Shown here: piece after piece, positions 1 through 11,925 of the stretch
How the letters are laid out: every line of letters starts with the position of its first letter
How positions within the stretch are numbered: position 1 is the stretch's first letter
IMG/VR virus record: IMGVR_UViG_2698536443_000025
Reading direction: 5' to 3' (one strand)
Origin: a virus
Taxonomy: Duplodnaviria; Heunggongvirae; Uroviricota; Caudoviricetes
DNA: 11,925 bases
The notes under the pieces: generated by a model
Told to the model about the DNA's origin: nothing
The model's database searches: none
The model's input: only the letters and a program-made list of their open reading frames with translations
Program-made: the position numbers and the translations under genes

Positions 1-276
1 GTGGCTTCTGTTTCTATCAGCTGTCCCTCCTGTTCAGCTACTGACGGGGTGGTGCGTAACGGCAAAAGCACCGCCGGACATCAGCGCTATCTCTGCTCTC
101 ACTGCCGTAAAACATGGCAACTGCAGTTCACTTACACCGCTTCTCAACCCGGTACGCACCAGAAAATCATTGATATGGCCATGAATGGCGTTGGATGCCG
201 GGCAACCGCCCGCATTATGGGCGTTGGCCTCAACACGATTTTCCGCCATTTAAAAAACTCAGGCCGCAGTCGGTAA
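1..276 (+). CDS. insA: IS1 InsA (transposition inhibitor / N-terminal part of InsAB' transposase)
   Basis: 91-aa translation [37 protein letters not shown]... matches IS1 InsA as I recall it, including the zinc-finger CxxC...CxxC and helix-turn-helix region. GTG at position 1 occupies the usual insA start position. Confidence 0.9.
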
Positions 277-698
277 CCTCGCGCATACAGCCGGGCAGTG
301 ACGTCATCGTCTGCGCGGAAATGGACGAACAGTGGGGATACGTCGGGGCTAAATCGCGCCAGCGCTGGCTGTTTTACGCGTATGACAGGCTCCGGAAGAC
401 GGTTGTTGCGCACGTATTCGGTGAACGCACTATGGCGACGCTGGGGCGTCTTATGAGCCTGCTGTCACCCTTTGACGTGGTGATATGGATGACGGATGGC
501 TGGCCGCTGTATGAATCCCGCCTGAAGGGAAAGCTGCACGTAATCAGCAAGCGATATACGCAGCGAATTGAGCGGCATAACCTGAATCTGAGGCAGCACC
601 TGGCACGGCTGGGACGGAAGTCGCTGTCGTTCTCAAAATCGGTGGAGCTGCATGACAAAGTCATCGGGCATTATCTGAACATAAAACACTATCAATAA
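195..698 (+). CDS. insB: IS1 InsB frame (167 aa; expressed as InsAB' fusion after -1 frameshift)
   Basis: Translation [16 protein letters not shown]...HYLNIKHYQ matches the IS1 insB product (167 aa). It sits in the -1 frame relative to insA and overlaps its 3' end. Confidence 0.9.
252..258 (+). other. A6C programmed -1 ribosomal frameshift motif of IS1 (joins insA to insB')
   Basis: Sequence TTAAAAAACTC at 250-260 contains the AAAAAAC slippery run, just before the insA stop at 274-276, as in the known IS1 frameshift window. Confidence 0.85.
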
Positions 699-713
699 GT
701 TGGAGTCATTACC
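691..713 (+). repeat. IS1 right terminal inverted repeat (IRR)
   Basis: ATCAATAAGTTGGAGTCATTACC is the reverse complement of the IS1 end GGTAATGACTCCAACTTATTGAT. Flanking DNA starts at 714 (AGCAATTCG...). Confidence 0.9.
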
Positions 714-733
714 AGCAATTCGATAAATCCGAT

Positions 734-1027
734 GTGAAAATCGAAATGGTTTTCCTTAACCCCAACACGGGCAAGGTTGAAACTACTTACCCTGTTTTCC
801 GTGGGGTAGTCGATTCCATCGGTATTAACATCGAACATGAAGATGATGAGTGTAAAAACGAATCAGAATTTCAGCTTAATAGTATCTGGGAAGTTCTAGA
901 TAAAAACGCTCGTAGTCATGCCTCCGATGGTATCCACCGTTCCTATGTTGGAAACGAGAACGATCTATTCTTCTCCCGTGCCGGGAAGTGGAACTCAGAA
1001 AGCAAGTGGCATTCATCGAAGAAATAA
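734..1027 (+). CDS. Tail assembly protein K-like N-terminal (MPN/JAMM-like, probably inactive) domain ORF; 5' end apparently truncated by IS1
   Basis: The frame is open from inside IS1 across the junction at 713/714; the first in-frame starts are GTG 734 and ATG 746, neither with a clear Shine-Dalgarno. The translation ...EDDECKNESEF...ARSHASDGIHRSYVGNEND... loosely aligns by eye to lambda gpK residues ~20-110 (PEDC...HSHPGGLPWLSEAD), with the JAMM histidine and aspartate replaced (RSH...G). The assignment is tentative. Confidence 0.45.
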   Translation: MKIEMVFLNPNTGKVETTYPVFRGVVDSIGINIEHEDDECKNESEFQLNSIWEVLDKNARSHASDGIHRSYVGNENDLFFSRAGKWNSESKWHSSKK

Positions 1028-1073
1028 TCCCTTCTCCCTAAGCCTAGTAAATAACAGCATGGAGGTATTCAAC

Positions 1074-1493
1074 ATGCTAAAAACTAGGCTTATCACCGAT
1101 TACATCAATTCTTTAATAGGTCAGGAGTTCGTTCAAGGCGAGAATGATTGCAATCTCATTGCATGTAAGATCATCGATATTCTCGCTGGTACTGACCTAT
1201 ATAATTCTCTTTATAAAAAATATTCAACTAAAGAAGAAGGCTTGAAAATCTGCAAAGAATTAAGCGGATATTCAAACATCCTTCAACCAATTAAGAAACA
1301 TTTCAAATTAGTCACTGATGATTTACAGGACGGCGACTTACTGGTCACAGCCCACAAATTAGGAAACCGTAATTATTATTCCGTAGTTCCTCATTATTCC
1401 GGTTATGGCCTCGTTGAAGAAGATGGTATCTGGATGACCATTCCTGTTTCAGACATTGACTATGAACAAGTTTATAGATTCGGGGGTGAATAA
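1074..1493 (+). CDS. NlpC/P60-family tail assembly protein (lambda gpK C-terminal domain-like)
   Basis: GGAGG at 1061-1065 lies 8 nt before ATG 1074. The translation has GENDC (catalytic Cys candidate), GDLLVTAH and HYSGYG, which parallel lambda K GVTDC / GDVLLC / HAAIYCG. The stop TAA overlaps the next gene start (TAATG at 1491-1495). The track ORF 918-1493 is the same frame extended upstream. Confidence 0.75.
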   Translation: MLKTRLITDYINSLIGQEFVQGENDCNLIACKIIDILAGTDLYNSLYKKYSTKEEGLKICKELSGYSNILQPIKKHFKLVTDDLQDGDLLVTAHKLGNRNYYSVVPHYSGYGLVEEDGIWMTIPVSDIDYEQVYRFGGE

Positions 1494-4400
1494 TGGGATT
1501 TGAAATATTGGTAGGCGCGGTTATTGCTGGTGCGTCTGCTGGGATGGCTGCTGCTGCAACATTTTCTGTTATGACCGCAGTCGCTATCGGTATGGCTGCT
1601 GGTGCAATGACCTTGATCGCTTCCACTGTAGGCGCACCAAAAACACCTAAAGTACAAAGCCCAGATAATGCGGTGACACTAGGAACATCAAACGATCCGA
1701 AAGCGGTGATACCAGTCGTTTTCGGTACTACCCGCACTGGCACAAACTGTGTTTACAAAGCAGTTTCTAAGCAAGAAAACAATAAGCTAGTGCAAATCTT
1801 CTCTGTAGCCGAGGGTGAAATCGACCATTACAAAGCACTCTTTATTGATAATAAAAATGTTCTTGTTGGTAAGAACATGACGATCCGTGATGGTATTCTC
1901 GATAAGGGCAACATTAAAGAAGAATATCGTAAAGTATTAGAAGTCGAGTTCCGCACGGGCAAGAATCCTAACACCGCTTTGTCGCTGGCAAAACGTCATT
2001 TAGGCTCAGACTGGACCGACGCTTTCAAGGGTAACGGCATTGCGACCATGTGTATTGTGTTGCGTCGCGATGACAAATCTCTTGCTGCTGGTGTTGATAT
2101 TCTCCAGCCAAATAGCCAGGTAGCAGTAGACGTTTGCGGCCTTAAAATCCGTAACCTTGAAACCAATGCTATTGAGGCTAGCACTAACGGCGTGGATCAG
2201 ATTTTCCACTACCTAACAAATGAAAAATATGGCTTATCCGTACCAATTGAAAACATTAACGTTGATTCATTCCTGAAAGTACGTAAACAAGTACGCCAGA
2301 TGGATCTACATTCAAACGGTGCATGTGATCCGAACGCCAGCTTTAAAGAAAACTTGACTAATCTTATGCAGACTTTCGGCGGGGTGATGTTCGAATCCTT
2401 TGGACGTATTACGCTGAAACTGGATGCTCCTGATATTGTTAAGCATACCTTCAATGAAGACAATATCATGATGGGTAAGGTATCACTGAAAACAGGTGGC
2501 ACTAACGGTTATTTCAATACCATTAACGCGATGTATCAAGAACCATCAATTGACTATTCAGAGCAAATGCTACGTTATCCGGCTGATGCTGAAAACGATG
2601 CTACTGTTCGCGCAGATGGTCGAATTATTGCTAAGGATGTAGAATATCGTTTCGTTAAGTCTAAAGACCAGATTGATAAACTTGCGAGTATTGAACGAAA
2701 TAAATCTCGTATCACTCAGGTTATCAGCTTTATGACTACTGACGCATTCACTGCCGAAGTATGGGACGTTATCAGCGTAACCTATGATGAATTGAAACTG
2801 AATAATTCTTTATGGCGTATTACTGCAATTGATCGCTCGATTGATTCTGGTATTGCTGGGATGATGACTATCACCGCCACAGAATATAATTCTCAGGTTT
2901 ATACTGACCTGAACTATGCGGCAACTCCAGACAATAGACCAAGTGGTTTACCGGATTCAATGACAGTACAGAAGCCTACTAATTTCAGAATTAAGGCAAC
3001 TGGTGAGACGATTTACGGTAAAAACGTTACTTTGACATGGGATGCACCGGAAGATTTTAACCGTTATGGTTTCCAGATTGATTACCGTGTAAGCGGATCA
3101 CCTAACTGGATTAAGCTGGGACAGACTTCACAGCAAATTTTCAGTGTCAATGCACTGGCAAAAGATCGTTCCTACGATTACCGAGTTTGTGCTTTCGGTA
3201 TCATCGCGCGATCCGATTGGGTAGAACTGATTAACCAGAATCCTACTGTTACCTATGAATTGCCGACTCCGGTTATTCGAATCAAAAATCAGGGTAGCAC
3301 GCCAGGAACTTTCGAAGGTAATGATCTGATTATCGAATGGGAAAATCAGCAACAATTAGATGTTGAGATCAACGGTGAAACTAACAAGTTTAGTGACCTG
3401 TTTGAAGCATACATTATCAAGGTGACTAACAAGGCTGGTAAGTCTATTCAGTACCGTACCCGCGATCCTGAATCATGGACTTATACGCTTGATATGAACC
3501 AATTTAACGGCCTTTCGCGTCAACTGACGGTAGAAGTATCAGCTAAGGGCTATAACAACTCAGAGAGCGCCCCAGCGCGTTTAGTGGCTATCAACCCACA
3601 ACATAAGCCAATGAAAGGTTTTAGTGCGCGTGGTGGCTTTAATACTGCGTTTGTTAGCTGGGCGGATGACGTAGAACATGACTATGCAGGGTCAATCATC
3701 CAGTATGCAACCGACAACACTTTCTCAGATGCAAGGGCAGTAAGTACGAATAGTGTTAGCCATACTTCCTTTGATATTGCTGACGGTGATTATTATATCC
3801 GTGGTGCTCACTACGATATTTTCGGTATGGATGATGCTGTTTGGTCTGAACCGTATTTCATGCAAATGAAGTCTACGATTAGTTGGGACGATCAGGACAA
3901 AGAAGCACTGGAAGACCTGATCGGTTTACAAGATCGCTTAGATGAAACTATCGCGGATGCTATTAAGCAAGCTGGCGCTAATGCCGATGCTAAAATTGAT
4001 GCAATGCATAAGCAAATCACTACCGAGACGGGTAAAACTGTTCAAGCCTCAGCCGATACCTTAAAGAGTCTGATTGCTTCTGGTGATAAGGCAAGTTCAA
4101 CTAAGATTGATCAGGTTAAAGCTGAACTGAAAGGCGATATCACCAAAGAAGTTAGCGCCTCCGCTACAACCCTGAAACAAGCAATTGCAACCAGTGAGGC
4201 AGCAAGCGCAAGTAAGATTGATCAAGTTCGGGTAGAAATGGATGGCAAGATTGCTGGTGTGAATCAGGAAGCAGATGTAAAAATCGATGCTTTGAAAGGA
4301 ACCATTAACAGCAAATACAATCTGGCAGTTAATGCAGATGGTCGTGTGGCTGGTATTCACATGAGCGCAACCAACGATCCGGCACAACCGACTAAAATCA

Positions 4401-5269
4401 TCTTTACGGCTGATAAAATTGCTGTAGCTCCGCAGAACGGGACCGATGTTTGCCCGTTTGGTATCGAAGGTAACAAGGTTTATCTCGATAATGCGATGAT
4501 TCGTAATGCTGCAATTGGTACAGCCCATATTAGTGATGCGGCAATTACTACCGCTAAGATCGGCAATGCTGCAATTAACAGCGCGAAGATTCAGGACGGG
4601 GCAATCACTAACGCCAAGATTGTAAATGGCGCAATTGATAACGCTAAAATCGGTAACTATATCCAGTCTTCCAACTGGAACGGATCGACCGGATGGCATA
4701 TCAACAAGAACGGTAATGCTACGTTCATGAATGCTACCGTTAAAGGTAATATCACGGCTGATTCTGGTACTCTGAACAACGTCACGATTAACTCTAGCTG
4801 TGTTATTAAGGGTATGCTTGAAGCTACTCAGGTTAAGGGTGATTTCGTTAAGGTGATTGGTCGTAAGTTCCCACACCGTGATGTTAACGTTGATAATGGT
4901 TATGGCGGCTATCCGCAAGGTACAGTAACCGTTCGCGTTGAAGATGATCACAAGTTCGATCGTCAAATCGTTATTCCGGCGATTAGTTTTGGTGGATTGC
5001 GAGCGCGTGAAGGGTCGAACAATAATACCTATTACGACACCTGTCGCCTGATTGTTCGTAAGAATGGGTCAGAGTTGTATAATAGGGCGTATGGCGGTAA
5101 TACTGGTCTTTACTCAGGTGTTATTGATATGCCAGCGGGTAAAGGTGCTGTGACCTTGACCTTTGAAGTGCAATCAAGCGCAATCAACAACTGGACGCCT
5201 AGCACATGGATCAGTGATTTAACTGTAATGGTAACTAAAAAAGCCACTACTGGTATTACTGTTTCTTAA
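1493..5269 (+). CDS. Central tail fibre / host specificity protein J (tip attachment protein) with an N-terminal gpI-like domain
   Basis: 1258-aa ORF with GGGGGTGA 4 nt before ATG 1493. The C-terminal ~170 aa (NATVKGNITADSGTLNNVTINSSCVIKG...DRQIVIPAISF...VIDMPAGKGAVTLTF...VMVTKKATTGITVS) parallels the lambda gpJ C-terminus (NANSGTLSNVTIAENCTINGTL...DRQIVVLPLTF...IVDMPAGRGNVILTF...VMVIKKQALGISVV). Residues ~100-130 resemble the gpJ N-terminus. Residues 1-95 (hydrophobic Ala/Gly-rich stretch, then APKTPKVQSPDN and AVIPVVFGTTRTG) resemble the lambda gpI C-terminus (APKARTPRIQTTDN, NVLPVLYGEMRVG). Confidence 0.9.
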   Translation: MGFEILVGAVIAGASAGMAAAATFSVMTAVAIGMAAGAMTLIASTVGAPKTPKVQSPDNAVTLGTSNDPKAVIPVVFGTTRTGTNCVYKAVSKQENNKLVQIFSVAEGEIDHYKALFIDNKNVLVGKNMTIRDGILDKGNIKEEYRKVLEVEFRTGKNPNTALSLAKRHLGSDWTDAFKGNGIATMCIVLRRDDKSLAAGVDILQPNSQVAVDVCGLKIRNLETNAIEASTNGVDQIFHYLTNEKYGLSVPIENINVDSFLKVRKQVRQMDLHSNGACDPNASFKENLTNLMQTFGGVMFESFGRITLKLDAPDIVKHTFNEDNIMMGKVSLKTGGTNGYFNTINAMYQEPSIDYSEQMLRYPADAENDATVRADGRIIAKDVEYRFVKSKDQIDKLASIERNKSRITQVISFMTTDAFTAEVWDVISVTYDELKLNNSLWRITAIDRSIDSGIAGMMTITATEYNSQVYTDLNYAATPDNRPSGLPDSMTVQKPTNFRIKATGETIYGKNVTLTWDAPEDFNRYGFQIDYRVSGSPNWIKLGQTSQQIFSVNALAKDRSYDYRVCAFGIIARSDWVELINQNPTVTYELPTPVIRIKNQGSTPGTFEGNDLIIEWENQQQLDVEINGETNKFSDLFEAYIIKVTNKAGKSIQYRTRDPESWTYTLDMNQFNGLSRQLTVEVSAKGYNNSESAPARLVAINPQHKPMKGFSARGGFNTAFVSWADDVEHDYAGSIIQYATDNTFSDARAVSTNSVSHTSFDIADGDYYIRGAHYDIFGMDDAVWSEPYFMQMKSTISWDDQDKEALEDLIGLQDRLDETIADAIKQAGANADAKIDAMHKQITTETGKTVQASADTLKSLIASGDKASSTKIDQVKAELKGDITKEVSASATTLKQAIATSEAASASKIDQVRVEMDGKIAGVNQEADVKIDALKGTINSKYNLAVNADGRVAGIHMSATNDPAQPTKIIFTADKIAVAPQNGTDVCPFGIEGNKVYLDNAMIRNAAIGTAHISDAAITTAKIGNAAINSAKIQDGAITNAKIVNGAIDNAKIGNYIQSSNWNGSTGWHINKNGNATFMNATVKGNITADSGTLNNVTINSSCVIKGMLEATQVKGDFVKVIGRKFPHRDVNVDNGYGGYPQGTVTVRVEDDHKFDRQIVIPAISFGGLRAREGSNNNTYYDTCRLIVRKNGSELYNRAYGGNTGLYSGVIDMPAGKGAVTLTFEVQSSAINNWTPSTWISDLTVMVTKKATTGITVS
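4505..4654 (+). repeat. Five tandem 30-bp coding repeats inside J (10-aa units NAAIGTAHIS / DAAITTAKIG / NAAINSAKIQ / DGAITNAKIV / NGAIDNAKIG)
   Basis: Direct reading of 4505-4654 shows five in-frame 30-nt units with the conserved core GC(N)GCAAT...GC(N)AAGAT. It is a coding repeat with no spacers, not a CRISPR array. Confidence 0.8.
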
Positions 5270-5288
5270 AAATTTAATTTTAATAATT

Positions 5289-5330
5289 AATCCCGCTTAA
5301 TTCTTTTGAGTTAGGCGGGATTATTTTTAT
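5289..5330 (+). terminator. Rho-independent terminator downstream of J
   Basis: Inverted repeat AATCCCGC (5289-5296) / GCGGGATT (5315-5322) followed by ATTTTTAT, 20 nt after the J stop codon. The loop is long (18 nt), so efficiency is uncertain. Confidence 0.55.
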
Positions 5331-5375
5331 CTAAATAATTTTGCCATTAAACTATATAAAAATATCGGGGGCGTA

Positions 5376-5654
5376 ATGACTGAAATTATATATGGCGGTA
5401 TCGGTGTTATCGCCTTAATTTGTGGTGGTCTTTGGAGACTTCACCGAAATCAATTAGCAACTGAAAATAGATTGTCGAAATTGGAATCCAGCGACGCATT
5501 GTTAAACCAGAAGTTTGAGACGATGCAGAATAACCATACTCAGATTGCTGAACGTGTTTACCAAATGGAACAAACACTACACGGTATAGAGAAGAAAGTG
5601 GTTGCGATGGATGCTAAATTTGACCAAGTTCTCGACATACTCAAACAAAAATAA
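5376..5654 (+). CDS. Membrane-anchored coiled-coil protein (92 aa), function unknown
   Basis: CGGGGG Shine-Dalgarno 5 nt before ATG 5376. N-terminal hydrophobic segment IIYGGIGVIALICGGLW, followed by a heptad-like coiled-coil region. First gene of a co-directional operon. Confidence 0.75.
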   Translation: MTEIIYGGIGVIALICGGLWRLHRNQLATENRLSKLESSDALLNQKFETMQNNHTQIAERVYQMEQTLHGIEKKVVAMDAKFDQVLDILKQK

Positions 5655-5672
5655 TAATAAAGGGGTGAATAT

Positions 5673-5843
5673 ATGAAGAATAAACTTAAGAAATATTTTG
5701 GTTATCTCTTGATTGTCGCCCTCACTTATAACGTAGCTATTAGACCTCTGCTAACGTCCTTTGGGCTTGAACTCCCGGCTATGACCGTGGATGAACAATT
5801 GCTAAGGACACTGGCGGGGGTCTTTTCGTTATTAGGGGGCTAA
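5673..5843 (+). CDS. Small hydrophobic protein (56 aa), not in the supplied ORF track
   Basis: AAGGGGTG Shine-Dalgarno 7 nt before ATG 5673. Translation MKNKLKKYFGYLLIVALTYNVAIRPLLTSFGLELPAMTVDEQLLRTLAGVFSLLGG with no internal stops. The stop TAA 5841-5843 sits 1 nt before ATG 5845 of the next gene, and the ORF fills an otherwise unexplained 190-bp gap in a tight operon. Confidence 0.6.
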   Translation: MKNKLKKYFGYLLIVALTYNVAIRPLLTSFGLELPAMTVDEQLLRTLAGVFSLLGG

Positions 5844-5844
5844 C

Positions 5845-6528
5845 ATGGCAACCAGTACCAATAAACGAAACGCTCTAAGGACTAAGAAAGCGTTACGGCA
5901 ATGGTCTGAAAAGGCAACCGATACATTCGAAAGGGCACTAGGGGAAGGGGCGATCTTTGCTTCCAGAGCACTCCAGAAGAAGATTAACAAGAATGTTGAT
6001 AGACCTACTCGATGGACTCAACAAGCTGTAGGTAATACCAACTACAAGAACCGATCAGGGACCAGACACCAAATCTTCATCAAGGGCGCAAGGGATAAGG
6101 ACAAGAAGATCGGCAGTCAGGATGACTATCTGAAACACTATTTCGATGGTGGCAAAATCAATAAGCTAGTGCCAATCGCCAACGGTAAGGTCTTAGACTC
6201 CCACGGGAACATTAAGGCCATCAAAGGCGGTAAGATGATGCGTAACATCGAAAACGGCAACTTCATCAAGGTAGAGAACAAGGAAGGGACTTTTATCATG
6301 AAGAAGTACAAGCCTAAGAAATCCCGAACCAAACGCGCTAAGAATGGATCGGCGGTGGCAAAACGTCGCTTAGAGAAACGCATCCAGAAACAGAGTAAGC
6401 GAATTGTTGCCGTTAAGTCGGATAAAATTTCTACTCGTTATTCGACGCTAGGATCGTGGGAAAGCAACGAAGCAATGATGCTTGAAAACATCAATAAGCA
6501 CATTAAATCGCGCATGAAATACGTTTAA
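5845..6528 (+). CDS. Lysine/arginine-rich basic protein (227 aa), function unknown
   Basis: TAGGGGG Shine-Dalgarno before ATG 5845. Long ORF with strongly basic composition (KKYKPKKSRTKRAKNGSAVAKRRLEKRIQKQSKR). No motif recognised. Confidence 0.75.
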   Translation: MATSTNKRNALRTKKALRQWSEKATDTFERALGEGAIFASRALQKKINKNVDRPTRWTQQAVGNTNYKNRSGTRHQIFIKGARDKDKKIGSQDDYLKHYFDGGKINKLVPIANGKVLDSHGNIKAIKGGKMMRNIENGNFIKVENKEGTFIMKKYKPKKSRTKRAKNGSAVAKRRLEKRIQKQSKRIVAVKSDKISTRYSTLGSWESNEAMMLENINKHIKSRMKYV

Positions 6529-6538
6529 TCAATAAATA

Positions 6539-6560
6539 CCCTCATAGAATCTTATGGGGG
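6539..6560 (+). promoter_or_regulatory. RNA hairpin sequestering the Shine-Dalgarno of the 6567 gene
   Basis: CCCTCATA (6539-6546) pairs with TATGGGGG (6553-6560) as 8 bp including one G-U, with a 6-nt loop. The GGGGG Shine-Dalgarno of ATG 6567 lies in the 3' arm. Confidence 0.4.
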
Positions 6561-6566
6561 TATAAC

Positions 6567-6914
6567 ATGGCTAAAAATATTTTCACTGAATTTCCTACTT
6601 ATCCGGTTGATCAGCTTTCCGGTATTTTTATTAATGGCATTAGCCCAGAATCTATGACCTATGATTTTGAGGCGAAGAGAGTTAAACATAAACAATATAA
6701 AGAATGTATCCGTGACCATGAAAAGGGGACCGTGTTTTGTGTCGCTACATTGGCTAAACGTCCTAAATATCGTTTTCGTGTAGGGCAAGAAGTCGATGTA
6801 GTTAATCCTTATAGCTTTAACTGTCTGGGTGATGCACGCGCGGTGTGTGTAGGCACTGCTCCTTATTATATCAAGGGTATGCGCTTTATTGGTTATATCT
6901 TCGAAATGATCTAA
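6567..6914 (+). CDS. Hypothetical protein (115 aa)
   Basis: GGGGG Shine-Dalgarno 6 nt before ATG 6567, co-directional operon context, and 9-nt spacing to the next gene. No motif recognised. Confidence 0.7.
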   Translation: MAKNIFTEFPTYPVDQLSGIFINGISPESMTYDFEAKRVKHKQYKECIRDHEKGTVFCVATLAKRPKYRFRVGQEVDVVNPYSFNCLGDARAVCVGTAPYYIKGMRFIGYIFEMI

Positions 6915-6923
6915 GGGGGTAAT

Positions 6924-7277
6924 ATGTTAAGTAAGCATTTTTCTCGCAAGGAATTTAAATGTAAATGCGGAAAATGTGATTATGATACAATCGACGCTGA
7001 ATTACTGGTGATTCTTGAGGATGTACGAGAGCACTTCGGTAAACCAGTGATTATTAACAGTGGGAACCGTTGCCCGACTCATAACAAGAATGTAGGCGGC
7101 GCAACCAATAGCTATCATGTTCGAGGCCGCGCGGCTGACATTGTTATCAAGGGTGTCTCGCCTGATATTGTTCATGCTTATCTTGATGGGAAATATCCTA
7201 CTCAATACGGCTTAGGAAAATATAAAACCTTTACGCATATTGATTCCAGATCAAAAAAATCACGGTGGAATGGATAA
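6924..7277 (+). CDS. Peptidase M15 family zinc metallopeptidase (M15_3/M15A-type cell-wall peptidase, endolysin-like)
   Basis: AAGGGGG Shine-Dalgarno before ATG 6924. Translation has FSRKEFKCKCGKC at the N-terminus and SGNRCPTHNKNVGGATNSYHVRGRAADI...FTHID, the His/Asp/His zinc-ligand pattern of M15-type D-Ala-D-Ala carboxypeptidase-like phage peptidases. Recognised from memory, not searched. Confidence 0.8.
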   Translation: MLSKHFSRKEFKCKCGKCDYDTIDAELLVILEDVREHFGKPVIINSGNRCPTHNKNVGGATNSYHVRGRAADIVIKGVSPDIVHAYLDGKYPTQYGLGKYKTFTHIDSRSKKSRWNG

Positions 7278-7280
7278 AAC

Positions 7281-7308
7281 AAAAGCGCCTCTGGTGGGCG
7301 CTTTTTTG
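7281..7308 (+). terminator. Rho-independent terminator ending the accessory operon
   Basis: Stem AGCGCC (7284-7289) / GGCGCT (7297-7302) with a 7-nt loop, followed by TTTTT (7303-7307), immediately after the TAA at 7275-7277. Confidence 0.8.
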
Positions 7309-7383
7309 TTAGAATATGCTGGCGACGTTAGCTATATTTCTGACTATTTTTTCATTATAGACAAATATACCGCAGAAGATAAA

Positions 7384-7626
7384 GTGGTATTTGATGAAGC
7401 AGATCCGTCACTGGTTGAAGCAATGAAAGAACCGGAACCAGTAGAAGAAACTCCGGTAGTGGAACCTGTCATTGAAGAAGTTCAGCCAGTAGTTGAAGAA
7501 GTACCGGAAGTTAACGCAGAATCTCCGGTAGCCAACATTTTCTCTGACGAAGCAGAGCATCGTTCTCCGGTACATGACACAGAAACATTTTGCGATCTTA
7601 CTGGTTTCCAAAACTACAATAATTAA
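7384..7626 (+). CDS. Acidic Pro/Glu/Val-rich protein (start uncertain: GTG 7384 or ATG 7423)
   Basis: Clear GNN-rich codon periodicity in the frame ending at TAA 7624-7626 (EPEPVEETPVVEPVIEEVQPVVEEVPEV...). The track start at 7240 is unlikely because it would overlap the preceding gene and contain the terminator hairpin. No strong Shine-Dalgarno at either candidate start. Confidence 0.4.
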   Translation: MVFDEADPSLVEAMKEPEPVEETPVVEPVIEEVQPVVEEVPEVNAESPVANIFSDEAEHRSPVHDTETFCDLTGFQNYNN

Positions 7627-7636
7627 TTCTTATAAA

Positions 7637-7673
7637 TAGTAGTGAATATTATTTTATTGAGGATTCACTACTA
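7637..7673 (+). promoter_or_regulatory. 11-bp perfect inverted repeat overlapping the RBS and start codon of the 7673 gene (operator or translational hairpin)
   Basis: TAGTAGTGAAT (7637-7647) and ATTCACTACTA (7663-7673) are exact reverse complements separated by 15 nt. The spacer holds the GAGGA Shine-Dalgarno (7659-7663), and the right arm ends on the A of ATG 7673. Confidence 0.5.
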
Positions 7674-8671
7674 TGAATACTACTTTAGCAAAGGATATCG
7701 AATTTACCGCAAAAAGCAAACGTGCGACCCCTCCGGTCGAATATGAAACCAGAATCATTAAAGTTTGTCAAGTGCATGGATGGTTATACAGTGGTTTTGT
7801 GCTTCCTGTAAAGAAACCATTCCAGAACACCAAAGTTTGCATAGAAGTTAACGGAAAGGTTAAAACGCCATGTATTAGTCATGTTCTAACTGGTCAGTTT
7901 ACTGGCAAAGATAGAGTATCACCGCCTAAGAAGAAGTTTAGATTTACCGAAGAAGAACACTTAGAAAACGCTCGCAAGTTCTACAAGCCGATAGGGTGGG
8001 ATGTGTTAGGTCTGGCTGAACCTTATCAGGGTGTTGACACTAAACTAATTCTTCGTTGTAAGTGCCACGGAAAGATTCACAAGAAAGGTGATTTACACAA
8101 TAACCGCAGACAAGGCGGGTTAACATGCCCTTTGGTTAGGGGGGTACTTAAATCAATTCAGAACGGTAGAAAACAGGTTATCAGAAACAAGTTTGCACAG
8201 CGCCCTATGCACTTTTATCTAATTCGTGTTGGCGAGAAGTTTTTCAAATATGGAATTACCACTCGCAAAGATCCGATGCAACGGGTAAGAGAACACCAGA
8301 AGCACACCAGCGAGAAAATCACCTTTGAATGCTCACATTTGTTTAACATTGGATGGAAAGCTGGTGATTTAGAAATGGGGATTAAAAAGAATATTCAGGG
8401 CAAGAAAATCCCACGTAAGGTAATGAATAGCGGATTCACAGAAACGCTACCGATTAGCAAGCTGAAAGATGTTAAATCATTCATCAATGAATACATCCAC
8501 ACCAACCCATCTAAGCCAATGTATTTTGATGATACCAACGCAATCAATCTGAACAACTACATTAGTGATGAAGACATAGAACGAGATTTATCGCAGTGGA
8601 TGAATGCACCGTTAGCTGATTTAATACCGGAAGACTTAGAACTCGATTTAAGCCCATTAGAGACACTCTAA
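7673..8671 (+). CDS. T5orf172-domain (GIY-YIG superfamily) protein with Cys/His-rich N-terminal region and acidic C-terminal tail
   Basis: 332-aa ORF with GAGGA Shine-Dalgarno. Residues ~185-215 FYLIRVGEKFFKYGITTRKDPMQRVREH fit the T5orf172 signature (...KIGxTTRxPxxR...). The N-terminal ~180 aa carry CQVHG, C...C and CKCHGKIH motifs suggesting zinc binding. The C-terminus is acidic (EDLELDLSPLETL). Confidence 0.75.
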   Translation: MNTTLAKDIEFTAKSKRATPPVEYETRIIKVCQVHGWLYSGFVLPVKKPFQNTKVCIEVNGKVKTPCISHVLTGQFTGKDRVSPPKKKFRFTEEEHLENARKFYKPIGWDVLGLAEPYQGVDTKLILRCKCHGKIHKKGDLHNNRRQGGLTCPLVRGVLKSIQNGRKQVIRNKFAQRPMHFYLIRVGEKFFKYGITTRKDPMQRVREHQKHTSEKITFECSHLFNIGWKAGDLEMGIKKNIQGKKIPRKVMNSGFTETLPISKLKDVKSFINEYIHTNPSKPMYFDDTNAINLNNYISDEDIERDLSQWMNAPLADLIPEDLELDLSPLETL

Positions 8672-8683
8672 CGCAATTAAATT

Positions 8684-8717
8684 AAAAAGGGGTACGAATG
8701 TACCCCTTAACTGTTTT
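8684..8717. terminator. Bidirectional rho-independent terminator between convergent genes
   Basis: Perfect 7-bp stem GGGGTAC (8689-8695) / GTACCCC (8700-8706) with a 4-nt loop. It is flanked by AAAAA upstream (a U-run for the minus-strand transcript) and TTAACTGTTTT downstream (a weaker U-run for the plus strand). Confidence 0.7.
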
Positions 8718-8744
8718 AGCTCGTTATACGTCGATTTAGGCCGC

Positions 8745-10424
8745 TTAAATTCCAAATTCCTGTAATGGACCTGGTATTTCCTCTTCTGGCTTCCAGTCTT
8801 TATCTGTCAGCATGTCTAAACATGGATGCAGAACAAGCCCGTTACTCTCCAGAATCTGCCTATCATTGATAGTTTTCAAATCGACAAAGATTTGTCCTTT
8901 CCTCGGTCCTCTTGAATTTTCTATTACAACTCTCTGGGTCTTGCCATCAATGTATTCCAGTACAAACAAGTTTTTGTATTTGTCAATCCTGCTACACCCG
9001 ATCCGTTTTAGAGCTTGCTTAATCTTAAACCGGACCTTAATGCGATCCTCGTTATAAACATCTTCTAAATCAAATTCTGCGAGCTTCTCCCAGCCTTGAG
9101 AGTCCACAGAATACATTTCCTCTTCTGCCATCTTAATCTGATTATAGAGTGTTTCACGCTCGCTATTGAGGGTAGTAATCTGGTCGGCTAACTCCTTCGT
9201 TGCTCCAGTCATAGCAGAAAGGGTAATCAGGTTATCAATCTTGCGTGATATCTCATCAATCTGTACTTTCAAAGCCGGAACAGGATTAGCCTTATCCTCA
9301 GCAATCCAGATTTTATCAGCCAGCAATTGCAATACAGCTTTCTCTAATTGATCACCTCGAAAACTCCAGTTTGTATGCACACATGCAATACGACTAGAGC
9401 GCATTGCATCGCATGAATAACGATATTGGTTAGGCCGTTTGTTAGTTCCTTTCACCTTAACCATAGCGGAACCGCAATGTTCACATTTCAGCAGATTAAC
9501 ACCACTAAGCAGGGGGATCGGTTTAGCTTCTTCTTTGTCTCCATAGTTACATGCTCTAACACCAATGCTTTTCTTAAGGTGATAAAACTCAGCGTCATCT
9601 AGCACACGAGGGTAATAATCCTTTAACTCATACTTAACGCCATCTACAGAGATTTCCTTGATACCAATCAAAGCGCGGGTATGGAACAACCTTTCAATCA
9701 TTGCCCGTGACCAGTTTGAATGCCTCTTGTGACTTGCGGCTGGTGGTGGTGTGTATGTCGCGTTAAGGTGATCCAGTATCTCGGCGGTTGACCGTCCATT
9801 CCTGCGTAATTCCACAACTTCCTGAACAATAGGGAAGAAGACCGGATGAGGAAGCACATAACCAGATGTGGTATCAGTCCACCACATATTCTTTCCAATT
9901 TCCTCGATTGCAACAGCCGGATTTTGTGGATTTTCTTGATGAGCTTTAATCTTAATCAGTGCGCTTGAGTTAGTACGATTGCGCTTAGTCTGGCTTTCCT
10001 CATTACCACGGATGAATAAAAGGATGGAGAACATCAGGTCCATCGGGTTAGCGGTAACAGTATCAAGCGAGTAGATCTTGTTATCCATGCCAGTAACAAT
10101 GGTTATCCCCCTACGGATGATTGAAAGGAATAACTCCTGCGCACTGACAATATCGGCACGGGATAAACGGTCCAAGTTTTCGATGAATAGCCAGCTACCA
10201 ACAGGAACGGATCTACCTATTGCATCAAGGAAACGAGATAGCGCCCCTGTTTTGGAGTTAGCACCCTTAAACGCAGATACACCCAGATCCTGATAATCAT
10301 TTACCAGTTCAAGGTCATACTTTACCGCAATCTCTCTAGCCATCCTGATTTGTCGTTCATAACTCGAACCATCATTCTGACGCATAGACGAGAAGCGAAT
10401 ATACGAATACAGTTTAGTTTTCAT
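8745..10424 (-). CDS. Large serine recombinase (putative serine integrase)
   Basis: The N-terminal resolvase-type catalytic domain has YIRFSSMRQ (catalytic Ser) and ENLDRLSR. It is followed by a recombinase domain, a zinc ribbon (CEHCGS...YRYSC...AC) and a coiled-coil region. Start taken at ATG 10424-10422 (MKTKLYSYIRFSS); the track ORF starts at an in-frame TTG at 10439. Confidence 0.9.
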   Translation of the reverse strand: MKTKLYSYIRFSSMRQNDGSSYERQIRMAREIAVKYDLELVNDYQDLGVSAFKGANSKTGALSRFLDAIGRSVPVGSWLFIENLDRLSRADIVSAQELFLSIIRRGITIVTGMDNKIYSLDTVTANPMDLMFSILLFIRGNEESQTKRNRTNSSALIKIKAHQENPQNPAVAIEEIGKNMWWTDTTSGYVLPHPVFFPIVQEVVELRRNGRSTAEILDHLNATYTPPPAASHKRHSNWSRAMIERLFHTRALIGIKEISVDGVKYELKDYYPRVLDDAEFYHLKKSIGVRACNYGDKEEAKPIPLLSGVNLLKCEHCGSAMVKVKGTNKRPNQYRYSCDAMRSSRIACVHTNWSFRGDQLEKAVLQLLADKIWIAEDKANPVPALKVQIDEISRKIDNLITLSAMTGATKELADQITTLNSERETLYNQIKMAEEEMYSVDSQGWEKLAEFDLEDVYNEDRIKVRFKIKQALKRIGCSRIDKYKNLFVLEYIDGKTQRVVIENSRGPRKGQIFVDLKTINDRQILESNGLVLHPCLDMLTDKDWKPEEEIPGPLQEFGI

Positions 10425-10442
10425 ACCATTTCCAAACAAAAA

Positions 10443-10472
10443 CGCCCCTACCGCGTATTATAACGATAGGGG
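10443..10472 (-). terminator. Hairpin plus U-run (minus strand) directly upstream of the recombinase start, with a TATAAT hexamer in its loop
   Basis: On the minus strand: GCCCCTA-(16-nt loop containing TATAAT)-TAGGGGC followed by GTTTTTGTTT, ending ~10 nt before ATG 10424. The stem is 7 bp. Confidence 0.5.
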
Positions 10473-10487
10473 CTAGGTGATTAAAGA

Positions 10488-10907
10488 TTAAAGAATTTCA
10501 CGGCAGCTAATCAGGGAATAAGACGTATCACCTTTTTTAACATCAAATATAGGCGCGCCATCTACAGAATGCAGATATTTGATGTAGGATTTACCATCTT
10601 CGGAACCATAATATTCTTCTTTCTCGTTCTTATCTTCTTTCAGTTTTGGGCTTTTGATTGTTTTATCAAATACCGGATCGTTGAAAGCAAATTGACTATT
10701 ATCATCATTCACTCGAACCTTTACACCGATAAAACCACGGTATTTGCCAGACGGCGCATGATAATAACGGTCGCCATCACTCAGGTAGCGTGTATCATCT
10801 CCTTTATATTCGAAGTAGGAATTGCACACATAATAGGTATAGGTATTAGCATTCGCAGCACCAACCAAACCCAGAGCAAGAACAACACCAGCGATAATCT
10901 TTTTCAT
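10488..10907 (-). CDS. Secreted (signal-peptide) protein, 139 aa, function unknown
   Basis: AGAGGAA Shine-Dalgarno 8 nt before the ATG. N-terminus MKKIIAGVVLALGLVGAANA is a typical Sec signal peptide with an A-N-A cleavage motif and no lipobox cysteine. The mature part is Tyr/Asp/Lys-rich with two Cys. Confidence 0.75.
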   Translation of the reverse strand: MKKIIAGVVLALGLVGAANANTYTYYVCNSYFEYKGDDTRYLSDGDRYYHAPSGKYRGFIGVKVRVNDDNSQFAFNDPVFDKTIKSPKLKEDKNEKEEYYGSEDGKSYIKYLHSVDGAPIFDVKKGDTSYSLISCREIL

Positions 10908-10952
10908 AGTAGAATTTCCTCTTGTTGTTTGAATTACGATATATTTATATCA

Positions 10953-11075
10953 TTAAAAGTTAATGCTAATAATCAGCCCAAACACAACCGCACCAATCAA
11001 ATCAATCCAGTTAATACACAGCGAATATTCTTTCTTGAATGTCTTAGATGAAATGCCATCATGAAATTGTTTCAT
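10953..11075 (-). CDS. Small membrane peptide (40 aa), not in ORF track
   Basis: Minus-strand ATG 11075 preceded by GGGGTGAG. Translation MKQFHDGISSKTFKKEYSLCINWIDLIGAVVFGLIISINF has a C-terminal hydrophobic helix. It is in the same frame as the upstream 26-aa ORF, separated only by TGA-GCA. Confidence 0.35.
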   Translation of the reverse strand: MKQFHDGISSKTFKKEYSLCINWIDLIGAVVFGLIISINF

Positions 11076-11078
11076 TGC

Positions 11079-11159
11079 TCACCCCATACTAACGACAATA
11101 TAAGAAAGACTAATCATGGTTGTGAGACTACCTCCCACGAATGAGATAAAAGCTAACAT
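11079..11159 (-). CDS. Small hydrophobic peptide (26 aa), not in ORF track
   Basis: Minus-strand ATG 11159 preceded by GGAGAA 8 nt upstream. Translation MLAFISFVGGSLTTMISLSYIVVSMG, stop TGA 11081-11079. It lies immediately downstream of a minus-strand terminator hairpin. Confidence 0.3.
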   Translation of the reverse strand: MLAFISFVGGSLTTMISLSYIVVSMG

Positions 11160-11175
11160 GTTTGATTCTCCATTT

Positions 11176-11201
11176 AAAAAGCGGTGGGAATTACACCCAC
11201 C
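11176..11201 (-). terminator. Rho-independent terminator (minus strand) after the 145-aa gene
   Basis: On the minus strand: GGTGGG-TGTAATT-CCCACC followed by GCTTTTTAAA (plus-strand stem arms 11183-11188 and 11196-11201, A-run 11176-11180), 15 nt after the stop at 11216. Confidence 0.6.
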
Positions 11202-11215
11202 AAATTAGAAATTAA

Positions 11216-11653
11216 TTAAGCGCGAACGATGGTCAGAGTATCCAGCAAACCTTTTTCGTATAATTCGAAACACGTTTTATATTGCTCAATCTTCCAACCG
11301 TAGCGGGTGATCTTATTCAGTAGAATAATCACGGTATTCTCATCTAGGTATTGTCCTTGCTTACCAATTACATATGACTCGCGGGATAGTCTCAGCTTAC
11401 GGAAACCTTTAACACCTAATTCCTTAGCCACCGCTTTAATCTCGTTAATCTCACCTTCTGCGGCTACATATTCAGCGTCGATAATCTCAGTTGATGATCT
11501 CAGTGCTACCAGAACTAAGGCCATTGCTTCTTCTTCGGTACGAGCAACACCAGCTTTCTCGAAAGTCATCTCACCAAATTTACGAGTCATAATATTGAAC
11601 ATTGTCTGTATTCCGTTTAAATCGGCGGGAATAGTACCCGCCAAATTAGACAT
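11216..11653 (-). CDS. Hypothetical protein (145 aa)
   Basis: Long minus-strand ORF whose ATG overlaps the stop of the upstream ORF (TAATG at 11653), suggesting translational coupling. No motif recognised. Confidence 0.7.
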   Translation of the reverse strand: MSNLAGTIPADLNGIQTMFNIMTRKFGEMTFEKAGVARTEEEAMALVLVALRSSTEIIDAEYVAAEGEINEIKAVAKELGVKGFRKLRLSRESYVIGKQGQYLDENTVIILLNKITRYGWKIEQYKTCFELYEKGLLDTLTIVRA

Positions 11654-11925
11654 TACTTCTTGCTGATAAACTCTTTAGCGATAAAGTTGATTACTTCTTT
11701 CAGCTTCTTGTCTGTATCGATGCACGCTGGTAATTCTTCTTTAATATCCTGCGGCAGATACACATTGCCTTTAAAGTGGAGGAAACCATCATTACCAATC
11801 ATGTAGGAGAACATCCATTCACAATCGTTATCCGCTTCCCAGAACGCCACGGTCTCATCCCCAATCAAGGTAATGTCCATGTTGCGACGCGCTGCGTAGT
11901 TGATGATTGCTTTACCGATGTTCAT
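11653..11925 (-). CDS. Hypothetical protein (90 aa if the ATG at the window edge is the true start; may be a 3' fragment of a longer gene)
   Basis: Minus-strand ORF running from the window edge (ATG at 11925-11923) to TAA at 11655-11653. Coupled to the downstream gene by the TAATG overlap. No motif recognised. Confidence 0.55.
   Translation of the reverse strand: MNIGKAIINYAARRNMDITLIGDETVAFWEADNDCEWMFSYMIGNDGFLHFKGNVYLPQDIKEELPACIDTDKKLKEVINFIAKEFISKK

Follow-up and report, generated by a model that had tools for sequence, protein, structure and literature searches.

A gpI-like N-terminal module in the single-frame tail tip protein of an Escherichia coli prophage

Lambda gpI (PDB 8IYK, 8XCG and 9E7M; TAPI family) is a separate polypeptide with a ubiquitin-like N-terminal domain, followed at residues 105–207 by the hydrophobic helices H1 and H2, a plug and beta strands. 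The plug occupies residues 159–175, the beta strands augment the sheets of gpJ (PMC11101478; PMC10721106), and the plug and H1/H2 have been described along with a contact between gpI and the C-terminus of gpH (PMC11101478; PMC10721106; PMC12617516). The gene transfer agent RcGTA and roseophage R4C are arranged differently. The RcGTA tip protein g15 (Rcc01698; PDB 6TEH/6TBA) is a long chain that opens with hydrophobic helices, and the RcGTA and R4C megatrons' iris/penetration domain (residues 1–46) closes the tail channel and has been predicted to enter the outer membrane (PMC7296036; PMC10276861). Both systems, RcGTA with its g13-g14-g15 genes and R4C (PDB 8GTC), have a small hub gene two genes upstream of the megatron gene, a small gene between them and no I gene (PMC7296036; PMC10276861; PMC10721106). 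In phage T5, the plug that closes the tube belongs to the same chain as the hub, pb3 (PDB 7ZHJ, 7ZQB and 8HQZ), and lies just upstream of residue 262 (T5 preprint 10.1101/2022.09.20.507954). Fusions of TAPI with TAPJ were noted in some prophages by Iyer, Burroughs and Aravind in 2006, with a TAPI-C domain following a glycine-rich linker (PMC1779556).

The window analysed here, a stretch of 11,925 nucleotides from a virus of the class Caudoviricetes (IMG/VR record IMGVR_UViG_2698536443_000025), has the layout of RcGTA and R4C. Judged by profile comparison, residues ~1–93 of its tip protein share ancestry with the C-terminal half of lambda gpI, which comprises H1/H2, the plug and the beta strands. 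We consider it quite likely that the protein, 1258 aa long, forms the tip (central fibre) of a siphovirus-type prophage with a two-chain hub, and that these ~93 residues have a plug/insertion role. The features are as follows:

1–714, plus strand: IS1 (insA/insB, partial at the window edge) within the baseplate hub gene, from the IS1 end sequence and homology to the intact hub
715–1027, plus strand: 3' remnant of the hub gene, g13/DUF2163 type, corresponding to residues ~114–217 of the 217-aa intact hub (blastn, translation)
1074–1493, plus strand: DUF6950 gene, 139 aa, in the position of lambda K and RcGTA g14 (Pfam DUF6950, E 3.3e-12; phrog_2134)
1482–1489, plus strand: Shine-Dalgarno-like GGGGGTGA before the tip gene, read directly from the sequence
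1493–5269, plus strand: tail tip/central fibre gene, 1258 aa, with a megatron-type hub part and then a lambda-type distal fibre
1493–1633, plus strand: residues 1–47, a pair of Gly/Ala-rich hydrophobic helices that correspond to gpI H1/H2 and to the iris/penetration domain of megatrons (hydropathy, hhalign to gpI 105–~155, N-terminal family profile)
1634–1771, plus strand: residues 48–93, plug/linker and beta-strand motif IPVVFGTTRTG, equivalent to gpI 156–208 (TAPI-C; BLASTP, hhalign, profile matches)
1772–1897, plus strand: residues 94–135, equivalent to the gpJ N-terminus (gpJ 20–59), with the motif LVQIFSVAEGEI (hhalign 94%, E 1.3e-7)
2345–2833, plus strand: residues 285–447, hub domain region (Pfam Phage-tail_3, below threshold at 19.5 bits against a cut-off of 23)
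3014–3202, plus strand: residues 508–570, fibronectin type III domain (weak Pfam fn3 match; PDB fn3 matches with the family profile)
4283–4576, plus strand: residues 931–1028, lambda-type tail tip fibre domain (Pfam Phage_Tail_Tip, PF09327, E 4e-20, above cut-off)
4862–5266, plus strand: residues 1124–1258, gpJ-type C-terminal receptor-binding domain (Pfam Ig_GpJ_C, PF12421, E 7.6e-34, above cut-off)

The ORFs at 1–276 and 195–698 are, as we take them by eye from their translations, InsA and InsB of IS1. The IS1 end sequence (...GGAGTCATTACC) stops at 714, and homology to the intact hub of strain H2 restarts at ~711–715, the frame-2 translation QFDKSDVKIEM... matching the H2 hub from residue ~114; by blastn, the remnant is 94.6% identical to the intact copy in the locus designated L001. 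Because IS1 breaks the hub gene, the copy in the window is unlikely to give a functional tail. The intact hub, which in E. coli H2 (NZ_CP028733, prophage at ~2.52–2.55 Mb) is WP_236474912, scores 26.4 bits for the baseplate hub N-terminal attachment domain of Pfam (PF09931; cut-off 26), and searches of PDB sequences with the hub protein gave nothing useful. The HDI-type attachment domain lies on this separate small hub protein, and matches of the family profile to T5 pb3 and gpJ place HDII–HDIV, with approximate boundaries, in the tip chain, in agreement with RcGTA and R4C. RcGTA g13 carries an Fe-S site; with just two cysteines, the 217-aa hub of strain H2 lacks the four-cysteine Fe-S site of gpL and g13, so that the assembly would be a straight copy of neither the gpL nor the g13 model.

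The next gene, labelled NlpC/P60 in the first-pass annotation, is a member of Pfam DUF6950 and not a called NlpC/P60; the NlpC/P60 region of gpK touches DUF6950 only weakly (E 0.067), and the DUF6950 protein of the window had no matches in the PDB sequence search or the NCBIfam scan. GxNDC and GDL motifs are kept in the upstream genes of diverged relatives, and this conservation suggests a papain-like fold. The corresponding gene of RcGTA is the peptidase g14, and lambda gpK, in the same position, has a JAB domain, which was not found in the DUF6950 gene product.

A putative cysteine-peptidase-like gene directly upstream of the tip gene raises the question whether the module is made within the long protein and later cleaved from it, for instance by the product of the DUF6950 gene, to yield a free gpI-C-like virion peptide as in lambda. 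Tail proteins of lambda and T5 are indeed processed in assembly (PMC12617516; T5 preprint 10.1101/2022.09.20.507954). We nevertheless regard such cleavage as unlikely, given that the N-terminal helix of both RcGTA and R4C was modelled within the megatron chain (PMC7296036; PMC10276861) and that a subset of relatives keeps the N-terminal module while lacking the DUF6950 gene.

The tip ORF runs from the ATG at 1493 to a stop codon at 5267–5269. The first-pass annotation had described it as a single ORF with a Shine-Dalgarno sequence at its ATG, and this description holds for GGGGGTGA and the 1258-codon frame alike; in TAATG (1491–1495), the last A of the stop codon TAA of the upstream DUF6950 gene is also the first base of the ATG. 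The strongly hydrophobic residues 1–47 (Kyte-Doolittle 19-residue means of 1.35–1.83) and the segment following them were said to resemble, over ~95 residues, the C-terminal domain of gpI. In hhalign, the N-terminus of the family aligned with nine standalone gpI proteins at 96.9% (E 1.9e-10), with tip residues 5–91 corresponding to gpI 105–207, which bears out the proposed resemblance. A search for gpI proteins through related loci returned near-identical copies only, and the diverse gpI proteins were therefore collected individually. A BLASTP alignment of residues 48–92 with gpI 156–208 showed 36% identity (E 1e-5 for one pairwise comparison), and in a phmmer search of the whole PDB with residues 1–130 lambda gpI was the sole match, at E 0.17; a gpI HMM gave E 0.2–0.7 against the tip ORF. 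The similarity to gpI is, in general, weak or marginal with single sequences and significant with profiles. Both the tip N-terminus and gpI match phrog_31, at overlapping profile positions, and a profile built only from standalone gpI matched 38 of 150 long relatives, always within the first 170 residues, with no match in the reversed-sequence control.

The weak single-sequence scores, the ease with which hydrophobic segments align and weak glycine-zipper-type Pfam matches on some family members might also be expected if the N-terminus were a generic membrane anchor or a low-complexity Ala/Gly stretch whose likeness to gpI is a compositional accident. We find this quite improbable. Residues 48–93 alone, with the hydrophobic helices left out, still align with gpI at 96% (E 4.8e-9), and among 30 column-shuffled controls the highest scores were 15.9, against 61.3 for the real alignment of the whole N-terminus, and 21.4, against 47.3 for the non-hydrophobic part. 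The order of helices, linker and PxPxxYGxxRxG is common to the tip family and the gpI family, the strand of gpI reading PxLYGxxRVG. Furthermore, the N-terminal family profile selected from the whole PDB T5 pb3 (E 9e-18), RcGTA g15 (E 1.7e-6), the R4C megatron (E 2.7e-4), lambda gpI (E 4e-4) and the gpI-like protein of the F2 pyocin, aligning with g15 residues 5–201 and with the R4C megatron from residue 4. The only other strong PDB matches of the profile were two designed helical-repeat proteins, built of many weak repeats. Hydrophobic low-complexity helices may inflate profile scores in comparisons of this kind, although the non-hydrophobic part keeps its 96% when scored by itself. Homology to the C-terminal half of gpI remains the reading adopted here.

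The comparison of residues 1–130 with the Pfam family Lambda_tail_I that had been suggested earlier gave no match and could not have worked. PF06805 had no match at E<=1, whether the whole tip protein or only its first 136–140 residues were scanned, and a Pfam scan of 22 family N-termini gave no Lambda_tail_I match either. The PF06805 model matches only gpI 14–97 (E 1e-28), and these negative results are therefore uninformative on homology to the C-terminal part of gpI. As for the N-terminal domain of gpI, reported as missing, no ubiquitin-like domain was found in the tip protein, and a full-length gpI family HMM detected no ubiquitin-like gpI region in six frames of the window or of the 36.6-kb L001 locus of the intact copy. 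The fusions described in 2006 included the ubiquitin-like domain, whereas the tip protein has the equivalent of TAPI-C only (PMC1779556). Unlike gpI, the module is not a separate polypeptide either: there is no I gene between the K position and the tip gene, the six-frame scan of the window and of L001 revealed no other gpI-like ORF, and the claim that a separate I gene is absent upstream of the tip gene is thereby upheld.

The reading frame passes without a stop into gpJ-like sequence, as had been proposed, residues 95–131 aligning with gpJ 20–59 (hhalign 94%, E 1.3e-7). The same pair of motifs is contiguous in T5 pb3, where residues 262–320 read IPVVYG...AFAEGEI. The hub part that follows is, by sequence, not lambda-like. 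Matches of the family profile in the hub region are to T5 pb3 261–876 (E 5e-61), the best-scoring solved relative, and to lambda gpJ (E 1.6e-31), so that by profile the first ~900 residues are closer to pb3 than to gpJ. Pfam domains FNIII-A_GpJ, Ig_J and Ig_J_second, all found in lambda gpJ, were not detected in the tip protein at E<=1. The relationship to g15 is remote, and the tip sequence alone gives no g15 match in the PDB. T5 pb3 also differs in that its single chain includes HDI, whereas the HDI-type domain is here on the separate hub and the profile matches begin at pb3 ~261; the pb3 plug is an internal insertion refolding into beta-hairpin legs, in contrast to the N-terminal hydrophobic helices of the tip protein; and the T5 fibre and receptor-binding protein are separate (pb4 and pb5), whereas both are part of one chain here.

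Over its C-terminal 320 residues the protein plainly resembles lambda J, sharing Phage_Tail_Tip and Ig_GpJ_C with gpJ, and a lambda-type ancestor is real for this part of the gene. It could accordingly be argued that a lambda-type tail operon has recently, and in this lineage only, lost the 5' half of I together with the I–J intergenic region by an in-frame deletion. This is very improbable: phmmer similarity to lambda J begins only at residue ~950 and the first ~900 residues have none, the upstream neighbours are a PF09931/DUF2163 hub gene and DUF6950 instead of gpL and gpK, and the same N-terminus occurs throughout a very diverged family, RcGTA g15 included. The tip protein is better read as a megatron-type hub chain that carries its plug module at the start and a lambda-type fibre at the end. 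Two-chain hubs consisting of a separate hub protein and a megatron-type tip were already known; here the arrangement comes with a lambda-like distal fibre and receptor-binding domain in place of the fibre-binding domain of the megatron.

Analysis of the distribution of this layout showed that it is common. Relative diversity was drawn from viral contigs and an exhaustive profile search, the latter yielding 3291 clusters (50% identity) for the family. Among the 150 top-ranking relatives in this family, at least 96 have the same N-terminus by strict criteria. The single open frame is kept in about 45 diverged relatives on viral contigs (22–50% identity), groups at 46–52% and at 22–26% identity included, and the gene order TMP-Dit-hub-DUF6950-tip is conserved and contains no I ORF. 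All 30 close relatives, among which the first 1500 nt occur in 29 distinct alleles, start at the same ATG and read through the junction without a stop. In megablast, positions 700–5300 matched 57 E. coli genomes (54 of them over at least 80% of the query), in all cases chromosomes, with no match in the phage and plasmid collections. The RefSeq annotation of the tip gene, in 57 genomes of E. coli, is 'phage tail tip protein', and strain H2 is annotated with the same 1258-aa CDS. Word-indexed protein searches returned few proteins, mostly truncated, and no full-length relative, and tblastn of the N-terminus against deposited phages found one record. The dN/dS ratio of the I-like part (0.13–0.23) indicates that it is under purifying selection.

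The idea that a sequencing or assembly error dropped a stop or shifted the frame, merging I and J, is already refuted by the shared ATG and open frame of the close and diverged relatives, by the H2 CDS and the coverage in E. coli genomes and by the dN/dS values, and deserves practically no credence. It has no support of its own and was raised only since lambda has two genes. The stop codon or separate I gene that related prophages might have revealed was found in none of the close or diverged relatives. Of the apparent I–J fusion of the first-pass annotation, the domain assignment stands; an anomalous or recent fusion does not, the single frame being general in the 3291-cluster family. To have a gpI-C module joined to a J-like protein is usual and widespread, and gene transfer agents and T5 were known examples of it.

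By analogy with the solved lambda, RcGTA, R4C and T5 tips, the baseplate hub would consist of two chains, the small g13/DUF2163-type hub protein and the long megatron-type tip protein, and the hub cone would enclose the N-terminal module in three copies. The AlphaFold2 model of tip residues 1–500 (six-sequence alignment, mean pLDDT 33.8) was unusable, so that we only infer this position of the module. The hydrophobic helices and the segment next to them would seal the lumen of the tube and form a support for the tape measure protein's C-terminus, and the IPVVFG strand may thread the hub domains by beta-sheet augmentation and run on into the first hub strand (LVQIFSVAEGEI). Binding of the lambda-like C-terminal domain to an outer-membrane receptor would then make the hub domains swing out and release the plug, and the hydrophobic helices would sink into the outer membrane and clear a path for the tape measure protein and DNA. 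On this analogy, the N-terminus probably serves both as a plug of the tail tube and as the part that enters the outer membrane. In a phmmer search of the PDB, the C-terminal domain matched 9wca, 'A8 gpJ 713' (E 6.5e-54), and lambda gpJ (E 6e-35); a literature search found no receptor for 'A8 gpJ', the closest receptor-binding domain.

These results leave the current understanding unchanged and matter mainly for annotation and for the reading of tail-tip modules. Tail operons that seemingly have no gene I would keep its function in a plug/insertion module at the start of the tip protein, to which Pfam is blind because its gpI model covers only the ubiquitin-like domain. At the level of sequence, the family forms a bridge that unites, as one homologous module, three elements that were described separately before: the C-terminal half of gpI, the megatron N-terminus and T5 pb3 from residue 262. 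We offer only as a tentative suggestion, and one about which we have more doubt than conviction, that the joined state (TAPI-C on the tip protein, neither a ubiquitin-like domain nor a neighbouring JAB domain being present) is ancestral and commonest, lambda gpI having arisen by gene fission with recruitment of the ubiquitin-like domain and of the gpK JAB peptidase to handle it. If so, the family would be a natural control in which the pair is dispensable for plug and membrane-insertion function, and the only use of the ubiquitin-like and JAB domains would be in delivering or assembling a free I polypeptide. The two domains are absent together here, which fits the 2006 proposal that they work as a pair.

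The window covers the tail end of an Escherichia coli prophage and carries the following features.

1-714: IS1 copy (InsA/InsB translations, identified by eye)
715-1027: 3' remnant of the baseplate hub gene, split by IS1 after about codon 113 of 217
1074-1493: DUF6950 gene, 139 aa (Pfam E 3e-12)
1493-5269: tail tip protein gene, 1258 aa
downstream of the tip gene: small genes and a peptidase M15-like lysis gene (named so in RefSeq for strain H2)
8745-10439, minus strand: large serine recombinase, 564 aa, likely the integrase

Of 5426 complete E. coli genomes, 57 contain the 700-5300 region, in every case on the chromosome and with 80-97% identity; near matches were absent among deposited phages and plasmids. 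In the intact prophage of strain H2 (36.6-kb locus L001), the gene order is terminase, portal, capsid, tail tube, tape measure (810 aa), distal tail protein (186 aa), hub (217 aa), DUF6950 and tip protein (1258 aa). This prophage adjoins a truncated hicB and ydcR (L001 23097-26433), pointing to hicB, or a position next to it, as the integration site. Its 'major capsid protein' (L001 3333-5339) is unusually long at 668 aa, and a 1176-aa tail-fibre-domain gene (L001 7148-10678) separates the head genes from the tail tube gene.

The ATG of the tip gene at 1493 overlaps the TAA of the DUF6950 gene by one base (TAATG) and is preceded by GGGGGTGA at 1482-1489. Residues 1-47 are rich in Gly and Ala and strongly hydrophobic, residues 48-93 read APKTPKVQSPDNAVTLGTSNDPKAVIPVVFGTTRTGTNCVYKAVS, and residues 95-131 begin NNKLVQIFSVAEGEIDHYKALFIDNKNVL. 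AlphaFold2 modelling of residues 1-500 gave no usable structure (pLDDT 34). A 132-aa antisense ORF (1345-1743, minus strand) runs across the 5' end of the tip gene; since selection acts on the plus-strand frame, this ORF most likely arises incidentally from the Ala/Gly-rich codons of that strand. Directly 3' of the tip gene lies a 92-aa ORF (5376-5654) with an N-terminal hydrophobic segment, kept in strain H2 as a 279-nt CDS (L001 20661-20939).

Single-sequence evidence for likeness to lambda gpI is weak: in a single BLASTP comparison, residues 48-92 aligned with gpI 156-208 (36% identity, E 1e-5), and a phmmer search of the whole PDB with residues 1-130 returned gpI as its only match, with E 0.17. 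Pfam scans of this N-terminus gave no match to the gpI model PF06805 because that model is confined to the ubiquitin-like domain (gpI residues 14-97); the Pfam comparison proposed in the first-pass annotation could therefore not succeed. Profile-based evidence is significant. A profile of N-termini from 23 diverged members of the family was compared with nine aligned standalone gpI proteins, whose sources include lambda-, T1- and N15-like phages; residues 5-91 corresponded to gpI 105-207 (hhalign, 96.9% probability, E 1.9e-10), and still did so without the hydrophobic helices (96%, E 4.8e-9); the real scores were 61.3 and 47.3, against maxima of 15.9 and 21.4 in column-shuffled controls (n = 30). 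In the reverse test, a profile of gpI C-terminal halves alone matched 38 of 150 long family representatives, always inside the first 170 residues and never in reversed sequences. The next segment, residues 95-131, corresponded to gpJ 20-59 (94%, E 1.3e-7), and the window N-terminus and gpI match overlapping positions of PHROG 31 ('central tail fiber J'). Thus, the first-pass annotation had assigned the domains correctly, a gpI C-terminal domain followed by the gpJ N-terminus in one ORF that lacks the ubiquitin-like N-terminal domain of gpI. It was also right that there is no separate I gene: a six-frame gpI-profile scan of the window and the H2 locus found no second gpI-like region besides the tip N-terminus.

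The same annotation regarded the fusion as unusual and possibly an artefact, which a stop codon or separate I gene in related prophages would reveal. This proved wrong. In 30 close IMG/VR relatives (90-100% identity, 29 distinct alleles) the start codon is the same and the frame is open across the junction. Pairwise dN/dS over codons 1-95 was 0.13-0.23 in four relatives with at least 17 differences there, against 0.02-0.08 over codons 96-500; the closest relative gave 0.35 for codons 1-95, a value resting on two differences. Colinearity from residue 1 also holds for Citrobacter, Klebsiella and Salmonella relatives (46-82% identity), and the diverged viral-contig relatives (22-26% identity, 5' end inside the contig) all keep one ORF with the same order: hydrophobic helix or helices, polar linker, P-I-P-V-I-Y-G-x-R-R-V-G-G and then L-H-x-V-x-A-L-x-E-G-E-I. 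When 1.84 billion representative proteins were searched exhaustively with a profile, 3291 clusters matched at E <= 0.001. Among the best 150 of these, 96 have, under strict criteria, an N-terminal hydrophobic helix and plug motif, most of the others show the module by eye, and a few begin directly at the motif; the median length of the best-150 representatives classed as fused is about 1065 aa. Most diverged loci keep the order tape measure, distal tail protein, hub, DUF6950-like gene and tip protein, a subset lacks the DUF6950-like gene, and none of those examined has a separate I-like ORF.

Variants of the module occur in loci L068-L078 and in family representatives P0040, P0042, P0056, P0057, P0061 and P0080; in one group a single hydrophobic helix is followed by a charged Gln/Lys/Glu-rich stretch and the YG motif, and there is no DUF6950 gene. 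A few long proteins begin at the YG motif without a hydrophobic helix; this reflects either wrongly assigned gene starts or helices encoded at another place. Among deposited phages, a homologue of the N-terminus (36% identity) occurs in one record alone, Escherichia phage DCP80 (PQ671644, locus L159, 4701-12675). This phage is classified in Straboviridae (T4-like, 141 kb) but has the siphovirus-type module TMP-Dit-hub-DUF6950-tip; the record may be chimeric or misclassified.

A profile combining residues 1-215 of the window protein with 26 diverse representatives matched the following PDB entries.

T5 pb3, residues 262-442: E 9e-18
RcGTA g15 'megatron' (6TBA/6TEH), residues 5-201: E 1.7e-6
F2-pyocin gpI-like protein, residues 106-192: E 2e-4
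Roseophage R4C megatron (8GTC), from residue 4: E 2.7e-4
Lambda gpI, residues 108-214: E 3.7e-4

Profile positions ~7-100 are common to the C-terminal half of gpI and the N-termini of both megatrons, and both strand motifs are contiguous in pb3 262-320. The relation to RcGTA is seen by family profile only. The full-length family profile matched pb3 with E 5e-61 and gpJ with E 1.6e-31. In published structures, lambda L-K-I-J is treated as the equivalent of RcGTA 13-14-15 and of the one-chain T5 pb3 (PMC10721106), and fusion of TAPI to TAPJ in some prophages was noted in a 2006 survey, which named the TAPI-C domain (PMC1779556). The window tip protein is a new, uncharacterised member of a known, common architecture.

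The hub protein of intact copies matches PF09931 (baseplate hub attachment domain), not gpL's family, so the hub here is of the two-chain kind known from R4C and from RcGTA (g13 hub, g14 peptidase, g15 megatron). Whereas gpL and g13 share a four-cysteine iron-sulfur site, the strain H2 hub (L001 15661-16311) has only two cysteines and therefore no such site. Lambda gpK has JAB and NlpC/P60 matches, but the protein in the K position here has no JAB domain; its absence together with that of the ubiquitin-like domain fits the proposal that the two form a functional pair (PMC1779556).

Lambda gpI folds over residues 101-223 into two hydrophobic helices, strands that thread gaps between the gpJ hub domains, and a plug (159-175); lying under the C-terminal coiled coil of the tape measure protein, the plug closes the tube. 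Upon LamB binding the hub domains move outwards, the plug separates and the helices, proposed to insert into the outer membrane, are lost from density (PMC11101478, PMC10721106, PMC12617516). In RcGTA and R4C, the first megatron helix is an iris closing the channel, and the prediction is that it lines a pore (PMC7296036, PMC10276861). By analogy with these homologues, the module of the window protein would act in the same way, and it would be covalently continuous with the first hub strand.

The tip protein is also a mosaic: over its last ~320 residues it resembles lambda J (Phage_Tail_Tip, Ig_GpJ_C), and phmmer found no lambda J likeness in residues ~1-900. The receptor-binding end (4694-5266, residues 1067-1258) matched PDB 9wca 'A8 gpJ 713' (E 6.5e-54) more closely than lambda gpJ (E 4e-36), which suggests that the receptor is an outer-membrane protein, perhaps one other than LamB; a literature search found no paper on 'A8 gpJ 713'.

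Because IS1 (within 1-1027) splits the hub gene, which is of the g13/DUF2163 type, the tail module of the window copy is probably non-functional and unable to support tail assembly. IS1 is also present within the matched region of strain 14EC007 (NZ_CP024131). Two close IMG/VR relatives (L016 and L022) have premature stops in the tip gene well inside their contigs (830 and 599 aa), and therefore some copies of this prophage are decaying.

Follow-up and report, generated by a model that had tools for sequence, protein, structure and literature searches.

Five co-directional ORFs on the plus strand lie between the J-like tail tip gene and the recombinase gene of an Escherichia coli prophage, enclosed by two strong hairpin terminators, and this position raises the question of whether they are accessory cargo or part of the core late programme of the phage. 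The stretch of DNA analysed here (11,925 nucleotides, referred to as the window) is the right end of this prophage, which measures ~37 kb (37.3 kb). An earlier note, made from the sequence alone, had proposed a moron-type accessory operon in a slot resembling the b-region of lambda, possibly acting in exclusion or abortive infection, and had named an unusual lysis or tail-accessory set as a further possibility. It is the last possibility that fits the evidence: with moderate confidence, we interpret the five genes as the far end of the late operon, delimited by terminators, and as a core lysis-plus-assembly block of an uncharacterised phage lineage.

The head genes of the prophage are Cronusvirus-like and its tail tip is GTA-like. 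The lineage is that of a temperate siphophage which combines a Cronusvirus/phiHAP-1-type head with an RcGTA-type tail tip and encodes a large serine integrase; it is carried by about 1% of complete E. coli genomes and its hosts are Enterobacterales. A literature search for an E. coli prophage inserted in hicB and encoding a serine integrase found no relevant paper.

Organisation and boundaries of the five-gene block

The anatomy given in the earlier note, with its five genes, two terminators and spacers of 1-38 nt, was confirmed from the sequence (Table 1), the successive spacers measuring 18, 1, 38 and 9 nt. The descriptions of a membrane-anchored coiled-coil protein, a hydrophobic 56-aa protein, a basic 227-aa protein and an M15 peptidase were likewise borne out by composition and Pfam. 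Relatives in E. coli, Salmonella and Providencia keep the hairpin distal to J, and the changes in its stem are compensatory. The downstream hairpin was predicted on the minus strand; the plus strand likewise reads as A-run, stem and T-run, and this hairpin is kept in all four lineages compared.

Table 1. Features of the five-gene block and its boundaries (positions in the window)
Feature	Position	Strand	Properties or basis
Intrinsic terminator hairpin after the J-like tip gene, upstream block boundary	5288..5323	+	16 bp stem then T-run; dG -24.2 kcal/mol, z -9.5
TTTGCC(A) motif between terminator and ORF1 RBS, possible regulatory site	5340..5346	+	conservation
ORF1, 92 aa, N-terminal TMD and C-terminal coiled coil	5376..5654	+	
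ORF2, 56 aa, hydrophobic, one TMD	5673..5843	+	
ORF3, 227 aa, strongly basic	5845..6528	+	
ORF4, 115 aa, conserved beta-rich protein	6567..6914	+	
ORF5, 117 aa, Peptidase_M15_3 zinc peptidase	6924..7277	+	
Hairpin terminator, downstream block boundary	7281..7305	.	T-runs on both sides; dG -14.7, z -4.2

Every start in the block is preceded, 5-7 nt upstream, by GGGG(G), with GGGGG at ORF1, ORF3, ORF4 and ORF5 and GGGG at ORF2. The near-identical GGGGG-type RBSs described before are thus present at all five genes, but they are not specific to the block: a GGGG RBS was found at 18 of the 38 annotated prophage genes, including those for the portal, the major tail protein, the tape measure and J, and the AAGGGGTAA-type RBS is common to the block and to portal, tail tube, TMP and J. 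The block uses the phage-wide late RBS. Its GC content also matches that of the structural genes.

Of the four lineages compared, three carry the TTTGCC(A) motif, and the fourth (L003) reads TCTGCCA, with one mismatch. Its assignment as part of a sigma-70 promoter was rejected, as there is no -10 element at the correct spacing, and a promoter scan of the plus strand from J to ORF1 found no sigma-70 promoter.

The block co-diverges with core genes of the phage

Prophages of E. coli, Salmonella and Providencia all keep the order J, ORF1, ORF2, ORF3, ORF4 and M15 peptidase gene, and the block was found in every relative examined. Identity to the Providencia copy amounts to 55% for ORF1, 68% for ORF2, 30% for ORF3, 59% for ORF4 and 63% for ORF5; for the core genes it is 73% (J), 62% (DUF6950) and 69% (recombinase). 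Judged by these identities, the block co-diverges with J, DUF6950 and the recombinase and has descended vertically within one phage lineage. In viral contigs in which J is only ~40% identical, ORF1 to ORF4 still stay together 3' of J, in three gene arrangements. A tblastn search of 50,697 phage records revealed no relatives of ORF1, ORF3 or ORF4 in known phages, and no plasmid-borne or other mobile copies of the block were found. Rather than across unrelated prophages, the genes travel together only within one phage lineage.

These observations bear on the proposal that the block is a mobile accessory (moron) operon for abortive infection or anti-phage defence, in which the peptidase would be a toxic effector restrained by the upstream genes. 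The terminator-bracketed location between tail genes and integrase would suit such an operon, as would the fact that four of the five proteins are without a characterised function. However, a scan of the five proteins and two neighbours with PADLOC models gave no match to ORF1-ORF5 at E values up to 0.1, and the block is retained in all relatives, diverges together with the core genes, has no copies in mobile contexts and shares GC content and RBS with the structural genes. In addition, ORF5 is close to bona fide endolysins of lytic phages and is the only endolysin recognised in the prophage. The gene content that varies among relatives lies between the M15 gene and the recombinase, and the truly variable, moron-like slot starts at ~7278, right after ORF5 and its terminator. 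A defence function is thus highly improbable, and neither the placement of the block in a b-region-like accessory slot nor its assignment as an exclusion or abortive-infection module could be upheld. The profile-HMM searches that had been suggested identified ORF5 as an endolysin and linked the ORF3 family to phrog_1924, while they returned no defence model and no family for ORF4.

ORF5 is predicted to be the only endolysin

ORF5 matches Peptidase_M15_3 (PF08291) over its full length, scoring 96.7 bits where the cut-off is 23.2 (E=1.1e-27), and the endolysin family phrog_894 with E=1.9e-45. The zinc ligands are intact (H65-VRGRAA-D72, corresponding to H-x6-D, and FTH105ID), and over its full length the protein shares 60-64% identity with proteins annotated as endolysins in SP6/K1E-like podophages. 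No TMD, signal or SAR sequence was detected in ORF5, and annotation and PHROG scans did not reveal another endolysin, holin or spanin among the remaining prophage proteins. By its sequence, ORF5 is a cytoplasmic M15 (LAS-type) zinc peptidase that is predicted to be enzymatically active and to serve the prophage as its single endolysin. As it lacks an export signal, it would require a holin to reach the cell wall. In the distant lineage L064, the slot after ORF4 is filled by an unrelated GH24 lysozyme.

ORF1 and ORF2 are candidates for the holin function

ORF1 has one hydrophobic N-terminal TMD (~residues 4-20) with GG...GG, followed by a charged coiled-coil C-terminus. In all lineages and homologues its N-terminal tip is acidic and free of basic residues, and basic residues stand directly past the TMD; for this reason an N-out/C-in topology with a cytoplasmic coiled coil is predicted, by the positive-inside rule only. 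ORF2 (GRAVY +0.63) has a basic N-terminus, one TMD (~8-30) and a short hydrophobic C-tail, and adjoins ORF3 upstream in all arrangements. ORF1 is the sole annotated late-strand prophage protein of less than 150 aa that scores as TMD, and the late strand encodes no small membrane proteins other than ORF1 and ORF2. Both resemble holins in architecture: they are small, combine a TMD with a charged hydrophilic terminus and are encoded in the same terminator-bounded unit as ORF5. Because no other small late membrane proteins are encoded, ORF1 and/or ORF2 are regarded as holin candidates that probably supply the membrane function at the holin level; ORF2 may be a holin, an antiholin or a holin co-factor.

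In PHROG searches, the window copy of ORF1 matched phrog_12015, of unknown function (4e-5), and an Rz-like spanin family (0.036). Distant ORF1-like proteins matched the phrog_1296 holin (2e-7), the phrog_739 Rz-like spanin (1.3e-4) and the phrog_937 hemolysin (2e-4), and a second distant protein matched phrog_1296 weakly (0.024); the holin match belongs to a distant homologue and not to ORF1 of the window. The Rz-like matches of the family (0.036 to 1.3e-4) probably reflect the shared composition of TMD plus coiled coil. The topology of an i-spanin, with an N-in TMD and a periplasmic coiled coil, is not that of the ORF1 family, which is predicted to be N-out/C-in. A distant ORF2-like member matched only phrog_2024, of unknown function (1.1e-6). 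The ORF1 family is restricted to this phage lineage.

Exclusion genes such as T5 llp or lambdoid cor adjoin receptor-binding genes. Since ORF1 is always found directly 3' of J, even where ORF2-ORF4 are inverted or are separated from ORF1 by an endonuclease VII gene, ORF1 and ORF2 might not be lysis proteins at all and instead act in tip-linked superinfection exclusion, or as membrane factors of tail-tip assembly or injection, the true holin being unrecognised or absent. The distance between the lysozyme gene and ORF1/ORF2 in one group of relatives (Type C) would agree with this. However, ORF5 needs some holin and there is no other small late membrane protein, and the families matched by ORF1-like proteins are lysis families (holin, Rz-like and XhlA-like), with none related to exclusion. 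Moreover, the late-gene RBSs, the place behind the late operon and the lack of a detectable sigma-70 promoter of their own fit poorly with expression in the lysogen. We consider an exclusion or tip-factor role quite improbable, and a holin-level function of ORF1 and/or ORF2 is the interpretation that we prefer.

ORF3 and ORF4: possible roles in tail completion or lysis

ORF3 has a pI of 10.65 and a net charge of +37 (56 K+R versus 19 D+E), and all 21 members of its family are strongly basic, with net charges of +21 to +40. The family has only 12 representatives among 1.84 billion proteins. Its members share a conserved N-terminal domain of ~115 residues with the motifs DRPTxFT, QxxYL, DGG and GN[IL]. 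By hhalign, the family was related to RcCronus gp44/P0033 with a probability of 97.6% (E=2.8e-12). Sixteen of the 21 members matched phrog_1924 'minor tail protein', a label that is computational, and two matched phrog_27 tail completion/Neck1 (best 3.6e-5). On the strength of these profile matches, ORF3 is homologous to the phrog_1924 family and is probably a tail-completion-type assembly protein. P0033 itself gave E=0.11 with Pfam Minor_tail_Z. An identity of ORF3 with lambda gpZ was not supported, at an hhalign probability of 0.08%, in a weak test that used a single sequence and a single template.

ORF4 is always located directly 3' of ORF3. Searches for its family or fold, including Pfam, PHROG and PDB profiles, gave no significant match, and its assignment as a tail terminator (lambda gpU, SPP1 gp17 or R4C gp18) was not supported by any similarity, the hhalign probability being about 0.1% against lambda gpU and the R4C terminator. 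PDB profile searches with the ORF3 and ORF4 alignments yielded nothing significant and no PDB chain fitted the ORF3 family; the recurring top match, adenovirus pre-protein VI (E=0.25-1), was treated as noise. Structure prediction of the two proteins, as had been suggested, was performed with AF2 and produced poor models (pLDDT 43 for ORF3 and 62 for ORF4). We regard ORF4 as a candidate partner of ORF3 and infer that completion of the tail or neck is the most likely task of both. A lineage precedent for neck genes 3' of the tip gene is R4C, whose J-like megatron gene is followed downstream by the genes for the tail fibre and the tail terminator (PMC10276861).

No ORF with a lipobox was found on either strand between positions 5200 and 7700, and none that could credibly encode an o-spanin or u-spanin was found on either strand of the whole 37.3 kb prophage, while the Rz1-like protein of UAB_Phi78 was detected as positive control. 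The earlier statement that a lipoprotein o-spanin is missing thus extends to the entire prophage. As no spanin or outer-membrane disruptor was identified, the lysis pathway as described here is incomplete. About 15% of the phages of Gram-negative hosts are without spanins, and phiKT uses a cationic peptide (10.1101/515445).

ORF1-ORF5 might form a dedicated spanin-less lysis cassette, with ORF1 or ORF2 as holin and ORF5 as endolysin. The cationic ORF3, together with ORF4, would then take the place of the spanin and weaken the outer membrane from the periplasmic side after the action of holin and endolysin, or would instead control the timing of lysis. The missing lipoprotein spanins, the precedent of phiKT and the uniformly basic ORF3 family are in line with this. 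So is the gene neighbourhood: in two arrangements ORF2-ORF3-ORF4 are co-oriented with and followed by non-orthologous endolysins (M15 or GH24), the L064 unit being on the strand opposite to J and the tail genes, an arrangement that a pure lysis operon would explain no less well, and ORF2 and ORF3 are 1 nt apart or overlapping in all lineages. Furthermore, gp49, the R4C homologue of ORF3, is absent from the 12 proteins modelled in the virion. On the other hand, conservation in ORF3 resides in the N-terminal domain, which is rich in motifs and contains invariant P, Q, Y, G and N, whereas its basic linker is variable and partly deleted in versions of 183-188 aa, unlike an amphipathic antimicrobial-type peptide. 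The family is linked to the tail proteins of phrog_1924 and phrog_27; in Type C relatives ORF3-ORF4 are directly followed by tail chaperones and TMP, with the lysozyme elsewhere; and the Cronusvirus homologue of ORF3 does not adjoin an endolysin. We judge a dedicated lysis cassette to be unlikely. It is also decidedly unlikely that ORF2-ORF3-ORF4 constitute a new kind of lysis accessory system, made up of three proteins and combined with either an M15 or a GH24 endolysin, in which ORF2 would be the gate and the cationic ORF3 and a beta-barrel ORF4 would disrupt the outer membrane in place of spanins or otherwise finish the disruption of the envelope. If true, phages without spanins would have a second answer besides the phiKT disruptin, to which the system is unrelated, and the members of phrog_1924, now called 'minor tail protein', would be relabelled as lysis proteins.

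Proposed function of the block and its implications

In the preferred reading of a core lysis-plus-assembly block, ORF1 (N-out/C-in) and/or ORF2 (N-in, one TMD) would open the membrane for ORF5, perhaps with one of them as holin and the other as its co-factor or antiholin, in the manner of Lcc6 and the LambdaSo pinholin, and ORF5 would then cut the cell wall as the single endolysin. ORF3 and ORF4 would serve tail or neck completion and be encoded 3' of the tip gene like the R4C tail terminator. Transcription would probably start at the late promoter and read through the conserved terminator after J, which would give a lower dose than that of the structural genes.

With this interpretation a false lead is removed, as the block consists of phage core late genes and is not a defence island. 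An uncultured temperate Enterobacterales phage lineage is documented that has three unusual features in its lysis region, namely the absence of a spanin, holin candidates from families without a characterised member, and two conserved non-membrane genes before the endolysin slot, which is filled with unrelated enzymes in different lineages. The prophage offers a genetically tractable E. coli case for studying how the outer membrane is breached by phages that have no spanin. With regard to annotation, it is relevant that the genomic company of the phrog_1924 family, named by computation only, is ambiguous between tail and lysis.

Comparison with known systems

As in a canonical lambda-type cassette, a single late unit encodes both the small membrane proteins and a cytoplasmic endolysin, and the endolysin slot is mosaic (M15 versus GH24). 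The block differs in that there is no spanin, that ORF3-ORF4 are inserted between the membrane genes and the endolysin, and that the cassette is located after the tail genes rather than before the head genes. Endolysins of the SP6/K1E type (UAB_Phi78 gp53, Proteus phage PM93, BigMira) resemble ORF5 in size (114-117 aa), in their zinc-ligand motifs and in having no signal. In SP6-like phages, however, the endolysin is followed by membrane proteins of 30-47 aa and an Rz1-like lipoprotein, none of which resemble ORF1-ORF4; common lysis partners were rejected and the endolysin alone is shared.

Lcc6 of the Shewanella prophage LambdaSo, a protein of 65 aa, is needed for lysis at the holin level; its TMD is N-terminal (residues 5-22) and is followed by a cytoplasmic tail. 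The gene is one of several small ORFs clustered where the tail genes and int-xis end the prophage (10.1101/2024.01.23.576932). Likened by description and not by sequence, Lcc6 is similar to ORF1 in its architecture and in the topology predicted for ORF1, while its genomic position is like that of ORF1 and ORF2 alike. ORF1 differs in being longer and having a coiled coil. Besides Lcc6, LambdaSo has its own pinholin, a SAR endolysin and spanins, none of which is present in this prophage. Mu releasin gp25 is another small TMD protein that acts at the step of holin/endolysin release; no DUF2730 (releasin) match was found among the block proteins.

The phrog_1924 members RcCronus gp44 and R4C gp49 share with ORF3 the motifs of the N-terminal domain, the size and the strong basic charge, while the Cronusvirus homologue differs in its place, being the last gene before cos and not following the tip gene. 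With gp28, the disruptin of phiKT, ORF3 has in common that a strongly cationic, signal-less protein is encoded in the lysis region of a spanin-less phage of a Gram-negative host. However, gp28 is an amphipathic peptide of 56 aa, whereas ORF3 proteins have 180-240 aa, a conserved globular-type domain and tail-annotated homologues.

Organisation of the host prophage

The window forms the right end of a prophage of ~37 kb. Among 5,426 complete E. coli genomes, 55 contain this prophage; a plasmid search found no copy. In the closest complete copy, which is inserted in hicB, the genes run from a GIY-YIG nuclease and TerS through a short regulatory segment that includes Rha to TerL, adaptor and portal. 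Next come the protease-capsid fusion (662 aa), stopper, tail tube, fibre, chaperones, tape measure protein (TMP) and distal tail protein, and then hub, DUF6950, a 1258 aa J-like tip protein and ORF1-5. A stretch of variable content separates these from a large serine recombinase. For TerL, portal and capsid, distant relatives were identified in Rhodobacter phage RcCronus, Dinoroseobacter phage R4C, phiHAP-1 and VP882. In the window, the match to the intact prophage begins at codon ~113 of the 217 aa hub. Because IS1 interrupts the hub gene, this copy of the prophage is probably defective and incapable of tail formation. Another IS, ISKpn26, is present in the neck region of the closest complete copy.

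The J-like protein begins with a tandem pair of hydrophobic stretches rich in Ala and Gly (residues 5-22 and 26-43), which are kept in full-length J-like relatives at only about 40% J identity. Lambda J-type proteins do not usually have such a pair, which might have a bearing on membrane insertion during DNA delivery.

Features of the window with their coordinates
Feature	Position	Strand	Properties
IS1 (InsA/InsB)	1 to about 710		inside baseplate hub gene
Rest of hub	711-1027		match to intact prophage begins at 711
J-like N-terminus	1493-1630		two hydrophobic segments
Upstream hairpin (post-J terminator)	5288-5323		dG -24.2, z -9.5
TTTGCC(A) motif	5340-5346		between post-J terminator and ORF1 RBS
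ORF1	5376-5654	+	92 aa; one N-terminal hydrophobic segment, then coiled-coil-like region
ORF2	5673-5843	+	56 aa; hydrophobic
ORF3	5845-6528	+	227 aa; pI 10.65, 56 K+R vs 19 D+E
ORF4	6567-6914	+	115 aa
ORF5	6924-7277	+	117 aa; Peptidase_M15_3 domain, E=1.1e-27
Downstream hairpin	7281-7305		dG -14.7, z -4.2
Inh-like ORF	7270-7626		Inh match at 7367-7609
ORF7	7673-8671		332 aa; phrog_681 'endonuclease', 4e-20
Terminator	10444-10473		strong; after the 139 aa ORF
139 aa ORF	10488-10907	-	signal-peptide-like N-terminus; adjoins recombinase

ORF1-5 belong to the phage core

All five ORFs were recovered just as the earlier note describes them, and so were the features that it gives of the proteins (ORF1 with membrane segment and coiled coil, hydrophobic ORF2, highly basic ORF3, M15 peptidase ORF5), of tight packing at 1-38 nt (spacers of 18, 1, 38 and 9 nt) and of bracketing by terminators, which correspond to two stable hairpins. 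A GGGG(G) motif was indeed found 5-7 nt 5' of every start, but this ribosome-binding site (RBS) is not specific for the block, as GGGG precedes 18 of 38 genes in the prophage, among them portal, tail tube, tape measure and J. The TTTGCC(A) motif upstream of ORF1 occurs in three of four compared lineages, with one mismatch in the related locus L003; its sequence is inconsistent with a sigma-70 promoter, and a late regulator may bind there.

The order J, 92 aa, 56 aa, 183-239 aa, 115-119 aa and M15 protein is kept in a second E. coli lineage, Salmonella and Providencia, and the amino acid identities of ORF1-5 to these relatives run parallel to those of J, DUF6950 and the recombinase. Both flanking hairpins persist across these relatives, their stems having changed in a compensatory manner; the GC content of ORF1-5 is continuous with that of the tail genes, and none of the five proteins matched a PADLOC model. 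Therefore, the block is vertically inherited phage core, and the moron-type slot starts directly after the ORF5 terminator. This contradicts the proposal of an accessory operon in a slot resembling the lambda b-region: the interval between peptidase and recombinase is what differs per relative, containing an Inh-like fragment, UvsW-like helicases, a UvsY fragment, a DEAD helicase or a GIY-YIG insertion. The anti-phage, exclusion or abortive-infection function suggested for the block does not hold up either; given vertical inheritance and the negative PADLOC search, a defence module is very improbable.

The segment downstream of the ORF5 terminator shares ~80% nucleotide and 67% amino acid identity with internal residues 75-169 of the 241 residues of Inh from Krischvirus (RB49/Phi1-like T-even) phages. 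Inh is an inhibitor of the prohead protease gp21. The Inh-like ORF resembles a remnant, having no RBS and neither end of Inh and being located just 3' of a terminator. UvsW-like helicase and UvsY-like fragments occupy the same slot in relatives, and inh and uvsW are adjacent in Phi1, which suggests repeated capture of T-even DNA at this position, perhaps by homing-endonuclease activity. The slot is also a hotspot for nuclease genes, represented by ORF7 and by L002 26622-27686 and L015 5540-6121 in related loci. The C-terminal part of ORF7 resembles the GIY-YIG nuclease encoded at the other prophage end (31% over 98 aa), and in one E. coli relative an additional GIY-YIG gene of 193 aa has been inserted precisely in the interval from the ORF5 terminator to the Inh fragment.

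A second variable slot, on the lysogeny side and likewise of moron type, is the recombinase-side region around 10474-10848, which overlaps the 139 aa ORF. In the closest complete prophage 10474-10848 is swapped for other sequence encoding an 81 aa TMD protein; in relatives from Salmonella and Providencia, OmpW/Lom-like genes occupy this position.

ORF5 is a predicted endolysin of a phage without recognisable spanin

The closest phage relatives of ORF5 are annotated endolysins of SP6/K1E-like lytic podophages (60-64% identity, full length), and ORF5 is an ordinary member of this known endolysin family. Its zinc ligands (H-x6-D and a distal His) are intact, it has neither a signal nor a SAR segment, and PHROG scans and RefSeq annotation yielded no other endolysin, holin or spanin among the remaining prophage proteins. 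Taken together, these features argue that ORF5 is the endolysin of the phage and would require a holin. No lipobox ORF was found near the block on either strand, and a scan of the whole prophage on both strands, embedded frames included, yielded no credible lipoprotein, while the Rz1-like protein of UAB_Phi78 was detected as positive control. The lack of a lipoprotein o-spanin, already pointed out in the earlier note, was thus corroborated, placing the phage among the ~15% of Gram-negative phages in which no spanin can be recognised (10.1101/515445).

ORF1 and ORF2 are candidate holin-level proteins

Hydrophobic segments of membrane-spanning length are confined in the prophage to ORF1, ORF2, the TMP, the J N-terminus and an opposite-strand gene of 81 aa past the integrase. 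The N-tip of ORF1 and of all its homologues is acidic, their TMD is rich in glycine, and basic residues follow it straight away; the acidic tip and the basic residues predict an N-out/C-in topology with a cytoplasmic coiled coil, opposite to that of an i-spanin. The ORF1 family is limited to this phage lineage, and its distant members match phrog_1296 holin (2e-7), an Rz-like spanin (1.3e-4) and an XhlA-type hemolysin (2e-4), lysis proteins that all combine a TMD with a coiled coil. ORF2 carries a single TMD behind a basic N-terminus, and the sole match reached was phrog_2024, which has no assigned function. By elimination and resemblance, we infer that ORF1 and ORF2 are candidate holin-level proteins. 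One of them may be the holin and the other an antiholin or co-factor, for which Lcc6 of LambdaSo, a 65 aa TMD protein whose gene adjoins xis and which is required at the holin step (10.1101/2024.01.23.576932), offers one model.

ORF3 and ORF4 define small families

Very few sequences make up the ORF3 family, with 6 clusters in a set of 5.8 billion proteins and 12 representatives in one of 1.84 billion, and every member is strongly basic, with a net charge of +21 to +40. The distant member P0033 matches phrog_1924 'minor tail protein' over its full length (2.4e-33), and profile-profile comparison of the family with RcCronus gp44/P0033 gave a probability of 97.6% (E=2.8e-12) over the N-terminal ~115 residues. 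In total, 16 of 21 family members matched phrog_1924, and 2 of the 21 also matched phrog_27 tail completion/Neck1 (best 3.6e-5). In RcCronus and R4C the phrog_1924 gene, which encodes gp44 and gp49 respectively, is the last before cos. No PDB chain matched the ORF3/phrog_1924 family, and hhalign of the family against lambda gpZ was negative. As R4C gp49 is not among the 12 structural proteins modelled in the virion by cryo-EM (PMC10276861) and the Rhodobacter phage paper gives no proteomics, the public 'minor tail protein' label of phrog_1924 appears to be computational only, without experimental basis.

ORF4 forms 16 clusters, all from Enterobacterales prophages, and has homologues in viral contigs at 33-43% identity; no match was obtained in Pfam, PHROG, NCBIfam or PDB sequences. 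Four of the five protein families of the block are without a characterised member.

Gene arrangements in distant relatives and interpretation of the block

In viral contigs with a J about 40% identical, ORF1-4 occur in three arrangements.

Arrangements of ORF1-4 downstream of J
Type	Locus	Gene order
A	window	J, ORF1, ORF2, ORF3, ORF4, M15
B	L064	J, ORF1; opposite strand: ORF2, ORF3, ORF4, GH24 lysozyme (Pfam Phage_lysozyme, 1e-11)
C	L017-L027; L025 plus L062	J, ORF1, endonuclease VII, ORF2, ORF3, ORF4, then directly tail chaperones, TMP

This distribution marks ORF1-4 as an old unit associated with the tip gene. That ORF1 and ORF2 are tip-linked membrane or exclusion proteins is rather unlikely in our estimation.

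A T4 endonuclease VII-type gene (phrog_423, 4e-36; Pfam Endonuclease_7 and its dimerisation domain; e.g. L019 5356-5832) was observed between the ORF1-like and ORF2-like genes in most distant relatives (L016-L023, L025-L027). In L064 an EndoVII-like ORF follows the inverted ORF2-4 unit (17055-17519), and the gene is absent in L024 and in the enterobacterial lineage. The tail module of the related phages shows at least three gene orders, with the hub and distal tail protein genes of L018 inverted relative to J; recombinase-mediated rearrangement, tandem prophages or assembly artefacts are possible sources.

The unrelated endolysins after ORF4 in types A and B represent mosaicism as in lysis cassettes, whereas in type C the tail genes after ORF4 provide the company of morphogenesis genes, and a lone GH24 lysozyme adjoins the recombinase and the distal tail protein. 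In one of the gene orders this lysozyme and the serine recombinase are both placed between the TMP and the distal tail protein. In R4C, tail fibre and tail terminator genes are located downstream of the J-like megatron gene (PMC10276861), so late structural genes can occupy the post-J position in this lineage. We regard a composite late block as the probable reading, in which ORF1 and ORF2 would act as holin-level membrane proteins, ORF3 as a tail-completion-type protein with ORF4 as its partner and ORF5 as endolysin, with transcription of all five reading through the conserved post-J terminator. A spanin-less cassette of ORF2-ORF5 dedicated to lysis, in which polycationic ORF3 together with ORF4 acts on the envelope, is the main rival but is unlikely.

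The block is useful for annotation and offers a tractable spanin-less case in E. coli, although it will not surprise a specialist. Among the possibilities raised in the earlier note, that of an atypical set for lysis or tail functions agrees with these findings. Compared with known lysis cassettes, the block is an unusual variant in which the spanin is absent, the holin candidates are uncharacterised, and two conserved genes precede an interchangeable endolysin slot.

What the first reader, a model, noticed from the sequence alone, without database searches (positions are those of the whole stretch)
7384..8671. Acidic Pro/Glu/Val-rich protein followed by a zinc-finger-like T5orf172 (GIY-YIG superfamily) protein
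The 332-aa protein joins a Cys/His-rich N-terminal region to a T5orf172 motif (FYLIRVGEKFFKYGITTRKDPMQRVREH) and an acidic tail. T5orf172 belongs to the GIY-YIG nuclease superfamily and also occurs in phage regulator-like (Bro/KilA-type) proteins, so the protein could be a freestanding homing-type or defence nuclease, or a DNA-binding regulator. Directly upstream is a strongly acidic, proline-rich ORF (EPEPVEETPVVEPVIEEVQPVVEEVPEV) whose composition resembles DNA-mimic or inhibitor proteins. It could modulate the downstream protein or act as an anti-restriction factor.
Basis: partly seen in the sequence, partly recalled or inferred. Interest (0 to 1): 0.6.

Follow-up and report, generated by a model that had tools for sequence, protein, structure and literature searches.

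The report
Prophage homing endonuclease beside T4-type gene relic
The "acidic protein" is a truncated piece of a head gene (inh) from T4-like Krischvirus phages, and the 332-aa gene next to it is a homing-endonuclease-type nuclease sitting in an E. coli prophage, at a spot that has repeatedly swapped DNA with those virulent phages.

Summary

**Acidic ORF (7384-7626).** It is not a dedicated DNA mimic. Bases 7369-7609 are an in-frame internal fragment, aa 84-169 of 241, of the Krischvirus (RB49/JSE-like) gene inh. It has no start codon, promoter or convincing RBS of its own. Sister prophages share a 99-100% identical nuclease gene but carry inh alleles that are 78-99% identical to phage JSE. 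Other nuclease alleles sit beside fragments of hoc, or beside uvsW and uvsW.1.

**332-aa protein (7673-8671).** It is a divergent member of the CapR-zinc-finger + T5orf172/GIY-YIG family of putative phage homing endonucleases.
- Relatives include T5 Orf141 and the ICP1 homing endonucleases.
- dN/dS is about 0.1.

**Upstream region.** A T4-late-promoter-like TATAAATA box abuts a hairpin that occludes the RBS, as in T4 I-TevI and segB.

**Best reading.** A selfish, or possibly weaponised, homing-endonuclease cassette of T4-like origin sits in a temperate-phage cargo slot, and the inh piece is a recombining relic. Nuclease activity, target, promoter use and any anti-phage role are untested.

The parts
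6924..7277 (+). Peptidase M15 endolysin. This is the last backbone gene of the prophage before the variable cargo slot (context).
   Evidence: Pfam Peptidase_M15_3 at E=1e-27 and PHROG 894 endolysin. It is syntenic in all related loci.
7281..7305 (.). Bidirectional terminator-like hairpin directly after the endolysin. It lies inside the longest version of the 'acidic ORF' (7240/7270 start).
   Evidence: Terminator scan and the sequence itself.
7369..7609 (+). Fragment of the Krischvirus gene inh ('minor head protein inhibitor of prohead protease'). It corresponds to codons 84-169 of the 241-codon JSE gene, in the same frame, and is truncated at both the 5' and 3' ends.
   Evidence: blastn gives 79-82% identity to JSE, SSG23 and JK32 inh. 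The translation aligns with JSE Inh. The junctions were mapped in A5. dN/dS against phage alleles is 0.23-0.34.
7384..7626 (+). Only the last 5 codons (QNYNN) are not inh-derived.
   Evidence: No family hits. No good RBS by direct reading of the sequence.
7631..7638 (+). TATAAATA box, identical to the T4-type late-promoter consensus, 34 nt upstream of the ATG.
   Evidence: The TAAATA core is invariant in 11 distinct related loci; the full 8-mer is TATAAATA or AATAAATA in 10 of them. JSE inh itself has AATAAATA upstream. In T4, 32 of 50 late promoters are perfect and 9 of 50 have A at -13 (PMC2988020).
7636..7674 (+). RNA hairpin with a 12-bp stem (5' arm 7636-7647, 3' arm 7663-7674). It encloses the SD GAGG (7659-7662) and pairs with the first two bases of the AUG.
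   Evidence: The fold gives dG -15.2 kcal/mol and z -3.8. A transcript starting at 7645 folds at only -2.9 kcal/mol. Hairpin potential is kept in related loci, but covariation is not significant.
7673..8671 (+). 332-aa protein of the homing-endonuclease type. It has two CapR-like helix+beta modules (about aa 20-75 and 93-155), a GIY-YIG/T5orf172-like domain (about aa 178-278) and a disordered acidic tail (aa 291-332).
8592..8671 (+). The 3' end of the nuclease ORF, encoding the acidic tail. It is the right-hand boundary of cassette exchange among the E. coli loci compared here: about 86-91% nt identical even where the rest of the nuclease is only 36-58% aa identical.
   Evidence: Windowed identities.
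8687..8708 (.). Bidirectional terminator hairpin between the nuclease gene and the convergent integrase gene.
8745..10439 (-). Large serine recombinase, the prophage integrase. It marks the right edge of the cargo slot (context).
   Evidence: Pfam Resolvase, Recombinase and Zn_ribbon_recom; PHROG 95 integrase.

Best explanation
The region is a free-standing homing-endonuclease gene (HEG) cassette of T4-like-phage type. It is lodged in the variable cargo slot between the endolysin and the serine integrase of an uncharacterised temperate E. coli phage.

**The 332-aa protein (inferred function).** Two CapR-type DNA-binding modules, partly degenerate zinc fingers, are inferred to recognise a site. 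A C-terminal GIY-YIG/T5orf172-like domain is inferred to cut DNA. The likely targets lie in the uvsW.1-uvsW-inh-hoc region of Krischvirus (RB49/JSE-like) phages.

**The 'acidic protein'.** It is not a separate gene. It is a 241-bp in-frame relic of the neighbouring Krischvirus gene inh, carried along as flanking DNA, and is most likely not translated.

**Ongoing exchange.** The relic still recombines with infecting Krischvirus genomes, so its allele changes while the nuclease gene stays constant.

**Expression (inferred).** Expression is inferred to follow T4 logic. Read-through transcripts fold a hairpin that hides the RBS. A transcript started a few bases downstream of the TATAAATA box lacks the 5' arm and can be translated.

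**Shown:** the homology, the mosaic pattern, the fold, the residue conservation and the purifying selection.

**Inferred:** nuclease activity, the target, promoter use, and the direction and mechanism of exchange.
For: **The acidic ORF is an inh fragment.**
- The window fragment is 79-82% nt identical to Krischvirus inh, in the same frame, covering aa 84-169.
- Sister prophages carry the fragment with other left ends (about Inh aa 12, 44-49 or 84) and other right ends (aa 169, 186 or 197). Some copies are frameshifted.

**The locus is a mosaic.**
- Against 8 sister loci, the nuclease gene is 99-100% identical, the spacer 93-100% and the endolysin 93.5-100%.
- The inh patch falls into two allele groups that are only 78-82% identical to each other.
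- Patches in other prophages are 95-99% identical to JSE or SSG23, for example L018 at 99.0% over 415 bp.
- Polymorphisms in L005 track JSE, and those in L014 track SSG23.
- In L021, the uvsW.1 segment is 98-99% identical to JSE while the adjacent uvsW is 65-73%.

**Other nuclease alleles carry other pieces of the same phage neighbourhood.**
- A hoc fragment in L023, a Hoc-like gene fragment in L024, and full uvsW with or without uvsW.1 in L011 and L021.
- dN/dS of the inh fragment against phage alleles is 0.23-0.34. The divergence therefore arose under coding constraint, that is, in phages.

**The nuclease belongs to the homing-endonuclease family.**
- PHROG 681 endonuclease, E=4e-20.
- Homologues in T5 (T5.141 'endonuclease') and in Krischvirus JK32, where the homologue sits between uvsW and uvsW.1.
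- Profile relatives reach Pfam CapR and MUG113, and T5orf172 sub-threshold.
- 111 BFVD matches to CapR, T5orf172 and 'homing endonuclease' proteins of virulent phages.
- Invariant Y182, K192, G194, R204 and E234, and near-invariant E257.
- dN/dS 0.09-0.15.

**Regulatory design.**
- The TATAAATA box and hairpin match the arrangement described for I-TevI/II/III, segB and mobE.
- The inh/uvsW interval is the insertion site of T4 segE (PMC2988022).
- T5orf172 homing endonucleases with CapR/DUF723 repeats at boundaries of genetic exchange between phages are described in PMC10448857 and PMC8096241.
Against: - No sequenced phage of 50,697 carries this nuclease gene. There is no DNA match at all, and the best protein identity is 35% over the C-terminal part. 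A T4-like donor is therefore hypothetical, and homing into phages is unobserved.
- The prophage offers homology to Krischvirus on only one side of the nuclease gene. Classical two-armed homing from this locus is not possible.
- Pfam does not call T5orf172 in this protein. One family cysteine of the second CapR module is replaced by V155.
- Hairpin covariation is not significant.
- WATAAATA boxes also precede two other genes in the window and the gene beyond int in related loci. The box may be a general promoter element of this prophage, or a weak sigma-70 -10, rather than T4-specific.
- Strong purifying selection over deep divergence inside prophages fits a host- or prophage-beneficial function at least as well as pure selfishness.
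Confidence: 0.6

Rival explanations
1. The nuclease is a prophage weapon against Krischvirus (superinfection exclusion), not merely a selfish element. The gene would stay translationally silent in the lysogen. It would be switched on when an infecting cytosine-DNA T4-like phage supplies its late transcription machinery (gp55/gp33/gp45), which reads the TATAAATA box. The nuclease would then cut the invader in the uvsW-hoc region. The variable phage fragments would be scars of recombination with cleaved phage DNA in surviving cells.
For: - The cassette sits in a moron or defence-type position, bracketed by terminators.
- No sigma-70 promoter scoring above 9/12 lies upstream of the gene.
- A conserved late-promoter-like box sits directly against the RBS-occluding hairpin.
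- The gene is under purifying selection and is retained across E. coli, Salmonella and Proteus prophages. It remains intact even where IS1 has disrupted a tail gene.
- The nuclease gene is prophage-restricted, while the fragments are refreshed from phages at 98-99% identity. This requires lineages that survived contact with Krischvirus DNA.
- There are precedents for T5orf172 nucleases used as weapons (Odn, discussed in PMC10448857).
Against: - There is no phenotype data.
- The PADLOC hit (PD-Lambda-1) is only marginal, E about 0.005 over 22-44 aa.
- The same type of box precedes other prophage genes.
- Use of chromosomal late promoters by Krischvirus is assumed from general T4 knowledge, not shown.
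- Conversion of the prophage copy could equally happen during co-replication of the induced temperate phage.
Confidence: 0.25
2. The acidic Inh fragment is a functional product, a truncated Inh decoy. It would bind, or be cleaved by, the prohead protease (gp21 homologue) of infecting Krischvirus and disturb head maturation. Alternatively, it would modulate the adjacent nuclease.
For: - The reading frame is kept open in most copies, and the fragment's ends are conserved.
- The fragment carries L-x-E-type motifs such as LVE|A. From my own knowledge, these resemble T4 prohead protease cleavage sites.
- Some related loci (L024, L027) carry a separate 52-aa acidic Inh-like mini-ORF with its own TATAAATA box, hairpin, SD and terminator. 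Expressed Inh-like peptides may therefore exist in this system.
Against: - The window copy has no start codon with a usable RBS. It lies downstream of a terminator and lacks the inh promoter.
- Left and right ends vary, internal deletions exist (P0038, P0039) and some copies are frameshifted (P0042, P0044).
- An ORF stays open trivially when it is a short piece of a real coding sequence.
- Other nuclease alleles carry hoc or uvsW pieces instead. What is conserved is therefore 'a flank from the phage region', not an Inh peptide.
Confidence: 0.07
3. The acidic ORF would be a DNA-mimic or anti-restriction protein (Ocr/ArdA-like) that partners with, or inhibits, the downstream nuclease, forming a two-gene toxin/antidote or defence module.
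For: Only composition: pI about 4, with 21 acidic residues in 80 aa, and adjacency to the nuclease gene.
Against: - The composition is fully explained by homology to the acidic linker of Inh.
- There are no hits in Pfam, PHROGs, NCBIfam or PADLOC.
- The nuclease occurs without any inh fragment in Salmonella and in other E. coli loci.
Confidence: 0.03
4. The 332-aa protein is a domesticated, non-cutting DNA-binding regulator in the manner of PLE CapR, or a recombination directionality factor for the adjacent serine integrase.
For: - It has CapR-like DNA-binding modules.
- It is always convergent with, and adjacent to, the integrase gene.
- I-TevI also acts as an autorepressor at its own late promoter (PMC2988022).
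Against: - The full GIY-YIG-like domain is retained, with invariant Tyr, Arg and Glu. From PMC8096241 as read, CapR is similar only to the N-terminal DNA-binding part of these proteins.
- The E. coli loci compared (L021, L023, L024) match the window at about 90-100% nt over the integrase 3' end that was aligned, yet carry nuclease alleles only 36-58% identical. This is the opposite of the co-evolution expected for an integrase-specific directionality factor.
Confidence: 0.08

Closest known systems
T5orf172-family putative homing endonucleases with CapR/DUF723/DUF4379 zinc-finger repeats (ICP1 Gp165/Gp130/Gp174, T5 Orf141; Netter 2021 PMC8096241; Barth 2023 PMC10448857)
   Same: - The architecture is the same: N-terminal repeated helix+beta DNA-binding modules followed by a C-terminal T5orf172/MUG113-type GIY-YIG-like domain.
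- T5.141 is a direct homologue, 27% identity over aa 88-278.
- BFVD structural matches are to CapR and T5orf172 proteins.
- The gene sits at a boundary of genetic exchange between phages.
   Different: - It is encoded in a temperate prophage, whereas Barth 2023 does not mention prophages or temperate phages at all.
- It is too divergent for the Pfam T5orf172 and CapR thresholds.
- One zinc ligand is lost, with V155 in place of Cys.
- It has a conserved acidic C-terminal tail.
- It is flanked by relics of genes from a different, virulent phage family.
T4 free-standing GIY-YIG endonucleases, especially SegE (inserted between inh and uvsW, cuts uvsW) and the late-promoter/hairpin-controlled I-TevI, segB and mobE (Edgell 2010, PMC2988022)
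   Same: - It is associated with the same genomic neighbourhood, inh/uvsW/hoc.
- It has a GIY-YIG-type catalytic fold.
- A late-promoter-like box lies immediately upstream of a hairpin that sequesters the RBS.
   Different: - No Pfam GIY-YIG family hit was returned for this protein, and the catalytic domain is C-terminal rather than N-terminal (domain order).
- The DNA-binding modules are of a different kind.
- It does not reside in a T4-like genome.
Inh, minor head protein inhibitor of prohead protease, of Krischvirus and T4-like phages (Pfam Phage_Inh_N, PF26097)
   Same: The acidic ORF is homologous to Inh aa 84-169, in the same frame, and up to 99% nt identical in sister prophages.
   Different: It is only an internal fragment. 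It has no N-terminal domain, no C-terminal 72 aa, and no promoter or start codon. It is located in a prophage.
PLE CapR / ICP1 Odn (domesticated or weaponised derivatives of T5orf172 homing endonucleases in phage-satellite conflict)
   Same: A domain set derived from homing endonucleases is carried by an integrated mobile element that meets a virulent phage. There is recent nucleotide-level exchange between the integrated element and the virulent phage.
   Different: Here the nuclease domain is retained, unlike CapR. The element is a full temperate phage rather than a satellite. No functional data exist.

Membership tests
T5orf172 / GIY-YIG-superfamily homing endonucleases | Sequence match to the T5orf172 (PF10544) or MUG113 (PF13455) domain model | tested here: inconclusive
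   There is no direct hit at E<=0.1. Membership is transitive: the family profile finds relatives at E 1e-17 to 1e-60 that reach MUG113 above its cut-off and T5orf172 just below it. hhalign to a bona fide T5orf172 protein from a sister locus gives E=7.5e-4 and is colinear.
T5orf172 / GIY-YIG-superfamily homing endonucleases | GIY-YIG alpha/beta fold of the catalytic domain | tested here: met
T5orf172 / GIY-YIG-superfamily homing endonucleases | Conserved catalytic-type residues (Tyr of the first motif, Gly of the second, Arg, Glu) | tested here: met
   Y182, K192, G194, R204 and E234 are invariant, and E257 and T258 are at least 90% conserved, in 136 relatives of 17-58% identity.
T5orf172 / GIY-YIG-superfamily homing endonucleases | CapR/DUF723/DUF4379-type zinc-finger DNA-binding module(s) | tested here: inconclusive
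   The CapR hit scores 16 bits against a cut-off of 24.2. The model shows two helix+3-strand modules. Relatives pass the CapR threshold. C129 and C152 are conserved, but the family Cys at position 155 is Val here.
T5orf172 / GIY-YIG-superfamily homing endonucleases | Site-specific DNA cleavage and mobility (homing) into cognate sites | not testable with these tools
   The evidence is only indirect: mosaic exchange tracts beside the gene. The gene is absent from all sequenced phages.
Inh (T4-type prohead protease inhibitor) | Full-length protein of about 226-241 aa with the Phage_Inh_N region and the C-terminal region | tested here: not met
   Only aa 84-169 are present. It is a fragment, not a family member in the functional sense.
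DNA-mimic / anti-restriction proteins (Ocr, ArdA and the like) | Homology or a family-model match, and an independent expressed gene | tested here: not met
   There are no hits in Pfam, PHROGs, NCBIfam or PADLOC. The acidity is inherited from the Inh linker. No start or RBS is present, and a terminator lies upstream.
Bro-N / KilA-N antirepressor-type T5orf172 proteins | N-terminal Bro-N or KilA-N domain | tested here: not met
   No such Pfam hit at E<=0.1.
PD-Lambda-1 anti-phage defence protein (PADLOC) | Full-length match to the PADLOC model | tested here: not met
   Only a 22-44 aa stretch around the GIY motif matches, at E 0.005-0.007 and 13-14 bits.
T4-type late promoter with RBS-sequestering hairpin (I-TevI/segB/mobE design) | A TATAAATA (or A at -13) box placed so that late transcripts lack the 5' arm of a hairpin covering the RBS | tested here: met
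   The box is at 7631-7638. The stem, 7636-7647 with 7663-7674, encloses the SD and the first two bases of the AUG. It is kept in 10 of 11 distinct loci. The design is as described in PMC2988022, and the variants as in PMC2988020. Function as a promoter is not testable here.

The most novel reading that the evidence does not exclude
A family of temperate enterobacterial prophages carries T5orf172 homing-endonuclease-type nucleases that are wired to the late-transcription programme of superinfecting T4-like (Krischvirus) phages.

- The gene is translationally locked by a hairpin in the lysogen.
- It is unlocked only when the invader's gp55/gp33/gp45 machinery starts a transcript inside that hairpin.
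- The nuclease then cuts the invader in the uvsW-inh-hoc region.
- The hypervariable phage-gene fragments next to the gene are a record of past encounters.

This would be a phage-activated, sequence-specific inter-phage weapon. It would also be a conduit for DNA flow between virulent and temperate phages.
Probability: 0.25. Interest if true: 0.8.

Novelty: new variant of a known kind. Interest (0 to 1): 0.58.

Why it matters
**The gene family itself.** T5orf172/CapR homing-endonuclease genes are already described, so the gene alone is not new.

**What is unusual.**
- The setting is a temperate prophage, found in about 1% of complete E. coli genomes.
- The neighbouring DNA is a patchwork of Krischvirus genes (inh, hoc, uvsW, uvsW.1). 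Some patches are 98-99% identical to present-day virulent phages, while the nuclease gene itself stays fixed and is absent from every sequenced phage.

**What it offers.**
- It gives a concrete, testable locus for two open questions. One is how much DNA actually flows between strictly virulent T4-like phages and temperate phages. The other is whether homing endonucleases are used as weapons between phages in enterobacteria, as they are in the ICP1-PLE system.

**A practical annotation point.** The short acidic 'hypothetical proteins' annotated at this position in E. coli genomes are fragments of a phage head gene, not anti-restriction candidates.

Tried and rejected
**Searches and analyses that led nowhere**
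- A profile search of PDB sequences found no hit.
- Looking for a T4-like phage that carries this nuclease found none:
  - tblastn and blastn against 50,697 phage records;
  - IMG/VR returned only the same prophage family;
  - JGI metagenomes returned one prophage-type locus;
  - GTDB representative genomes returned none (the first attempt failed for lack of a conserved stretch);
  - plasmids returned none.
- Rfam found no match in the window.
- Covariation support for the hairpin was not significant, with too few and too similar sequences.
- A literature search on Inh biochemistry found nothing. Statements about Inh function therefore rest on GenBank annotation and my own memory.

**Ideas considered and rejected**
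- A directionality factor for the serine integrase was rejected. The E. coli loci match closely over the integrase 3' end that was aligned, yet they carry nuclease alleles only 36-58% identical.
- The conserved acidic tail as independent evidence of selection was partly rejected. Among the E. coli loci compared it is conserved at the nucleotide level because it is the right-hand recombination boundary. The E-L-D-L-x-P-L motif does persist in Salmonella and Proteus, where the DNA is divergent.
- A sigma-70 promoter for the nuclease gene was not supported. No match above 9/12 was found, and the one 9/12 match (7358-7385) lies in a part that is not conserved among loci.
Full report
**1. What is in the window**

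The window is the right end of an E. coli prophage.
- An IS1 copy (InsA/InsB, bases 1 to about 770) interrupts a tail gene.
- It is followed by a DUF6950 gene, a 1258-aa GpJ-like tail-tip protein, four small ORFs and a Peptidase_M15 endolysin at 6924-7277.
- After the region under study come a convergent large serine recombinase (8745-10439, minus strand) and further small genes.
- The same arrangement occurs in 56 of 5426 complete E. coli genomes, always on the chromosome, next to host genes such as hicB/ydcR or ycdY.
- No isolated phage in the INPHARED collection resembles the backbone.
- The finding therefore sits in the cargo slot between the lysis genes and the integrase of an uncharacterised temperate phage.

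**2. Checking the observation**

- Both ORFs exist as described.
- From GTG 7384 the upstream ORF encodes 80 aa, with 21 D+E against 2 K+R and pI about 4.05. The downstream ORF (7673-8671) encodes 332 aa with pI 9.6, scattered Cys/His in the first half, the motif FYLIRVGEKFFKYGITTRKDPMQRVREH at aa 181-208 and an acidic tail.
- Terminator-like hairpins bracket the pair at 7281-7305 and 8687-8708.

**3. The acidic ORF is a fragment of the Krischvirus gene inh**

- A megablast of 6900-8750 against phage genomes matched only bases 7367-7609. Every hit lay in the gene annotated 'inh, minor head protein inhibitor of prohead protease' of Krischvirus phages (JSE, SSG23, GEC-3S, JK32 and others), at 78-83% nucleotide identity.
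- The match is to the middle of the 726-bp gene and is in the same reading frame. The window encodes ...TAEDKVVFDEADPSLVEAMKEPEP...SPVANIFSDEAEHRSPVHDTETFCDLTGF, and JSE Inh reads ...TADDKIVFDEVDPSLVEAMKEPEI...SPVANIFSDEAEHRSLAHDTDSFCDLTGF at aa 84-169.
- The junctions are sharp. Homology starts at ACCGCAGA (7369) and ends at ...GGTTTCC (7609). After that the prophage reads AAAACTACAATAATTAA, where the phage continues with GTCCGACC.
- The fragment has lost the inh promoter, the start codon, the first 83 codons and the last 72 codons.
- The candidate starts are poor. ATG 7270 has a GGTGGA only about 1 nt upstream and is followed by the terminator hairpin inside the ORF. GTG 7384 and ATG 7423 have no Shine-Dalgarno sequence (read directly).
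- The acidity is simply that of the Inh linker. That linker is itself polymorphic among phages, with a JSE type and a MIZ6/G2248 type.
- No family library recognises the ORF.

**4. The fragment is hypervariable in an otherwise constant locus**

- Protein and DNA searches recovered many sister prophages.
- Their inh pieces have different left ends (about Inh aa 12, 44-49 or 84) and different right ends (aa 169, 186 or 197). Some have internal deletions, and some are frameshifted near the 3' end (P0042, P0044).
- Against eight loci with the same architecture, the window is 99-100% identical in the 332-aa gene, 93-100% in the spacer and 93.5-100% in the endolysin. In the inh patch it is only 78-82% identical to five of them.
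- Those five carry alleles 94-98% identical to JSE or SSG23. L018 and L019, which have a longer patch, reach 99.0% and 98.6% identity to JSE over 415 bp.
- Individual polymorphisms in L005 follow JSE, and those in L014 follow SSG23.
- Other prophage copies carry the MIZ6/G2248-type linker.
- The window's own allele type is not found in any sequenced phage. Its dN/dS against phage alleles is 0.23-0.34, as expected if it diverged while still a functional gene in a phage and not as a decaying relic.
- I conclude that the patch has been replaced repeatedly by recombination with different Krischvirus-like phages.

**5. Other nuclease alleles carry other pieces of the same phage neighbourhood**

In Krischvirus the local gene order is uvsW.1 - uvsW (one strand), then inh - (Hoc-like) - hoc (other strand). 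Upstream of the nuclease gene the prophages carry the following:
- an inh fragment (E. coli, Proteus);
- a hoc fragment, aa 194-324 (L023, nuclease allele P0008);
- a piece of the 847-aa Hoc-like gene plus a small inh piece (L024, allele P0013);
- a complete uvsW with (L021, L022) or without (Salmonella L011, L012) uvsW.1, plus a second, short nuclease gene on the opposite strand.

In L021 the uvsW.1 part is 98-99% identical to JSE, while the adjacent uvsW is 65-73% identical, so this locus is again a mosaic. The short nucleases pass the Pfam thresholds for T5orf172, and two of the three also for CapR.

Among the E. coli loci compared, the right-hand boundary of the exchanged cassette lies inside the last 80 nt or so of the nuclease ORF. 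That stretch and everything downstream stay 86-100% identical, even where the nucleases are only 36-58% identical in protein.

**6. The 332-aa protein**

- Pfam gives only a sub-threshold CapR hit, and NCBIfam gives nothing.
- PHROG 681 'endonuclease' matches aa 87-292 at E=4e-20.
- tblastn finds T5.141 ('endonuclease', 27% identity over aa 88-278). It also finds a 361-aa ORF inserted between uvsW and uvsW.1 of Krischvirus JK32, 35% identical over aa 152-287, and other phage ORFs annotated as endonucleases.
- A profile of 18 close homologues found at least 2000 relatives at E<=0.001 and 470 at E<=1e-10. They carry variable numbers of N-terminal repeats. Sampled relatives reach the Pfam cut-offs for CapR, DUF723, DUF4379 and MUG113, and fall just below the cut-off for T5orf172.
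- The AlphaFold model (pLDDT 80) shows two helix+three-strand modules, then an alpha/beta domain at aa 179-277, then a disordered tail.
- Foldseek against viral models gives 111 matches at E<=0.001. The named matches are mostly proteins labelled CapR-homology, zinc-ribbon, GIY-YIG, T5 Orf172 or homing endonuclease, and all listed hits are from phages.
- Across 136 relatives, Y182, K192, G194, R204 and E234 are invariant, and E257 and T258 nearly so. One cysteine of the second module is Val in this subfamily.
- dN/dS is 0.09-0.15.
- This is the family described by Netter et al. 2021 and Barth et al. 2023 as putative T5orf172 homing endonucleases with CapR-type zinc fingers. T5 Orf141 is named there as a relative. 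Barth et al. do not mention prophages or temperate phages.

**7. Expression signals**

- Between the stop of the acidic ORF and the ATG lies TATAAATA (7631-7638). It is immediately followed by, and partly included in, a 12-bp stem. The loop of that stem holds the SD GAGG, and its 3' arm ends in the first two bases of the AUG.
- The hairpin folds at dG -15.2 kcal/mol, z -3.8. An RNA starting at 7645 folds at only -2.9 kcal/mol.
- In 11 distinct loci whose upstream flanks are unrelated (inh, hoc, Hoc-like, uvsW side), TAAATA and the following TAGTGA are invariant. The 8-mer is TATAAATA or AATAAATA in 10 of them.
- In JSE, all four WATAAATA sites in 8 kb lie just upstream of genes, including AATAAATA 46 nt before inh itself.
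- In T4, 32 of 50 late promoters are perfect TATAAATA, and nine have A at -13 (PMC2988020).
- A late promoter placed so that late transcripts lack the 5' arm of an RBS-sequestering hairpin is the documented design of I-TevI, I-TevII, I-TevIII, segB and mobE. T4 segE is inserted between inh and uvsW and cuts uvsW (PMC2988022).

Three caveats apply.
- Covariation in the stem is not significant.
- No sigma-70 promoter above 9/12 was found, but a weak one cannot be excluded.
- WATAAATA also precedes two other genes in the window (6531, and 10942 on the minus strand) and the gene beyond int in related loci. The box may therefore not be specific to T4-type transcription.

**8. Interpretation**

Shown:
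- the acidic ORF is an inh relic;
- the 332-aa gene is a conserved member of the CapR/T5orf172 homing-endonuclease family, under purifying selection;
- the locus exchanges DNA with Krischvirus.

Inferred:
- the protein cuts DNA site-specifically in the uvsW-hoc region of such phages;
- the phage fragments are flanks that travelled with, or were recombined next to, the nuclease gene;
- expression follows T4 late logic.

I rank the explanations as follows.
- A selfish homing-endonuclease cassette with a recombining relic is the best explanation (0.6).
- The same nuclease acting as an anti-Krischvirus weapon that is switched on by the invader's late machinery is the main rival (0.25). The two are not exclusive.

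Three points argue against pure selfishness:
- the gene is absent from all sequenced phages;
- homology to phage DNA exists on only one side of the gene;
- the gene is well conserved inside prophages.

Against the weapon model stands the complete lack of functional data.

A functional Inh decoy, a DNA mimic, a CapR-like regulator and an integrase directionality factor are each unlikely, for the reasons given under the rival explanations.

**9. Novelty and verdict**

- The protein family and the idea that such nucleases mark boundaries of phage-phage exchange are published.
- New here are the temperate-prophage location, the T4-style control region in that setting, and the patchwork of near-identical Krischvirus gene fragments beside a nuclease gene that no sequenced phage carries.
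- I rate it a new variant of a known kind, of moderate to good interest.

Noticed in passing
window 1-770: A copy of IS1 (InsA 1-276, InsB-frame 195-698) abuts a truncated tail/baseplate-hub ORF (734-1027). In the sister genome L003 this gene is intact at 654 nt, so the prophage in this window is probably defective.
   Followed up: partly
window 10942-10949 (-) and 10488-10907 (-): A second TATAAATA lies 34 nt upstream of a 139-aa gene with a signal peptide, whose function is unknown. Its RBS context (aagaggaaattctactATG) resembles that of the nuclease gene and differs from the GGGGG-type RBS of the backbone genes. Related loci also have WATAAATA upstream of the gene beyond the integrase. This may be a second cargo gene with the same control style.
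   Followed up: partly
window 6531-6538 (+): An AATAAATA lies 28 nt upstream of the 115-aa ORF (6567-6914), inside the late operon. It shows that this box type is not unique to the nuclease gene.
   Followed up: no
L004 3410-3991 (-), L009 2878-3474 (-), L023 2866-3450 (-), L011 3280-3846 (-), L021 4276-4845 (-): Some sister prophages carry a second, short (188-198 aa) nuclease gene on the opposite strand, between the endolysin and the phage-gene fragment. Three of these short genes were scanned with Pfam and pass its T5orf172 threshold; two of the three also pass CapR. In those loci the phage fragment is bracketed by two nuclease genes, forming a miniature 'HEG island'. No close homologue was found in sequenced phages.
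   Followed up: partly
L011/L012 1772-3277 (-), L021 2786-4285 (-): Salmonella and some E. coli prophages of this family carry a complete uvsW helicase gene, 71-73% aa identical to Krischvirus UvsW. In L021 and L022 it comes with a uvsW.1 that is 97-100% aa identical to JSE. A T4-type recombination helicase inside a temperate phage is unusual. Whether it is functional is unknown.
   Followed up: partly
L027 4684-4960 and L024 3172-3330: A 52-aa acidic mini-ORF (MANEFDSIELDFLDTSDYGTGFNINDLITAADSLDGKFTFDEPNQELLAMMQ) resembles the middle of Inh. In L027 it has its own TATAAATA box, a hairpin with changed but complementary arms (taggtgaat/attcaccta), an SD and a terminator. Only 5 protein clusters are known, all from E. 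coli. It could be an expressed Inh-like peptide.
   Followed up: partly
window 8543-8668 (aa 291-332 of the nuclease): The disordered acidic tail ends in ...EDLELDLSPLETL. The E-L-D-L-x-P-L core persists in the Salmonella and Proteus homologues despite divergent DNA. It looks like a short linear motif for a partner protein. Hydrophobic-acidic C-terminal clamp-binding tails of T4 gp33, gp55 and gp43 come to mind, and Krischvirus gp33 ends in ...NTLDI. This was not tested.
   Followed up: no
L006 5169-6254 (Shigella phage JK32): A 361-aa relative of the window nuclease is inserted between uvsW and uvsW.1 of this Krischvirus, but is absent from JSE and SSG23. This shows that the same neighbourhood is an insertion site for this nuclease family in the virulent phages.
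   Followed up: partly

What the first reader, a model, noticed from the sequence alone, without database searches (positions are those of the whole stretch)
8745..10439. Large serine recombinase at the int position of a lambdoid-style genome
The gene order (tail tip genes, accessory region, then a leftward-transcribed recombinase preceded by a leftward operon) mirrors lambda J-b region-int-early left operon. Lambdoid phages classically use a tyrosine integrase, but here the recombinase is a 564-aa serine recombinase. No att site is evident in the window: the only palindromes flanking the gene (8689-8706 and 10443-10472) are better explained as terminators, although they could double as attP-like sites.
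Basis: partly seen in the sequence, partly recalled or inferred. Interest (0 to 1): 0.5.

Follow-up and report, generated by a model that had tools for sequence, protein, structure and literature searches.

The report
Serine integrase of an enterobacterial prophage
The gene is a genuine large serine recombinase that almost certainly acts as the integrase of a 35-kb E. coli/Shigella/Salmonella prophage inserting inside the host gene hicB (sister lineage: ycdX); this is an uncharacterised member of a well-known enzyme class, and its attachment site lies just outside the window.

Summary
Observation confirmed. Window 8745-10424(-) encodes a 559-aa large serine recombinase (LSR); its likely start is the ATG at 10424, not the TTG at 10439. 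It has all catalytic and zinc-ribbon residues and an LSR-like predicted fold.

Interpretation partly supported.
- It is the only recombinase in a ~35-kb prophage found in 62 of 5426 complete E. coli genomes. It is chromosomal in all, with the phage-hicB junction in 35 genomes and the phage-ycdX junction in 25.
- Comparing attL/attR with empty sites gives a ~52-bp attP whose half-sites match at 17 of 25 positions around an AA crossover.
- Copies 99.98-100% identical to the window continue into attR in hicB; the crossover is 43-44 nt past the window end.
- The two flanking palindromes are intrinsic terminators, not att sites.
- The phage is not lambdoid beyond its J-like tail tip. attP lies upstream of a short leftward gene cluster, not between the tail genes and int.

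The hicB- and ycdX-type integrases are 92% identical; 20 of the 24 residues that distinguish them lie in the DNA-binding domains.

Inferred only: a sigma-70-like promoter straddles attP and would be split by integration.

Verdict: new member of a known kind, moderate interest.

The parts
8745..10424 (-). Large serine recombinase (integrase), 559 aa. Catalytic domain ~1-125 with S12 as nucleophile; long helix E 127-164; recombinase domain ~196-291; zinc ribbon ~312-370 (C314, C317, C338, C348); coiled coil 382-437; extra C-terminal alpha/beta region 458-540.
   Evidence: Pfam and PHROG hits; invariant residues; AF2 model and Foldseek matches to full-length LSRs; the exact protein is found on 10 contigs next to hicB/ydcR.
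8687..8708 (.). Bidirectional intrinsic terminator between the convergent 332-aa gene (+) and int (-). It is not an att site.
   Evidence: 9-bp stem with a T-run on both strands; -14.5 and -15.0 kcal/mol, z -4.6 and -4.3; no prophage junction maps here in any lysogen.
10444..10473 (-). Strong terminator hairpin (11-bp stem, then GUUUUUGUUU) about 10 nt upstream of the int ribosome-binding region. A TATAAT lies in its loop (10457-10462). It is not an att site.
   Evidence: -20.5 kcal/mol, z -3.9. It is conserved even where the upstream gene differs, and in Salmonella relatives, including the loop TATAAT.
10488..10907 (-). Gene C: 139-aa protein with an N-terminal signal peptide (MKKIIAGVVLALGLVGAANA). 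It is a variable accessory (moron-like) gene, replaced by unrelated small genes in relatives.
   Evidence: Translations and comparison; no family hit.
11182..11202 (-). Terminator-like hairpin after gene B. It is one copy of a 40-nt repeat (11178-11217); the other copy lies at 11619-11658.
   Evidence: (-11.4 kcal/mol, z -2.2).
11216..11653 (-). Gene B: conserved small protein, PHROG 14908, function unknown. Its true start is probably the ATG at 11602 (128 aa), as annotated in relatives. It is present in all E. coli and Salmonella relatives and is a candidate regulator or directionality factor, untested.
   Evidence: The single-sequence AF2 model was unusable.
11653..11925 (-). Gene A: 90-aa protein, PHROG 6147, function unknown. 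It is the first gene after attP and is absent from some relatives (L007, L012). Its ATG is the last base triplet of the window.
1..713 (+). IS1 (the window starts at the insA start codon), inserted into the 217-aa tail gene of this prophage copy only.
   Evidence: 99.9% identity to IS1; the near-identical copy L050 has the uninterrupted gene.
1493..5269 (+). J-like tail tip / host-specificity protein, 1258 aa. This is the only clearly lambda-like feature.
   Evidence: Pfam Ig_GpJ_C, Phage_Tail_Tip.

Best explanation
The gene encodes the integrase of a ~35-kb temperate siphovirus-like prophage family of Escherichia, Shigella and Salmonella.

Mechanism (inferred from the established LSR mechanism): integrase dimers bind a ~52-bp attP and an attB inside a host coding sequence. 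They cut both at a central AA dinucleotide, rotate subunits and religate. This leaves the prophage between the two halves of the split gene.
- attP: TTATTGTGGGTACATGATATTAGGC-AA-CCCGAATGTAGTCAACCCAAAATAA. It is reconstructed, and its P arm starts 18 nt past the window's right end.
- attB: for the window's lineage this is hicB, GACGAATTGGC-AA-ACCTAAACAGGAG, codon 102 of 138, within the predicted C-terminal helix-turn-helix. A sister lineage with a 92%-identical integrase uses ycdX (CATCCCGGA-AA-TCCCAAATATG).
- Target choice tracks substitutions in the recombinase and zinc-ribbon domains.

Shown in silico: enzyme class, catalytic residues, junctions, crossover position, attP symmetry, two target sites, and the terminator nature of the palindromes.

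Inferred:
- catalytic activity;
- the need for an unidentified directionality factor for excision;
- a sigma-70-type promoter (TTGACT-17 nt-TATCAT) that straddles attP, so that integration separates its -35 from its -10 and silences the leftward cluster that leads to int.
For: Enzyme class.

Distribution:
- The prophage is in 62 of 5426 complete E. coli genomes, on chromosomes only, and on no plasmid.
- 35 genomes carry the phage-hicB attR and 25 the phage-ycdX attR.
- Both host genes are intact in more than 5000 other genomes.

Junctions:
- attL and attR were read in PEC41, VTB96775v, 14EC017, CE0007a, PRO_A, in IMG/VR prophages, and in Salmonella.
- The L012 variant (AGGG-AA-ACCT) and the ycdX pair pin the exchange to the same AA.
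- The attP half-sites match at 17/25 (hicB type) and 16/25 (ycdX type) positions around exactly that AA. It is the unique best centre (next best 10) and the shuffle p is ~1e-4.
- Copies 99.98-100% identical to the window run straight into attR in hicB.

Specificity: 24 residues distinguish the hicB type from all ycdX-type integrases. Twenty lie in residues 196-351, and none lies in 1-195 or 352-459.

Other recombinases: none in the element.

Promoter:
- It matches the consensus at 10 of 12 positions in the reconstructed attP, directly upstream of the ribosome-binding site of the first leftward gene.
- The -35 is kept as TTGACT, TTGACC, TTGACA or TTTACA, and the -10 as TATCAT, TATAAT or TATTAT. 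The 17-nt spacing holds in E. coli and Salmonella lineages while the spacer sequence varies.
Against: - There is no experimental evidence of recombination.
- No free or circular attP sequence was found in IMG/VR or JGI metagenomes, so attP is reconstructed, not observed.
- The window's copy carries IS1 in a tail gene and may no longer make virions.
- No directionality factor was identified.
- Two intrinsic terminators lie between the proposed attP promoter and int, so whether that promoter drives int itself is uncertain. How int is expressed for excision from the prophage is unexplained.
- attB shows only weak dyad symmetry (7-9/25).
- A 10/12 promoter match occurs about twice per 3 kb by chance.
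- Part of the conservation in the att arms could reflect integrase binding rather than RNA polymerase.
Confidence: 0.85

Rival explanations
1. The recombinase is an accessory resolvase or invertase, like the YbcK-type serine recombinases carried in the nin region of lambdoid coliphages. On this reading, integration is done by another enzyme, such as a tyrosine integrase elsewhere in the element.
For: Lambdoid coliphages do carry a ~30%-identical LSR homologue (YbcK-like) away from the int position. One relative (PEC41) has an 'integrase core domain' gene.
Against: No tyrosine integrase is annotated or detected anywhere in the complete prophages. The PEC41 rve gene is an insertion absent from CE0007a at the same position. 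The junctions show a 2-bp identity at the centre of a dyad-symmetric ~50-bp attP, which is the signature of an LSR and not of a tyrosine integrase with arm sites. Target site co-varies with the recombinase's DNA-binding domains. There are no plasmid hits.
Confidence: 0.04
2. The flanking palindromes (8687-8708 and 10444-10473) are, or double as, attP-like sites for this recombinase.
For: They are the only strong dyad symmetries next to the gene inside the window.
Against: They have the anatomy of terminators: G+C-rich stems, a short loop, and a U-run on the transcribed strand. In 60 lysogens the element's end lies elsewhere. They share no sequence with the reconstructed attP, and no host/phage junction maps to them.
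Confidence: 0.02
3. The gene is a relic. The prophage is a decaying, vertically inherited remnant and the recombinase no longer moves anything.
For: IS1 interrupts a tail gene in the window. Other copies carry IS5, IS2, IS1 or an rve insertion. No free phage genome or attP was found in viral or metagenome collections, and no match exists among 50,697 deposited phage genomes.
Against: The integrase ORF is intact and identical on 10 contigs. Full-length copies without IS exist (L050, CE0007a). The prophage is patchily distributed (~1% of genomes, from many hosts and countries, 90-97% identical). It occupies two sites, and the Salmonella lineage uses the same ycdX position, which argues for repeated recent integrations. 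The DNA-binding-domain substitutions tracking a new target imply selection on function.
Confidence: 0.15
4. The recombinase belongs to a small transposon-like cassette (as TnpX does in Tn4451) nested at the end of a prophage, and it mobilises only that cassette.
For: The int cluster is bounded by terminators and carries variable cargo (gene C). LSR transposons with a joint-formed promoter are known (Lyras and Rood 2000, cited in PMC13023037).
Against: The split halves of hicB or ycdX flank the entire ~35-kb element, not the 3-kb cluster. No second copy of the att arms lies between int and the structural genes.
Confidence: 0.03

Closest known systems
Phage large serine integrases that insert into host coding sequences (Listeria A118/LI integrase in comK; Bacillus SPbeta SprA in spsM; also PhiC31, Bxb1, TP901-1)
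   Same: Same domain order: catalytic domain, helix E, recombinase domain, zinc ribbon, coiled coil. Same catalytic Ser/Arg motifs. Same site design: a short dyad-symmetric attP, a dissimilar attB, and a non-palindromic 2-bp crossover. Integration splits a host gene. The predicted fold matches these structures.
   Different: Sequence identity is only 11-16% in structural alignments, and sequence search hits only one catalytic domain in the PDB. The host is a Gram-negative enteric bacterium. There is an extra ~100-residue C-terminal alpha/beta region. attP is separated from int by up to three small genes and two terminators. No directionality factor is known.
Burkholderia phage Bcep176 gp53 / phage JC1 serine recombinase, and YbcK-like LSRs of lambdoid coliphages (DLP12 ybcK)
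   Same: These are the closest phage-encoded relatives in GenBank phage records (~30% identity over 80-85% of the protein). They come from Gram-negative hosts and are LSRs of similar length.
   Different: Only ~30% identical. The YbcK-type genes sit in the late/nin region of true lambdoid phages that also have a tyrosine integrase. Here the LSR is the sole recombinase and lies next to the element's end.
Promoters formed or completed only in the circular form of a mobile element (Tn4451 TnpX joint promoter; ICEclc Pcirc; ICEKp1 P3'end)
   Same: The proposed attP promoter would exist only when the two element ends are joined, coupling recombinase-cluster expression to the excised or infecting state (analogy drawn from PMC13023037 and the reference to Lyras and Rood 2000 in it).
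   Different: Here the -35 and -10 would lie on opposite arms of the attP core itself, overlapping the integrase binding sites. The idea is untested, and two terminators separate the promoter from int.

Membership tests
Large serine recombinase (serine integrase) | N-terminal resolvase-type catalytic domain with the nucleophilic Ser and conserved Arg/Asp residues | tested here: met
   Pfam PF00239 at 54 bits against a cut-off of 23. Y8, R10, S12, Q16, D85, R86, S88, R89 are invariant in 39 homologues.
Large serine recombinase (serine integrase) | C-terminal recombinase domain plus a zinc ribbon with four Cys and an embedded coiled coil | tested here: met
   PF07508 and PF13408 are above their cut-offs. 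C314, C317, C338, C348 are invariant. Helices 382-406 and 410-437 appear in the AF2 model. Full-length Foldseek matches to 9dxd, 9tep, 9rah and 4kis have E 1e-16 to 1e-9.
Large serine recombinase (serine integrase) | Simple ~40-50-bp attP and attB, imperfect inverted repeats, sharing a central dinucleotide where exchange occurs; no arm-type sites | tested here: met
   Comparison of attL, attR and empty sites pins the exchange to AA in both the hicB and ycdX lineages. The attP half-sites match at 16-17 of 25 positions about that AA. attB symmetry is weak (7-9/25).
Large serine recombinase (serine integrase) | Catalyses attP x attB recombination unaided, and needs a directionality factor for attL x attR | not testable with these tools
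   Needs an in vivo or in vitro recombination assay. Directionality factors lack sequence conservation and synteny (PMC12286644). No candidate could be validated, and the gene B model failed.
Lambdoid phage | Lambda-type early region (cI/cro, N, O/P, Q) and int-xis next to attP between the b region and the early left operon | tested here: not met
   Only a Rha/anti-repressor-like protein and a small-terminase-like protein were recognised in the 8-kb early region of the complete relative CE0007a. attP lies upstream of the int cluster. The lysis genes follow the tail genes.
Lambdoid phage | Mosaic DNA relatedness to known lambdoid phages | tested here: not met
   A megablast of the window against 50,697 phage records hit only IS1 and a T4-like fragment.
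Lambdoid phage | J-type central tail fibre / tip attachment protein | tested here: met
   Pfam Ig_GpJ_C (7.6e-34) and Phage_Tail_Tip (4e-20) in the 1258-aa protein at 1493-5269.

The most novel reading that the evidence does not exclude
The most novel reading not excluded has three parts.
1. The attP core of this phage family is itself a promoter: the -35 lies in the P' arm, the -10 in the P arm, and the AA crossover in the spacer.
2. The integration reaction would therefore physically dismantle the promoter of the leftward gene cluster leading to int, and integrase bound at attP would autoregulate it.
3. The family provides a natural pair of 92%-identical serine integrases retargeted from ycdX to hicB by ~20 substitutions confined to the recombinase and zinc-ribbon domains. 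That would be a ready-made map of LSR specificity determinants.
Probability: 0.4. Interest if true: 0.55.

Novelty: new member of a known kind. Interest (0 to 1): 0.35.

Why it matters
- Serine integrases are prized genome-engineering tools, and few from Gram-negative enteric phages have been characterised.
- This family comes with attP and attB sequences derived here for two targets. A small, localised set of residue differences correlates with the target switch. This could guide specificity engineering and supply orthogonal integrases that work natively in E. coli.
- Biologically, the phage disrupts hicB, truncating the antitoxin within its DNA-binding region, or ycdX. Lysogeny may therefore alter toxin-antitoxin regulation or swarming-related functions.
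- If the attP-straddling promoter is real, it adds a compact example of recombination-state-dependent gene control in a phage.
- None of this overturns current understanding.

Tried and rejected
1. My first reconstruction of the ycdX attB assumed the allele AACCCG. This put the ycdX crossover 6 bp away from the hicB one. A search with the alternative allele showed that AATCCC is the natural sequence (100% match in more than 3000 genomes). Both lineages then cross at the same AA.
2. I searched for a free or circular attP with the pattern ATATTNGGNAACCCGAANGTAGTCAA in IMG/VR and JGI metagenomes and found no hits. All IMG/VR matches to either arm were prophage junctions.
3. The text-held supplements of Durrant et al. 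2022 (PMC10083194) contain neither this protein nor these att sequences. Its full LSR database may not be held.
4. Literature searches for a serine integrase or prophage at hicB or ycdX found nothing relevant.
5. Single-sequence AlphaFold2 of gene B gave pLDDT 36 and was unusable. No fold search was attempted.
6. Pfam, NCBIfam and PHROG gave no function for genes A, B and C.
7. Rfam and tRNA scans of the window and of the relative's early region found nothing.
8. An in-frame phage ATG ahead of the 3' host-gene fragment at attR was considered as a way to express a C-terminal HicB or YcdX fragment. I rejected it because the ATG is missing from several variants (L007, L010, L012, Salmonella).
9. 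A PDB sequence search found only a weak match to one catalytic domain; fold comparison was needed.

Full report
**1. The observation**

The window has a minus-strand ORF at 8745-10439. Its translation begins LFGNGMKTKLYSYIRFSS. All RefSeq relatives are annotated from the ATG at 10424, giving 559 aa.

- It matches Pfam Resolvase, Recombinase and Zn_ribbon_recom above their curated cut-offs, and PHROG 95 'integrase' at 7e-58.
- In an alignment of 39 homologues down to 27% identity, the serine-recombinase catalytic residues (Y8, R10, S12, Q16, D85, R86, S88, R89) and four zinc-ribbon cysteines (C314, C317, C338, C348) are invariant.
- An AlphaFold2 model (pLDDT 79.6) shows the catalytic domain, a long helix E, a helical recombinase domain, a beta-ribbon, a two-helix coiled coil (382-437) and an extra C-terminal alpha/beta region.
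- Its best Foldseek matches are full-length serine integrases bound to att DNA: 9dxd, PhiC31 9tep/9rah and Listeria LI 4kis, at E 1e-16 to 1e-9.
- Sequence search alone sees only a weak match to one catalytic domain in the PDB, so this is a divergent large serine recombinase (LSR).

**2. Where the element lives**

- Window 1-713 is IS1.
- The rest has no close relative among 50,697 phage records or 72,556 plasmids.
- It matches a chromosomal prophage in 62 of 5426 complete E. coli genomes at 90-97% identity.
- In strain PEC41 the prophage (~36 kb) is bracketed by the two halves of ycdX.
- In 14EC017, CE0007a and PRO_A it (~35 kb) is bracketed by the two halves of the antitoxin gene hicB.
- Junction-spanning queries find the phage-hicB attR in 35 genomes and the phage-ycdX attR in 25.
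- Both host genes are intact in more than 5000 other genomes.
- Salmonella relatives with 70-75% identical integrases sit at the same position of ycdX.

No other integrase is present. The 'integrase core' gene of PEC41 is an insertion missing from CE0007a. The early-region ORFs give only a Rha/anti-repressor-like hit and a small-terminase-like hit.

**3. The att sites**

Reading attL and attR against the empty sites gives these sequences.

| Lineage | Site | Sequence |
|---|---|---|
| hicB | attB | GACGAATTGGC-AA-ACCTAAACAGGAG |
| hicB | attL | GAATTGGC-AA-CCCGAATGTAGTCAACCC |
| hicB | attR | ATGATATT[A/T]GG[C/G]-AA-ACCTAAACAGG |
| ycdX | attB | CATCCCGGA-AA-TCCCAAATATG |
| ycdX | attL | CCCGGA-AA-CCCGAACGTAGTCAACCCC |
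| ycdX | attR | GATATTAGGG-AA-TCCCAAATATG |

I first mis-assigned the ycdX crossover by assuming the wrong host allele; one search corrected this. The variant L012 (AGGG-AA-ACCT) and the ycdX pair each restrict the exchange to the same AA.

The reconstructed attP is TTATTGTGGGTACATGATATT[A/T]GG[C/G]-AA-CCCGAA[T/C]GTAGTCAACCC..AATAA. Its two 25-bp halves match at 17/25 (hicB type) and 16/25 (ycdX type) positions about exactly that AA. This is the unique best centre (next best 10) and the shuffle p is ~1e-4. It is independent support for the crossover and is typical LSR site anatomy. The non-palindromic AA fixes orientation.

**4. The window's own copy**

The exact 559-aa protein occurs on 10 public contigs. 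L050 and L051 are 99.98% identical to window 711-11925, and L052 and L053 are 100% identical over 6.5 kb. All continue past the window's last base as TGTTGTACCCCCTCGTG-TTATTGTGGGTACATGATATTAGGC-AA-ACCTAAACAGGAG, then the 3' part of hicB and ydcR.

- The window's element is therefore of the hicB type, and its crossover lies 43-44 nt beyond base 11925.
- The window stops at the start codon of the last phage gene, which is why no att site is visible in it.
- L050 lacks IS1, so in the window's strain IS1 has interrupted the 217-aa tail gene. That copy may be defective for virion production (inference).

**5. Specificity**

The window's integrase is 98.7-99.1% identical to other hicB-type enzymes and ~92% identical to E. 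coli ycdX-type enzymes. Twenty-four positions separate all hicB-type from all ycdX-type sequences, Salmonella included. Twenty of them lie in residues 196-351, the recombinase domain and zinc ribbon. None lies in the catalytic domain or the coiled coil.

The attP sequences differ at only a few positions: next to the core, and in the outer P' arm. Since ycdX is used in both Escherichia and Salmonella, hicB is probably the derived target (inference).

**6. The palindromes**

- 8687-8708 is a 9-bp-stem hairpin with T-runs on both strands, between convergent genes.
- 10444-10473 is an 11-bp-stem hairpin followed by GUUUUUGUUU on the int strand.
- A third hairpin follows gene B at 11182-11202.

None coincides with a prophage junction.

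**7. Gene order and the lambda analogy**

In window orientation the order is: tail genes, J-like tip, small genes, M15 endolysin, an accessory region, int(-), gene C(-), gene B(-), gene A(-), attP. On the other side of attP come a moron (LprI-like in CE0007a), a small-terminase-like gene, an ORF-poor region, Rha, the large terminase, portal and capsid.

Only the J-like protein is lambda-like, so the 'lambdoid' label is not supported. The nearest phage-encoded LSRs are ~30% identical: Burkholderia Bcep176 gp53 and JC1, and the YbcK-like LSRs that true lambdoid coliphages carry in addition to a tyrosine integrase.

**8. A regulatory inference**

On the int strand, the reconstructed attP reads TTGACT-ACATTCGGG-TT-GCCAAA-TATCAT. 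About 25 nt further on come GAGGGGG and the ATG of gene A.

- The -35 lies in the P' arm, the -10 in the P arm, and the crossover in the 17-nt spacer.
- The -10 is kept as TATCAT, TATAAT or TATTAT. The -35 is kept as TTGACT, TTGACC, TTGACA or TTTACA.
- The 17-nt spacing is the same in the E. coli and Salmonella lineages, whose spacer sequences differ. The third hicB type (L058, TTTACA) has an ambiguous register that could make its spacer 18 nt.
- At attR the -35 is replaced by host sequence, and no promoter was detected there.

Integration would thus split this promoter. This resembles the promoters completed only in the circular form of Tn4451, ICEclc and ICEKp1 (PMC13023037).

Caveats:
- A 10/12 match is not rare.
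- Part of the conservation may serve integrase binding.
- Two terminators lie between this promoter and int.
- How int is expressed for excision is unknown.

I put this idea at about 0.4-0.5.

**9. Verdict**

This is a real, intact LSR-type phage integrase of an uncharacterised enterobacterial prophage family. Its att sites are now defined in silico, and a natural specificity switch has been identified. It is a new member of a known kind. Recombination activity, the directionality factor and the split promoter remain to be tested.

Noticed in passing
window 1-713: IS1 (the window begins at the insA start codon) is inserted in the middle of the 217-aa tail gene (Gp84_N / DUF2163-like). A 99.98%-identical copy elsewhere (L050) has the gene intact, so this prophage copy is probably defective for tail assembly.
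   Followed up: yes
window 7240-7626 (match 7367-7609); relatives L013-L016: This stretch is 82-83% identical in DNA to an internal part of the 'inhibitor of prohead protease' (inh) gene of T4-like Krischvirus phages. Relatives carry UvsW helicase and UvsY genes at the same place. That amounts to a T4-type inh-uvsW-uvsY block acquired by a temperate phage, of which the window keeps only a remnant.
   Followed up: partly
window 11178-11217 and 11619-11658: A 40-nt direct repeat (80% identical) forms a hairpin after gene B and another after gene A. The stem differences are compensatory (GGTGGG/CCCACC versus GGCGGG/CCCGCC). The second copy lies inside the 17-codon N-terminal extension of the mechanical gene B ORF, which suggests the true B start is the ATG at 11602.
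   Followed up: partly
window 10457-10462: A perfect TATAAT sits in the loop of the terminator hairpin just upstream of int. It is conserved in Salmonella relatives, whose stem and loop otherwise differ slightly. It may be a weak promoter whose transcripts would lack the 5' half of the hairpin. The -35 is poor (3-4 of 6).
   Followed up: partly
window 10488-10907: Gene C encodes a small protein with a clear signal peptide. In relatives it is replaced by unrelated small secreted proteins or lipoproteins, or by a 345-aa CapR-domain protein. This is a moron slot between attP and int, with its own terminator.
   Followed up: partly
window 7673-8671: The 332-aa protein has weak endonuclease-like matches (PHROG 681; CapR and MUG113/T5orf172-like). 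Other genomes carry GIY-YIG or NUMOD3 proteins in this prophage (the NUMOD3 gene of 14EC017 sits among the tail genes). These look like mobile homing-endonuclease-type genes.
   Followed up: no
L008 17405-18673 (complete relative CE0007a, outside the window): This is a 1.27-kb stretch with no annotated gene. It holds a cluster of about eight GTAGGT(G/T)T-type repeats at 11/22-nt spacing (17995-18107). It could be an origin or an operator array. No Rfam family or tRNA was found there.
   Followed up: partly
attL/attR of the relatives (L005, L008, L009): Integration cuts hicB at codon 102 of 138, inside the predicted helix-turn-helix (QQELARRIGKPKQEITRLF). The N-terminal part stays next to hicA with an 8-residue phage-encoded tail. 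Lysogens may keep toxin neutralisation but lose operon autoregulation (inference).
   Followed up: no
L058 (E. coli, hicB site): A third att variant has a P' arm beginning ACCTAAATGTTGTAAACCCC. This gives a 14-bp attP/attB identity (TTGGCAAACCTAAA), so the crossover there cannot be placed by comparison alone.
   Followed up: no
L001 772-1818 and 15578-16558 (PEC41): The PEC41 copy of the prophage carries an extra rve ('integrase core') gene and an IS5. Both are absent from CE0007a, which shows ongoing IS-mediated decay of individual copies.
   Followed up: partly

Follow-up and report, generated by a model that had tools for sequence, protein, structure and literature searches.

Two conserved, predicted membrane micro-proteins separated by an in-frame TGA in the serine-integrase operon of an enterobacterial prophage

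Introduction

On the minus strand of the 11,925-nt stretch of Caudoviricetes DNA analyzed here (IMG/VR record IMGVR_UViG_2698536443_000025; hereafter the window), two very short hydrophobic open reading frames follow each other in one reading frame with a single TGA between them. The question raised by this arrangement is whether it represents one gene or two. An earlier note, made from the sequence alone, had proposed either a nonsense-disrupted gene, a case of stop-codon readthrough or recoding, or two real micro-proteins, and had pointed out that a product read through the TGA would be a 68-aa protein with two transmembrane (TM) segments, resembling holins or small toxic membrane proteins. 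We have addressed the question by comparison of 48 copies of the locus, comprising the window, 11 RefSeq loci, 1 ENA contig, 26 IMG/VR contigs and 9 Logan contigs, and by analysis of the prophage region in which the two reading frames lie.

Results

Layout of the two reading frames

Coordinates were re-derived from the sequence and are presented in Table 1. They agree with the layout described previously, in which a 26-aa ORF (ORF1) with a GGAGAA Shine-Dalgarno (SD) sequence is followed by TGA-GCA and then, in the same frame, by a 40-aa ORF (ORF2). ORF1 is the only one of the hydrophobic mini-ORFs of the window to have a canonical SD, and this GGAGAA is kept in the E. coli-group loci. With respect to ORF2, GGGGTGAG, a sequence spanning the ORF1 end, could plausibly serve as SD; in relatives the ORF2 start is either preceded by AGGAGAATCAAA or coupled through ATGA instead. 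The raw appearance of the pair is not beyond chance, as the window contains 43 ATG-initiated ORFs of 25-45 aa, 10 of them with a TM-like stretch, and the prior for adjacent ORFs sharing a frame is 1/3. The pair is taken as real because it is conserved and not because of its appearance. Both ORFs had been described as unannotated. This did not hold for ORF2, which already has a RefSeq entry, hypothetical protein WP_000808558.1, and is called by PGAP in some genomes (WP_265343599.1, WP_274540528.1), while ORF1, called once and unnamed in IMG, is essentially unannotated.

Table 1. Positions of the features of the window that are discussed in the text.
Feature	Position	Strand	Description
ORF1	11159 (ATG) to 11079, stop TGA 11081-11079	minus	26 aa, MLAFISFVGGSLTTMISLSYIVVSMG
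ORF2	11075 (ATG) to 10953, stop TAA 10955-10953	minus	40 aa, MKQFHDGISSKTFKKEYSLCINWIDLIGAVVFGLIISINF
Shine-Dalgarno GGAGAA of ORF1	11171-11166	minus	GGAG-to-ATG gap 8 nt
GCA spacer, ORF1 stop to ORF2 start	11078-11076	minus	3 nt
90-aa gene	11653-11925	minus	upstream in operon; presence varies among loci
145-aa gene	11216-11653	minus	upstream in operon; presence varies among loci
T1 hairpin, TGGTGGG-TGTAATT-CCCACCG + T5	11202-11176 (hairpin 11202-11182, T-run 11180-11176)	minus	between 145-aa gene and ORF1
139-aa cargo gene	10488-10907	minus	signal peptide; downstream of ORF2
T2 hairpin, 11 bp, strong terminator	10444-10473	minus	TATAAT in loop; directly upstream of integrase
Large serine recombinase (integrase)	8745-10439	minus	Pfam Resolvase, Recombinase, Zn_ribbon_recom; phrog_95 integrase
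M15 endolysin	6924-7277	plus	late operon, ~3.7 kb from ORF1-ORF2 pair
Late-operon TM protein, 92 aa	5376-5654		candidate holin/spanin
Late-operon TM protein, 56 aa	5673-5843		candidate holin/spanin

The junction between ORF1 and ORF2 in 48 loci

A sense codon in place of the ORF1 stop, for which the earlier note had recommended that homologous loci be checked, was found in 0/48 loci; TGA, TAA and TAG were the codons used. The TGA-GCA-ATG junction was unchanged in 35/35 copies of the window-type ORF1 allele and deviated in the remaining 13 of the 48 loci. In locus L005 (ORF1 MNLLISFVCSVFLAILSSVYIVVVAVG) a TAA is followed by 5 nt and an ORF2 in frame +2, and in L011 (ORF1 MKLLELLILSIFSAFVLAVYIVVIV) a TAG is followed by 10 nt and an ORF2 in frame +1. 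Two loci carry an ORF1 allele of the MKLLELL type; in L012 this allele ends in TAG 9 nt from ORF2, and in L044 it is frameshifted by a 1-nt deletion and the junction was left unscored. The ORF1 stop of L018 (ORF1 MAALLSFASAVVITILSYVYVVVSAV) overlaps the ORF2 start as ATGA. In L014-L017 and L047-L050, one gene or two, each complete (62, 75 or 77 aa), lie between an ORF1 homolog of 25-26 aa and ORF2, with ATGA overlaps throughout, and loci with such intervening genes number about eight to nine. Across the loci, ORF1 and ORF2 were therefore 3, 5, 9 or 10 nt apart, shared 4 nt as ATGA, or lay at least 181-220 nt from each other, and frames 0, +1 and +2, ATGA overlaps or intervening genes were observed in 12 of the 13 loci which are not of the window type. 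The frame shared across the TGA is, as judged from these alleles, a coincidence of one of them.

Conservation of both reading frames as coding sequence

ORF1 homologs of 25-27 aa with the motif LISF..T[IM].S.VY.VV were present in 47/48 loci, and ORF2 was always 39-41 aa in length, its 40-aa and 41-aa forms differing by an in-frame 3-nt indel. The comparison extended to diverged loci from other enterobacterial genera, in which the integrase is 69-75% identical to that of the window at the protein level and host ycdY is 70-79% identical to that of E. coli at the nucleotide level. Values of pN/pS were 0.07-0.38 for ORF2 and 0-0.55 for ORF1, with one close ORF1 allele at 0.61 from just three substitutions. 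Variable sites at codon positions 1/2/3 among close alleles numbered 8/5/20 in ORF2 and 1/0/7 in ORF1. Over ORF2 codons 1-15, loci L014-L018 differed from the window by synonymous changes only, including a switch of serine codon family from TCT to AGC, and the N-terminus of ORF2 (MKQFHDGISSKTFKK) is invariant. When 1.84 billion representatives were searched exhaustively with an ORF2 profile, 9 clusters only were recovered, all of 39-41 aa bar one over-extended call; these share an invariant M[KR]QFHxGISSKT with a hydrophobic helix after it.

Two observations on ORF1 stand apart from this pattern. The frameshift of ORF1 in L044 reflects either an assembly error or, in that locus at least, a dispensable ORF1. 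The MKLLELL-type sequence, a third allele, has the VYIVV motif alone in common with other ORF1s and might be a non-homologous replacement of ORF1. On the pattern of substitutions, both ORFs are under purifying selection. The last of the three readings offered earlier, two real micro-proteins, is thus borne out by conservation of both ORFs in the 48 loci with coding-type substitutions, and neither ORF lacks conserved counterparts in related elements.

Predicted membrane character

ORF1 has a GRAVY score of 1.64 and zero charged residues, and its peptide is essentially a bare predicted TM helix. The hydrophobic stretch of ORF2 covers residues 18-40 by hydropathy. An AlphaFold (AF2) model of ORF2 consists of a single helix at residues 9-39, with a pLDDT of ~91 at residues 21-40, and the C-terminus falls inside the TM helix (...GLIISINF). 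As modeled, ORF2 is a protein of tail-anchored type, with a short invariant Lys-rich N-terminal segment and one C-terminal predicted TM helix, and by the positive-inside rule we infer a cytoplasmic N-terminus. At less than 50 aa, with one predicted TM helix and a conserved coding sequence, each of the two ORFs has the features of a small single-pass membrane protein.

Scans of ORF1, ORF2 and the fused 68-mer against Pfam, PHROGs, NCBIfam and PADLOC gave no significant family, and nothing was found by PDB profile search, by ORF1 scans with a narrower alignment, by an ORF2 scan with one genome per species, or in the literature on the accessions and on this prophage family. As no homology to proteins of known function was found, the functional reading given below is drawn from anatomy alone.

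Prophage setting and operon

A ~34-kb prophage in hicB of E. coli 14EC029 has a left end identical to the region. A 308-bp segment containing ORF1 and ORF2 was found in ~58 of 5,426 complete E. coli genomes, and the pair was also found in 26 IMG/VR viral contigs, mostly of ~30-45 kb. Among the cultured phages of INPHARED none resembled the prophage region: the fused peptide had no tblastn match in 50,697 phage records, and megablast of the region and of window positions 1-8700 gave IS1 and tiny fragments only. RB49-like phages carry a homolog of the 145-aa neighbor; this lead was dropped when no comparable micro-ORF pair was seen after the homolog.

On the minus strand the order is att, 90-aa gene, 145-aa gene, T1, ORF1, ORF2, 139-aa gene, T2, serine recombinase and a bidirectional terminator, and the structural and lysis genes are on the plus strand. 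The two upstream genes matched phrog_6147 and phrog_14908. Cargo occupies three slots: ahead of ORF1, in the gap from ORF1 to ORF2, and in that from ORF2 to int. The 139-aa cargo gene is swapped elsewhere, with unrelated mature domains behind the same signal peptide, and neighboring cargo slots hold secreted proteins and OmpW/Ail-like barrels, which are typical cargo of the conversion type. The integrase was linked to ORF1 and ORF2 in all contexts examined, and in every one of them ORF2 preceded int by 30-65 nt or by a single cargo gene. Since ORF1 is coupled straight to the preceding gene, without a hairpin, in the diverged loci, we place the pair in one operon that runs from att to int. The pair does not have the properties of a moron, as there is no promoter between T1 and ORF1 and it is the pair that is invariant and the adjoining cargo that is variable. 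From these arrangements, ORF1, ORF2 and the serine integrase are taken to be the constant core of the operon in an uncharacterized ~35-kb enterobacterial temperate phage family.

Terminators and a predicted promoter across attP

An intrinsic terminator had been noted just upstream of ORF1. This hairpin (T1) is real-looking and conserved; a census of 39 loci revealed compensatory stem variants, with the T-run kept in 36/39, and regulated read-through of T1, as suggested in the earlier note, is possible. The T2 hairpin is kept in remote loci, with a -35-like TTAA[AT]A located 16-17 nt upstream of the TATAAT in its loop. A promoter scan of the sequence after T1 and before ORF1 gave no convincing promoter. 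The hairpin-loop TGTAAT/TGCAAT was considered as a -10 for ORF1 and rejected, having no A at position 2 and a poor -35, and being unflagged by the scan.

At most 36 nt separate the att junction from the start of the first gene of the operon, too little to hold a phage promoter when the element is integrated. The attP sequence was rebuilt from both prophage ends for three integration specificities. At the hicB att (L045) the two ends together form TTGACT-17 nt-TATCAT, at the ycdX att (L051) TTGACT-18 nt-TATCAT, and at the codB att (L052) TTGACC-16 nt-TATCAT, each scoring 10/12. The crossover core lies inside the sigma-70 spacer in all three, and scores for attL, attR and attB were 7-9/12 with poorer spacing. 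A conserved terminator hairpin is located just upstream of the -35 at the right end of the prophage. On this prediction, the only good sigma-70 promoter of the operon is put together across attP; circular phage DNA would thus be the main template for expression, and integration would take the promoter away.

Discussion

The locus very probably encodes two separately translated, translationally coupled single-pass membrane micro-proteins, and these make up, along with the serine integrase, the conserved backbone of an operon that has slots for cargo. ORF1 and ORF2 would be translated apart, with coupling provided by the 3-nt spacing in this allele and by ATGA overlap in relatives. What the two peptides do is proposed with much less confidence. 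Their site of action could be the host inner membrane, at infection or while lysogeny is being established, with an expression mainly from circular DNA and a partner-binding role for the ORF2 N-terminus, but we offer this only as a tentative model. Under it the peptides might, for example, block the entry of superinfecting DNA or modulate a host membrane protein, and the N-terminus of ORF2, invariant and rich in Lys, would serve as a cytoplasmic partner-binding face. A narrower proposal, which we regard as unlikely, is that the pair are dedicated to the integrase module as its partners, come from circular DNA only, by way of the promoter that integration splits, and act in an infection-time decision or process. 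Examples would be gating of the envelope against superinfection until integration, or tethering or control of the integrase or a host factor via MKQFHDGISSKTFKK. If so, lysogeny establishment in a lineage of serine-integrase phages would have a new and conserved component made of micro-proteins.

It is somewhat less likely again that the peptides damage membranes, either as a type I toxin-like addiction module or as a non-canonical holin/antiholin pair. In size and hydrophobicity ORF1 and ORF2 do fit type I toxins, which are of 19-50 aa, tight control would go well with the terminator that directly precedes them, and type I toxin-antitoxin systems are known on prophages (PMC12648545). However, the pair is operonic, with a strong SD and ATGA coupling, whereas type I toxin mRNAs are autonomous, usually monocistronic and translation-repressed. 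Nor does an antisense promoter/terminator pair stand out: antisense to the pair there is one weak plus-strand promoter-like site (10944-10973, 9/12), with fewer sites than in shuffles, no plus-strand terminator was seen at the pair, and an Rfam scan of the stretch gave no match at E<=1, with sub-threshold noise only. An unannotated sRNA may nevertheless be encoded there. As regards lysis, the endolysin has no textbook holin immediately beside it. The pair is nevertheless poorly placed for such a role, being in the int operon on the strand opposite to the late operon and hence outside a lysis cassette, and the two late-operon TM proteins of 92 and 56 aa are better holin/spanin candidates. A charged C-terminal tail, as is typical of holins, is absent from both peptides. 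Class II holins and pinholins have two TM segments in one polypeptide, and here there are two separate one-TM peptides. The holin likeness of the 68-aa product was based on the fused two-TM protein; with the fusion unconserved, and with the pair in the int operon at a distance from the endolysin, that likeness is lost.

Rather less probable is the proposal that the ORFs are regulatory uORFs, whose translation itself controls cargo or int through coupling or attenuation. Their tight coupling, by a 3-nt spacer or ATGA, is what such elements would need. A weak structure covers the SD and start codon of ORF2, and ribosomes reaching the end of ORF1 would open it; in remote loci, the distance from the end of ORF2 to the pre-int terminator hairpin is 12-15 nt. 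Against this, the amino acid sequences themselves are constrained, as seen in pN/pS values below 1, the invariant 15-residue N-terminus of ORF2 and the kept lengths and motifs. The partner downstream also changes (ORF2, the 62-aa, 75-aa and 77-aa genes, cargo), so there is no fixed regulatory target, and the fold 3' of the TGA (-17 kcal/mol, z = -1.65) is insignificant, with 14/200 shuffles equal or better. ORF2 was considered in particular as an attenuation leader for int and was rejected in this role, since in the window a cargo gene lies between them and the peptide sequence is constrained.

Very little weight can be given to programmed readthrough or recoding, in which Trp or Sec inserted at the TGA would yield a 68-aa two-TM protein of holin- or pinholin-like form. 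TGA is the leakiest stop in E. coli, and the frame is continuous across this single TGA in 35/35 window-type alleles. A 68-aa product with W at the TGA (P0002), the only such fusion in public protein databases, also exists, but the DNA of its source, an ENA contig, still has TGA. The gene call had read TGA as Trp, so P0002 is a gene-call artefact and was rejected as a real fusion. Other alleles have TAA or TAG stops, shifted frames, ATGA overlaps or genes in between, and these differences argue that there is no selection for a fused frame. ORF2 has an ATG of its own with the SD-like GGGGTGAG, and no SECIS-like or significant structure is present 3' of the TGA. Incidental low-level leak-through at the TGA of this allele may still occur, though not as a conserved feature. 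The idea that an ancestral 68-codon gene was broken by a nonsense mutation, to which one frame with one stop would correspond, is barely credible, since an intact 68-codon version was absent from the 48 loci and from searches of 5.8 and 1.84 billion proteins, purifying selection persists in both halves, and the most diverged relatives keep the ORFs unfused, in different frames or separated by genes, which makes separateness the ancestral state. With no conserved fused frame, both of the one-gene readings in the earlier note, readthrough or recoding and a nonsense-disrupted gene, are rejected; the in-frame TGA is specific to an allele, and both ORFs are constrained.

The reading as two coupled membrane micro-proteins removes a tempting recoding or pseudogene story, and with it the 68-aa database protein, which is a translation-table artefact. 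The small proteome of E. coli prophages, which is under-annotated, also gains two micro-protein families from it; one of these, the 26-aa ORF1, is essentially invisible to gene callers. Strict linkage to the integrase across genus-level divergence makes the two peptides reasonable candidates for functions in lysogeny establishment or envelope protection. The operon, with its predicted attP-split promoter, two conserved terminators and swappable cargo, would be a compact system for studies of integration-state-dependent expression.

With respect to known systems, the predicted attP promoter has its closest likeness in the junction promoters of IS911 and IS30 circles, in which the -35 and -10 are on opposite sides of the junction, as here. 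The likeness to the ICEs is less close. In ICEKp1, ICEclc and ICEEc1 the transcription of int depends on the integration state, and transcription toward int needs the joining of the two ends of the element (PMC13023037); in these ICEs, however, the promoter is whole, sits at the far end and is read through attP, whereas the -35 and -10 predicted here from sequence flank the crossover.

As for the peptides, the short hydrophobic products Hok, TisB, Ibs, Ldr and Fst are similar in kind, but the pair described here is operonic and coupled, with no antisense RNA evident. The pinholin S21-68 has two TM segments, as would the hypothetical 68-aa fusion, but the fusion is unconserved and the pair lies outside the lysis cassette. 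HK97 gp15 and T4 Imm and Sp are superinfection-exclusion or moron proteins of the inner membrane, roughly 60-100 aa or more in length. They too are small phage inner-membrane proteins among accessory genes, but they are larger and unrelated in sequence, and ORF1 and ORF2 belong to a conserved backbone and not to cargo. The apparent lack of a promoter in the integrated state argues further against classic exclusion expressed from the lysogen. The nearest class is that of the small single-pass membrane proteins of less than 50 aa such as KdpF, AcrZ, MgrB and CydX (PMC12648545), which ORF1 and ORF2 resemble in size, in having one hydrophobic helix, in often being missed by annotation and in being frequently operonic. 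Members of this class frequently act by binding larger membrane proteins; there is no sequence kinship between them and the pair, and ORF1 and ORF2 differ from them in being phage-borne and linked to a serine integrase.

Predicted promoters of the recombinase operon

When attP was reconstructed, a sigma-70 promoter was predicted whose -35 hexamer, TTGAC[TC], was contributed by the right end of the prophage and whose -10 hexamer, TATCAT, came from the left end, with the crossover core lying inside a spacer of 16-18 nt. This split layout was common to three att specificities (hicB, ycdX and codB), with a promoter score of 10/12 in each; attL, attR and attB scored 7-9/12. From sequence, integration would split the predicted promoter of the operon leading to the serine recombinase gene int.

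A second candidate lies at T2, the hairpin directly 5' of int. In remote loci a -35-like TTAA[AT]A was found 16-17 nt 5' of the TATAAT in the hairpin loop, also with a score of 10/12. This TATAAT-bearing hairpin may therefore be a terminator with a candidate promoter for int inside it, and transcripts initiated from that promoter would be without the 5' arm of the hairpin. The features discussed here are collected in the table.

Coordinates of features in the window and in homologous loci (TM, transmembrane segment)
Feature	Location	Strand	Remarks
IS1 copy	window 1-~715		99.9% identical to IS1 of phages P1 and RCS47
Small TM-containing late-operon protein, 92 aa	window 5376-5654	+	
Small TM-containing late-operon protein, 56 aa	window 5673-5843	+	
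332-aa gene	window 7673-8671	+	between lysis genes and int; endonuclease-type PHROG match phrog_681, E = 4e-20
T2	window 10444-10473	-	strong terminator hairpin, TATAAT in loop, directly 5' of int
T2-type hairpin, remote loci	L015 6127-6155; L050 5576-5617		
Cargo gene 3' of ORF2	window 10488-10907	-	homologous positions in loci L002-L011
AT-rich palindrome GATATAAATATATC	window 10938-10951	-	1 nt past ORF2 stop
T1 hairpin	window 11182-11202	-	5' of ORF1
T1 counterparts	L011 ~1119; L012 ~1116; L050 3654-3671		
145-aa protein gene	window 11216-11653	-	
att promoter site, window type	just outside window, about 35 nt beyond 11925		
attP promoter halves, L045 (hicB type)	100-215 + 34470-34600		
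attP promoter halves, L051 (ycdX type)	440-540 + 36100-36260		
attP promoter halves, L052 (codB type)	near 42860-42990 + 19780-19930		reverse complement

Hairpin upstream of ORF1 and anomalous copies of ORF1

The T1 stem varied with compensatory changes (GGTGGG/CCCACC, GGCGGG/CCCGCC, AGCGGG/CCCGCT and GGTGGG/CCCGCC). In three loci the stem was kept but the T-run was lost, which suggests a role for T1 beyond simple termination.

The public 68-aa protein P0002 was rejected as a genuine ORF1-ORF2 fusion, as the gene call had taken TGA as Trp; its source, L013 537-743 (ENA contig ROBE23-1...scaffold_2318), reads TGA in the DNA. In one IMG/VR copy (L044, ~1000-1075) the loss of 1 nt from a T-run puts an ORF1 of the MKLLELL type out of frame; either ORF1 has decayed there or the deletion is a sequencing error in the homopolymer.

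Cargo genes downstream of ORF2

Cargo genes 3' of ORF2 had in common a near-identical signal peptide (MKKIIAGVVLALGLVGAANA) and upstream junction, while their mature domains were unrelated to one another and lengths ranged from roughly 75 to 348 aa. OmpW/Ail-like barrels occupied other slots (L049 and L050). To judge by these sequences, the pattern looks like cassette exchange through recombination in the signal-peptide region. The palindrome was kept in all E. coli-group loci regardless of the cargo gene behind it, and could serve as a site for protein binding or for recombination.

Late genes and relationship to known phages

The 92-aa late protein has its TM segment at the N-terminus, followed by a polar stretch that appeared coiled-coil-like by eye. 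Together with the 56-aa protein it is encoded ~1 kb 5' of the endolysin gene, and these two are the more likely holin/spanin candidates; a TM segment was absent from the 115-aa ORF immediately 5' of endolysin. The 332-aa endonuclease-type gene was missing from the NZ_CP024141.1 prophage, which is near-identical in other respects. Its position may be a mobile nuclease slot, because relatives carry GIY-YIG/T5orf172-type genes there. The IS1 copy at the window start sits in or beside the prophage tail-gene region.

The prophage has a siphovirus-type temperate genome that includes T-even-like modules, and it lacks a cultured representative. UvsW-, UvsY- and Gp38-like genes were also found in its relatives (prophage-wide in L015-L017 and L045), and a hypothetical protein encoded by RB49-like T-even phages (Krischvirus) was ~46% identical to the C-terminal half of the prophage's 145-aa protein.
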